A stretch of DNA of 64,000 nt from Eledone cirrhosa. Lineage: Eukaryota. Position 1 is the first letter of the stretch. Each line of letters begins with the position of its first letter. The stretch is taken from positions 83,824,001 through 83,888,000 of the forward strand of contig OZ024742.1 of assembly GCA_964016885.1 (NCBI GenBank). Direction: 5' to 3'. The notes below the pieces were generated by a model that had not been told where the DNA came from, ran no database searches, and saw nothing but the letters and a program-made list of their open reading frames with translations. Positions 1-64,000 of this stretch are shown here, one piece after another. Made by a program: the position numbers and the translations under genes.

Positions 1-2689
1 TTAATATATTTGATGCATTCATTTTATTGTGAGCATTCAGATCGGGTCTATTTACAGTAGAATGAATGTTTGTTAAAGGAATCCAAGGATGAGGTGGTAT
101 TGTTAAGCTGGGTGACAGATTAAGTTTATCATTCAAGATCAAGTACAATCTGTCTGACACATTTCTGCACAGTTTCTGTCAATCTAATTTCTCTCTAGGC
201 TTAGGTTAAGGTTATATGAAAAGAACTTGTCCAAGGTGCCACACTGGTATTGGACCCAGAACTATGTGATTGCAAAACAAACTTCTTCACTGCATAGTGA
301 TGACAGCACTCATGTCATAGCTTAGTCTATTTGTCCTCATTGTGTATCTGTTTGCCTTCTACTCCATACTTGCACACAGTTATCATCATCATCATTTTAA
401 TGTCCACTTTCACTGCTAGCATATTTTGAATGGGTCTACATAGACCAACTCGGTACTGAAGTGGTGCTACTGATTTCTCTTCAAAATGGCTTTGACAAAG
501 TTGCTTTATTTTATGAATTTGAATGTTAGTATCCCTCTGAATAATCATTGTTTTACATCAGTTTTGGTTAAGCAGACTTATAATAATTAGAGGCATTCCA
601 GCTATGACTATCTTTAATTTTCTATATCAGGAACTATCTTGTCCGAATGTGTCCTGTTTTTAAAACAATGTGTGATTTGAAGGAATTTGGCTGTTATTTC
701 TACCACATCAAGTGACTATATAGAGGCTCCTTTGTTGGTTTAATGGCATATACTGTTTAACCCTTTCATTACTATATTTCTAATAAAAGTTGCTGCCTAT
801 GATTCTCAAATAATCAAGAATTCTAAGGTAATTAGTAATATAACTTAGTCCACACTGTAAAGTGGTTGTGTAGGAGACATGGTAAAAAGGCTCTCAGTCC
901 ACACTGTAAATGTGGTTGGGGTTAGGTAGGGCATCCAGCCATAGAAAACCTGCCAGAAACAATTCTGTACAAGTGAGACATGGTCTCCCGATCAATCTCG
1001 CCTCAAGTGAGACAACACTGTCCAACCCACGCTAACGTGGAAGATGGACGTTAAACTATGATGATGATGATAACTCACTGTGACTGGTGTTTGGAACATA
1101 ACTTTACAAAAATTCTTACATAAATTTATGATAGAGAAAATGTTTAGATAAATATGTATACTTTGAAATAAACAGTTTTTCATCATAAATAAAACCCTGG
1201 CTGGTTTCAGGTGATTTGCTATCAAACAGGCTAATGCTAGCCAGAAACAGCAGACTTATTTTCCCCAAATGACAACCTATCTTCCATCTTCAAAAAGAAA
1301 GACCACATTGATCTTTATAGCTGCAATGCCTTTGATCATGTTTCTTCTCAATTAAAGTTTTTCTGAGATATGTATTATTATTTAAAAGGAAACATTTCCA
1401 GAAAGATTTCTGTATTATAACTTTTGTCAAAGATAGTGTTTAGAGAACACTTTACTCCTGCTGAGGGTGTAATGATCTCCCTAGTGCTGGTGGCATGATA
1501 AATAAACAACCCAAGTACAGTTAGTAAAGTGGTTAGAACTAGGAAGGATATCCAGCTGTAGAAACCATGCCAAAAACTGAACATATGAGTGGGATGTGTT
1601 TCTCCAAGGTGTTCCAGCTTAGATTATCCCATCTTTTGTATATCCAGGACTCTACTGTCAGGTGTATCCTTTCTTTTTGAATATAGTTGGGTCCAATTTG
1701 AGGGATATTTAACTACAATTTCTGGCAAGTTAAGTGACTACATATAAGCTACCCCATCAGATTATCTAAGGATTTATCAATTTCTGTAGTTTTATTTCAA
1801 TGTTAAGTTTATGATTTTAATCAAATAACATTTTGTGGGTATCATTATTAAGGATTATGTTTATGTGCATTTATTTTGCACTTTCAATATTTTGAAGATG
1901 ATTGTCAAACCTTTATTTGTGATGTAATTCTCCTTTTAATATTCAAAGAAATTTGAAACTTAAGTTGTATAAAACATTGATGTTTTAGAGAGAGTCAAAA
2001 ATAGTAATGCGTGCAGTATACATCTACAGGGAAGTGTGTAATGCTTGGAGTGTGTATATATGAAATTTGGCTCACTATTAGGGATTACTAAGTAGACAAA
2101 CCTAGCCAAATATTAGGTTCAAAGGATTAATGGTTCTTGAGATATGGTTCTTGAAATTTGGGTAAGAATACCGTATTTGACATTCCAAGTAGTCATTTTA
2201 AATTTTCTTGCATTTATAAATTTCAAGGTTTTTTCACTTCTAGTTCCCCAATCACTATGGAAATTGCTACATAAACTAATTTTCAGGTGAGAAATCTAGA
2301 AGTTAAAAACTACTAAAAATATACTAGGAGCAAACATTTTCAAACGCACAGAGCAGTCACAACTCTATGCTCAGGTACAAAACCAGCGATTGACATGGAT
2401 TGGTCATCAAAGCCAGCATCTAATTGTCATGTGCTTTTTCATGATAAATGCATTTAAATTTCAAGTTTACCAAACCATTAATAAACCTTTCTGTGTACAA
2501 CCTTATTGCACTGGTATTCTTACATTTGTGATCCGTTAAGACACCAACTAACAAGCATCTATCTTTTATATTGCATAAACTATATATATATATAATTTTA
2601 TCCCGGGTTCAATTGGGGGTAACCACAGTAAGTAAGGTACTCAATACACAGCAGAGTATAAATATTTAATATAGAAATGGCTATAAATA

Positions 2690-2780
2690 GGTTGATTATT
2701 CACGTGTGAGAATACCTAGAAATCTTGATATAGTATGCCCGAACGGTAAAACGAAGAATCTGGTGTATCTAGAAGAATTT
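2690..2780 (+). mobile_element. Helitron helicase C-terminal remnant
   Basis: Translates as SRVRIPRNLDIVCPNGKTKNLVYLEE, homologous to the remnant at 6740-6830 on the minus strand. Confidence 0.65.
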
Positions 2781-3224
2781 GACTATTGTTTTTATGTTAC
2801 ACACACACACACACACACACACACGCGCACACGCATACCTCATAATGCATTGAATACAGGCGTTTACTCTTCTACCAGTTTTCTCTTATCAACTATTTAC
2901 CCGCGCGAAGAATGATGCAGTATGGTTCTTTTTTGTTTTCCTCAACGTATTGCTACATTTTCGGTGGTCATATTCACGCCAGCCACCAATCGGGTACTGT
3001 AAAACCCGCGAACACTAGGCTTTTTTAGAGGCGGTCTTTACTCGCCTTGTCATAACTACGCCACTGGGTTGTGAGTTTCTTGAGGGCTACAAGTGTCACC
3101 CAGTGTTCCATCTCCCGTAGTAGTTCACCGCTGTTGGCCCGGGTTCGCTTATTCGTCCGCTTACATCGCAACAAGCCATCATATTTGGTGGTCTTATCGC
3201 TATCCGCTACCTGCGACCAGTTCT

Positions 3225-3660
3225 CTAGCAGGTGGGAGGGGTGAGTACTCTCTCAGAGGCTAAGATCACAAGAGCAGTTAGCGAGCTCAAATGTGTCAAG
3301 GCTGTTGCATATGAAATCCACTCCGAGATGTTAAAAGCCTTAAATAGAAAAGCTATTCTTTGGCTGACTCGTGTGTACCGGGTGGCCTGGATCTTTGGAA
3401 AGGCACCTAAACAATGGCAATCGGGAAAGATAAACCCAATTTTTAAAGAATGGAGACAAGAGAGATTGTTCCAATTACAGAGGGCTCTCTTTGCTAAGCC
3501 TCCACAGTAAAGTCTATGCTAAGTGTCTGGCAAAGAGATGCAGGGAGATTGTCAAGTCCAAGATAGCTGATGAACAGTGTGGCTTTCGCCCCCGACACAG
3601 CACAGCCGACCAAATATTCACACTGTGGTAGTGCTTCGAGAAATAGTGAGAGTATTGCTA
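3225..3660 (+). mobile_element. RTE (Expander/Rex3-like) LINE RT fragment
   Basis: EIHSEMLKAL..WLTRV..APKQWQSG..PIFK..NYRGLSLLS..KVYAK..EQCGF..TADQIFTL read across frameshifts. Confidence 0.8.
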
Positions 3661-4069
3661 AAACCTTGTCTGGACCAGCTGCATTTCCGTTTGGTGTTGT
3701 TTTCAATACCTTTAACAGTTCTTCATAACGGTTTTCATAACAAATGCAAACATTTTCACACGCACAGAGCAGTCACAACTCTATGCTCAGGTACAAAACT
3801 AGCGATTGACATGGATTGGTCATCAAAGCCAGCATCTAATTAGTAACTTCCTTGCTGAGTGTCTTCTGCTACATCAACTATCAGGAGGTAGCTGCAAGAA
3901 ACAAAGACTGAAGGCCACATTCCAAAGAATGGTCACAAAAAACTGAATGCAAAAGTCACCGCAATTCAAGAAAAAGCCAATGATAGAAACGCTTGGGCAG
4001 CTCTTATTTTATCTCCCCCATGCCATTATGACATTATTTTAATATGGCTTATATATATATATTAAATTA

Positions 4070-4122
<53 letters not shown>

Positions 4123-4349
4123 AAACAAATAGTAGAAAGGAAAAAACAATTTTTCAGTAGAAAATGTTGAAGAGATTTTTTCTGTGAGATATCAAAACAT
4201 TAATTTATTTACAATACCGGTTTCAGCATTATATGTATTGTCAATTGCGGATATGCAGAATATTGTTAAGTTGCATATTTGTACAAGTAGTGATAATAAT
4301 AATAATAATAATAATAAGAAGAAGAAGAATATGTGTGTGTGCGTGTGTG

Positions 4350-4482
4350 TATCCCGGGTTTAATCGGGGGTAACCACAGTAAGTAAGGTACTCAATACAC
4401 AGCAGAGTTTAAATATTTAATATAGAAATGGCTTCTACAGGACTAGAACAGTTTCATTTGAAGGAAATCATCAGTTTATATT
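4350..4482 (-). mobile_element. Penelope-type pLTR-like repeat with decayed hammerhead (partial second copy at 2600-2682)
   Basis: Minus strand reads CTGATGA-tttccttcaaat-GAAA-ctgttcta-GTC. Stem III (ACUG/UAGU) is intact; stems I and II are weak. 4351-4433 is nearly identical to 2600-2682. Confidence 0.55.
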
Positions 4483-5029
4483 CTCCATCCCATCCCATTT
4501 CTAGGTGAGAGTGGCCACCCTGCTCGTCACCTCGTCCCAGTTTTTATCCATCTGGAGGGGCAGACCAAACCAGACCCCGATCTAATCACACAGAGCTCAC
4601 TATAAGAAAACATTAAGGACGGCACAGGACAACATAAGCTGGCACATGGCTATACAGTGTGGGGTTTTGCGTGTAAAGACATTCAAAGAAAGTCGACAAA
4701 AGCTTCAGTTACCCTGACCTTTCGGGTACATACTCAGTCATGGATGTTGCTTTCACTCACTCTTCAGCAAATTGTGTTGGAAGGTAGTACATCCCACACA
4801 CATTCAATAATATCCATACCTGCAAACACACGCTCGCATACAGACAGACATGCATACACATCTACCTAGTTGATGTTGTCTAAATTCCAATGAAAGATGC
4901 TTATGTCTAGGTTAGAAATCGATTCTCTCTATTGGTAAAAAATTTATAAAATTATAAAACCAGATGAATGTACATACATACATACATACATACTACATAC
5001 ATACATACATACATGGCAGCCACCATGCA

Positions 5030-5596
5030 TGGTGGCTGCCAACTCGTTTTCGAGTACGGCCACTACTTTATATCCATGTAGGAGAACCCCTACCGATGCG
5101 CTGAACGAGTGTGACTTTTTAGTCCAGCCAGCGACTTGAAAACTCTGGTATAAACACTACACCTTTGACAATTATTGACACACAGTGCTGGGCCCATAGT
5201 ACCATGTGATGACAAGTGCAGAGAGATCTCCAGATATAAAGCAATGCCTGTGCCGTGAAGCTTTTATAGTGAGCAAAGGCACTGCACAAAGCCAGTCCCA
5301 CTCTTAACCAAGATGATATTTACCAAAAAGAAGAACAAGTCAACATCATTGGATACCATCAGGGTTGCAGGTGTTATATCAGAGTTTTCTTTCTCCTAGA
5401 ATTCTGCCTTGACAAAGGCTAAGGGGTCATCTCTCCCGGTGATTTTGGATGACCATTGACTCTCAAGAGCTCCTTTGCCCTTTGACAGGTTTTGTTTTTA
5501 GTCCTGCAGGATGTCCAAAGTCACCCTCCTCACCAAGAAACCTTGGTGGGGTTGTACTGGGATACATGTTACCAGTAGCACCAACTGGTGACCTGA
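5030..5596 (-). mobile_element. Non-autonomous bipartite RTE-derived retroelement, longest copy
   Basis: Contains an RTE-type 5'UTR motif (gtcaaggcagaattctaggagaaagaaaactctgat) and an RTE-type 3' end (C2H2-like tail remnant then tactcgaaaacgagt hairpin). Sister copies lie at 25969-26328 and 63274-63604. Flanked by (ATAC)n. Confidence 0.75.
5494..5593 (-). ncRNA. Candidate atypical HDV-like ribozyme at the 5' end of the element
   Basis: P1 GGUCACC/GGUGACU, P2 GUUU/AAAC, P3 CUU/GAG, P4 UCCUGCAGGA and J4/2 CUAA occur in HDV order. L3 (GGUGAG) and P1.1 are non-canonical. Confidence 0.33.
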
Positions 5597-5989
5597 CATA
5601 CATACATGCACACACACACGCACACACATCACATACATACATACAAAAGTACGTACATACATACGTGTGTTCAATCATTAAACATGCTAGAAATTCAGAG
5701 TTACATCCCTTAACAAAAAGATATGTATGAGTTATGTCCCTCCTGGTCGCTTGCAACCCAAACGTAACAGCCCAATCTTTCTCCTACCTCGGGGTTTCAA
5801 AACCTTGAAAAATATATCAGATTCTTTCATTCATCAAAAGCTACAAAGAGAAAGAGAATTGTTGAAAGCGTGGCATCAAGGATGCTAGTGCCTCAGCGTT
5901 AACCGCAACAAATAAAGAACAAGATTGCATGACGCTACATTACATATTAAAAGTGCACATGTAATATATAATGTCAATATATATATATA

Positions 5990-6433
5990 CACGGGTGGGA
6001 ACTGGGGGTACATCCCCCCCCCCATCCCCCAATAATTATACTTTTCTCCCCAAACTACCAAAAACACACAACTCTTAGTATATGCACTACAATTTATGTA
6101 CATGTTATATTTATTGCATATCGAAGTTTTTTATATCTTGGTTCATATTTGGGAATATATTATAACATTCATAGTAATTTTTTAGTCATTTTATTGCTTT
6201 TTCTACACATATCACTATTTGCCAAATGCTCGTATGTGTATTCAGAGACAGATTTCATAGGTCATTTTGCTATAATCATTTTATAATCATTAAAAGCAAT
6301 AAATGTAATATGACCTCCTTGAACTCAAATTGTATTTTCTTACCATTTTAGTGTGCAAAGAGCTAAATTAATCACTCCAACTAAATTGACCAAATTTGAC
6401 CCAACCGATTTAGAAATGGTTCCACTGCTCCTG
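5990..6433. mobile_element. MITE; sister copy at 8990-9226
   Basis: Both copies share an internal body (ccaataattata..caaactaccaaaa..tacaatttatgtacatgttat) and imperfect TIRs of the caggagcagtggaa / ttcc(a/t)ctg(c)(t/c)cctg type. Both sit next to TA tracts. Confidence 0.7.
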
Positions 6434-6607
6434 TGTGTATATATATATATATATATATCCTCTTGTCCCAAATAATGGGGTGTTGGAATAAGCGGGGCGG
6501 GCGAGCATTTGCTTAAATTCCTATAAGCGCGGGTGGGTATAGTGTACATTCGCAAATATGGGATTTCTTGTAATGTTCTTTTTTTTCTTTTTTGTCATAT
6601 ATAATGT

Positions 6608-7033
6608 ACTAGCTGACGGACACAGCTTAGCAGATAATAAGAGAAGACAGGTAGAAGAGAAAGCGACTGTATTGGATGGGAGTGTCTGGTTTACAGTATG
6701 AGGTGAGACCGTGGTGCGTGTGTATGACAAAAAAAAACAGTAAAACGTCTCCCAGATACACCAGATTCTTCGTTGTACTGTTCGTGCATAGTATATGAAG
6801 ATTTCTAGGTGTTCCCACTCGTGAACAACCTACATATAACTGTTCATGGGCAAAACGTGATTCCTTTGTATTCGATTCTACAACTTTGAAACGCTGAGCC
6901 TAAGCTTTATTTATGGTCATAGCAAACCTGGCTCTAACAGGGAACTGAAGTCTTGAGAATGGCACCTCGGTAGAAGAAGGGAAAAGACGAATCTTGGGAA
7001 TAAATGCATTTTCTCCTTGATTGCCACCGTATA
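6608..7033 (-). mobile_element. Helitron 3' portion (PIF1-like helicase C-terminus plus CTAG terminus)
   Basis: FIPKIRL..RLQFPVRARFAMTINKA*..FAHEQLYVGCSRVG..TKNLVY; the element ends gctag|t at 6608-6613. Confidence 0.85.
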
Positions 7034-8162
7034 ATACCAGTTTCTTACAAATAACGAAGAATCTCGATATATTAACACATAAGGAAAGGATAGAGACCAT
7101 TTTTTTTTTTTTATTATATACATCATCATCATCATCATCATCAACGTTTAACGTCCGTGTTCCACGCTTGCATGGGTTTGGACGGGGGTAGTCCCACTTG
7201 AGGCAAGAGTGATTGTCTTGCTCGCATAGGACTGTCTGGCAGGTTTTCTACAGTTGGATGCCCTTCCTAACACCAACCACATTTACAGTGTGGGTCTGGG
7301 AGGTTTTTACCGTGTTGCCTACACGGCCACATTACAGCGTGGACTGTGTGTTTTTTTGTCGTGACACCTACACGATCTCATTTGTTTCGGCCTCGATGGC
7401 GCGGCACCAACATAACTTTACATAGAACGGGGTGGTGTGGATCGGGTGGGGGTGGTGGGACGGGGTGTATTTGTTAGAGATGCCTACTGGCTGGAGTAGG
7501 TTTTACTATATATTTAGGTAAGGCGGGTCTTCTCTGTTACTGAGTACCGCCAAAGGTCTCGGTCCAGTGACATTGTCTTGGAGAGGTGTAAGTGTGTGAT
7601 GTCGGAGTTTATCAGCTCGTCCCAGGTTTTTCTAGGTCTGCCTATTCCGTGACTACCGTCTATCTTTATTGCCCTGCACTTTGTTATACAGCTATCGACT
7701 TTCATGCGCATCACGTGTCCATACCAACGTAGCCTTCTCTCGAGTAGACAACATCTGATCCCTCTTATCTCTAATTTATTCCTTAGTTCGTTTATGCTTT
7801 GCCGTTCACGTATATTACTGTTACACATCCAGCGGAGCATGCAAGCTTCGTTCCTCTCTAGTCTGCGTATATCCTCTGCACACAATGCCCAGGTCTCACT
7901 GCCATGCAGCATTGCTGTTCGTATGCAGGCATCGTACAACCTGCCTTTCATTTTTAGTGAGAACCCTTTAGCAGCTAATAGTGGTATAAGCTCTCTGAAC
8001 TTTTTCCAACCAGTTCTGACTCTAGCTACAGTACTTTCAGAGCACCCTCCCCCACTGCTGATTTTATCGCCATATATATATAATAAAAAAAAAATATGGT
8101 CTCTATCCTTTCCTTATGTGTTAATATATCGAGATTCTTCGCTATTTGTAAGAAACTGGTAT
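7034..8162. repeat. ~86-bp inverted repeat (7034-7120 / 8077-8162) enclosing an RTE fragment
   Basis: ataccagtttcttacaaata..aaggaaaggatagagaccat..attatata and its reverse complement, near-identical. Confidence 0.9.
7121..8070 (-). mobile_element. RTE LINE 3' fragment with (GAT)n tail
   Basis: KGRLYDACIRTAMLHGSETW..RRLRWYGHVMR..GRPRKTW..DRDLWR, followed by a 3' region ending in (CAT)n on the plus strand. Confidence 0.92.
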
Positions 8163-8170
8163 ATATATAT

Positions 8171-8946
8171 ACCCAAGGAAAGGATACAGAACATATTTTT
8201 TAAAAATTATATATATATATATATATATAAAGGACGTAAAATAAGAAAATATTTTTTTAAAAAAATTTAAAAAAAATTTTTTTCTCTTACTTAAATTTTC
8301 ACTCCAACTAATTAGTTTCTGCAATGGGATAAAGACAGTTACGTAATCCAACTGTCGAGAATTCATTGCGTCATCAGGAAGTCTATTCTCAGTTAAGTCT
8401 CCAGGCAATGCGCGGACACTGGCGGCTCATATAAAAATAATAATAATTCGGTAGATTGAACAGCTTGCGAGGACTGGATTCTATGTACCGAAATTCTCAC
8501 TGCTTCAAGTCAAATGGCCGTTTCTAAAGAATCAATCACGTGACACAGAGGCTAGTTAGAAGGAATGGGATGGTAAGATGACTGACGCCTACTAACACCC
8601 CAAAAAAAAAAAATTTTTTTAGAAGTGGTTTTGACAAGTTTGCTCGACAAATCAGTGATTTGGAGATAAATATAGATAATTAATATATCAACTAACATAA
8701 GCGCACAGATGCACGCCCATGCCAGCAAATATACAGGTTATGTCATAGTACCTAGGTGGTTCAATGCAGGAGAATGCAGAACAATAATATAAAGGACGTA
8801 AAATAAGAAAATATTTTTTTAAAAAAATTTAAAAAAAATTTTTTTCTCTTACTTAAATTTTCACTCCAACTAATTAGTTTCTGCAATGGGATAAAGACAG
8901 TTACGTATATATAATTTTAAAAAAATATGTTCTGTATCCTTTCCTT

Positions 8947-8950
<4 letters not shown>
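8171..8950. repeat. Unit with ~42-bp inverted termini and an internal ~120-bp direct repeat
   Basis: Inverted arms at 8171-8212 / 8908-8950; direct repeat at 8225-8345 / 8787-8907; (TA)n on both flanks. Confidence 0.85.
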
Positions 8951-8992
<42 letters not shown>

Positions 8993-9254
8993 GAGCAGTG
9001 GAATTGGAGGGGGGGTACACCACCACCACCAATAATTATATTTTTCTCCACAAACTACCAAAACACACATCTATTTGGATATGCCCTACAATTTATGTAC
9101 ATGTTATGTTTATTGCCTATCAAAGTTTTCTGACCAAATTAGAGTGCAAAAAGCTCAACTAATTACTACAACAAAATGATCTAATTGCACCACCATCCCC
9201 ATTCAGAAGTGTTTCCTCTGCCCCTGTTATATACATATATATATTATAGTAAAG

Positions 9255-10490
9255 AGATCGCGTGTCGCCTGTCAACTATCGTCCAGTCAGTCTTACTAGC
9301 TGCATCACCAAACAGATAGAATCCTGAGTCAGAGAAATACTCTGGAATTCTCACAGCCTTATCCAACCCTCGCAATTTTGATTTATCCCCAACTCCAGCT
9401 ACTGTGATCAACTCATCGAGTTTCTTGAAGACATTACCCGGATCACTGATGGCGTCTCGTGGGTGGATGTTGTTTATCTAAAGCTTTTAATTCTATGACA
9501 CACAAAAGACTTATGGCAAAATTCTCTGCAATGGGTGTGAGAGATGATCTTTATATCTGGTTAAGTCATTCATTTTCAGTCGAAAAGTGTAGATACGGTT
9601 CTAGGACAGCATTCTTCACCCTATTTTTGTTGCATATATTAATAACATAGATGCCAAATTAAAGAATGCCACAGTGCTGAAATACGCAGATGACATCAAG
9701 CTGTACCTTGAGATAAAAAGGACAGATCCTGAACACTAAAGATCTTTCCTACAATCAGACCTGGACAAAATTCAGCAATAGATCACGGACTCGCAATTGA
9801 AGCTGGCTGTGGATAAGTGTACCACAATGCATTTTGGGAGGAAAAAACGCAGCGTTCACATACGCCCTCCACAACACTAATCTCAAGAAATGTTCTTGTG
9901 AACGTAACCTAAGTATGACTGTCAGCACCGATTTGCATTGGGCAAAGCACATCTCTATTGTGAAGAAGGCCGAGAGTGTCTTGGCATCACTCAGTAAGAC
10001 CTTTATCAGCCTCTCTCCAGCTATCTATTTAAAGCTGTATATAGCTATGGTGCTGCCACACTTAGAATATGTATCACCAGTCTGGAACCCCTATCTTGCT
10101 CAGAATATTGACCTCCTGGAAACTGTTCAGAGAAGTGCAACGAAGCGAATACCCACTATAAGGCACCTACCATACTCTGAAAGCCTTGCTTCCATGAGCA
10201 TGGATATATGAAAGCTCCAACATCTGGTAACTGACTTGGTAAATATCCACAAAATTATTAACCATCTTGCCAACATCAACCCTGAGTTCCTTTTAAATTT
10301 CCATGTGTCTAACATCTGTGGACATGCCTGCAAAGTCAGAAAACAGCACAGCTTGTATCTGTGTGTATATCATGACTCATACACTGTTCACTTTCCTGAT
10401 ATTTTTACATTATTCTATGTACTATAAATGCACTTTTGATGAGTTGTAATGCACGTGAGCCCTGTACACAATAATCTTCATTATTATTAT
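9255..10490 (+). mobile_element. CR1-clade LINE 3' fragment (decayed RT)
   Basis: YRPVSLTSC..SKAFNSMTHKRL..KYADDIKLY..LPHLEYVSPVWNPY..LETVQRSATK. Sister copy at 58790-59890 on the minus strand. Confidence 0.9.
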
Positions 10491-11399
10491 ACACACATAG
10501 ATACATATGTATATGTGTGTGTTGTGTCCCTTCTATTTAATGTATTAGAAACAGTTAACTTTATATAGTTATGAATTAATATTGACTGATCCATCATTAT
10601 TGAGCTGATTTAGACGGTTTTTGCTGCTATTTCCAGCGTCAATATATACCCGTCGTATTGTCCTAATAAATTAAGTAGAAAATATCCATGCAATAATTCA
10701 ATACGTTGTCTCACCATGCGGTTTACTAACGGTATGCTATATATGATATATATTCAACTTGTCCTTTGTGTGGAATATATTCATATAGTAAATCGATGAT
10801 ACAACAATACAACACCTTGTTCACCGTGTGGTCTAGCAACGAAATGGTATGTATGATATATGTTCAACTCACCCCTTGTTTCTATGAAGAATTCACCTCC
10901 CAATGAAAAAACTCAAATTCTTCCAAAATTGATTATTCCAATGTCTCGGAGTTCTTGATGTTGTATCTTGGGTTTCAGAAACCATGATTTTGGTATTATA
11001 TAAATTAAACCGGTTTTTTTCAGCCGATTTCTTTTGTATCCGCGCAAAATGAGATTTTAGTATATTTTAATACATCTCTGAGTGGATAATTTATTAATAT
11101 ATCTTATCCTTTCATTGAGATGTTTATGTATTAAGGACAGTTAGCTCTATAGAGTTATAAATTAATATCGGTCGGTCCCAGACACATGTGTTCGTTAATC
11201 ATGGGAATGACACCTCTCCCTACACCCCACGCTGCCCCACCTCATCATTGCCGACCCAAAGAGTCTGATGACCCACTATTGGTTCCAGAGTCTAGTCCGA
11301 TCGATACAGCTCGCACCTTGAGCTGATAAATTGCAAAACGCGTGTCAAACCTGAATAAACGTAATGATGACACCCTGACACCTTGTTCCTGTGTATTAT

Positions 11400-11590
11400 T
11401 GCGGTGGATTGGCAGTATCGGTAGAGGGTTGGACGCCATGCTTTCCAGCATAGTTACGTCCCTTTACGATCTGAGTTCAAATCCCGCCGAGGTTGACTTT
11501 GCCTTTCATCCTTACGGGGCCGATAAAATAAAGTACCAGTAATGCACTGGGTAATTGCTGGCCTTGTGCCTAAAAGTAGAAACAATTATT
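11400..11590 (+). mobile_element. tRNA-derived Nin-domain-type SINE (related copies near 13085, 53100, 53260 and 57670, and on the minus strand near 16000 and 20250)
   Basis: A-box/B-box-like head (gagttcaaatccc) followed by gaggttgactttgcctttcatccttacggggccgataaaataaagtaccagt. Confidence 0.8.
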
Positions 11591-13897
11591 AAAATTACAC
11601 TCTGCTTATGAGGGAAACCGACCCTAAATGCGTAACACCACGTATACTTGAATGGACCCACCTACGGATCGAGTGCTCAAATTGGTAAACCAACAGTAAC
11701 ACGAGATTACTATACCATATTGGATTATCCCTGGCAGTAGACTGATTGATTATTTCACATCACAGCTATATATAAGTTTCTCTAGACAAATTATAAATAT
11801 TATGACATCATAATGACACCAAGAATTTTAAATGTTAAGTTTTCAATTTTCTTCACAAAAACAAAAAAAAAATCTTTATTTATAAATAGCTAAAAGACTA
11901 AATAAATGAATAAATGGGAAATAAAAAAGCTGTGGGAGAATTGGGTAGAAGGGAGAGGTGAAACTCTGTACGTTTGGCTGGATGTCGTATCTCATTTGTG
12001 TCTCGCAAACAAAATGCCGAGATAATTGCCCATGGAGGACAATCAGTGATGCCCGTTACATCTATCGTGATGCTCTTGTGCAGATTTGCCGAATGACAAT
12101 TACAGTCCAGGTTCTTAAGTGACCGAAGATCTGAACACCGACCGATGCCACAAGTAATCGGTCAGTCAATGATTTGTATTTGGTTATCTACAATTCAAGA
12201 GCCTGGCACAAGTGTTCAGATTGATTACATAAACTAGCTGGCCCCGTGCCGTTAAATATGACAGTTAATTGTAATATCTATACATAATATAAAAAACATG
12301 TTTGCTGGTTGGTTCCTTCGTGCTCACTCACACAAGTGATACAAAGACACAGCTGTGACGAGTCTTTGTACGCTGGACTACTATAGTTTTCAGCCCCTTC
12401 CTCAGTCATCATATAGATGTGTGTGTATTAGACCAGTGGTCGCCAACTTTTCTAAAACCGAGGAACCCTCTAAATATTTTGAATTCTTCACGGAACCTAT
12501 ACAATACAAAACTTTCCAAAGAAAAATAATAAAGGTGTTTATTTATTTTAGTGAACTTACGTAGTGAGAACAGCGAACTGACCCTGTCTCTCGGCTGAGA
12601 GACCTCGCTGAACTGAAGTTTTCAGTTTAAAGTTATGCTGTTCATTTAGTGTCTTATCAGTAGTAGTCAAATTCTCGGAATTCAGAAAACTATGTCTTTC
12701 CAAGAATTGATGTGAAATTGAAAGTATTCAATTTCCACGAATCTCAGAACAGTGTTTTTCTGCTAATTCAAGTGAGAAACTCAAAGTAGTGTTTTCCACG
12801 AATTGGAGTGGAGAACCTGTGTACACTACAATTTCAAGTTTACCAAACTTTATCACCTAATTCAAGCTTTTTCTCAAAGTGCCCAACTTATATTGTAGCC
12901 TGGTTTTTTACGTAACATAGAAAATACTTAGTTGTGCTACTCTCGTGCAAAAATTAGCTTGGGCTCTCACGTGTGATTCAAAGTTATGTTTGAAATTATT
13001 TTCTGCACCATCTTGAAGATATGCCTTTGTGTTGTTTTTCTGACAGTCGTATATAAATTTACTTATGTTATATTGGTGTCATTAATCCTGCTGAGGTTAA
13101 CTTTGCCTTTCATCCTTACGGGGTTGATAAAGTAATTGCTGGCCTTGTGCCAAAAATAGAAACAAACAATTATTACTCTATTTGAAGTATCAGTATTGAA
13201 CACAAAATAGTCTCTCATTGAGACAATAATTTACCTTATTTTAAACTATAGATTAAGTAAAACTATTTAAACATAAAAGTCTACTGTAATTTTGATATCG
13301 TTGGACATTTTGAGGGTGAAATGATGCATTAAACAAGAAAGGGTTAGATATATTAAAATAAGATTTACTCATTTTCATTTTTTTTTTTATTACAATCACT
13401 ATGTAACAGCTAACATCTAATATATAATGAAGCTTAAGAGAATCCAAGACAATTTTGCATGGATTAAAACACAATTAAATATGTTATATTCAGCTAGGGC
13501 ATCAAGAGGAATTTTCCAAATTGGCCATTCACTTCTCAAGATTTCAAGTTTGTTGTCTTATGAATTATTTCAAAATAACTAAAAACTCATTATTATTGTC
13601 ATATTTGGGATAACAATTTTTTATTCCTCACACCATAATTGGGTTGGGTACCAAATTGTAATATGATTTGATATGAAGAACACATCAAGAAAATTGTTAC
13701 GTTAGTGAAAATCCAATATATATATCCACTATAGCCGAAATTAGGTTATTTCTGGTGAAATCTGATGCACCCAGACATGCCTACAACCCCCAGAACACTA
13801 TTATGACTATATATATATATTTCCTTGATACCTAAGGCTGGATGGGTGGTCATCACAGACAAAGTTAGGAATCAAGCAGAGCTGCTGACATCTTTAA

Positions 13898-14095
13898 CTC
13901 TTTAGCATTTATATTACTCTATATTTACTACTGTATTTTCGTGGTAATCATCTCACATAGTATCGAACCTGAGATTTTGATATTTATTTTGTGAACTACA
14001 CCCTAACATCAGTAAAAGTGGCCAGCTACAGCTGATTTGAACAGAAAGAGGTGAGAGAATTCTGACCGGATATGGCCGGTTTAAATGCTAATGGG
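13898..14095. mobile_element. TTAA-targeting MITE (piggyBac/Kolobok-like)
   Basis: ttaa|ctctttagcattta ... taaatgctaatggg|ttaa. Confidence 0.75.
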
Positions 14096-14162
14096 TTAAT
14101 GGTTTACATCTCACTTTTATAGTTTCCCACATTCTACCAAGAGCTCAGATTGATTGCTTACA

Positions 14163-14724
14163 TATCGCATATACTCAAATATAAGCCAATCTCTTTTTTT
14201 TTGTCTGAAAAATGGGCAAAAATCCAAACCCTGTTCCTCAGCCAAGGCAGCTAATCAATGCATTGTTTTGATGGTGTGGTTTTCAAATTTTTATGAATAT
14301 AAAATATATTTATGAAGCTTAATATTTTGATGTCATTTAGAATATAGTTTTTGTTCCACAACTCATGTAATGCTTTTTTACCATTTCAGCCATTTTATAG
14401 TTTCAACAAGTTTCTCAAATTTTTGTTTACTTCTGGCTACTCACATGCTGGGAATTGATGGAAGCAAGAAATCAAATTAGAGAACTTTATATATTGATTC
14501 ATAGAGTAGAAGAGGGAGAGTCAGGAGAGAGAGTGAGAACAATAAAATGCAAGTCAGAAGTAAAAAAAAAAATATTGTTTCATTCTAAAATAATCATTCC
14601 AGATATTTTAGCACTTTATTTACTTAGAATTTAAAGTTGGTGAAAATTGGCAAAATATTGACCCCCATTTTACCATTAATTTTTTGTTATATATTTCTTG
14701 GCTTATTTAGGAGTATATACGTTA
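14163..14724. mobile_element. pogo/Tigger-like MITE
   Basis: Imperfect TIRs tatcgcatatactcaaatataagcc / ggcttatttaggagtatatacgtta with TA ends. Confidence 0.6.
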
Positions 14725-14756
14725 AGTTCCCATGTTCTACTGAGCTAATTTTATCA

Positions 14757-15400
14757 TGGCACCAGCACTAGGGAGGTTGTCATGTCATATCTTTGTTACA
14801 GTTAAAAAGACCTGACCTTTTGTTTAGCAAACTTTGCTATGGCCTTTCCCATCACTAACTGCTTTGCAGTGTGTACTGGGCACAATTATCATACAGTTCA
14901 AAACTAGGGAGGTTGTCATGTATTTGTCACAGCTGAAGAGTCCATCCGGCCCTTTGTTTGGAAGGTTTTCTATGGCTGGATGTCCTTCTTATCACCAACT
15001 AATTTTTAAAGAGTGTACTGGGAGCATTTGTTGTGTACAATAGAAAGGTTCTGGTGTCCTTGACACAACTAAAGAGTCATCTTGAGCCTTTTCTGGCATG
15101 GTTTCTACAGCTGAATACCTTTCCTATTATCAACTACTGTACACAGTGTCCTGCGCACAGTTTTCATAGCATCAGCATTAGAAAGGTTTGTGTTGTGCCT
15201 GATGGTTCCTTTCAATCCTTTTGGCTTAGTTTTTCTGGCTGGAAGCCCTTCCTATCACCAAACACCTTACAAGACCTACTGGGTGCATTTTTTGTGGCAC
15301 TAGCACTAGAGATGTGTCATGACTGAAGGATCCTAATTTTCTTCTGCATGGTTTCCATAGCTGAAAGCCCTTCCTAACATCCACCACTTTACAAATGTGT
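14757..15400. repeat. Degenerate tandem array, about 5 units of 130-145 bp, of a SINE/RTE body segment
   Basis: Each unit carries variants of actagggaggttgtcatg ... ggtttctayagctggatgcccttcctaacaccaaccactttacagtgtgtactggg. Confidence 0.7.
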
Positions 15401-16217
15401 GTGAGTTTTATGTTTAACTTGCATATGGATAGCGTTTGTATGGAAGGTTAATGGAGGTATGAAGTGTGATATTTTTTGCAGAGACATGAGTATTGTTTGA
15501 GGTGACAGCAAACTCTTAGCTCTAAACATCATATACTGCATTAGCAAGACATTCTCAAAAAGTGTTAAACAGGATTATCACATTGAGAACTGATGTCTTT
15601 ACGCTAATACTGCAAATTTTCGCAGCAATTTGTCCATGCATCAATATATTGTAAACACTGGAATTAACAAACCTGTTTTCAAATATTTTCTGCTAAATCA
15701 TTAAAGGATTTTAAGGGTTGAAATATATGAGGAAGGTGATTGTGGAGTATAAAGCCTGTGTTGGTAGAATGGTCAGTAGAGTCATTTCAGTGGATAATTG
15801 ATTTTATGATCTGGTAACTAACTTCCAATCCAAGAAATGAATTTAACAGGCACCTTAGGTGAGCAAATCTTCTGTAAGGCACAGTCAAGGGTGTTGCTGG
15901 TGGATCAGTTAGCTTATATTATTATTCCAATAATTAAGCATATTTTGCATTGGTACAAGGTTAGAAATTAAGGAGGAGGGCTTAGTTGATTAAATCGAAC
16001 TGCAGTACTTGATCAATACTTTATTTTATTAATCTTAGAAAGATGAGATTCTAAATCGACCATGGTAGGATTTGAACTCAGAATGTAAAGAACCTGAAGG
16101 AACACCACAAAGCATTTTCTCTGATACTGTAATGATTCTGCCAATTGACCAGTAATATTTAAGTTTTTATTTTTTTTAGCTTATTTTGTTCTCAGAATAA
16201 ACTTTTTTTCTTTCTAG

Positions 16218-17025
16218 GAAACGGACAGATGAAAAAGTTTGTGATCGACTTAACTCTCCTGCCCAATGCCAGCAACAAGGAAATAAATTTAGTTCCGACA
16301 TTCTTAACAGGAATTCTACTGCAGTTGGACCTAATATAAGTTCTACAGAATTGATGACAGGATGTATATCTTCACTTCAGAAACTGAAGCTTATTTGTCC
16401 AGAATGTCAGAAGGCAGAATGCTGCAAAGTATATTTAAAAAAGAGACTGTCCTCATCCATGCTGGATAAATTTAACTTGGCCCGGTCATTATCCAGCTGT
16501 AGAGGCATCATAAAAGAGGCCCGGTTTCGACCACATCCTTCTGACAGTTCTGAAAGGAGTGTATTGCGTGCTTCACGCTTAAAGTTTCTCTCACAGTTCA
16601 ATGCAAATAAACGTGCTAAGCATGGTGTATGCAAAAACAAATCTTCAAAGCTGGAGGTTGGTGCAGTCTTTGGCCGTTGCTCTGAGAGATCATCTACAAA
16701 TTTTGCATCTTTGGCCCAAAACACCCCTGAAACATTCAAAATACCTGTTTTGACTAATGATACCACAGCACCCCAGTTTTTATCTTATCAGCATAACTTA
16801 TCCCATGAGATGCTTCCTAGTCCCTCTATAAATAACCAATCACCATTGGATATGAGGTTGTCAACTCTGGCAGTAAATTCCATTTCTTCCCTTTCTATAG
16901 AAAAGACTTGTTCTTTACAAGCCAGACTAGATGATATGAGTGTCAATGAACTTGCATGTTACTTTGAAGAATTTGTTCATATTCCTAAAAAAATGAGTGA
17001 AATGGCTGAAATGATGTACAGGTAA
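16218..17025 (+). CDS. OSER1: Terminal coding exon of oxidative stress-responsive serine-rich protein 1 (OSER1/C20orf111 family)
   Basis: The C-terminus TCSLQARLDDMSVNELACYFEEFVHIPKKMSEMAEMMYR* matches the conserved OSER1 end motif (..DDVTIEDLSGY..YIPKKMSHMAEMMYT). The frame stays open upstream of the 16351 ORF back to a polypyrimidine/TAG acceptor (tttttttctttctag|g at 16217/16218, phase 2). The upstream exon was not identified. Confidence 0.88.
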
Positions 17026-17142
17026 CAATGAAGGGGAGGAGGAGGAGATGATGTATTATTACTAATGTCACCCTCATTATTATTTTTATTTGTTATTTTC
17101 TTTAAAAAATATCTTAAAATGTTTTATTAAAATTATCTATTA

Positions 17143-17148
17143 AATAAA
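17143..17148 (+). promoter_or_regulatory. Candidate polyadenylation signal for OSER1
   Basis: AATAAA about 120 bp after the stop codon, with T-rich sequence downstream. Weak evidence in AT-rich DNA. Confidence 0.3.
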
Positions 17149-17194
17149 TGGTTATTTAATTGTTATTAAATGGTTATTCAATTTCTGTTTTTCT

Positions 17195-17410
17195 GTCTTG
17201 ATTTGGATTGGATATGTGACCGGTGAGGGCCTCAAATGGATGCCAGAAAGAACTCATAGGAAGCAAGGCAAAACCTGGTTGAGATCTGTAGAGGAAGACC
17301 TGACAGCTTTGGGCCTGTTCTGGAAGAAGGCCCCTGGCAGGGCTTGTTGGCGGTATGGGATGGATATTTTTCGTCATCCTATGTTTAATAGGGAACAAAA
17401 GGAACTAAAG
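17195..17410 (+). mobile_element. RTE-like LINE 3' remnant
   Basis: WIGYV..KWMPERTHRKQGKTWLRSVEEDL..W..A..RACWR. Confidence 0.6.
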
Positions 17411-18175
17411 ATGGCTCTGCTATATAGCTTCTTTTTTAACCTGTCATCTCATCTGATAGGTTCAACATTTTCAGATTTGATTTACCAACTTTGTCCTAGA
17501 ACTTGTCCAGCTTTCTCTCATATATCACGACTGCCTTCAACTTCTAACTTTTCTTTCACAACATATATTATATATTTGTATTACATGTCCGTCCATACCA
17601 ACACATCCATCTATCCATACCAATGTATTTAATGTTCAAATTGTTAGTTTGCATTACATATCCAGTGGTCTAAACCCATTCCTTGTTTCACTACCATAGA
17701 ACATAATAATTCTTTTAAATGCATCATCACATAGTTTAATTCACTAAACTTCTACCCATGCAAACACTTAGAAATACTATGTAGTCGATTGATGCATTAG
17801 AAATAGTAGGCATATGGCCTAGTGGTTAGCGTGTTGCACTCCTGATCAGAAGGTCATGGGATTGAGTGATCCCTGGATCAAGCAGTATGTTGTGTTCTTA
17901 AGCAAGATGCTTCATTTCACATCATTTTTAAGGATAGGACTATTACTAAAACATCCAGGAAACCATGAAATACCTTGTATAAAGCCAGCTATACCTGCAA
18001 ATTTCATTTTCGTTTTTGAAGAAATAGTAGTAAAATCTACTTCAAAGAAGGATATATTAGATAATGTCAATCTTAAAATACCACTTTCCTGTGCAGATGG
18101 GATGGTCATGGTTAAAATACTTTTGATTTACTTAATTAGACTGACATGGAGTTAAACAAAATAGAACCTTTAGAA

Positions 18176-18434
18176 CAGGGGTTCCCAACCCTTTTTTACG
18201 TCATCACCCACTTTCACATGGAATAATTTCCCACTACCCACCTGCATAATAAATATTCAAAAGCATACCAAAAGTCTGGTAAAGGTTTGTTACTGGTTCA
18301 TTATTCCCATATAGTCTCCTGTTTTTTTAATTTTTCTACAGGTTCTTTCCATATCCCCATTGAATATTTTTTGGGAGTTAGTGTATGCTGGAATACCGTT
18401 TAAAATCCGATATCACTCAAGTTGGGAATCCCTG
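18176..18434. mobile_element. hAT (Buster/Charlie) MITE
   Basis: TIRs caggggttcccaac / gttgggaatccctg; 8-bp TSD ctttagaa/ctctagaa. Confidence 0.9.
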
Positions 18435-19210
18435 CTCTAGAATGTATGTAAAAAAAACCCCAAAAACTCATTTTCAGTGAACAAACTGAGCATCTGCAGT
18501 CAGTTCATTGTTTCATGCTGTTAGTTGCTCTTGGTTGGTTCAAGCATAGCTGTATGGTTAAGAAATTCAATTTGCAATCTTGAGACCATGGATTCAATTG
18601 CACTGTGTAGGTCAACCCTAACCTTGTGAGTAAAATTAGGTAAACAGAAACTGTTTGGATGGATTCATCATCATCATTATCATTGTTTTTGCATCCATTT
18701 TTCCATGCTTGCATGGGTTGGATATGTCCTTTTCAGCATAACACCTCTCCATTCGCTGTGTTCCTTCGTCATCTCTATGAGTCTCAGCGATTTGAGATCA
18801 GTTCTCAGTCTACTTCTGGCTTCCTTCTACTGGGATTTCCAGACATGTCTTCACCCAGCGATCATCATCCATGCACATCACATGTCCATTCCAATCCAGT
18901 CTTCTCTCTGGCACACCACTTCGGATTCCTTTTAAACCCAGTTTCTCCAGTTATAATTTCCATTTCCATACTGATTCTCCTTGAGAATTATGTTATCTCC
19001 TTACTGCTCACTTTTTTATATAACTTTGGTGAGACCCACTTCTATTTTGTAACATTGAACATTTTTTCACAGACCAGCTTATTTATTTTTCATGTTTTAG
19101 CAAAGGTAATTTGAAATCTTGTTTGGGCTACCACTTAGAGAAATATAAAAGCAATTTCATATTACCAAGAACCAACTTTCGATAATGGTAGCTTTGTTTT
19201 GACACTAGTA

Positions 19211-19398
19211 CGAGGTTTGGCTGATAAGTTCATAGGCTAACCAAGACACTCTCATGGAACAAATGTTTATTTTTCAACATAGTCCCTGGGAAGAAGCAAT
19301 GCACTTATTAATAAGAGTTGAAATTAATGCATGCAAGATTTCACAGCTTTAGTGTCCCTCCTTGATGGTCAGCCTATGAATTTTATAGCCAACCCTAG
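19211..19398. mobile_element. Mariner-type MITE
   Basis: ta|cgaggtttggctgataagttcataggctaacc ... ggtcagcctatgaattttatagccaaccctag|ta. Confidence 0.75.
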
Positions 19399-20461
19399 TA
19401 CATAAATACTGAAGATAGGAACATCTGTGGTATATGAGTAGTATGGGAACAATGTACTTTTTGTAAGGCCATCTGTATAGGAATAAGTTAATTTTATATA
19501 AGCCAATTAGGCCATCCAGTAGAACGCAGTTCTGTCTAAAAAGTTTCATTCATTGTTTATTTTCATGGATAGGAATGTCATGGAATCACAAACAAATAAT
19601 GGGCCTTTCAAAAGTGGTTGTTGCCATTGTGAATACTTGGGCAATTGTAGCATAGGTGATAGCAGCTGAAGTTCTCTTGTTGCTTGTGTAGTTGTTTGTT
19701 CTGTTGTTCTTTAAGAACTGCTATAGGTATGTAAGAAATGGTTGTATATGAACACAATCTGACTTCCACCACTCGTGTTTCCATATCCATATTTTTGGCA
19801 GGGTCTTTTCCTGGCTGGATACTCTTTCTGACACCAAACATTACAGTGTGGACTGGGTGTGCATTATTCATGCCACCAGCACTAGAGTGGTTGTCTTACT
19901 GGACTCATGGGTCCTCTTCACCCTGTATCAGTTCTTATTCGGAGTGTCTACTCTCCTAGATAAGTTGCCTTCACTATGGCTTATGGATTCCATTTCTGCA
20001 CTGTATATCTTAAAAGCAATGTTATATTCTGAATTATATTGTCTTTTTTTTGCTTATGACGACTAGAATTCATTTATTTAAACAACTGAATTTCTACTTG
20101 TGAAATTAACGTGTAAGGAGTTAATTATTCCTCAGACATGTTTATTCTTTCTGTAATTCTTTGATTGAAAATTCATAAGGCAGGCTGGACCTTAAAAGTA
20201 GATACAAGCCAAAGAATCTTTGATCCTAGTACTCGATTGGTACTTTATTTATCAACCTTGAAAAGATTAAAAGCACAGAACCATCTGATGCTTTAGCAAT
20301 TCTACCAATTCACTTCCTTTCTGTAATAACTTTATCCTGTATCAATGGATACAACTCTTGTAATGGGTGTATTGAATTGATACTTCAAATCGATTTATGA
20401 TTGATATATAATTTCTTAGGTGATTGTATTTAAATAGTTCATATATTTATTTTGTTACATT

Positions 20462-20786
20462 TGTAGCGAGAGTACTGGGTAGTATGAATGTAACAAAACG
20501 AGGCATGGTTTGTGTAGATAATATTTAATTAACAATGGTAGATAGTATAGTGGACATGTCAAAGAAATAGATGATAGAATGAAACAAAGTTAGTCGTTAC
20601 CGTTTTGATTGCCAGGCAAACGCGGCTGGCAGAGGACGCCTGGCTAAGGCCAGCCAGGCGCCGGAAGGCCAAATGAGAGAGTGAGAACTTAAAGTTGTTA
20701 GTTTTATAGGGTTCTGACCGGAAGTTACAGAAAGGGTTCTACTTCCCGTCTAGATGTTAATCCAAACAAGGGAGACAACCGCTACA
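20462..20786 (-). mobile_element. Solo LTR (Gypsy-like), 325 bp
   Basis: TGTAGCG...CGCTACA inverted termini with a 4-bp TSD catt (20458-20461 / 20787-20790). TATAAAA and ATTAAA occur on the minus strand. Confidence 0.85.
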
Positions 20787-21838
20787 CATTAATTAATCAA
20801 TTTAATTATATTCTATCAGTTTGTTGCTGGTATTTTGTGTCTGTGTAAGAGCAGTCGTTTTCTTTTAACTTGAAAAATACCAAGTAGAATCAGAAATTCT
20901 TCTACCACAACCTGAATATTGTTTTATCTGAGGATTCTAAATTTAATGGCTTTTCTAATTTACATGATTTCATCAATACACCTGAACCAAAGTATTCATC
21001 ATCGTCATTGTTTTAATATCCGCTTTTCCACCTTTGCTTGAGTTGGACAGGTCTTTTTCAGCATAACATCATTCCATGTGCTACATTCTTTTGTCTTTGC
21101 TCTGTGAGTCTCAGTGATTTGAGATCAACTCTGACCACCTCTGCCCAGATATTTCTTAGCCTACCTGTAATGCAGCTTCCTTCCACTAGGATTTGCTGGC
21201 ACTTCTTCACCTAACGATCATCGTCCATGCATATCGCCAATGATTATTGTTACATAAAAAGAGAATATCGCTCGTCGAATCATAGAAACTTTCATCTACT
21301 GGGGAAAAACCACAATTTTGTTAATGACTAAACATAACATTTAGCCCCTCGTACGTTTAGAAAAGCATTGCATCATTTTTGTTAAACACAACATTCAGTT
21401 AAATACAACAAAATGTACGTTTATAACACTTAACTAGAGTTAAATATACTGAGCAAATACCCAACTTCCGTCTGATATAACACTCCACATTTATACAATC
21501 CAAATGCGGTTGGAATACGAGATGAAAATTTATCACACGTAATTCATGTTGAATAAATAATTTATGTTGTTCAAAACAATGTGTACATTTAAGACTTATG
21601 ATACCTAGCCAAGAAAAAAGAAATGGACGTTAAACTGATAAGAAAATTACATCATAATCCACGTAAATAATATATATATATTAAATAACAAATTTAGCGT
21701 TTAATTTTTCGTTTCTGATTTTGGCAGTCATGTTTTGTAGACATTTTTTTATGAGGGAGGCAACTCTTCGATTATTATTTATAAGGGGGCATAACAAGCT
21801 GCTAAAGCGAGTTAAAAACGCATAACCATTGTCTATAG

Positions 21839-22308
21839 CAGCGGTTCCCAACCTTTTATAATAAATTCCACCTTGATGATATAGCAAAACAGTATGCCCC
21901 CCCCCCCCCCCCCCAAAAAAAAAAATTTTGATATAATTTTTTTATGTAGAAATAATTTCGGCATGTCTTTTTATTTCAATCAAATCCTTTTAAATTTATT
22001 ATAAACTTTACTAAAATAAATAATATATATCCTGTTATAAAAATAAGTTTCTTTACTAAGTTTATTTATTAAAACATAAATTGTTATATCCAGATTTAAA
22101 TAATTATCAAGTGAAGTGAAATCATAATTAGAAAAGGTAGAAGGTTGAATATAAAAATTTGAAGCAAGAAAAAGAAAAAAATTATGTTAGGAAACTACTC
22201 TTCTTTTTTATGTGTGAAATTTTGTGATTTTTAGTTAATTCCCGTGGCTCCCCCAATAACTAGCTATGGCCCACTGGTGGGCCATGGCCTCCTGGTTGGG
22301 AACCAATG
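21839..22308. mobile_element. hAT (Buster/Charlie) MITE
   Basis: TIRs cagcggttcccaacc / ggttgggaaccaatg; perfect 8-bp TSD gtctatag. Confidence 0.92.
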
Positions 22309-22379
22309 GTCTATAGATACATACTTATATATATATATATATGTTTGTGTGTGTGTATATATATGTAATATGATATTAT

Positions 22380-23090
22380 ATTAGGCATGAATCGAAGTTG
22401 GGGATCCTCGGTTAATGAACCATCTTTATGGAAGAGTGGCCCAATCTTGCAGTGTAATGAGGCAGTTTCTTTTTGCAAATTTAAAGAAGGCCTTGTTTTA
22501 ATATTTTCTATGACCCTGGTTTCTCTCTCTGCCCTCTCATGGAAAAGTTTGAGTGCAGTTTCAAGTAGTGCCTGTTCAGATAGGGTTCCTTCTTGTTTTT
22601 CTGTTGTGCATTTAACTGGTTTGAGAGCTTAGTTCTTCGACTCATAAGGATTTTCCTGTCTCTGGGAATAAGATTTTTGTCACTGTTGGCCTTTTTCTCT
22701 GGGACAAACTTATGGCATATAGTTGGGGATTAACATCACTGATTCAGCCATATAAGAATTGATGAAAACAGAGCAGTATTGTTTCTTCAGTATCTCACCC
22801 ATGGTTTTAGCATTATCTTGGAGAGTGCCATTTTCATCAATTAGTGGGCTAACAGTGGAGCCAGTGACTTTGTGTTTTTTCGCAAATGAAAAGAACACTT
22901 TGGGATTGAGTTTGATTTTCTCAATGGCCCAGGCCTCTTCAGTTGCTCTTTGATTGTTGATGATGGACATTATGCTGTTTTTGAGGTTGTGTTTTTTTTT
23001 ATTCTAGTCAAATGGGTGTTGCTGCTGGCAGTATTACTGTTTGTTGATTTTTTGTTAATTCTTTAATTCTGATAAGTGTTCTATTTCTTT
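22380..23090 (-). mobile_element. CR1-group LINE ORF2 fragment (region between APE and RT)
   Basis: EEAWAIEKIKLNPKVFFSFAKK..VSPLIDENG..MGEILKKQYCSVF. Confidence 0.75.
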
Positions 23091-23098
23091 ATACATAT

Positions 23099-23138
<40 letters not shown>

Positions 23139-23140
23139 GT

Positions 23141-23920
23141 GTGTGTGTGTGTATATATTCTATAAATTCTATAAAATGCATACAATGCAGATCTTGGGTA
23201 CACAAGAGATGTAGTGGGATAGCAGGCAAACTAACAGGTAGGGAGAAATACGTATGTAGTAGATGTACAGGGAAATTAGACAGTAGAAGTTGCATTGATA
23301 GACACATTTTTCAAATGCAGGGGAGTGTTATAAAAGTGGTTGATAGCTTCCGGTACCTAGGAGATCAGATTAGCATGGGATGGGGGTGTTCTGAGGCCAT
23401 AGTATCTAGAATAAGGACGGTTTGGAAGAAGTTTAGGGAGCTGCTTCCTCTGTTGACGAAGAAGGGTTTCTCCCTGCGTACAAAAGGCTGGTTATATGAT
23501 GCCTGTGTGAGATGCGTGATGCTGCATGGTAGTGAGACATGGGCAACAACTGCAGAGGATATGCGACGGCTGGAGAGAAATGAGGCAAACATGCTCTGTT
23601 GGATGTGAAATTTCAATGTGCATGGATGTGTTGAGAGAGAAACTGTGAGAGGGATAGATTGTAGTGTGCGAGAGAGGAGACTGCAATGGGATGTGCATGG
23701 AGGATGACCGATGGGTGAAGAAGTGCCAGGAAATGCCAGTTGAAGGAAGATGTGGTAGAGGTAGACCACGAAAAACATGGGCGGAGGTGGTGAGAGCAGA
23801 CCTCAGAATGCTGAAGCTCACGGTAGAGATGACGAAGGACCGTGACAAGTGGAGAGATGCTGTGCTGAATAGGACCTGTCCCACCCTTGCAAGCACGGAA
23901 AAGCGGACGTAAAATGATGA
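23141..23920 (+). mobile_element. RTE LINE 3' fragment with PHD-like Cys/His insert
   Basis: NSIKCIQCRSWVHKRCSG..VDSFRYLGD..KGWLYDACVR..LHGSETW..GRGRPRKTW..DRDKWR, then a GAT-type tail. Confidence 0.9.
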
Positions 23921-23934
23921 CGATACATTGGTTT

Positions 23935-25960
23935 TTGAGTTTGATTTTCTCAATGGTCCATTTCTCTTCAGCTGTTCTTTGGTTATTGATGATGGTTTCC
24001 ATGCATTGTTGGAAGTTATATTTTTTTTTTTATTCAAGCAATGCGATATCTTCAAATGTATGTGTGTTGCTGTTGGCAGTATTTTAGTTTAATTTTTTTG
24101 TTTGTTCTTTTTATTTTTCTGATAATAGTTTTTCTGCTTTGGGGATTCTGCACTTAGTTTTGTTCACAGATCTTGGTGGGGTATGTTTTGCACATAAGTT
24201 TGTGACAGTGTCTACAAAAATCTGCCAAGATGTTTTGATGTTGGTGGAGATGTGTGCATGTGTAAAAGACCAGTCAACATATGATATCTCATTCATGATT
24301 GCATTCCAGTTGGCATTATAGAGATCCATGTTATCAAATGGGTGGGCTGGAGAAAGGTCATAAGGATTAGCTTTCAGCTGGTTGAATCTCAGGTTACAGA
24401 GAACCATGTCCTGGTCTGTCTGAAAGAAGGGTTATTTCCACTAATATTTATAGTGTTAGTGTGGTTACTAAACACTAGGTCCAAAATATTCTGATATCTT
24501 GTTGGTGCAAGGACAAGTTGGGACAAGAAAGACTCATTCATAAAGTTGAGAAGTCATACTACTGCTTCTGTGTCAGTGGTTGAAGTGGGAGTGCCTGGTT
24601 CCAAACTGTTTGTAGACCAGTCAACACAGGGTAGATTAATGTCTTATCATGAGTATGCTACTAGAATGACACTGCTGAATAAAGTGCTTAATGCTGTTGA
24701 GGCATTCTTTAAAGTGCAGTATGGGTGCTTGGGGTGGCCTATAGATCCCAACTGCTATCAGGTCATTAGCTTTGTTGTGCACAGTGACTGATTCACATTA
24801 GCCATTGGAGAATGTGATATTCTCATCTGCTGTAAAGGAATCATGCAGGAAAATGGCAGTTCCACCCTTCCTTCTGTTGACATGATCCGAGCGAATGGTT
24901 GTGAAATTTCTCACGTTCACGTCGGCTTCCAAGTGGGAGTTATCAAGGTGGGTCTCAGTAAGAATTGGACCTTTCATTTTTGTGCATTGAGTAGAAATGT
25001 GGAGGCTTGTGTAGTGGCTGCTTTTGACTTGCAGGAGGCTTGTTTTGTGTTTGCATGTTAGTGACAGCAATGTGGGGAGTTGGTGCACTGGGGTAATAGC
25101 ATAGGATGGTGTTGAGTGATGGCTAGAAGGGTTTGTATCTCTTTTGCCATGTTCATCATGGCTAAAAAAGAATTTTCCTGCTTAGGGAGCAGTTTTTGAC
25201 TGGGGGTGTGGTTGCACTGTTGGATAGGGTTATAGTTTCCGCTTTTGTTGTTTTTGTGTCTTTGTGAAAAGACTGGACCAGCAATACTGCAGCAGTGAGT
25301 ATTTTTACTGTGGTTTGTGTATTGGCTTGGAGCCCCATTTCTGTTAGTGCATAGGGTCCCTGGAAGATGAGTGAAGGGACAGTCACACTGCGGGCATAGT
25401 CTCTCGCATTGGGAATACCAGCAGATTTTGGGGTATTGAGTTATGTGTGTTTCAGCGTTCAATTTACTATTTGTTGGTGTTGAAGTTGATATTATTGTGG
25501 GATGCGTGCTTTGGCCTTGGCTAGTAGTGTTTGTATGGATTGTACCTCTTGTCCCAGGTAGATGTGTGAAGATGCAGTCACTATGTGTGCAGAGCCTCTG
25601 ACATAGTGAATAGCTGCATATTTTGGGGTTTCTTGTTTGTGTCGCGGCGGCGGCATGCTGCTTCATAGATTTTGGTAGTTTTTTTTTTTTATAGTATTGT
25701 AGGATTGAGGTGGTGATGTGGGGGAAGAAAGCAGTGGTTTATTATTAGTAGTTGAGGTGGTAGAAGACAATGGTAGTGGTGGTGATAGTGATGATAATTG
25801 TGGTGGTTGCTGTGAAAGTGGTGAGTGAGAGAGTGCTGAAGAGAGACTGTTTTTGAGTAAATCTACTATTATGCTGGAATTTAGGAGTGGTTCTTCCTGT
25901 TGTTGCTGTGGCTGTTCTGATTGTTGTTCTTGATTTTGTGGCTGTTGCTGTTGACTAATA
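23935..25960 (-). mobile_element. 5' half of a CR1-group LINE: ORF1 with two CCCH-like zinc fingers plus decayed APE endonuclease
   Basis: ORF1 has KIC(S/W)YS.C.RLC...DC.FTHLPGT twice (25058-25666). APE motifs follow: LTETHL..RSDH..RKGGTAIF..IYRPP..PTRYQNILDLVF. Confidence 0.8.
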
Positions 25961-25968
25961 TTTGAAGA

Positions 25969-26328
25969 GAAAACTCTGATATAACACCTGCAACCCTGAT
26001 GGTATCCAATGATGTTGACCTGTTCTTCTTTTTGGTAAATATCATCTTGGTTAAGAGAGTGGGACTGGCTTTGTGCAGTGCCTTTGCTCACTATAAAAGC
26101 TTCACGGCACAGGCATTGGTTTATCTGGAGATCTCTCTGCACTTGTTGTCACATGGTACCATGGGCCCAGCACTATGTGTCAGTAATTGTCACAGGTGTA
26201 GTGTTTGTACCAGAGTTTTCAAGTCGCTGGCTGGACTAAAAAGTCACACTTATTCAGCGCATCGGTAGGGGTTCTCCTACATGGATATAAAGTAGTGGCC
26301 GTACTCGAAAACGAGTTGGCAGCCACCA
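25969..26328 (+). mobile_element. Bipartite RTE-derived element, 5'-truncated copy
   Basis: Reverse complement of 5030-5389. Retains CSVCTRVFKSLAGLKSHTYSAHR*. Confidence 0.85.
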
Positions 26329-26711
26329 TATATGTATGATTATGTGTATGTATATATATATATAGATGTATATATATGTGTATATATATATATATATATA
26401 TACATGTGTGTGTGTGTATTTGTGTGTATGTGTATCATCATCATCATGATAATGATATATATACATGTGTGTGTGTGTGTTTGTGTATTTGTGTGTATGT
26501 ATGTGTATTTGTACGTGTATGTGTATGTATGTATATATATATATGTATATGTATGTATATATATGTGTATGTATATATATATATGTGTGCATGTAATTGT
26601 GTGTGCATGTGTGTTTATTTTTCCTTTCCTTCTTCCTTTTCCAGCCTCACTTTCATATAGATTATATTTTTGGTTTTTAAAATCCAATGTCAATAAATAC
26701 ACCAGGATTTT

Positions 26712-26770
26712 TTCATTCTGATGATTGAAAGCAAAATTTGTTTGCTTTCAAGAAACCACTGGTTAATGAA
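26712..26770 (+). ncRNA. Minimal type-I hammerhead ribozyme in a short dispersed repeat
   Basis: UUCAUU-CUGAUGA-[11-bp perfect stem II]-GAAA-CCACUGG-UU-AAUGAA: complete core, 6-bp stem I, near-palindromic stem III. Confidence 0.78.
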
Positions 26771-26874
26771 ATAATTGCCATATGTTGTTTATTACATAAC
26801 TATTAAGCTCTGTAACCTACATAGAGCACTCTTTTTTCCTGGAACTTTCCGACGGAATTACTTCATATATATAT

Positions 26875-28706
26875 ACTAGCATTAAAGCCCGGCGTTGCTC
26901 GGGGTCATTAAGTTACCAAAGTTAGGTTACACCACCCATTTTATGGCAGCACTTTTTTGTCTGCCAGGCACTGGGTGAATGAATTGCAGAACCTGGAAGC
27001 ATGAGCTGCGCCAGCAGTGACAATTGTAGTTTCGCCTATGGATATTATCTCTGTGCAAAAAAGTGTTGAAATTTATTGTTTCACAGTACTTGCGCAACAC
27101 GCGCGTAGATGATGCCAGCCGAACAACAGAGCTGCGATGGAGTTGTTCTGCATGGTTGTCTGTGTGTTTTCTCAATTTAAGACAGTAGGGAGGGTTGTGA
27201 TATGAGGGAGAATTAGCTGTTGTTTCTAGCAGGTTTAGTGACCTCATAGAGGATATGTGTTTTCTAAATTTAAGACAGTAGGGAGTGGTGTGATATGGGG
27301 GAGAGTTAGCTGCTGTTTCTAGCAGGTTTAGTGACCTCATAGAAGATATGTTTTCTAAATTTAAGACAGTAGGGAGTGGTGTGATATGGGGGAGAGTTAG
27401 CTGCTGTTTCTAGCAGGTTTAGTGACCTCATAGAAGATATGTTTTCTAAATTTAAGACAGTAGGGAGGGGTGTGATATGGGGGAGAGTTAGCTGCTGTTT
27501 CTAGCAGGTTTAGTAACCTCACAGAAGATATGTGTTTTCTAAATTTAAGACAGTAGGGAGTGGTGTGAACGGACAGTATCACCATCAAGCTTGGAAAGAG
27601 AAAGTAGCAGAAAGTATGAAGTTGTATAGATTTTGAATGGTAGTAGAAAGAGTTCAGCAGTTTAAAGGAGAGAGAAAAATCGTAAAATATTGAGTTTTAT
27701 CTATTTTTTGCGTAATTGTGGGTGAAATTGAAAAAATGATCTGCGTCAAGACGCAATCGAAGCTATTTCGAATTCTGAATTGTAAATTTCAATTGAAGAA
27801 ATTCTATATCGTAGATTTCTATAACGAAGGAGCATGTCCACACACTGAGCTTTATAGATTATGATGATAAAGGGTGAAAGTTAGTTAAAGATAGATATTT
27901 TAATGTGAATGAAATGTGGAAAATTTATTTTGACCGTGGAAGGAAAAGAAACAAATATTTGGAGTTGAAAGAAATTGTTTAGGTAAGTATAGCGACAGAG
28001 TGTGTAAAGTGTATTGAAACGTGAGTTAAAAGAAAGAAAATGAAGTGAGATTTGTAAGAAAGGAAGTTGTTTACGTACGTGTGAAAATATTTGTGTAAAG
28101 TGTATAGAAACGTAAATTGAAACAAATAAAATGAACTGAAATTTTTAGAAAGGAATTTTTTTACGTACATGTTGCAAATGGCAAATGTTTGTGGTTATAA
28201 ATCCCGCACGTTGTTTAATTGAAGTGAGTGTGTGTTTGTATGCGTTTGGAAATAAATCAGTAAGTTTGAATTCCCGCACGTTGTTTAATTGAAGTGAGTG
28301 TGTGTTTGTATGCGTTTGGAAATAAATCAGTAAGTTTGAGGTATAAAAGAGAAAGTAGCAAAATGAGTGGGTTGTAGATAGAGGAGGAAGCAGATGATAT
28401 TATAGAGTAAAACGGACAGTATCACCATCAAGCTTGGAAAGAGAAAGTAGCAGAAAGTATGAAGTTGTATAGATTTTTAATGGTAGTTGAAAGAGTTTAG
28501 CAGTTTAAATGACAGAGAAAAATCGTAAAATATTGAGTTTTATCTATTTTTTGCGTAATTGTGGGTGAAATTGAAAAAATTATCTGCATCAAGACGCAAT
28601 CGAAACTATTTCGAATACTGAATGGTAAATTTCAATTGAAGAAATTCTATATCGTAGATTTCTATAACGAAGGAGCTTGACTACACACTGAGCTTTATAG
28701 ATTATG

Positions 28707-28707
<1 letters not shown>
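26875..28707 (-). mobile_element. Non-autonomous Helitron with internal tandem repeats
   Basis: Minus-strand 3' end has a hairpin ccgagcaacgccggg then gctag|t; the 5' end reads a|tcataatctataaagc. The 5' ~300 bp is duplicated (27568-27867 / 28411-28707), and there is a 69-bp tandem at 28202-28339. Confidence 0.8.
27161..27567. repeat. Minisatellite, 91-93-bp unit, about 4.4 copies
   Basis: gacagtagggag recurs at 27181, 27274, 27365, 27456 and 27549. Confidence 0.95.
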
Positions 28708-28752
<45 letters not shown>

Positions 28753-28949
28753 TGTGGAGGCACGTAGCCTAGTGGCAAGGGTTTGGACTTACGATCATAA
28801 TGTCGTGGGTTCGATTCCTGGGCTAGGTTGCGTGTTATGTTCTTGAGCAAAACAACGAAATGAATACAAATTCATATTAAAAAAATCCAATGAAAATATC
28901 CCCACAATTTTTGCAGCGGCATCCTTTTTTTTCTTTGTTGGCCTTCTAT

Positions 28950-30200
28950 CTCTCTCATACATCTGCCTCGACTCTGAGAGCGATGGTTATGTAAAGCAAT
29001 CCGGACTGAGTAAGCCACCGATGTGGGCAACAGGTACAGCTTTTAATGAATCTCACAAAAAATTCGCAGGGAGTAAGCGATATTGAATATTGATATGATT
29101 TATCAAAAATAGAGACGAAAATATGTTTTGATTGTAAATTGTCCCAGGGTATCTGAGTCAATTCATCCTACCCGAGAAGTAACAAATAAAATCCCCTCCT
29201 TAGTTTTAGAGCTTCATCCACTTCAATGCTGGAAAGAAAAGGATGTTATCAGGCAAAGATCAGGAAGCATGATTGAAACAGAGAGACAGAGAAAAGCAAT
29301 TTACGTAATCCAAGACCCTTCAATTATTTGTGTAACAACCTGGTCATAGAATTCTGGAGTGAAAGTTTCTCATAGATTATGTAAACAAAAGACGACGAGG
29401 GGAATTTAAATAAGGGCTTGCTTTGCGGATATGTAATAACTTGGAGATCAACGAGTAATTCTTAAGAATAAGAAAAGAAACCTTGGTGAGGTTCAGTTAC
29501 GACGTTTTTAAATTATCAAACAAGAATCATCAAGATACTAAACATTCAAATTGAAGTCAGGCTCCAGCCCAGTATTATCAAGGATGTACAGTGTAACTCT
29601 TGAGAAAGAGATTCGAAAGCTTTCTATAAACCTGCCATGAAAAGTGTGAAACTTTGGGGCCCTCTCTTTCACTGAGCTGAGGATGACATCACGTCTGTTT
29701 GAATTGAAAGCGTTCTTTGGATCAAGTTTCCGGACCCAAAAGTGTGTGTTCACAAATGTCCTCGTGGGATGGGCAGCAGCTTTACACTTCAATTTAGTAC
29801 CAAACTTGAGCTGGATGAGTACAAATCCTTAAGAGAAGTGACAGGAGAACGATGACCAACACGTTTTACCTTGAGGTTTCTCAAAGTAGACTCCCATTTC
29901 TCTACAGTGGAGAAAGGCATTAAGCCTTAGTAGTCAGAACTAGAGACACATGCAGAGGAAGGATAATCTCAGAATAATTAGTCAAAGCGTGATAATTTTG
30001 TGCGATATTGCCAAATCTCAAGGTCACTAACTCTGCTTGACAGGGAGATGTCGTTTGTAAGAGGCTGGTGGCGAAGGTCATAAATTTCGGGACCAACTCA
30101 CATATCTAACATTTGTCCTTAAATTACTCTTGGAATAAAATCTCAATTCTCTTCCTACAGTTGATAATTCAGCTGCGAAGTTGAAGTGATTATCTACCGG
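28950..30200 (-). mobile_element. Decayed CRE-clade (RLE-type) non-LTR retrotransposon, RT region
   Basis: QLKFGTKLKCKAAAHPTRTFV..KLDPKNAFNSNRRD, and downstream ITIALRVEADV, resemble CRE QLGFG..GCEAAAH..KLDFKNAFNS.RRD and .IALRLG. Confidence 0.7.
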
Positions 30201-30729
30201 ATATTTTAAATAATGCATTAAGGGTCATTATCATTTCCTTGGGGTGAAAAAAACAACACAATCGGTGTTGTTTTATGATTGTGGTCAGTTGTTCCACATC
30301 TAAACCGCACAGGTATTTTATTATCATGAGAAATCTGAACAATTGTTAAAAAGAAAAAGGAAAAAAAGGAACAATATATAAAAAAAACATTGTTTTCTTC
30401 AGATAAAACAAAAAACAGGAAGTATATCAAGCGGCTTCATGAGTTTGAATAATAAATGTATAAGATTTGGCACGGAACCATCGCCCGAAAGAAATTTTTA
30501 AAATGCTGAACAATTATCAATTGGTAATTATAGTATATTAGAAAACTAGTTGATAGTTATGTGTTAAGGTCATATCCAAAACAACATAACTTTTCAGTGT
30601 TTTACTTGTTGTTTTAAAACTCAGCTGAGTCTTGATTAAGCCAAACTATGACCGAAGCTATTGCATTCATTACTGAGTGTACAGAAAAGAAAGTTGATAT
30701 GTATGTGAACACACACACACACACACACA

Positions 30730-31000
30730 GTTAATAAATGAAACAAACAAAACACAGGAGGAAAATTTACACAGTTATGTTAGGGTCACGCGTGGAGGAG
30801 GTTTCAACGTTTCGGCCAGAATCACTTCTTCAGGTAAGCTCATAAGGAGAGAACAGATAGACGCAAGAGTAGTGTGAGAATGTTAGGGAAGGAAGTTAAA
30901 AAAGTGATAGGGGGGAGGTGGGTGAAAGATCCGGCAAGAGTAGAGGATATGGGTGTGGTTGTGAGTGTGTGTCGATAGATAATTAAATTAAGATGAAAAT
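30730..31000 (-). mobile_element. Penelope pLTR-like remnant with decayed hammerhead (30800-30838)
   Basis: Minus strand reads cttac-CTGAAGA-agtgattctggcc-GAAACGTT-gaaa with a palindromic AACGTT stem III; stems I and II are poor. Confidence 0.45.
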
Positions 31001-31104
31001 ATAGATGCCGCAATGCTGATAACTGTAACAATAGTTGAAAATATAAATAATAGTTGAATAAATCAAGTAAAGTAATCCTGGAGAGAGAACAAATGGAAAC
31101 AGAC

Positions 31105-31154
<50 letters not shown>

Positions 31155-31754
31155 ACGCACAAGAACAGTTCTAAGCTAGCCTCCAAAGAATATTAAAAAA
31201 ATTGATAAGATAACAAACACCTATTGAAGGGCGAGAAAGACAAGAGCAAACAAAAGGACACATACACATGAGCACAACAACTTTGGGGAGTGACATGCAT
31301 ACAGGCATATACACATAGGCCAAACAGAGAAGCTCGTAGAAATATCAGCACACAAATTACACACACACACGTGTGTAGACCATCTACACCAACAAAATAC
31401 ACGCTGGAGTAAACAGGACAATATAAGAACAAAAAGGAAACACAGTGGAGCAAGAATAGTCCTTGAGAATGTCACTGGGGTGTGCCGAAAATCTTTGATA
31501 ATCAAACAACTATTCATTGGTTACTAAACTAACCAATGAATAGATTAGTTATATAACTGGTGCCTGGGTTTTTATTGGAAGTATGACTCTTCCAAAGCAT
31601 AATACATATATTTCAACGCAAGTTGTCACATCACAACCTTGCAAAAAAAAGAAAAAAAAAAAAAAATTGAAGTATTGAATAGCTCAGTTCATTGATGACA
31701 CGTTTTTCTAAATAACTAACTTTCTTTTCTAACTGATTATCATTTCTTTTCAGG

Positions 31755-32490
31755 CAAATGATGATAGACATCAAGCTAATTCAACAAATGATAAGGCATG
31801 CTGTAATCATAACTATAAAGGCAGCGTATAGTGATTTAGAGATTGCTCGCTTCCTGAAAGTTGCACGAATATTTGTTGTCAAAGTTCGGCAAGAGCTGAA
31901 TGCCTCTGACGGGAATTTTACAGCAGTAGCCAAGAGTAAAACACTTACTAAGAACATCCAAATATGTACAAAAGGTACAGACAATTGTCAATAAGAACCC
32001 CAGAAAGTTAATTAGTGCCATTGCTAAAGTATTCAAAGTTTCAAGGTATGTGTTCGATGAACTTTGATACAAGCCATATGTGATGCGGAAAAGCCAATTC
32101 ATGCCTGCAAAGACAAAAGATAACCGACTGAATTGCGTAAAGTACTTGTTGATCAAGTTGAAACGTTAAATAACCTGGAATGCTTTGATTTTTATCTGAT
32201 GAGAAAAACTTTGATCAGGACCAAAAGGCCAACCGAAGGAAAAACATGCTTATGCAGAGACGTTACAATGGTCATGCATACAAAGTTTCTGGCAACTGTG
32301 ACGGTTCTGGGAGTTGTGTGTAGCGAGGGAGACATCATGCCACTTCACTTCTTTCCTCATGGTTTAAAGGTCGGTATGCTGACTATAAGGAGGTACTGGA
32401 AAGGGTTGTGACACTTCAGAAAGAGAGTTTAAGTAAAGGAAAACCGTAAACCTACCAACAAGACTCCACACCGTCTCATAAGGAAGGAGT
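31755..32490 (+). pseudogene. Decayed Tc1/mariner (DD37D/maT-like) transposase
   Basis: RHAVI..SDLEIARFLKVAR.FV.KVRQEL..VMHTKFLATVTVLGVVCSEGDIMPLHFFPHGLKV..YQQDSTPSHK, with frameshifts and stops. Confidence 0.85.
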
Positions 32491-32678
32491 CACAAGATTA
32501 TTCATGTCAACGTTATTCTAAAGTTCCTTCGGAAGACCCTCATTTCGATTCTTTTTAATCCTGATCGTATTTTTTCGGTCATTATTCAAAATTCCTGACC
32601 TTAGGTAAAGATTGGTACGAATGCCAAATTAGCGATAGCGAGTTTGGCTTTTACACCAACTTACCTTCTTATGACTGA

Positions 32679-32960
32679 ATGCTAGCTGACGAACAGTGTC
32701 GTTTTCACCCCGGAAACAGCACAGCCGACCAAATATTCACACTGCGGCAGGTCTTCGATAAATCGTGGAAGCATTGCCAAGAGTTGTATGCTTGTTTCGT
32801 AGACCTCGAAAAGGTATACAACCGTGTTCCATGGGACGTGTTGTTGAAGGTTCTGCAGGAGTATGGGATCAATGGACAGCTTCTTGTTACCCTGAAGTCT
32901 CTATATGAATTCCCTAGTATTTGTGTTCGGACAAATACTGATAAGTCGAATCCAATGTGG
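32679..32960 (+). mobile_element. RTE (Expander-like) RT fragment
   Basis: EQCRFHPGNSTADQIFTLRQ..ACFVDLEKVYNRVP..VLQEYGI. Confidence 0.85.
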
Positions 32961-33236
32961 TTCTCGGGCTCCGCCAATTATGATACAAAGGTAAAAAAAA
33001 ACATGGAAAAGTGGATGTAAGGTTGCTGAGAAGAAGGTAGAAGCTATATCAACAGTAAAAACCACTGTCATTTCCCTGTTTTTGGCAGCGTGACAGCCAG
33101 TTCGTTTCGTGTGTAATACTTCTGCAGACGGACATCCGAGTATACGCTTACGTATGTACGTATGGATTCCAAGATACATAAGCATAGACACACAATAGTC
33201 GACATGATTGAAGGATTCATAGTCTTGATTTATGTA

Positions 33237-33566
33237 CAGGGTGGTCCGAAAGTCTTGTCATCCCTTGTCACATATTGTTTTAACTTTCATTATTTTTTGT
33301 TTTAATAATATAATACATAATATCATTAATTATAATATATAATAATAATATAATTTTCTATTTCAGAGCTCCTACAGTTTGGATGAGAGTTTGTTTGCAA
33401 GTGTATGGATCGTGTGCATTCTGGCAAGAGCATGGAGGATGTGCCACATGACTTCACTGCAAGATTCGGCAAACCAGCTCCCCCGAAGAGGACGATACTG
33501 CGATGGGAACATAAACTGTTTCTCATTACTTTTTGGTAGAGGGTAACAAAATTTCGGACCACCCTG
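33237..33566 (+). mobile_element. Internally deleted Tc1/mariner element (MITE)
   Basis: ta|cagggtggtccgaaa ... tttcggaccaccctg|ta. The interior keeps an HTH remnant FTARFGKPAPPKRTILRWEHKLF. Confidence 0.9.
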
Positions 33567-34169
33567 TACATTTAGTATTCGTAAAAAATTATGGTGAAAT
33601 TAAAGTAAATATGAGCTTCCTCCTGCGCATACGCATGAGTATTGGCACACACATTAAACCACACCGGAAAAGGGTGTAGTGCCCCAGGTAGAGCAGTGCT
33701 CGTGCTTGGGCTGCCGTACCCTAATATGTCTATGTACATTTTTGCATACATTAAGTCCATCGACTACTTGTTAGGAAGTCAGTCCGAGCCATTCCGTGGG
33801 CTTGTTTGTAGACACCAGAAGGTTAGATCACACTATGGAGGCTGTCATTTTCTTGACATGACTGAAGGGTCCTCCTAGCACTTTGTTTATCCCCCACGGC
33901 TACATGCGCTTCACAAGAAGGGGGAAGCTGCTAGGAATGGGATCATAGGTGGGGGTGGGGGCATGTGCGGTCAGGTTGAAGTAGTGATGTTGAGGATAAC
34001 TGTTGGGGAATGCTAGTAGAGGCGGGGGCATGGGTATAGGTCAGGTCACATTATATGCTGCAGATCGGGTTTTCCTCAGTACTGCATAACACCAGCCCGC
34101 GCGGTCTTTAGTAATTTCAGTCGCGAGGTTTAGTTGTTTAAGGCATACTCGACTAATTTCTTTCTAGCC

Positions 34170-34750
34170 TAAGCAGGTCTTCTGCAGTTAAGGCCCATGT
34201 TTCACTGCCATGTAGCATAGCAGTTCGTACACAGGCATTATACAATCTACCCTTCACCCTGAGAGAAAAGCATTTTTGTTAGAAGTGGTAACATATCTCT
34301 AAACTTATTCCAACTTTCTCTTATCCTAGCTATCACACAACGTAAATTATGGACGCACAAGAGATGTAGTGGTTTTGCAGGTAGAATAACAGAAAATATA
34401 GACTGTATATGTGGGAGATGCACAGGGGAAGCAAGCACAAAAACATACGTAAAATAGATTCCAGTAACTTTCATGACTTGATCCATCAACTTGATACCTC
34501 TACAGTTGCTTGTCTCTTGTGCATCCCCTTTGCTCTTGTAGCATTTTACATTGACACTGCTGCACCAGTCGTTGGGTATGAAATCCTCCTATACTACTTG
34601 ACGAACTATGTGTCTAAATAGCTCGTATCCTACCACGCCAGATGCTTTTGGCATCTCAGCGACTATACCGGATGGACCAACTGCTTTACCTACATTCATG
34701 TCCTGAATTGCTTTATCTATCAAATTGCTGTCAACTTTTATGGCTGGTCA
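34170..34750 (-). mobile_element. Rearranged RTE RT fragments
   Basis: Minus strand gives KAVGPSGIVAEMPK and ARIRESWNKFRDMLPLL; a small plus-strand piece HKRCSGFAGR is embedded. Confidence 0.75.
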
Positions 34751-34771
34751 CTAAGTAGGGTCTGCATAGGG

Positions 34772-35164
34772 CACTCTGGGCCTCGAATAATCGTGTCCCC
34801 CACCCTGCATATTAATTTTTCAGATCCCCTCCCCTCGCTGATTAAATTTTGCTAATCTATCTCCGGTAAAATTTTAAGTGGAAGCAATCCTGCGACAATT
34901 AATTTTCTTTGTACATTAAAACACATTATACATAACAAAAAGAGTAGATTACTAGAAATCCCACACATTATAGAATAAATAGGATGCGGTTGGGTCTCAA
35001 TATGTAAACTAAACGACTAATTCTGTTTTTGAAAAAAAAATCAACGTAGACAACCTATAAAAATTACCGATTTGTCAACGCCACCCCCGCTTATTTCAAT
35101 CACCCCGCTTATTCCAACTGCCCCACTTATTCCAACGCCCCCGTTTATTTGGGACCCGAGAGTA
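34772..35164. mobile_element. MITE with subterminal ccccgcttattccaa repeats (one terminus also at 6461-6512)
   Basis: actctgggcctcgaataa ... ttatttgggacccgagagta. Confidence 0.6.
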
Positions 35165-35549
35165 GGCCCTCGCTATTCCATTCATTTTCCTCATTCAGCA
35201 GTCTCTCATTGTATATCTTCCATGCCTCCTTCTTTTCGGCGTCAGACAGGGCAGGTGCTCCACTATAATTTCGGGGACACTTTTCTAAACCAACAGAGCA
35301 CGATTTTCTCTAGCATACTGTCTCGCAATTCTGAACACTTCACGCCTCTGATCTTCACAGCTCAGAACATGTACAAACTCCTTCTTTTCGGCCTCTCCCC
35401 TCGCTTGTTATACTTGGCGTCTAGCCTCCCCTGTTGCCATCTGGTATTGCTTTCTGTCTCCCCGACTTTTCCATTTTCTCCAAGCTTGTCTTTTTATTTT
35501 AATGGCTCTTTCTAGTGGAGTGATTCATGTTTGTGCTTTTTTGCTGGAG

Positions 35550-36680
35550 GTGAGGAAATTGAAGAGGCGGCGATTGAGGTGAAGGTTGAATTGGATGAGG
35601 GATTGGGCGAGAAGGGGGTGGCAACTGGGGAGATCTCGTTCGAGAGAACGGATTTGAGAGATAGAGTGGAACGGATAGTCGCTAGCACGAGATGGTGAGA
35701 GGAACACCTCTCCTTTCATTTCCAACCTTATCACTCTTACAGGCACCAACGGTTTATTCCATATCCACCACTCATTCACCTGCACCACCACCCACGTAGT
35801 TTATGTCATCCGGTGTTCCTTTTGCGGGTCCTTGCGGAGAAAAAGGACGCCATTTGGCGGACCGTTTTGCTGAACATTTGAGGGACATACGACTCGGTTT
35901 GGATACTCCTGTTGCTCGTCATTTCCGTTGCCCAGGTCACTCTTCCCTATATGTCGCAGTCCTTGGTGTCCCTTTACATCATGGATCACAGCCTCGCGCA
36001 CCAGCACAGAACAGAGTTTGATTTTCCGCCTTGGGTCCAGTTTCCCCAATGGACTCAACTCCCCTCTCCAATTTCTTTAATATTACAAACATACATTCGT
36101 GCTTACTTCTCTACCCCTTGCCAACAAAATACGCACACACAACTCTACTTTTACCTTCACAGCTCTGTATACACACTCCTTTATATTAAAGGACTTTTGC
36201 TCACAGCTTTTGCTCACAGCTTCGTACTTACAAGCACACACACTCTTACTTAAATATACACACGCATCCTCTTAGCTTCGTACGGACGTATAATAACACA
36301 CACACACACGTGTAAGCACGCATACATGTATAGCTCTATATAGAAAAGTATTTTTCCCTTTCAGATAGACGCGCTCCATTATCCACTTTTCAAAAAAAGT
36401 ATATCATACACAAAATGCCAGCATCAACAGTTTTCCAAGAGATGGCAACATGGAAAGACCTGTTATTTTTCTCTAAAATGTTTTTTCTGATTCCGCCCTG
36501 CCCGTCCCCTCAATCTTTCTAATTTCTCATTCTTTCTTCTGATGAAAGACTAGCATCCGAAACGGAAAGACCCTCTTCCAGTTATTTCAAGCGTTAAACT
36601 AATGTATTCCTTGTTTTGTTATTTCTCTTTACCTTTTACACATACACATGTATATATAATATATATATTTATTTATTCAA
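35550..36680 (+). mobile_element. Penelope-like element 3' part: GIY-YIG endonuclease remnant plus pLTR with broken hammerhead (36534-36570)
   Basis: FTCTTTHVVYVIRCSFC..GEKGRHLADRFAEHLRDIR..PVARHF; downstream tctt-CTGATGA-..-GAAACGGA-aaga, where the cleavage triplet is mutated. Confidence 0.85.
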
Positions 36681-37899
36681 TTTAAACGTCCGTATAGAGC
36701 TAGTAAGCCATGACAGACAAGGGGAAGTATCGGGTACTCTTTACAGTTGGTAATCAAAAAGAGTTTCTGAGACGAGTAATAGAAAAGAAAAGAAAAAATT
36801 AAAAAAATTAAAACTGAACTAAAAATAAATGTATGTATGTATACATAACACAATGCATTGGTATAAACCACTGGATCGGTGCAGATAAACGCATGTGTAA
36901 CTGTAATATGCTCACAAAATAAAAGTACATACACGCACACTCACAACAAACACACACAGAGACACATTTATATATATATTAAAGATGGAATTTGAATAAC
37001 AACCTCCCTTTTCATTTTGTATATATATATATATACATACACAGAGTTTTTCCGTCATTCCCCGCCACCTGTTCCCTTTACAGAAAAGTCAGTTAAACAA
37101 TCGGGTTTATGGTCAGAAATGACAACTTCTCCCCTTAATCACTTCTTTTTTCTCGCATTCTTTCTCCTCATCCCTCTTCATTCTCTCATACACCCAGCAC
37201 CACGAGAATTTATCGTTTTCTCCTTATGTTCTTTTTGTTATTTTTTTTCAAGTGTGTGGGATAGATGGTGGGTTATTTGTTTCTTTCATTAATATTTTGA
37301 ACACGTTTTTAGCTCCTCCCAACTGAAGAGGATATTATTATAAAAACACAAAATCATTGGGATTAAGTGTAAATAATAGATGTTTTCGACTGCCATGCTT
37401 TCTACTAAACAAGGTAAACACTTATTATTTTCTTTAAACTTCATTTAAACTTTTTTCAAACGTAATTCTAACGAACGCAACTAACTTTCCTTGTTGATGT
37501 TCTGCGCTGTTTATAGTATGTAATAGTAGGCCAATTTCGTCATTAATGACTACAAGAGTGTTGAACGTATTTAATAGTTTTGGTGTTCTGGATTGCCATA
37601 CATATATATATATAGCACGATTACCAGATATATGAACAATCATACAAACTAGAAAATTTGCATTTGGTTTATAAAAGATAAACCTTATAGTTTATGTTGA
37701 TTATCGACACGTTGAAGTCTTAACGATATGAATGATACAACCATACACATCGAGAAATTTGCGTTTTGATAATTTTTTTTTTTTTTTTTTTTTTTTTTTA
37801 CATAAGAGAAACCTTATAGTGACCGTTGACTAACGACACATTGAAGTCTTTATTGATATTTCAATAATATATTTCTAGCATATAGTTACTGTTAGTGAC

Positions 37900-38200
37900 T
37901 CTTTTGCTCTTTCCCATATCCTGGATGTTGCGGTTAGGACGAGAGCCACAGCTTCCGCAGCCGAGCGGACTAAGACCCTCAAATACTCTGATCTGTCGGC
38001 CAGTTACATTTTTCAGCCTGTTGCTTTCGAGACGTTTGGAGGAGTCGGGCCGCTGACTGCGAGGTTCCTCTCTTCACTAGCGGCTCGTATAATAGAGGTA
38101 ACTGGCGAATCTCGCGAGGGCGCTTGGCTGTTTCAGCGCATCAGCCTCGCCATCACCCGAACCAACGCTGCGAGTGTGCTGGCTTGCCTCAAAAATCATT
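37900..38200 (+). mobile_element. CRE-clade RLE C-terminal fragment
   Basis: [45 protein letters not shown]. Confidence 0.85.
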
Positions 38201-38619
38201 AGAGAGGTTGCCCAGTACTCCTCGCGACGTTGCTCTTTCTTTGCTCTGGTGTTGGCTCCGTTGTTCACCCTTTCCTTTCCTTTACATTTTCTTTAATATT
38301 GTAACATTAAAAGAATATATCTTTCTGAAAAAAAAAAAAAAAAGTTACATATTCAGCATGTGTGTACAAATGATATACAATATAAGTAACTTTCGAAAAA
38401 TAACTATTTACAGGGACAAACGCAGAGTTAGAACCGAGGACGTTATGACTGGAAAGTTAACTTATTGTAACATCGTAACTGATATAGGAAATGTATCTGC
38501 GTATGTTTGTATAAATTTGAAAGAAGTTAGAGACGGATCTACGCCTAACAAACTCATATACATGTGTGTGTATGTGTGTATAAATAAACATGCAAACGCA
38601 TGTGGCGTATTATTATGGT

Positions 38620-38833
<214 letters not shown>

Positions 38834-39439
38834 TATTCTTTATTATGGTTGTAATGAGTCTTGTTACTTTCGACTTTCACATGTGTACTCACAGCATCAT
38901 CATTATAATACACAGACAGACACACATATATACATTTTGCTAGATGACTGGCTTCTATCGAAACTTCAAACTTACGCCCTACCAAACAATATACAAACTT
39001 TTGTTTACGTGCCTACGAGTATGCCTCTACGTTATCAACTAACGTACTAGAGATAACTAAATTTCCCTCATATATATATACATCCGTATGTGGTTGATGG
39101 CTGAGAGAAAAGAGTACTCAATACCGAAGTATAAAGTAGTAGTAGTAGTTGTTGTTTAGCCCCAAGTAAGCCCAAAATTTGATCATATGTCAATGTGCCC
39201 TTCTTTCCACGGGACATTCAGTAACCAAATCATTATACATCGTATCCAACGTTGGAGCCATAGGTCAACCCTAATATAATCAACGCTATCCCAGCCGTCA
39301 TCAGTCAATGTCATATTATTTATTGAACTTATCCAATATCATTTCGCCTTTTTTAAAAGTAGAGCACGGTAGGGAGGATTTGGCTGTCATTTCTAACAGC
39401 TCAAGCCATTTTTATGGGTTCTTTATTGGCTAGCTGCTT

Positions 39440-39697
39440 AGTAGTAATGGTAGTAGTAGTTGTTATAGTGGTGGTAGCAGTGGTAGTAATAGTAGTAGCC
39501 TCATCATCATCAGTAGTAGTAGTAGTAGTTGAGTAGTAGTACTAGTAGTAGCACCAACAACAGCAGCGGCAGTAGTAGTAGAAGTAGTAGCAGTGGCAGT
39601 AATAATAATATTGGTCGTAGGAGTAGTAGTAGTAGTAATGGTAGTAGTGGTAGTAATAGTGGCAGCAGCAGCAGTGTAGTAATAGTGGTAGTAATTG
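39440..39697. repeat. (AGT)n/(AGC)n microsatellite that resumes at 41135-41270
   Basis: Direct inspection. Confidence 0.9.
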
Positions 39698-40071
39698 TTT
39701 TTTTTATTGGCCACTCAGGGCTAACATTAAGAAAACTGAGTTTTTTGTACAAAATAAAAAAATATATAACAAAGACTAACAAAAATAAACATTAAAAAAA
39801 TCTAAAATAAGAAATTTCTCCAAAGTGGGGATACCTTAGAGGGCCACTCGTGAAGAAAGCCCTCAAAACACCACGGTCACCCTGACCCCTCTCAATCGAC
39901 CTCCTCCAATGTACATGCAAATACAGTTTCATAGAAAAAGAAATAAACATCAAAAAAAGAAAATTTAGATTGAGAAGAAGGGAATATAAAATAGGAAAAT
40001 ATAAAGAAAAGAGAGGAAAAGAAAAAAATACCAAAAAGGGAGGGAATAGCAATGACTCTAGTGTCACAGAA
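39698..40071 (-). mobile_element. Retroelement 3' end with AATAAA/poly(A), sharing ~140 bp with the adjacent CRE 3' flank
   Basis: Minus strand ends agccctgagtggccaataaaaaaaa. 39914-40071 is a diverged inverted copy of 40975-41113. Confidence 0.7.
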
Positions 40072-40169
40072 ACCAAACGGCCGAACCTGACCTGGTCCCA
40101 AAGCTTGAACAGGCTCTAGCCGACTGGACAGGCAAAGGCCTCTCTGCCCCTCAGTATACAACGCTCCAA

Positions 40170-41113
40170 CGTAACTGGGACGACATCAAATGCAAGTCTT
40201 CTGTCAGGTGGATCGAGTCTGGTTTGGACCGCAACGCCTCCGCTCCGCTTTTCAGCCCAACAGCAGCGTGTGGCTCAATTCGGTGTCCTTCTCATCAACC
40301 GGTATCTTGATGACGAGTGCACTCGCATCGGAGTAGCTCAACGCCTCGGCCTCCGCTTGTGTGAACCACATAAATGCCGTTGCGGGGCGGTTGTTGACCA
40401 GTTCGGTCAGTACCCATTGTCTTGCCGCTACAGCGCAGGCCGGTTTCCGTCCGACACGCCGCTCTCAACGACATACTGAAAAGGAGCCTGTACGCAGCTG
40501 GTTTTCCATCACAACTGGAGCCAACATGCCTTGACCGCTGAGATGGCAAGCGTCCCGATGGAACCACCCTCTTCTCAGTCGAAGGAACTAGATCCATCAT
40601 TTTGTATGCCACCTGTTGTGACACGTTCTCCGCCTCCAACTTGGTTGCTTCGGCCACAAACTCCGGTAACACGGTCCGCCTTGCAGAGTAAAGGAAAATA
40701 TACAAATACCGGAGATTGTCCGGCCGTTTCCTCTTCGCACCAGTCTCCGTTGAGACCTCGGGCTTACTTGGACCCCGTACAGTCGAGTTCCTCCGCAAGA
40801 TCGGAACGTCGGTGGCTCGTCTGAGGATGGAGCCCTACGAGGTGGTGTGGCTGTTGCAGCAGGTGTCGCTGGCCATTGTCCGCAGGAATGTTTTTGCGGT
40901 CTTGTCCGCGGGACGCAGCCCCTTTACTGCTGCGCCATAGACCCAAAACCCAAAATTCCTCCCCCTCCTCATTCTTCTGTGACACTAAAGTCCTTGACAT
41001 TACCTCCCTTTTCCGTTTTCTTTTTTCTTTTTTTGTTTATATTTTCCTATTTTACATTCCATTCTTCTCAATCTAAATTTTTTTTCTTCTTTCTCTATGA
41101 AACTATTTACATG
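40170..41113 (+). mobile_element. CRE-clade non-LTR retrotransposon 3' fragment (zinc knuckle plus restriction-like endonuclease)
   Basis: RIGVAQRLG..CRCGAVVDQFG..LSC..RHAALND..EP..DGKRPDG..FAPVSVETSG..WLLQQVSLAIVRRN, with stops and frameshifts. Confidence 0.9.
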
Positions 41114-41789
41114 ATATATTCCATCTCAAGGCCAGCAGCAGAGTAGTAGTAGTAGTGGTAGTAGTAATAGTAGTAGTAGTAGTAGGTATTGTAGCAACAA
41201 TAGTAGTAGTAAGTGTTGTAGCAACAATTGTAGTAGTAATAGTAGCAGCAGCAGGAGCAGTTGTTGATGTAAATAGTTTCATGAAATGTTGCGCAGAAGA
41301 GTTGTTGATGTTTAGCTTTCAAGTCGTCGCTGAGAAAACCTATAACCTGAAGTTTTCCATATGGCATTTTCCTTTTTTTTACATATTTATTCAGGAATAG
41401 TGTGGTACCCTTGTCTACCGCGCAGCTTTGCAGTTAGGATGTTCATCTCTCAATCATATGGTACTGAGTTTGATTCTCGGATCTGGCAGTGCTTTGTATT
41501 CATGAGTAAGACACCTTTTACGTTCCTCCAGACAATTCAGTTGGTAAAAATGGGTTGTACCTGAATGGTCGGAGCGTTTGACACTTTGTTCTTTATATTC
41601 CTGTGTTTCAATTTTACCGAGATCAACTATGTCTTCAGAGATCAATAATGGGAAGTGCCAATAAAGTAATCCGTCGATATAATTGAACCCTCACCCATTT
41701 TCATAGCCTTGTGCCTAACAAAATTATTTTAAAAAGAATGAATATACAAATGAAGGACACAGAACTCCATGGTTATCGACTGTTGAGAT

Positions 41790-42040
41790 GGACTTGGGCA
41801 GTTTCAACCCCTACCAACGGCAAGGGGGATAACATTCCCGAGATCAATGGGCAAGTTCTCTCCAGCGGTCTCGGTCCTTCATCTTCGTCGGTAAGTCTCG
41901 CGTCTCGGAGAGACAGTGTCTCTCTTTAGGGCATCAACATGTCATCTTTGGCCTCCCTCTTCCAATGTGTCAGTGTAGCGGCTCCTACAGGACCACTGAG
42001 TGCAGTGCCAACTCTGAATGTCGGTAATGTTGACCGCTAA
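41790..42040 (-). mobile_element. RTE/RTEX-like 3' remnant
   Basis: RGRPKMT..DALKRDT..MKDRDRWRE. Confidence 0.55.
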
Positions 42041-42239
42041 TAACACTGAATAAAATTGGTAATAATTAAGGTTTATCAAGTGTTTTCAGCTAGTATAACA
42101 TCCGAAATGTTAACAATCGACTTTTTCTCCGAAAACGGAATGAAGGGGGGGGGGGGATGGCCCTCTGATTTTACCATCATCGGAGATTTCTTCAGTGCAA
42201 ATAACAGAGGCCGGAAGGGAGGGGTACCCTCGGAGTTAC

Positions 42240-42889
42240 AGATAAGCATTTCTCAGCTGTTTAAATTTATAGAAAAGCAACCCCAGGATACTGAAGAATG
42301 TTTTGATCCTTTATCACTTTGTACTGTTGTGGAAATCATTGTAAGCTTATTCAACTAAGAGTTCCCCAATTTCCAAATCTACCATTCCAATGAGGAGTGG
42401 CTGTGTGAAAGAGCAATCCTTGCCCCTAACAATATCAGTGAATGCCAGCAACAAAATCTATCACAAATAATTCCTGTAGGTAGCCAGACCTATAAATCTA
42501 TTGACAAAGTTGTCGACGACGACAAAGCTGTTTATTATCCCGTTTAATTAATCAACAGTCTGGAACTGTGGGCGCTATCATCATGCTTCTCAGAAACCTG
42601 GCTCAACCAAGATTGTGAAACGGGACGCTTATGGTTATGACTGAGCTATAGCCTCACATCATCGAAGCTAAAATTCTCACTGGATGCGATAAGGGAGACA
42701 TCCCATTTATATCTAGAATGCCGCTAACACCAACATATGTCCCTTTTCGTTTCAAACAATTGCAATTCCGACTGATAGTCAGTTACGCAATGACTATCAA
42801 CAAGTCCCAAGGTCGAATACTGCAGGTTGTCGGTCATCATCTAGAAGAGAGCTGTTTCTCACATGGCCAATTGTATGTAGATTCTAGAC
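42240..42889 (+). pseudogene. Helitron PIF1-like helicase fragment, interrupted by the hAT element and continuing at 51454
   Basis: WLCERAILAPNN..YKSIDKV..MLLRNL..IEAKILTG..RMPL..FKQLQF..YAMTINKSQG..CFSHGQLYV. Confidence 0.92.
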
Positions 42890-43470
42890 CAAAGGTTCTC
42901 AACCCATTTCGGCCCCTTTTGCCCCTCAAAATCACGAAACGCCCCTACCCTATTTTTCCATTTTTCAATATACTACTGATTTTGATATCAGTAGATTACT
43001 AAAAAATTGATTAACGATATTCCAAAGATACCATTGCAGGCAGCTGAGAGTATAAATACATTCCTTGAAAGGAAGTATATAAATTTCAAAAATAGGAACA
43101 TAAATGTTCTTTTTTATGAATAAGGACCAGTTGAATTTTTTATATTCCCACCAGACGATACCAGCTATTTTGAACATTTATACAAGAGCAACTCTGTCTA
43201 TCCAAAGAGTGCTCTGACCTGGAAGAAAGTGGCAATTGTATTATATCAAAGCTTTCCAATTTTCCCTTTAATGAAACGGACAGAATATATGTTGATATCT
43301 AACTTGATGTCCCCTCCGCTTTGTGAGCTTAGAGACCACGGAAGAGAGTTTTCATGACCACGTAAATGGTAAAATATATACAACAAATGAGTAAGTGAAT
43401 TGTGGTAGATGGTTTCCAGTCCAGTCACACTGCAACTACAAATAAAAAATCGACTTACTTTGACCTCGTA

Positions 43471-45251
43471 TCAATGGGACCCTTGAGCTCGATGGAGTTT
43501 AGCTAACTCTTTGACGTCAGGCTGGATTTTCGTGAGCTGTAGCCGGAGATCTCCACGTGCAATCAGATTGTAGCGGTTGCGAGCCTTACTATGCAGTCTG
43601 GAAACAACGCCAAACCCCCTCTCGACTAAGTATGAGCAAGGAAAAGGCAAAGCAAATCTCTTAGCCTCTGCATGTAGGAGTGGAAATCGACGCTGAATTT
43701 CCTCTTGCATCCAAAAAAGGGGTTCACCTATTTTGGAAAATTTAATTTTGATAATGTCATCTGTCTGAAGTTCAATTAATTCTTCCTGAAATTTAACGTC
43801 GAAATCGTCGACGTTAGCTATGAAGGGATCTGCTATCCACATTGGGATGTCCATCTGCAAAAGGTCGACAAACCGTTCTCTCATGTTGTCTTGTAGACGG
43901 AGGTGCGCGGTATAAATTTGGAGTTGGTCATCGCTCACAATGTTTTGAACATTGGCGACACTAGGAAAATTATAGAATTTCCGTCGACAAAGATTCCTTT
44001 CGATGACTTTCAATTTGGCCAGGAATATTTTCACAGCATTCCTTGCTTTAAACAAGGTGATCTCCTCCTCCTGCAAAGCTATAATGAGGCTATTGCATTT
44101 GTCGAAGATGTCGGCGAGGTAGGCACAGTCTTGCCTCACATCGATGTTTTTTTTCTATACAGTTCTGTGTTGCGTCCTCGAAGAAACTCAATGATAGAGT
44201 CGAACAGTTCAAAGAAGCGAGTAAGGCACTTGCCCTTTGAAAGCCACCTCACTTCAGTATGAAGGAGCAACTCGACGAATTCTTCGTCATTATCTTCGCA
44301 CAGTTACCGGAAAATTCGTTCATTGTTGGCATGGCGTTTGATATAATTGATGACATCAATGGCTACCTGCAAAGACTTGCTCAGCGGCTCGCTGAGTTTC
44401 TTCGTAGCCAAGTGTTGTCGATGAATGACACAATGAACAGCAAATACAGATGGATTTTCCCTCTTCAGAAGAGAGACGAAACCCTTATGTTGGCCGACCA
44501 TTGCTCTTGCGCCGTCCGTAGCACATGATACAATATTGTTAAGAGATATCTCTTTTTCTTCGAGGTATCCCTTGACAGATTCAAAGATGGCGGCACCTTT
44601 AGTATCTGTGGCTAGATTCAGAGTGAAGAGAAGCTCCTCGTGCATTTCGTTTTGGTGGAAAAATCGCACGTATACCAGTAGTAAGGACTGATTCCCGGAA
44701 AGTGTGCTTTCATCAAGTTGCAAAGCAAATTGTGTCGATTTCAAGATGTTGCATAATTTTTGTTCAACATTTTCCGCCATTTCGTCGATGCGTCTCCTTA
44801 TTGAGTCGTTACTCAACGGAATACATTTCAAGGTCTTTAACGGGTTCTGACGTAGTACTGTTGAAAGAACTTCTGAGATGACAGGGACTACCAATGTTTC
44901 ACCCAAGGAATAGGGCTTGCCACACTTTGCGATTATGTTGGCAATATTGTAAGATGCGACAAGTCCATCAACATTTGAAGCTTCAACTTTTGAAAAGGCA
45001 GAAGAAATTAGTGTTGTTTTCTGGAATTGGTCCCTAAGAGACTGAAAGTATGCTAAATCTTTATATCTCTTATCGGAGTGCCTCACCTCCAGGTGTCTAC
45101 TCAAACGCGATGGCTTCATCGCCTCATTCGAAAATTACTCCTTGCAAATTAAACACATGGGTGACAGGTGGTTCGACGGCAATGGGATGAATCCGAACCG
45201 TAAGTAATCAACGCTGTACTGCCTGCCTTTTTTCTTCATTGCTGAGGCCAT
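43471..45251 (-). pseudogene. Nearly full-length Buster-type hAT transposase (two nonsense codons, one frameshift)
   Basis: RQYSVDYLRFGF..PMCLIC..MKPSRLSRHL (BED finger)..FALQLDEST..TDGARAM..HCVIHRQHL..HTEVRWLSKG..FPCSYLVERGF..RGDLRL..QGSH*. Stops near 45136 and 44305; frameshift near 44150. Confidence 0.95.
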
Positions 45252-46225
45252 TTTCTGTTTAGCGAATGTGTTTGGTAAAGTTACGCAAAGATTTGCCTAT
45301 ATAAACCTATAAAATTATGTATAAGGAACTTACTATAATGAGTCCTGTTCCAGTATGATAAAGTTTCAAGTAATGTTCTGGAATAACACTTTGTAATAAA
45401 CAAAACTGCAATGAAAAACACAAATACTGTCATTAATTAACCAATTCGAGACAAGTTATATATGAAGATTAACCAGTCTTTCATGTAGGAATAGTAATAA
45501 CTTAGCTTGAGGGAATTAAGGTGGCATACTCAATAAAGGATCAACGAGGCAACGAGTTCAATAGAACTTAAGAATGACTAGTAATATGCTATTTTGAAAT
45601 GGAATTCATCAATTAAGCACGTAGTGATAAGACATTACTTAGTAGTCAGAGTTACTCAAATTATCGCCCTTAATGCACCACTGTGATATTCTTGTAATGG
45701 TGCTGCAATTATAATGGATGACTGTTGAAGACTACAAAAGCATTTCCTTAAGCCCAAGGCTATAACAAGACTTGATCGTAGTATAAACAGTCAGTTTATA
45801 TAGGAATAGCAACAACCTAGTTATAGAATAAATGATGTGGAAATGCAATGAAGAGAAGATGGGGTCAAGCAAACCGAATGTTAGTAAGAATGAGCTGAAA
45901 TATCGAGGTCAAGCCGATCACGATGATGAACGGGTCAGTGAATTCAATTAATGAATAATGTTGCTCTTTTCCAGGGGTCTCGTTTGCCTTAAAAATGTGA
46001 GGGGGACAAACCAACATTTGTTGGAGTATTTTAGTATTACTTATGGTGTCTTTCCTGAACCCTATCACATAAGTAAAAATTTCTTTACGCTAATTAAATT
46101 TTATATATTCAAATGAAGTTCAGATATAAAAAAAAATAAGCTTAAAAAGTATTTATTATATCAAATAAACAAAAAATAAAACAGATGTTTGAATAAAAAT
46201 CATATAAAGTAAATTTATTGTCTTT

Positions 46226-47380
46226 TAGAACTTTCCAAATGTATCATATCTCGCATCATTGCTGTCAATAAATAATTTAGCAACTTCTTCACAACTAATC
46301 TTTTTCAAAACATCTCTATGAACGCCTCATATTAGAATATGATTCAACCTTTGCTGAGTCACGGTCGATCGCAACCAAGTTTTGAGTCTCTGCAGAGCGC
46401 TAAAAGATCTTTCAGCTTCACAAGAACTGGTTGGAAACATTAAAAGTAGCCTGAGCAATCGCTCAACATTTAGAAACATGCGACAGACTGGTTGCATTTC
46501 ACCGAATATTTTACGATGATCCTTGAGAGATAATCCACTATGATGATTTCTATAAAAAAGTATTTCGTTCCTTAAAGAAAATTCATCAAGCTCTGGATAC
46601 TGCATGATCACTTCAGCACAAACATTTCCATTGAGTAAAATATTGCTCAGTTTTTCATAATCTGCTAAATCCTGTGAAAAAAAAAAAATCTTTCAAATTT
46701 GATATTGCAGTATCCGCTACCTGCAAATACTGCACTCTGTAATGACCCAAAGCAGTGCAGTGTTGATATTTCAACGCATTTCCTTCTTGGTATCTTTTAG
46801 GAACTTTTCGTTGCTTGGGTAGCTCCAAAGGAGAAATATCGAGTTGATAAATCATTTTTTCTGCTGTATTGAACAGCTGCGTAGATTTTTTTAACTCCTC
46901 CTGCACCAGTTTGACACCATGCAACATTCTACCTAGATTGAAGGTGGCACTTTGAAAAGATTTCTTCAATCCTTCAAGGAATTGAAGTAATGGAACTACA
47001 ACGTGCAATCCAAGAACACATTGGCCCGGAGAATGACACGTAAGAATAATATTAGCTCTGGATGCAATGTTGGTGCTAAACTCATTTGTTGCCTCTTGTA
47101 AAGAAATAGGGACATCTGAATAATTGTCAAGAAGGGCTTTGATTGCAGAAAGTCGTGTTAGCCATCGAGTAGGGCACACAGGTGTTAAGGAGCGTGGGGA
47201 CGATACTTCATTTTCTTCATCATGTTGTGATAAATGCGCTTGCTTAAATTTCCCTGATGTACTATATAGTTTCCGCAATTCATTCACGTAATCTAGAACA
47301 GTTTGATAAGTGAAGCTTGTTGTACGGACTTAGTTATAATAAGTTGAGAAATATGAATGCCGCAGTGCACGTAATGGGCC
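46226..47380 (-). pseudogene. Second hAT transposase (Tip100/ZMYM1-like), C-terminal half
   Basis: VHC..H..CPTRWL..LPKQRKVPKRY..PTSSCEAERSFSALQRLKTWLRSTVTQQRLNH..TFGKF*. Confidence 0.9.
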
Positions 47381-48015
47381 AAATCAAGTTATGTTAGAAT
47401 CTTTAAAAAGATCTTTAAAAAATACCCGTACGAATTAAATACAAAAAAAGTTTCAGTCCAAAACAAAAGCAAACTATTTCAAATTAAATATTTTTGAAAA
47501 ATAGACGTGAATGTTCTCAAAGACTTGATTTCAGTCGAAAAAGCTTTTTTTTTAATTCTACATTTTACTGTTAGCTGTTGTAATATTTTGATTGGATAAA
47601 CAATTCTACAATCCAAACTGTAAAGTCAAAATACAAAAAATGTAAAATATGAAAAATTCTTACCTTACTCTGAAATCACAAACTCAGATGAAAAATAGTA
47701 CCGTGCAAAATAAAATACCTCGTAGCAAAATAAAATACTTAGCAACGAATAAATTGAGAACCTTGGAGACAGTGAGAAAGTAGTATTTGTATCCCTTATA
47801 TATATATACATAGATAGATACACAGATAAACACACACAGACGCGCGCACACACACACACACATATACATACACACACACAAACTTGTGTGTGTGTGTGCC
47901 TTGGTTTGGGTACAGAAAGAATTTTGTCTACAGTTTTTTATTGTCAGGTCAAAGGCCACTGCTCTTTTCAACAACGCCAAATAACAACGCTCCACACACA
48001 CACACACACACACAC

Positions 48016-48068
<53 letters not shown>

Positions 48069-48148
48069 GAAGAGAGAAAGAGGGAGGGACAGAGAGAGTA
48101 AGAAATGTGTGTGTGTTTGGTACACGTCTATCTATCTATTTATCTCCA

Positions 48149-48555
48149 ACAGGGGGCTCATACATGCGGCCCGCGAACTACTTATCTGTGGCCCGTGGTA
48201 GAACCAATATTTCATATCGCATTATAACTGGTGAAAATAAGGCGGCGAGCTGGTGGAATCGTTAGCACATCTGGCGAAATGCTTAACGGTACTTCTTCCG
48301 TTTTTACGTTCTGAGTTCAAATTCCGCCGATCTCAACTTTGCCTTACATCCTTTTTGGGTCGATGAATTAAGTACCAGTTGTGTACTAGGATCGATGCAA
48401 TCGACTGAACCCTAAAGCCCAAATTTCATGCCTTGTTCCTATAGTAGAAATGATTATAACTGGTGAAAATTTTCATCCACCACCACGTTTGGCCCACTGT
48501 GCCTCTCCTCCAGGACGTAATAGCCCTTTTGTGTACTTGAGTTTGAGACCCCTCT
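48149..48555. mobile_element. hAT MITE split by a SINE
   Basis: cagggggctcatacatgcggcccgc ... gagtttgagacccct; no clear TSD. Confidence 0.65.
48239..48452 (+). mobile_element. Full-length tRNA-derived Nin-type SINE with 18-bp TSD
   Basis: attataactggtgaaaat at 48221-48238 and 48453-48470; B-box gagttcaaattcc. Confidence 0.92.
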
Positions 48556-48870
48556 TCTACACACACATATATTTTACTTTTTTTCTGTCTCTGGACTACG
48601 CCCATGCTGGAGCATCACCTTGGTAAGTTATGGAGACGTCAACAAACCAACAAGCATTGGTGGGAGGGCAAACACAAACGCAAAGACACATACAGACATA
48701 TATACATATATACGATGGGCTTCTTTTAGTTTCGATCTATCAAATCCACTCACAGGGCTTTGGTCTGCTCCAGCAGTGGGACTGAACCCGGAAATATGTG
48801 GTTGGGAAACAAGCTTCTTGTCACACTGCATATATATATAATCCACTGCCAATAAAGACACCAGGATCTT

Positions 48871-48928
48871 TTCATTCTGATGAATGAAAGCAATTTTGGT
48901 TGCTTTCTAGAAACCACTGGTAAATGAA
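48871..48928 (+). ncRNA. Second copy of the minimal type-I hammerhead ribozyme
   Basis: UUCAUU-CUGAUGA-au[GAAAGCAA/UUGCUUUC]ua-GAAA-CCACUGG-UA-AAUGAA with a GUA triplet. 48842-48960 is homologous to 26682-26801. Confidence 0.68.
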
Positions 48929-48954
48929 ATAATTATCTTATGTTGTTTATTACA

Positions 48955-49016
<62 letters not shown>

Positions 49017-49064
49017 CATAATATATATATTATACACACACACATATATATATATATATGTAAG

Positions 49065-49119
<55 letters not shown>

Positions 49120-49135
49120 ATAATATATATATTAT

Positions 49136-49166
<31 letters not shown>

Positions 49167-49168
49167 AT

Positions 49169-50896
<1,728 letters not shown>

Positions 50897-51453
50897 GATG
50901 TTTATATGATCTATGTCTTCTTTTTTTGGTAAGGAGAACATTTTTGTCGCCAAATTTTATTATCTAGGGAGTTTAAATACCACACTTCTGGCTGAAAGCT
51001 GACCAGGTTCTCAACTTTATCAAACACTAACGCCGGCTTGCCTGTGTGTGTATATATGTGTGTGTGTATATATGTATGTATGTATGTATGTGTGTGTATG
51101 TATGTATGTATGTGTGTGTATGTTCACCACCATTGCTTCTTGTCATTTCTGTTGAAGGAGGCCTTACGTTCATTCTCTTTGATTTCTTTTGATTTTCTTT
51201 TATCTCCCTAGGGAATTCGTTGACAAGCTTCTTTTATTTATTTTCTTCGTTTTCTTCATTCAAATCACTTACTGTCTAAGAGATAACAAATATGACTTAT
51301 AAAACTTACCTAACTAAAGGGGCTTCTAGCGCCCTCAAAGTTTCAAACGCCTCCTTACTGCATAACGCCCCCCTTACTGCATAACGCCTCCCTGGAGCTA
51401 CGAATCGCCCCCGGGGGGCATGTGCCCCCCCGTTGAGAACTTTTATTCTAGAT

Positions 51454-51705
51454 TAAGAAGAACCCACAAACGCTTCATTATGCCCCCCCCTCCCTCGCCC
51501 AAAGTAAAAACATTGTATATACTGAAGTTCTGTAGTTTTATAATTTTCATAGAATACATTTTTCTATTATTTTCTGTATTATTTTCTGTATTTAGATATT
51601 CTAAATAAATTAACATTATGTTGTGTAATATTTACATTAAATACATTTTACCATCTTTTATTCTAAGAAAAATGAACCTTACGATAGGTGTCAATAGATG
51701 CCTTA

Positions 51706-51711
<6 letters not shown>
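51454..51711 (+). mobile_element. Continuation of the split Helitron (helicase C-terminus and 3' region)
   Basis: aaaaacattgtatatactgaagttctgtag translates as KNIVYTEVL*. Confidence 0.8.
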
Positions 51712-51774
<63 letters not shown>

Positions 51775-51938
51775 GGCGGTGTGCCTTAAATTGGACCTAC
51801 GATATGAATGAGTTAGCAAAGCACTCGACAAGTAATAACATACTTAGAGTAATAACATACGTTTAAATAGCTTGACGAATTGAACATTGTGGTAGGCAAA
51901 ATCTAACACAATACCAAAGTAACGAAAGAACTAACAGG

Positions 51939-52016
<78 letters not shown>

Positions 52017-52018
<2 letters not shown>

Positions 52019-52198
52019 TAGCGACCTCGCGACATTCGCCTCAGTCTGTACTTCACTCAAATCTATTCATATGGCATCTATTGACACCTATCGTAAGGTT
52101 CATTTTTCTTAGAATAAAAGATGGTAAAATGTATTTAATGTAAATATTACACAACATAATGTTAACAATTTATTTAGAATATCTAAATACAGAAAATA
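52017..52198 (-). mobile_element. Inverted copy of the Helitron 3' region, including the CTAG terminus
   Basis: 52065-52198 is the reverse complement of 51580-51711; the minus strand ends gcgaatgtcgcgaggtcgctag|t. Confidence 0.8.
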
Positions 52199-52345
52199 TG
52201 AAGTGTCAAAAAGAATAGCAGCTTTTTGTAAACTTTATTCCGTATCGATTAACTCGGGTTTGATCAAGCGATCGGATCCCGACACTTAATCGACACTTCT
52301 TTATATATTTGTGGTCCCATATATATATATATATATATGGGACCA

Positions 52346-52401
<56 letters not shown>

Positions 52402-52404
<3 letters not shown>

Positions 52405-53015
52405 TAGCAGTGGTACCCGGCGTTGCACGAGAGAAGGTATTTTGGAAGGCGGGCCGCCAACAGACCTAATCGTGGAAAAACTGCATGCCTGGACAATATG
52501 TAAAGAAAATAAACCGAATACTCTGATGGCTGGATAATCTTTAAGATTTTCCTCCATGAAGCAGGAAAAATGCAGTTTTTCACCTAATGCGGGCCCTAGG
52601 AGATCAAAAAGTTGAATTTTTATGTGCATAACACTCCCTGAAACATAGGTAATACACATGTAAAGTTTGAAAAAAATCGGTTGGGTACTTCTCGAGATTT
52701 AGGGATTCAAACTCACAGACACACACACACACATACAGACAGACATCCTCAGGGAAGTGACGTAATGCAGACAGATATTATAAGAGCGCGACGTTATATG
52801 TATGTATCTATCTAAAAAGAGAAAGACTAAGAATTATAGAGAGAGATCGCTAAATCGCCTAATGTGATCCCTAGGACATGGAAAATTTGAAAATTTTTTT
52901 CTCAGAATACTCCCTGAATCATAAGTATTACATGTGTAAAGTTTGAAAACAGTCGATTGGGTGTTATCGAGTTTTAGGGATTCAAACTCACACACACACA
53001 GACAGACATCCTCAG

Positions 53016-53020
<5 letters not shown>
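52402..53020 (-). mobile_element. Non-autonomous Helitron with duplicated 5' segment
   Basis: Terminus actagcagtggtacccggcgttgcacgag; 52581-52752 is similar to 52856-53015. Confidence 0.75.
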
Positions 53021-53057
<37 letters not shown>

Positions 53058-53793
53058 TTAGGACTTCAGCAAGGCCCTATATAAATTCATTCACATTGTT
53101 ACGGCCCTTTATGATCTGAGTTCAAATCCCGCCGAGGTTAACTTTGCCTTTCATCCTTACGGGGTCGGTAAAATAAAGTACCAGTAATACACTGGGGTAA
53201 TTGCTGGCCTTGTGCCAAAATTAGAAACAATTATTTTATCCCAATAATATCCGGCTAAGTGCGGTGGATTGGCAGTATTGGTAGAGCGTCGGAGAACAGT
53301 ATTTGTGACATTTAGTTAGGGCCCTTTACTTTCTAAGTTCAAATCCCGCCGAGGTTAGCTTTGTGTTCGATAAAATAAGTACCAGTAATGCACTGGGGTC
53401 GATTTAATCGATTTTTCACACCTCCAAAATTGTTGGCATTATAGTATTCTATTACTGGCTTAGTATATTACATCATCATTTCTTATAAAAGGTAGGCTGA
53501 TATGCATTTATTTTAGTATAATTACCATATCTCTGAATGAGTACTTAATTCTATTAAATTAAAACTACGATAAGGTAAAGCTCAATCTGCTTATCTTTCG
53601 TAAATATAAACAATCCTGGATCGGAACGTTGTTAGGCTTAAGCTGAAACTCCCTAATATTTTATCATCGTAATATTGGGACTGTGAATCACACCTTAAAA
53701 AGTAATACCCATGTAATATTCGATTTCATAAATTTACCCTTAAAAATTGGTCTAACAAATTCGTCGTTTACAGGAGTTTATATATATATATGT

Positions 53794-55961
53794 ACTAGCA
53801 GAAGTACCCGGCGTTGCCCGGGTGTAAGTCGACCTTTGGTCTGTTAGAATGTGTGAAAGTTACTTCCCGCGCATCACAGGTTCAAAACTTCGAAGTTCAA
53901 TGGAAAAAAATAGGTTAGTAGACACAGGTGTGTAATTTATTAATTGTAGTTACACAGTGTATCGTTAAAATTGTTCTCTGCACGACTGACGGAAGTCAAA
54001 ATCGTTTGATATTGAATGTTCAGTTAATTTAAAGCAGGGTGAAAATGTCGATTACTTTCAGGTTTTTTTTTTTACAATTTTTGCGCTCACATGTGCAGAA
54101 GAAGAATTAAAAGGGCCTTTATCTTAACCGCGGCATAATGGCGAGTCTTTCGTGACAGTTTTCAAGAATATAGGACGTTCCTGTAAAAAGTTTTCCCATG
54201 TGTAACTTTGCCTTGTTTCCTAGAGAAAATTAATTAATTCTACTGGTTAGCTCAGCCAATGGCAGTGTCAATAGTAAATGAGAAAAGTCTAACATGAACA
54301 AAAGGGAATCAAGGTAAGACAATAAATTTAATATAACTACGATTAGAATGTGGTAGTTGCTTAAAAGTGGTGACAGTTAGGATAAACGCAGTACTTGCTA
54401 ACATTAAGGGAGAATATTGCATAAAGGATTAATCAATTGTGAATGAACTCATACCTGAGAACGCCTAATTCGTTGTCTCAAAGCAATAGCTGTACCTTTT
54501 TTGGAGGTAAGTCTTGAACGTTTCCGTGTGGGCATAACGAAGCTGTTAGGTTAGAGAGAGGTGATTAAATACAGAGAGAGATGACACCAGATTCGTTAGC
54601 ATGGTTACTGGTGAATGGGAAGGTTTGGAAATATGATTACAATAACTTACCGAATTTTCCCGTCTATAAATTGCACTTAAAATAATTAAATTTAATCAAA
54701 AAACAGCTCTGCGCTTTATACTCCGGTGAGCCTTATGTATAAATAATACAATGGTAATCAATCACGGCTCTAATAGAAGTAATAGATCTAGACTAAAAGT
54801 AAAGAAGATAGCATTTTCTGGTTGGCCTTACACGCCGTTGCGCGGACCTGATTTTAAACGATACGCCTTATATCCTGGTGAGCCTTATAGAGCGGAAAAT
54901 ATCTATTGGAAAAGAATACGAATTCATGACCAAGGTGTGACAAAATAGGCGTCTATACAGCGCCTGAAACAAACTTGTCCAACACCCTAGGATTTTTCTC
55001 GTTAAGTATCCACCCAAAAGGAACCGTTTTTTAGTTACAAAAAATAACCAAAGTGTATAGTAGCTATATTTCTGACATATCATGCCAAAAAGAACAATAT
55101 ATTCAAAAAATGTTCTAAAGTACATTCAATCTCTCTTTTTGACCGATATCTTAATAAGCAAGTTATCGATTTTTTATTGGCTGTCAGTGTCTATCTGCAT
55201 GCAGGTGTGCACGTGTGCGCAATTAATTGCAAATACGCTCATAACATTTAGTCGTAAGCAGAACAAAAAATGCCATTAGAGGTGGGCTAATAATGAAGAC
55301 ACAAACCCTGGTGAACTTACATTTAAACACCCGAAAAGTTACTCACTTCCTGTGCAAAAGACTGTATTATAAATTAAGTAATTTTTTAGAATCTTTTGTT
55401 TAAAAAAGGAAAACATTGGTACGACGTAAATTTTTTTACTTGTATTGTATGTGTACAACACAACTTGGCCAACGTATTATTTAGTAATTTTTTTTTCAAA
55501 AAGCATGATTATTTAAGACTGTTTGAAAATTTACTCACAGCTTTTAGGTTCAAAAAAGACACCATTAAATTTGGTTCCCTTTTCAGATAGGGATAATACT
55601 GTATTTCCACTTGAATAAGGTGGAATATGAAAAGAAACTCTTTAATGGTCGGTCGTTTACTGAGACAGCTGGGAAGACATGCAGCTGGCCGTCCAATCAA
55701 TAACGCACGTCCTTATATGGGCATATGAAATTTATTTTTATTGCGCCAGATGTAAACTAAGAGTTCTTGTGTTCGAATTCACATAAAATTTCATTGGAAT
55801 CGAAAAACATTCTGTCATAGGGCCCGATTATCGATTTTTCGAAAATTTCAAGTAGCCTATTCCACTCTACGCGTTGAGTTTTATATATGTGTGAGGTTTC
55901 ATGAAAATTCGATGAACGGTGTAGCAGGCAAGTTCGGTACACTAAACAATGTCCATCTTCC

Positions 55962-55970
<9 letters not shown>
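53794..55970 (-). mobile_element. Non-autonomous Helitron, about 2.2 kb
   Basis: actagcagaagtacccggcgttgcccggg gives the hairpin plus CTAG on the minus strand; the other end merges into (TA)n after ccctttatata. Confidence 0.65.
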
Positions 55971-56034
<64 letters not shown>

Positions 56035-56039
56035 CTCCC

Positions 56040-57220
56040 ACGATTTCTCGATAACCTGCCACAGTGTGAATATTTGGACGGCTGTGCTGTGTCCGAAAAC
56101 CACACTGTTCGTCAGCTAGCTTGGACTTGACAATTTCCCTGCATCTCTTTGCCAGACCCTTAGTAAATAAACTTTACTGGGGAGGATTAACAAGGAGATC
56201 TCACTGCAATTGGAACGATCTCTCTTGTCTCCCTTTTTGAAAATTGGAATTATCACTCCCGATTACCATTGCTTATGTGCCTTTCCAGTGATCTAGGTCA
56301 CTTGGGACACATGAGTCAGCCAGAGAATACCCTCTCTAAGGCTTTTAACATCTTGGGCCAGATTTCATCTTCCCTGGTGGCCTTGCCACATTTGAACTCT
56401 TTAACTGCTCTTGTGACCTCAGCCTCTGACCGCTCCCAGATGCACCTCTTGTACATCAAAAGATGCTGTTGTTATCAGGTTTAGGAGATCAGCAAGTATT
56501 CTCTCCACCTCGCAAGGATGCACCTCTCTGAAGTGGAACCCCAGAGCCGTTCCTGATAGCAGGTGTGGAGGAGGACTTCTTCTTATGAAGTTGGTATATT
56601 CCTGTTTTGCAGTTTTGTAGATATTGAAAAGGCACATGATCACATCCCTCGGGATCTGCTGCGGAAAGTTGTGCTGGAGTATGGGATCAACTTCTTGTTA
56701 CCCTGATGTCTCTATACGAATGCCTGAGTATTTGTGTTCGGATAAATGGTGCTAAATAGAAACCATTCAATGTAAGAGCCGGACTCTCACCTCTCCTGTT
56801 CATTATTTTCACGAACAGGATTGACATGTGCAGCCGGGTTGGAAATGGTATCACGACTGGTATATATAAAATCAGTCGGCTTGAATTTGCAGACGACATG
56901 GTGGTACTTAACTCGCCAGAAGGTGATCTCCGATTTGCACTTGATAGATTTATACCCAGTGCTGCATGGCTGGAATGAAAATCAGTGCTGCGAAAACTGA
57001 GACACTCGTCCTCTCATTGCACTCTACCTGTCAATGGAGTTCCATTGAAGCAGGTGGAGAATTTCAAGTATCTCCAGGCCATGTTCATGAGTGATGGAAG
57101 GCTGATTAAGTGTAAGAATTGCAGGAGATGGTGCAGTCATGCACCAGCTTCAGCATTCGGTAATCAGAAGAGAGGTGTAAAACCCAAACTCGCTATCTTC
57201 AATTCAGTATTTGTGCCAAG
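56040..57220. mobile_element. Two oppositely oriented RTE (Expander-like) RT fragments (56040-56430 minus, 56590-57220 plus)
   Basis: The minus piece is homologous to 3250-3640. The plus piece gives FVDIEKAHDHIPR..LSPLLFIIF..LEFADDMV..LKQVENFKYL. Confidence 0.8.
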
Positions 57221-57886
57221 AAGAAGAAGAAATATTTACTGAGACATATACATGGGAATCTGCAATGAACAATTATTTCGAAAAGACCCCGACCATATTT
57301 CTAAAGAAATTATACTCTCCAAGTGCTATGGAAGATGGCAATTTGACAGAGTCGTTAAAGCATTAGATTAAAATACTTTGATATCTGTTCCTGTCGATGT
57401 CAACTTTACGGTTACTCTTTTCAAAGTCGATAAATAAAATACCAGTGCAAGTACGAGAGTCATTTTTCTCTGAAAGAAATCTACTGTGTTCCGACTTGGA
57501 GAGAGACAGACTCCATCTTTTCTTTCTTATCGTTTATTTGATTAGCCGCATATAAATATAAAATGTAAAAAAGGTGCATAAAAGAAAAAAAAAACGTATG
57601 ATACACTGTTTACGAAGAAGAGAATAAAAAGTTCTTAGGAATGGAATGATGTGTTCATTATTAACTCGCCATGGTTAACTTTGCCTTTCATCCTTACGGG
57701 GTTGATAAAATAAAGTACCTGTCACACACTGGGTCGATTTAATTGACTTTCCCCTCCCCCAAAATTGATGGCCTTGTGTCTATATAAGAACCATTATTAA
57801 GAATGTGTTAACCAGGCTAGTGAGGCCACCAAGAAGGATTATAGTAAAACATCTATCATACTTTTCATGGCGGCCTGTAAAAGGAG

Positions 57887-58240
57887 CATCATCATCATCA
57901 TCATCATCAACGTTTAACGTCCGTGTTCCACGCTTGCATGGGTTTGGACGGGGGTAGTCCCACTTGAGGCAAGAGTGATTGTCTTGCTCGCATAGGACTG
58001 TCTGGCAGGTTTTCTACAGTTGGATGCCCTTCCTAACACCAACCACATTTACAGTGTGGGTCTGGGAGGTTTTTACCGTGTTGCCTACACGGCCACATTA
58101 CAGCGTGGACTGTGTGTTTTTTTGTCGTGACACCTACACGATCTCATTTGTTTCGGCCTGGATGGCGCGGCACCAACATAACTTTACATAGAACGGGGTG
58201 GTGTGGATGGGGTGAGGGTGGTGGTGGTGGGACGGGGTGT
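57887..58240 (-). mobile_element. Near-identical copy of the RTE-associated 3' module at 7121-7468
   Basis: Almost letter-for-letter identity, including the (CAT)n tail. Confidence 0.92.
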
Positions 58241-58789
58241 GCACTTCATGCAAAGCCATTTTTCATTTCATTTACAAATTTTTAAATATTTTTTTGATGT
58301 TACCAAAAATTGTAGGTTTTTTGCCACAAACAGATTTGTTGATTACTCAACGCCGGGTTTAAAATGCGCCAGACACAGGACGGAGCCTCCTCGACTTCTG
58401 CAGGAGTTAAAAGCGCTTTACCTTACTACATGTTCTGGATAATTCCAAAACTCTTTAATTGTGACTAATAATTGTTTTATAAATTATTTGAAAGTTCTAT
58501 TAGCTGTATAATTATATAAAGGAAATAAAGATAAGATTAAAAGAATTCTTGCCAACCTGCCAAAAAGCCTTTCTGAGATTCTTAGGATGGGTGTGATGAT
58601 GTAAATTTAATAAACAGAATAGATCATAAGAAAATGTTAGGCAAAGGAATTTAAAGAATTAGATTCTGAAAGGTGATATTTCTACTTAAAAAAAAGTATG
58701 AAATAATACTTTTGAAGGAGTCTAAATGTTTTCATTAATGACATTAACATTAACTGTTTACACAATGTAACGTTTCCTTTTTTCTAATA

Positions 58790-59890
58790 TAGTATGATAA
58801 CCGTTCAAAATAATAATACAAAAAAATATTGTGTACAGTGCTCAGGTGCACTACAACTCACAAAATGTGCATGTATATTACATAGAATAATGTACAAATG
58901 TCAGGAAAGTGAACAGTGTATGAGTCATGATATACACACAAACACACATACGTGCGTGTGTATGGAGGGAGAATATCAGGTGTAGTGTTGGCGAATTTCG
59001 AGAAGAGAAGCATGGAAGTTTTGAAGGATGCAGTGTCCCGACAGCTAACAACTTATGCAGGTAGTTTGTTCTATGCTTCAACAACTCTGAGCATGAAAAA
59101 ATGTTTCCGAAAGTCATGAGAGCTGTACTGGTTTCTGATTTGTAAGCATGTCCATGGTTGTTAGACATATAAAATTCAAAAAGTTGCCCAGGGATGTTAT
59201 TGGAAAGATGGTTAATAATCTTGCGGGTGTCTACCAAATCAGTTGCCAGAGGTTGGAACTTTAATCTATCCATGTCCAAGGAAGCAAGGCTTTCAGAGTA
59301 TGGTAGATGCCTTATGGAGGTTATTCATTTGGTTGCACGTCTCTGAACAGTTTTCAGGAGATCAATATTCTGAGCAAGATAGGGGTTCCAGACTGGTGAT
59401 GCAAATTCCAAGAGTGGACGCACCATAGTCATAAAGAGCTTTAAATAGATAACTGGAGAGCGACTGAGAAAGGTCTTACTGAGTGATGCTAAGACACTCT
59501 CGGCCATGACAATTTTAGAGATGTGCTTTGTCCAACACAAATCACTGTTGACAATAATGTCCAGTTCACGTTCACAAGAGGATTTTTTGAAATTATTGTT
59601 CTTTAGAGAGTATGTGAATGCTGGGATTTTCCAAAATTCATGGTGATACCCTTATCCACAGGCAGCTTGAGTTGCCAGTCTGTAATCAACTGCTGCATTG
59701 AGTCCATGTCTGATTGCAAGAAAGATCTATAGTGTACATGATCTGTCCTTTTTATCTCAAGGTACAGCTTGTTGTTATCTGCGTAGTTCAGCATTGTGGC
59801 ATTCTTTAAGTTGGCATCTATATCATTAATATATGCAACAAACAAATGGGGCCAAGAATAGATCCCTGTGGTACACCAGATGTGAGCTCT
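58790..59890 (-). mobile_element. CR1-clade LINE 3' fragment
   Basis: SGVPQGSILAP..FVAYINDI..YADNNKLY..VRPLLEFASPVWNPY. Confidence 0.9.
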
Positions 59891-59998
59891 GGCTTATATA
59901 TACCAAAGGCTGCCTTAAATGTAGGTCAACAATTACGTACCTCCATCTTATCAAGCTGTCTTCCCATATTTATAAGGACATTTTTTATTATATAGATT

Positions 59999-61220
59999 AC
60001 TAGCTGAATTACTCGGCGTTGCCAGGGTTACTGCTGTTCTTATTCAGATTAGTAAACAATAAATATGAAGATATGTTTTTTTTCTCATAATTATTTCAAA
60101 ATATCTATATTTTATAAAAAAAAAATCAAAATTGTAATGATAATAGAATTTAGAAATGAAAATCTGTCAATCTTGAAGCACCTTAGGGTAAACAATATTA
60201 ATTGTGTAATTTTTTGTTGGTGTCCAAATGAATAAATTGTTACTACACCTCACACATACACTTTCACATACATATACTAAGACAGACATACATACATTCA
60301 TACACAGATACACAGACATACATTCACGCAGACACATGCATAGCTTTTCACCTATATTTTTGTCAGTCACTACATATGTAGATGTGTGTGTATTTAATAA
60401 TGTATCTAATGAACACGCGTGCACACACTCACAGACACATAGATATTCATATACAAAATGCGACGTCCTTGTGTTGTTTTCTATTGTTTTAATCCAAATG
60501 AAAATAAAAATTATCACACATACACTCACACACATACACTCTCACATACACTCAAGAACACATACTCACACACACATACACTCTCACATACACTCACACA
60601 CACATACTAAGACAGACACACACAGACATACATTCACACACACCTGTCTGTCATTACATATGCATCTGTATGTGTAGATGTGTGTGTGTGTGTGTGTTTG
60701 TTTAATTCTCTGAGGCCAAATGTACGTACCAAACTCGCAAACACACACATACTCACAGACACACTCATATATAAAATGTGACGTGATGGGGGTGGTGGTG
60801 GTTGACTAAAGGAAATATCGTTATGTCAGTCAACACACATACACTCTCACACACATACACTCTCACACACATACACTCTAACATACATTCACATACATAT
60901 ACTAAGACAGACACACATACAAAATGTGACGTCTACACTCTCACATACACTCACACACATTATGTTTATGTATGTGTAGGTGTGTGTTTACATCTCTGAG
61001 TACATAACGAACGCACAAACACACATACTCATATACAAAATGTGATGTCGTCATCGTCGTGGTGGTGGTTTACTATAGTTGACTATAAAAATATTATTTT
61101 AGATAAAATCTTATATTGTTTAATCCAAATGAAAATAAAAATTACATGTTGACACTTTGATTTGGTCCAGTCGTTAGAGTATGCATAGGAACAGACAGAC
61201 AAGAATTTTATATATAGAGA
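59999..61220 (-). mobile_element. Non-autonomous Helitron with CA-rich internal repeats
   Basis: Terminus actagctgaattactcggcgttgccaggg; helicase tail NIVYPKVLQD* at 60167-60200; 5' end tctctatatataaaa. Confidence 0.8.
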
Positions 61221-62329
61221 GATGGCTGTTAGCAATGCTCATGCATAATTCTATAGTCAGTAACAGCTTGCACAACGCTGCAAAAGGTTTCACATATAAG
61301 ACCAAGTGATTTAGAAACAAGTATGTGTAAGATCTCTGGCCTGGTAAAGAGATTGGTATTATTTTGTAGGAGACTTCTCCGAGAGATTTTCTTTCACAGA
61401 AGCTTTGGGAATGTCTCTCCCATGGAGATATTATTCCCAGTATTTTCTGGCCTCATGCTGATGTGATTTGATTTTTAAATATTTCTTCTAGGTTTACTAT
61501 TGTTAAAGAGCTCCATTTACCCTTAGCACAATATACATAGTACCCCGGTTTCGAAAATCAGGGTGATCCATCTCCTAAATAGATTGCCATCGAATTCTGT
61601 CTATTCGGAGCATTTGGTTTTAAGGTGACAACAACTCACTTCTGTCCCTTCTTGTCATTTTTAAATATCACTTCATAGGAAGGCCGAGAGCTGGACTTCT
61701 GTTGTCAGAGGCTATATGAGATGTAATTCGTTTGGGGCATTTTAGTAGCGAGTAGATTCTCAGGCATACTCTTACCCAGGCAAAAGCAACCTTGGGAGAT
61801 ACATACATACATACATATTTCTAGAAGTTTTGAACTGAATAGCTGCATATACACACTGAGATATAGCCCCCCCCCCCCCCCCATATATATATATATGCAT
61901 GTATATGATGGAAAACATGCAGATCGACACAAGTTATGACATCCATATATGTACACATACACAAATGCAGAAGAATATGCATACATACCGAGTTGATGTC
62001 TAAATTCCAATGAAAGAGCGTTGTTTCTGAGTTAGAAATCGACTTTCCCTATTGGTGAGAAATGACAAAAAATAAAACCACCAGAACACACACACATATA
62101 CACACACGCGCGTGCGCACGCATACATATAAATGTTCCTCCCGACATGCCCAGTTGTTCTTAATGATGGCGTATTTAGCTTAGCATAAAAATATTGGATT
62201 TTTCTTGAATAATTACCGTGCACGTAAGAAATTAATTTTTTTAAAAACGTTTATAGTATGCCGGTGTCTAATGTCTAATAACTAATTCCTGAGTATTAAA
62301 TATGAAAGGAATTAAGTGAAGACGAAACA

Positions 62330-62870
62330 GTTTAATTAATTTGAAGTTCTTGTTGAACATAGTATTGCATTTTTTCTTGAATTATTTTTATTCTTTATAG
62401 AATATACTAGAGAACGATGTTTGTATATTGTTGAGCTTTTCTCCTCCTTCAGTTCTCGTAGGTGTTTCTTTAAACTCTCTTCTATACCACTGGCTGCTTC
62501 TCCTATGTAGGTCTTACCTGACTGACTAGGCAGTTTCTATCAGTGCAAGGATTTTTCCTAAAGGGGTATGTCCTACTGATCTGGCATTTTATAGTAGCTC
62601 CTGGTTTTTGTACTACTTTAATCATACGGTTAATTTTTTCTAAAGCTCTTCTAAAACGATACATTAGTTCGCCTCTATGTTTAGCAGCGGCGAACATGAC
62701 ACTGATATGTTTGGCTGTCATAACATGAGTTGGCCTCCCTATCCTTTTCTTAGTCCTTTCAATACTATTGCATGATTTGCTCCTGTATAGAGGACAAATC
62801 TCATTCATATCATTCTATATAATGGTTTTGAATTTATCCATGGCTCCTTTGTAAACTCTGATCCTGTCAC
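62330..62870 (-). mobile_element. Penelope-like element fragment (linker plus GIY-YIG)
   Basis: IKVVQKPGATIK..YPFRKNPCTDRNCLV..TYIGEAASGIEESLKKHLREL..STIYKH. Confidence 0.75.
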
Positions 62871-62934
62871 TTTATATATATATAGCAATAATAATAAATT
62901 TGAAGACTAAAATCCAAAGAGGGCTCGATAAGGA

Positions 62935-62998
62935 TATATATATATCAAATATATATATATACACACATATATATATACACACATATATATATATATAT

Positions 62999-63037
<39 letters not shown>

Positions 63038-63083
63038 TATATGTACATATATATACATCTACATATATATATATGTACATATA

Positions 63084-63125
<42 letters not shown>

Positions 63126-63273
63126 TATATATATATATATGTACATATATATATGTACATATATATATACATACATACATATATATACATACATACATAT
63201 ATATACATACATACATATATATATATATATACATACATATATATACATATATATATATACATATATATATATA
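62935..63273. repeat. (TA)/(CA) microsatellite
   Basis: Direct inspection. Confidence 0.97.
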
Positions 63274-63604
63274 TGGTGGCTGCCAACTCGTTTTCGAGTA
63301 CGGCCACCACTTTATATCCATGTAGGAGAACCCCTACCGATGCACTCTGGCACAAACACTACACTTGTGACAATTATTGACACAGTGCTGGGCCCATAGT
63401 ACCATGTGACAACAAGTGCAGAGCGATCTCCAGATATAAAGCAATGCCTGTGCCGTGAAGCTTTTATAGTGAGCAAAGGCACTGCACAAAGCCAGTCCCA
63501 CTCTCTTAACCAAGATGATATTTACCAAAAAGAAGAACAAGTCAACATCATTGGATACCATCAGAGTTGCAGGTGTTATATCAGAGTTTTCCATCTCCTA
63601 GAAT
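63274..63604 (-). mobile_element. Bipartite RTE-derived element, third copy (5'-truncated, with a small internal deletion)
   Basis: Matches 5030-5403 and abuts an RTE 3' end. Confidence 0.85.
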
Positions 63605-64000
63605 CGTTTAACGTCCATATTACAGCGTGAACTGTGTGTTTTTTTGTTAGAGATGCCTACTGACTGTAGTAGGTTTCACTTTGTACTTAGGTAAGGCGGG
63701 TCTTCTCTATTACTGTGTAGCGCCAAAGCTCTCGGTCCAGTGACATTGTCTTGGAGATGTGTAAGTCTGTGAGGTCGGAATTTATCAAGTCATCCCAGGT
63801 TTTTCTGGGTCTGCCTACTCCGTGGCTACCGTCTATTTTTATTGCCCTGCACTTTTTTATTCAGTTGTCGTCTTTCATGCGCATCACGTGAGCATACCAA
63901 CGTAGTCTTCTCTCGAGTAAACAACATCTGATCCCTCTTATTTCTAATTTCTCCCTTAATTCGTTTATGCTTTGCCGTTCACGTATATTACTATTACACA
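63605..64000 (-). mobile_element. RTE LINE 3' fragment, same family as 7470-7830
   Basis: Collinear with 7470-7827, with scattered substitutions. Confidence 0.9.

What the first reader, a model, noticed from the sequence alone, without database searches (positions are those of the whole stretch)
26610..26870. Short non-coding dispersed element carrying an essentially intact hammerhead ribozyme (retrozyme or Penelope pLTR-like)
Seen: a ~260-bp island between microsatellite tracts containing stem I UUCAUU/AAUGAA, core CUGAUGA, a perfect 11-bp stem II (26725-26735 / 26741-26751), GAAA, stem III ACCA-C-UGGU and a predicted cut after 26764 (GUU). A second copy at 48842-48960 keeps the core and stems I and III exactly, varies in the stem II base and loop, and has GUA. 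No ORF is attached. Known: minimal type-I hammerheads with palindromic stem III occur in Penelope-like elements and non-LTR retrozymes, often cleave as dimers, and can yield circular RNAs. Unusual here: the long stem II and a U-A rather than purine-pyrimidine closing pair. Inference: a possibly undescribed cephalopod ribozyme-bearing mobile family.
Basis: partly seen in the sequence, partly recalled or inferred. Interest (0 to 1): 0.75.

Follow-up and report, generated by a model that had tools for sequence, protein, structure and literature searches.

The report
Hammerhead end of Hydra-clade Penelope retrotransposon
This is the cut-off end of a known kind of jumping gene (a Penelope-like retrotransposon) carrying a predicted self-cutting RNA motif found over 6,000 times in this genome; it is mostly ordinary, though its copies suggest it is likely copied more than once round from a single, possibly circular, RNA.

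Summary
The hammerhead motif is real in both window copies, but it is not a stand-alone non-coding element. It is the 5'-truncated end (pLTR) of an autonomous Penelope-like retroelement. The genome holds 6,314 exact motif matches against 0 for the control. Long copies run: pLTR with hammerhead, 226-nt 5'UTR, 710-aa RT plus GIY-YIG-type ORF, microsatellite-rich 3'UTR, hammerhead. The protein carries the Hydra-clade motifs of Craig 2021, a clade already published from Octopus with a hammerhead. The 'unusual U-A closing pair' is a variable slot shared by Hydra hammerheads; the long stem II is unusual. Copies end at two fixed sites downstream of the predicted cut, and 25 of 28 two-armed insertions use one of each. 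The two pLTRs of one insertion are nearest to each other in 17 of 18 comparisons, which points to one re-used, possibly circular, template. The youngest subfamily carries an internal hammerhead with G at the cut site (438 versus 1). Cleavage and circles are untested. The scan had already noted Hydra-clade hammerheads elsewhere in this genome. New member of a known kind.

The parts
26329..26866 (+). Copy 1: 5'-truncated Hydra-clade PLE end (distal 3'UTR, hammerhead, tail), ending at site 2
   Evidence: 83% identity over 26328-26875 to the end of ORF-bearing copy L041; 85-89% to other copies; rest of the element absent from the window
26329..26611 (+). Microsatellite-rich distal 3'UTR (TA/TG repeats), part of the element
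   Evidence: Shared with L014, L015, L017, L022 and others
26670..26687 (+). Near-palindrome at which the two arms of inverted insertions are often joined
   Evidence: Self-match; 13 of 28 close two-armed insertions have both 5' ends at -84 to -104 from the cut
26711..26771 (+). Type I hammerhead motif: stem I 26711-17/26765-71, core 26718-24, slot 26725/26751, stem II 26726-35/26741-50, GAA 26752-54, stem III 26755-57/26761-63, predicted cut after 26764
   Evidence: Sequence, fold, pair counts on 28 variants
26800..26803 (+). Site 1: fixed 3' end of many copies, 36-39 nt after the predicted cut (inferred RT start)
   Evidence: 83 of 243 arms end here, 78 of them into TA/CA repeats; loose ends at the same place in public contigs
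26801..26866 (+). 'Tail' of about 65-70 nt between the two end sites; it is the start of the element's 5'UTR and has two predicted hairpins
   Evidence: Continues into the 5'UTR and ORF in full-length copies; fold z -2.96, 4 of 500 shuffles as low
26865..26871 (+). Site 2: second fixed 3' end, about 101-107 nt after the cut, joined to (TA)n
   Evidence: 81 of 243 arms end here, 78 of them into TA/CA repeats
48840..48961 (+). Copy 2: short 5'-truncated copy of another subfamily (B), ending at site 1, inside (TA)n; carries a private change (T48908) that breaks the otherwise conserved U-A pair of stem II
   Evidence: (40 other places at 97-98%)

Best explanation
The finding is the 5'-truncated, hammerhead-bearing end of an autonomous Hydra-clade Penelope-like retrotransposon, likely inserted by target-primed reverse transcription into a (TA)n tract from an RNA that is probably a self-cut and re-joined circle. 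Shown: a unit of 4.1-4.7 kb (cut site, 226-nt 5'UTR, 710-aa ORF, microsatellite-rich 3'UTR, hammerhead), two fixed 3' ends, (TA)n flanks, and partial tandems and inverted arms. Inferred: the endonuclease cuts both DNA strands; each DNA end primes copying at one of two internal RNA sites, about 39 and 105 nt downstream of the hammerhead cut; most copying stops early, leaving short ends like the two in the window; two cDNAs join head-to-head, often at palindromes. Inferred less firmly: tandem hammerheads, paired through the palindromic stem III and perhaps helped by the protein, release a unit-length RNA that is ligated. Copying round it would rebuild the intact hammerhead and the upstream pLTR. 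Odds: identity 0.97, two-site priming 0.85, circular template about 0.5.
For: Linkage: hammerhead-end sequence in 19 of 20 ORF loci; a same-strand copy downstream in 14 and upstream, joined to the 5'UTR, in 10. Protein: 25 of 101 matches lie in stop-free frames of 699-750 codons; 20 of 20 fetched have 714-718-codon frames; model pLDDT 93, top PDB folds are telomerase RTs; Hydra motifs present. Ends: 164 of 174 arms that neither run into the ORF nor are internal end at site 1 or 2; 25 of 28 close two-armed insertions use one of each and none uses the same site twice. This matches the two RT start sites shown for Anolis Poseidon (PMC11167929). Template: both sites lie downstream of the cut, so a cut linear monomer would give only products of about 39 or 105 nt, yet copies span the cut; 0 of 30 tail-selected loci start at the cut. 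Re-use: partner pLTR nearest in 17 of 18 comparisons, median 2 differences within versus 17 and 22.5 between loci; rare variants shared in 4 of 18 direct pairs versus 105 of 15,337 unrelated pairs. Structure kept: core invariant, 3 stem II pairs change on both sides.
Against: No cleavage, ligation or RNA was observed. In the only purified PLE system, hammerhead mutants did not affect insertion, uncut RNA was the main substrate, and no reads ended at the cut (PMC11167929). PLE hammerheads cleave poorly in vitro (PMC4209133). The active monomer fold is predicted to be rare: 0.17 for the commonest subfamily-A sequence, 0.003-0.005 for window copy 1, under 0.001 for copy 2. One of the 18 pLTR comparisons failed (L094 upstream), and 3 of 12 loci with both pLTRs were left out because the upstream pLTR was short. 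In ORF loci with an inverted arm the one-of-each rule held in 7 of 9. Stems I and III barely vary, so they give almost no covariation support; pairs changed on both sides (4) did not exceed shuffles (247 of 500). Loci were picked by similarity, not at random.
Confidence: 0.55

Rival explanations
1. Same element, but the template is an uncut linear transcript. The upstream pLTR arises by template jumping or re-priming on the same or a sister RNA, or is copied from tandem donors. The hammerhead is weak, acts late, or only shapes the RNA near the start sites.
For: In vitro, Poseidon insertion does not need cleavage. The predicted active fold is rare. No arm set starts at the cut, which fits an uncut template as well as a ligated one. 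Sister RNAs from one donor would also give matching pLTRs.
Against: Upstream pLTRs reach at least 1,830 bp with 0 substitutions in 4 of 12 loci, and pairs group by locus rather than by position; plain inheritance from tandem donors does not predict this. Copying passes the cut site and 5'UTR without a scar. The core is invariant across diverged subfamilies.
Confidence: 0.35
2. The matching pLTRs come from gene conversion or from assembly homogenisation, so they say nothing about the template.
For: The repeats lie only 4-5 kb apart; the assembly method is unknown; the youngest pairs are near-identical.
Against: Three of the 4 pairs that share a rare variant (L041, L057, L096) also differ at 6-12 other sites.
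Confidence: 0.07
3. A non-autonomous retrozyme: a short non-coding monomer mobilised in trans.
For: Most copies are short and lack the ORF; type I hammerheads with palindromic stem III occur in retrozymes.
Against: No short tandem monomer in the window or in the loci mapped. 5' ends are variable and lead into the ORF; the unit is 4.1-4.7 kb.
Confidence: 0.03

Closest known systems
Hydra clade of C-terminal-endonuclease Penelope-like elements, including Hydra-1_Obim (Craig et al. 2021, PMC8557442; section 11, passages, supplement part 2 of 59 and supplement search hits read)
   Same: Single ORF of about 710 aa with RWK, DKT, CxCX5C linker, no CCHH, CxxC and CxH around E and N; (TA)n targets; type I hammerhead with an extra slot at the base of stem II; stem III ACCA-n-UGGU as in Hydra-1_Obim.
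   Different: Unit 4.1-4.7 kb against generally under 3 kb, owing to a microsatellite-rich 3'UTR; stem II 10-11 bp against 3-7 bp in the published Hydra table; clear pLTRs, where Hydra-1_Obim is noted as 'no pLTR'; internal G17 hammerhead in the youngest subfamily. Protein and hammerhead differ from Hydra-1_Obim by eye; no alignment was run.
Poseidon of Anolis carolinensis, PAc (Frangieh et al. 2024, PMC11167929; parts 1-2 of 4 read)
   Same: AT-rich targets; two fixed ends bounding a tail, downstream of a pLTR hammerhead.
   Different: Different clade; tail about 65-70 nt and in the 5'UTR, against the typical 30-40 bp and inside the ORF in PAc; here the hammerhead lies 226 nt before the ATG, in PAc it overlaps it.
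Minimal PLE hammerheads (Cervera and De la Pena 2014, PMC4209133; parts 1-2 of 4 read)
   Same: pLTR location, enlarged stem II, palindromic stem III, extra nucleotide after position 9, mostly solo or opposite-strand copies.
   Different: No G10.1-C11.1 pair next to the core; stem II longer than 7-8 bp; stem III has 3 bp.
Metazoan non-LTR retrozymes (Cervera and de la Pena 2020, PMC7229834, passages read; Li et al. 2026, 10.64898/2026.07.22.740005, part 1 of 5 read)
   Same: Type I hammerhead; proposed circular RNA intermediate; link to PLEs.
   Different: Those are non-coding tandem monomers of a few hundred bases; this is an autonomous element.

Membership tests
Type I hammerhead ribozyme | Core CUGANGA...GAAA...NUH with stems I-III | tested here: met
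   core invariant in 28 variants, N7 variable; 91% of cells paired
Type I hammerhead ribozyme | Purine-pyrimidine pair 10.1-11.1 next to the core | tested here: not met
   Slot is U, C or A opposite invariant A; unpaired in 19 of 28. Published Hydra hammerheads often have an unpaired slot too
Type I hammerhead ribozyme | Match to Rfam hammerhead models | tested here: not met
   No hammerhead family at gathering score, at E<=1 on the window or at E<=10 on 221 nt
Type I hammerhead ribozyme | Self-cleavage after N17 | not testable with these tools
   Needs an in vitro assay; fold estimates only
Penelope-like element | Telomerase-like RT | tested here: met
   YRDD in 102 of 102 aligned proteins; top 7 fold matches are telomerase RTs, E 6e-9 to 3e-8. 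Pfam gave no relevant match
Penelope-like element | C-terminal GIY-YIG endonuclease in the same ORF | tested here: met
   By motif only: VVY...YVG...R...E...N conserved in 99-102 of 102, matching the Hydra alignment read; no separate fold search of the domain
Penelope-like element | Partial tandems forming pLTRs, 5' truncation, inverted 5' arms, tail at one end | tested here: met
Penelope-like element | Hammerhead in the pLTR | tested here: met
Hydra clade | RWK and DKT motifs | tested here: met
   RWK at 37, DKT at 114 of the L100 protein
Hydra clade | CxCX5C linker, no CCHH, CxxC and CxH flanking E and N | tested here: met
   CSCRKPDEC 555-563; no Cys between VVY and YVG; CSLC 658; CPH 689
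Hydra clade | Insertion into (TA)n | tested here: met
   156 of 164 site-1 and site-2 ends are followed by TA/CA repeats
Hydra clade | Generally short (<3 kb) | tested here: not met
   Unit 4,143-4,678 bp in 12 of 12 loci measured; the paper gives length as a tendency
Hydra clade | Placement in the RT tree with published Hydra proteins | not tested
   The published sequences were seen only in the paper's supplement and were not aligned
Non-LTR retrozyme | Non-coding short tandem monomers with a hammerhead in each unit | tested here: not met
Non-LTR retrozyme | Abundant small circular RNA | not testable with these tools
   No RNA run was available for this stretch

The most novel reading that the evidence does not exclude
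A very recently active Hydra-clade PLE whose genomic copies record a circular RNA intermediate. Hammerheads cut a 4.3-kb unit, it is ligated, and a two-ended enzyme copies round it from two fixed sites, so both pLTRs are reset to identity at each jump. A second hammerhead captured inside the 3'UTR survived only with G at the cut site, which would mean cutting happens in vivo and that a second cut is selected against.
Probability: 0.3. Interest if true: 0.68.

Novelty: new member of a known kind. Interest (0 to 1): 0.32.

Why it matters
As found, it is ordinary PLE debris of a clade already described from Octopus. Its use is as a test system. What PLE hammerheads do, and how pLTRs, inverted arms and tails form, is stated as open in Craig 2021. 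This family offers intact ORFs on different contigs differing by as little as 1 of 2,142 nt, a strict two-site rule, per-insertion pLTR identity, and a natural internal G17 variant. These allow a direct test of the circular-template model (Cervera and De la Pena 2014) against the uncut-template result (Frangieh 2024). It also shows that Rfam misses a hammerhead family with over 6,000 copies.

Tried and rejected
Rfam gave only microsatellite-driven miRNA matches and no hammerhead. Pfam and PDB sequence searches gave nothing relevant. The Atlas gave RT-type clusters as a lead only. No RNA holder listed. The four runs of unknown kind from one study, laid as contigs, show loose ends at sites 1 and 2; they may be the assembly's own sample, so I do not count them as independent. 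Neptune clade was considered from the Cys linker and rejected: spacing CxCX5C, RWK, DKT and no CCHH fit Hydra. RT run-off at the cut was rejected. A link to the LINE on the left was rejected: its 5' end recurs elsewhere in TA tracts without this element. No further piece of the PLE lies in the window. A relaxed descriptor gave 5 hits in the window; the other 3 have 0-1 bp of stem II. Stem I probabilities had an index slip and are replaced. Literature searches found no paper on this family or on per-insertion pLTR identity in PLEs; most subscription papers and Repbase were not searchable. The bioRxiv supplements were not seen and might list this family.

Full report
Observation. Both hammerhead motifs are present at the stated coordinates. 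Copy 1 folds into stems I-III around CUGAUGA and GAAA, with the predicted cut after 26764. A pattern that fixes the core and leaves stem II free matches 6,314 places in the genome and its reversed control none. Rfam hammerhead models do not detect it.

What it belongs to. Searches with each window copy returned 53 and 41 matches at 93-100% from 40 scored of 1,285 and 1,037 candidates. Copies share their 3' part, are cut at variable 5' points and sit in (TA)n. Longer copies lead through about 1.7 kb of microsatellite-rich sequence to an ORF. Of 20 loci fetched by the ORF alone, 19 hold hammerhead-end sequence; 14 have it downstream on the same strand and 10 upstream, running without a break into the 5'UTR and ATG. 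The unit from cut to cut is 4,143-4,678 bp, with the ATG 226 nt after the cut, in 12 of 12 loci with both ends. Window copy 1 is the last 540 bp of such a unit and copy 2 the last 120 bp; nothing else of the element lies in the window.

The protein. 25 of 101 protein matches lie in stop-free frames of 699-750 codons; all 20 fetched had 714-718 codons. Among 15 of these, copies on different contigs differ by as little as 1 of 2,142 nt, so this subfamily is very young; the window copies belong to older subfamilies. A model built with 101 homologues (pLDDT 93) matches telomerase RTs best. The motifs that define the Hydra clade in Craig 2021 are present: RWK, DKT, CxCX5C, no CCHH, CxxC and CxH. 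That paper's supplement lists Hydra-1_Obim, a (TA)n-targeting Octopus family with a hammerhead; by eye its protein is related but distinct.

The ribozyme motif. Across 28 variants chosen to span subfamilies, the core is invariant apart from N7, 91% of stem cells pair, and three stem II pairs change on both sides. The variants are related, so this is moderate support; the count of pairs changed on both sides did not beat shuffles. The first 'pair' of stem II is U, C or A opposite an invariant A and is unpaired in 19 of 28; many published Hydra hammerheads have a similar slot. Stem II of 10-11 bp is longer than the 3-7 bp in that table. Stem III is palindromic, with a predicted duplex of -8.2 kcal/mol between two copies, while the active monomer fold is predicted at 0.17 or less. 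Dimer- or protein-assisted cleavage is therefore likely, as reported for other PLEs. Both window copies carry private changes and may be weak.

How copies are made. Of 243 distinct arms in 140 loci, 83 end at site 1 (about +39), 81 at site 2 (about +105), 41 run into the ORF, 28 are the internal hammerhead and 10 end elsewhere. Of 28 close head-to-head insertions, 25 pair site 1 with site 2, none repeats a site, and 3 involve other ends. In ORF loci the rule held in 7 of 9. This fits two RT start sites bounding the tail, shown in vitro for Anolis Poseidon, with one site used at each DNA end (inferred). Both sites lie downstream of the cut, and 0 of 30 tail-selected loci begin at the cut, so the template has an intact hammerhead: uncut or re-ligated.

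One template used twice. In 9 young loci with long upstream pLTRs (3 of 12 left out as too short), the partner pLTR was strictly nearest in 17 of 18 comparisons; median differences were 2 within loci and 17 and 22.5 between loci. Rare variants were shared in 4 of 18 direct pairs against 105 of 15,337 unrelated pairs, and 3 of the 4 also differ at other sites. A circle explains this simply (proposed in PMC4209133). Template jumping on uncut RNA explains it too, and fits the finding that cleavage is dispensable in vitro. I put these at about 0.55 and 0.35.

Internal hammerhead. The intact subfamily has a second, diverged copy about 400 nt after the stop codon, ending at a site-1-like position; none was found in the 30 older loci L031-L060. 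It looks like an old self-insertion into the element's own (TA)n (inferred). N17 is G in 26 of 26 matches in the 20 loci and in 438 of 439 genome-wide. G17 strongly impairs minimal hammerheads but not all tertiary-stabilised ones (PMC3884650, abstract only). One founder mutation could explain this, so selection is not shown.

Prior work and verdict. Searches found no description of this family; passages of PMC6962438 and PMC13282606 mention hammerhead counts or recently active Penelope families without detail. Earlier scan notes report Hydra-clade hammerheads and two-site ends for other families in this genome; none matched this sequence. Verdict: new family of a known clade, interest 0.32.

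Noticed in passing
L100:4955-5055 (+) and equivalent places in L091-L110: Second hammerhead inside the 3'UTR of the youngest subfamily, with G at the cut site (438 versus 1 genome-wide); later versions also break the stem III palindrome.
   Followed up: partly
window 24000-26328 (-); 5' part again at 5029-5390 and 63272-63591: Decayed LINE-like element with endonuclease remnants (CR1 type by recalled motifs); its presumed 5' end abuts copy 1 and could form nested hairpins (seen by eye).
   Followed up: partly
window 26876-28708: Element starting TACTAGC with 4.4 copies of a 91-bp repeat and a duplicated 290-bp block; similar starts near 52400 and 53790. Resembles a non-autonomous Helitron-type element (recalled motif).
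   Followed up: no
L032:1004-6760: Young Ty3/Gypsy-like LTR element: 407-bp repeats 99.3% identical around open 344-aa and 1,061-aa frames.
   Followed up: no
L109:58-2139 (-); L034:1776-2552 (+): ORFs of other Hydra-like PLE families (694 aa open; 259-aa fragment), so several families coexist.
   Followed up: no
L128:1451-1609: Two-armed insertion whose arms join exactly at the stem III palindrome; many others join at the palindrome equivalent to 26670-26687.
   Followed up: partly
window 43471-45134 and 46327-47329 (-); 42652-43002 (+); 7514-8113 and 23048-23608: Fragments resembling hAT transposases, a Helitron helicase and RTE-type LINE ORFs (labels recalled, not searched).
   Followed up: no
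L036:1240-4005 (locus coordinates): An RTE-type LINE is nested in the 3'UTR of a near-full-length copy of this PLE.
   Followed up: no
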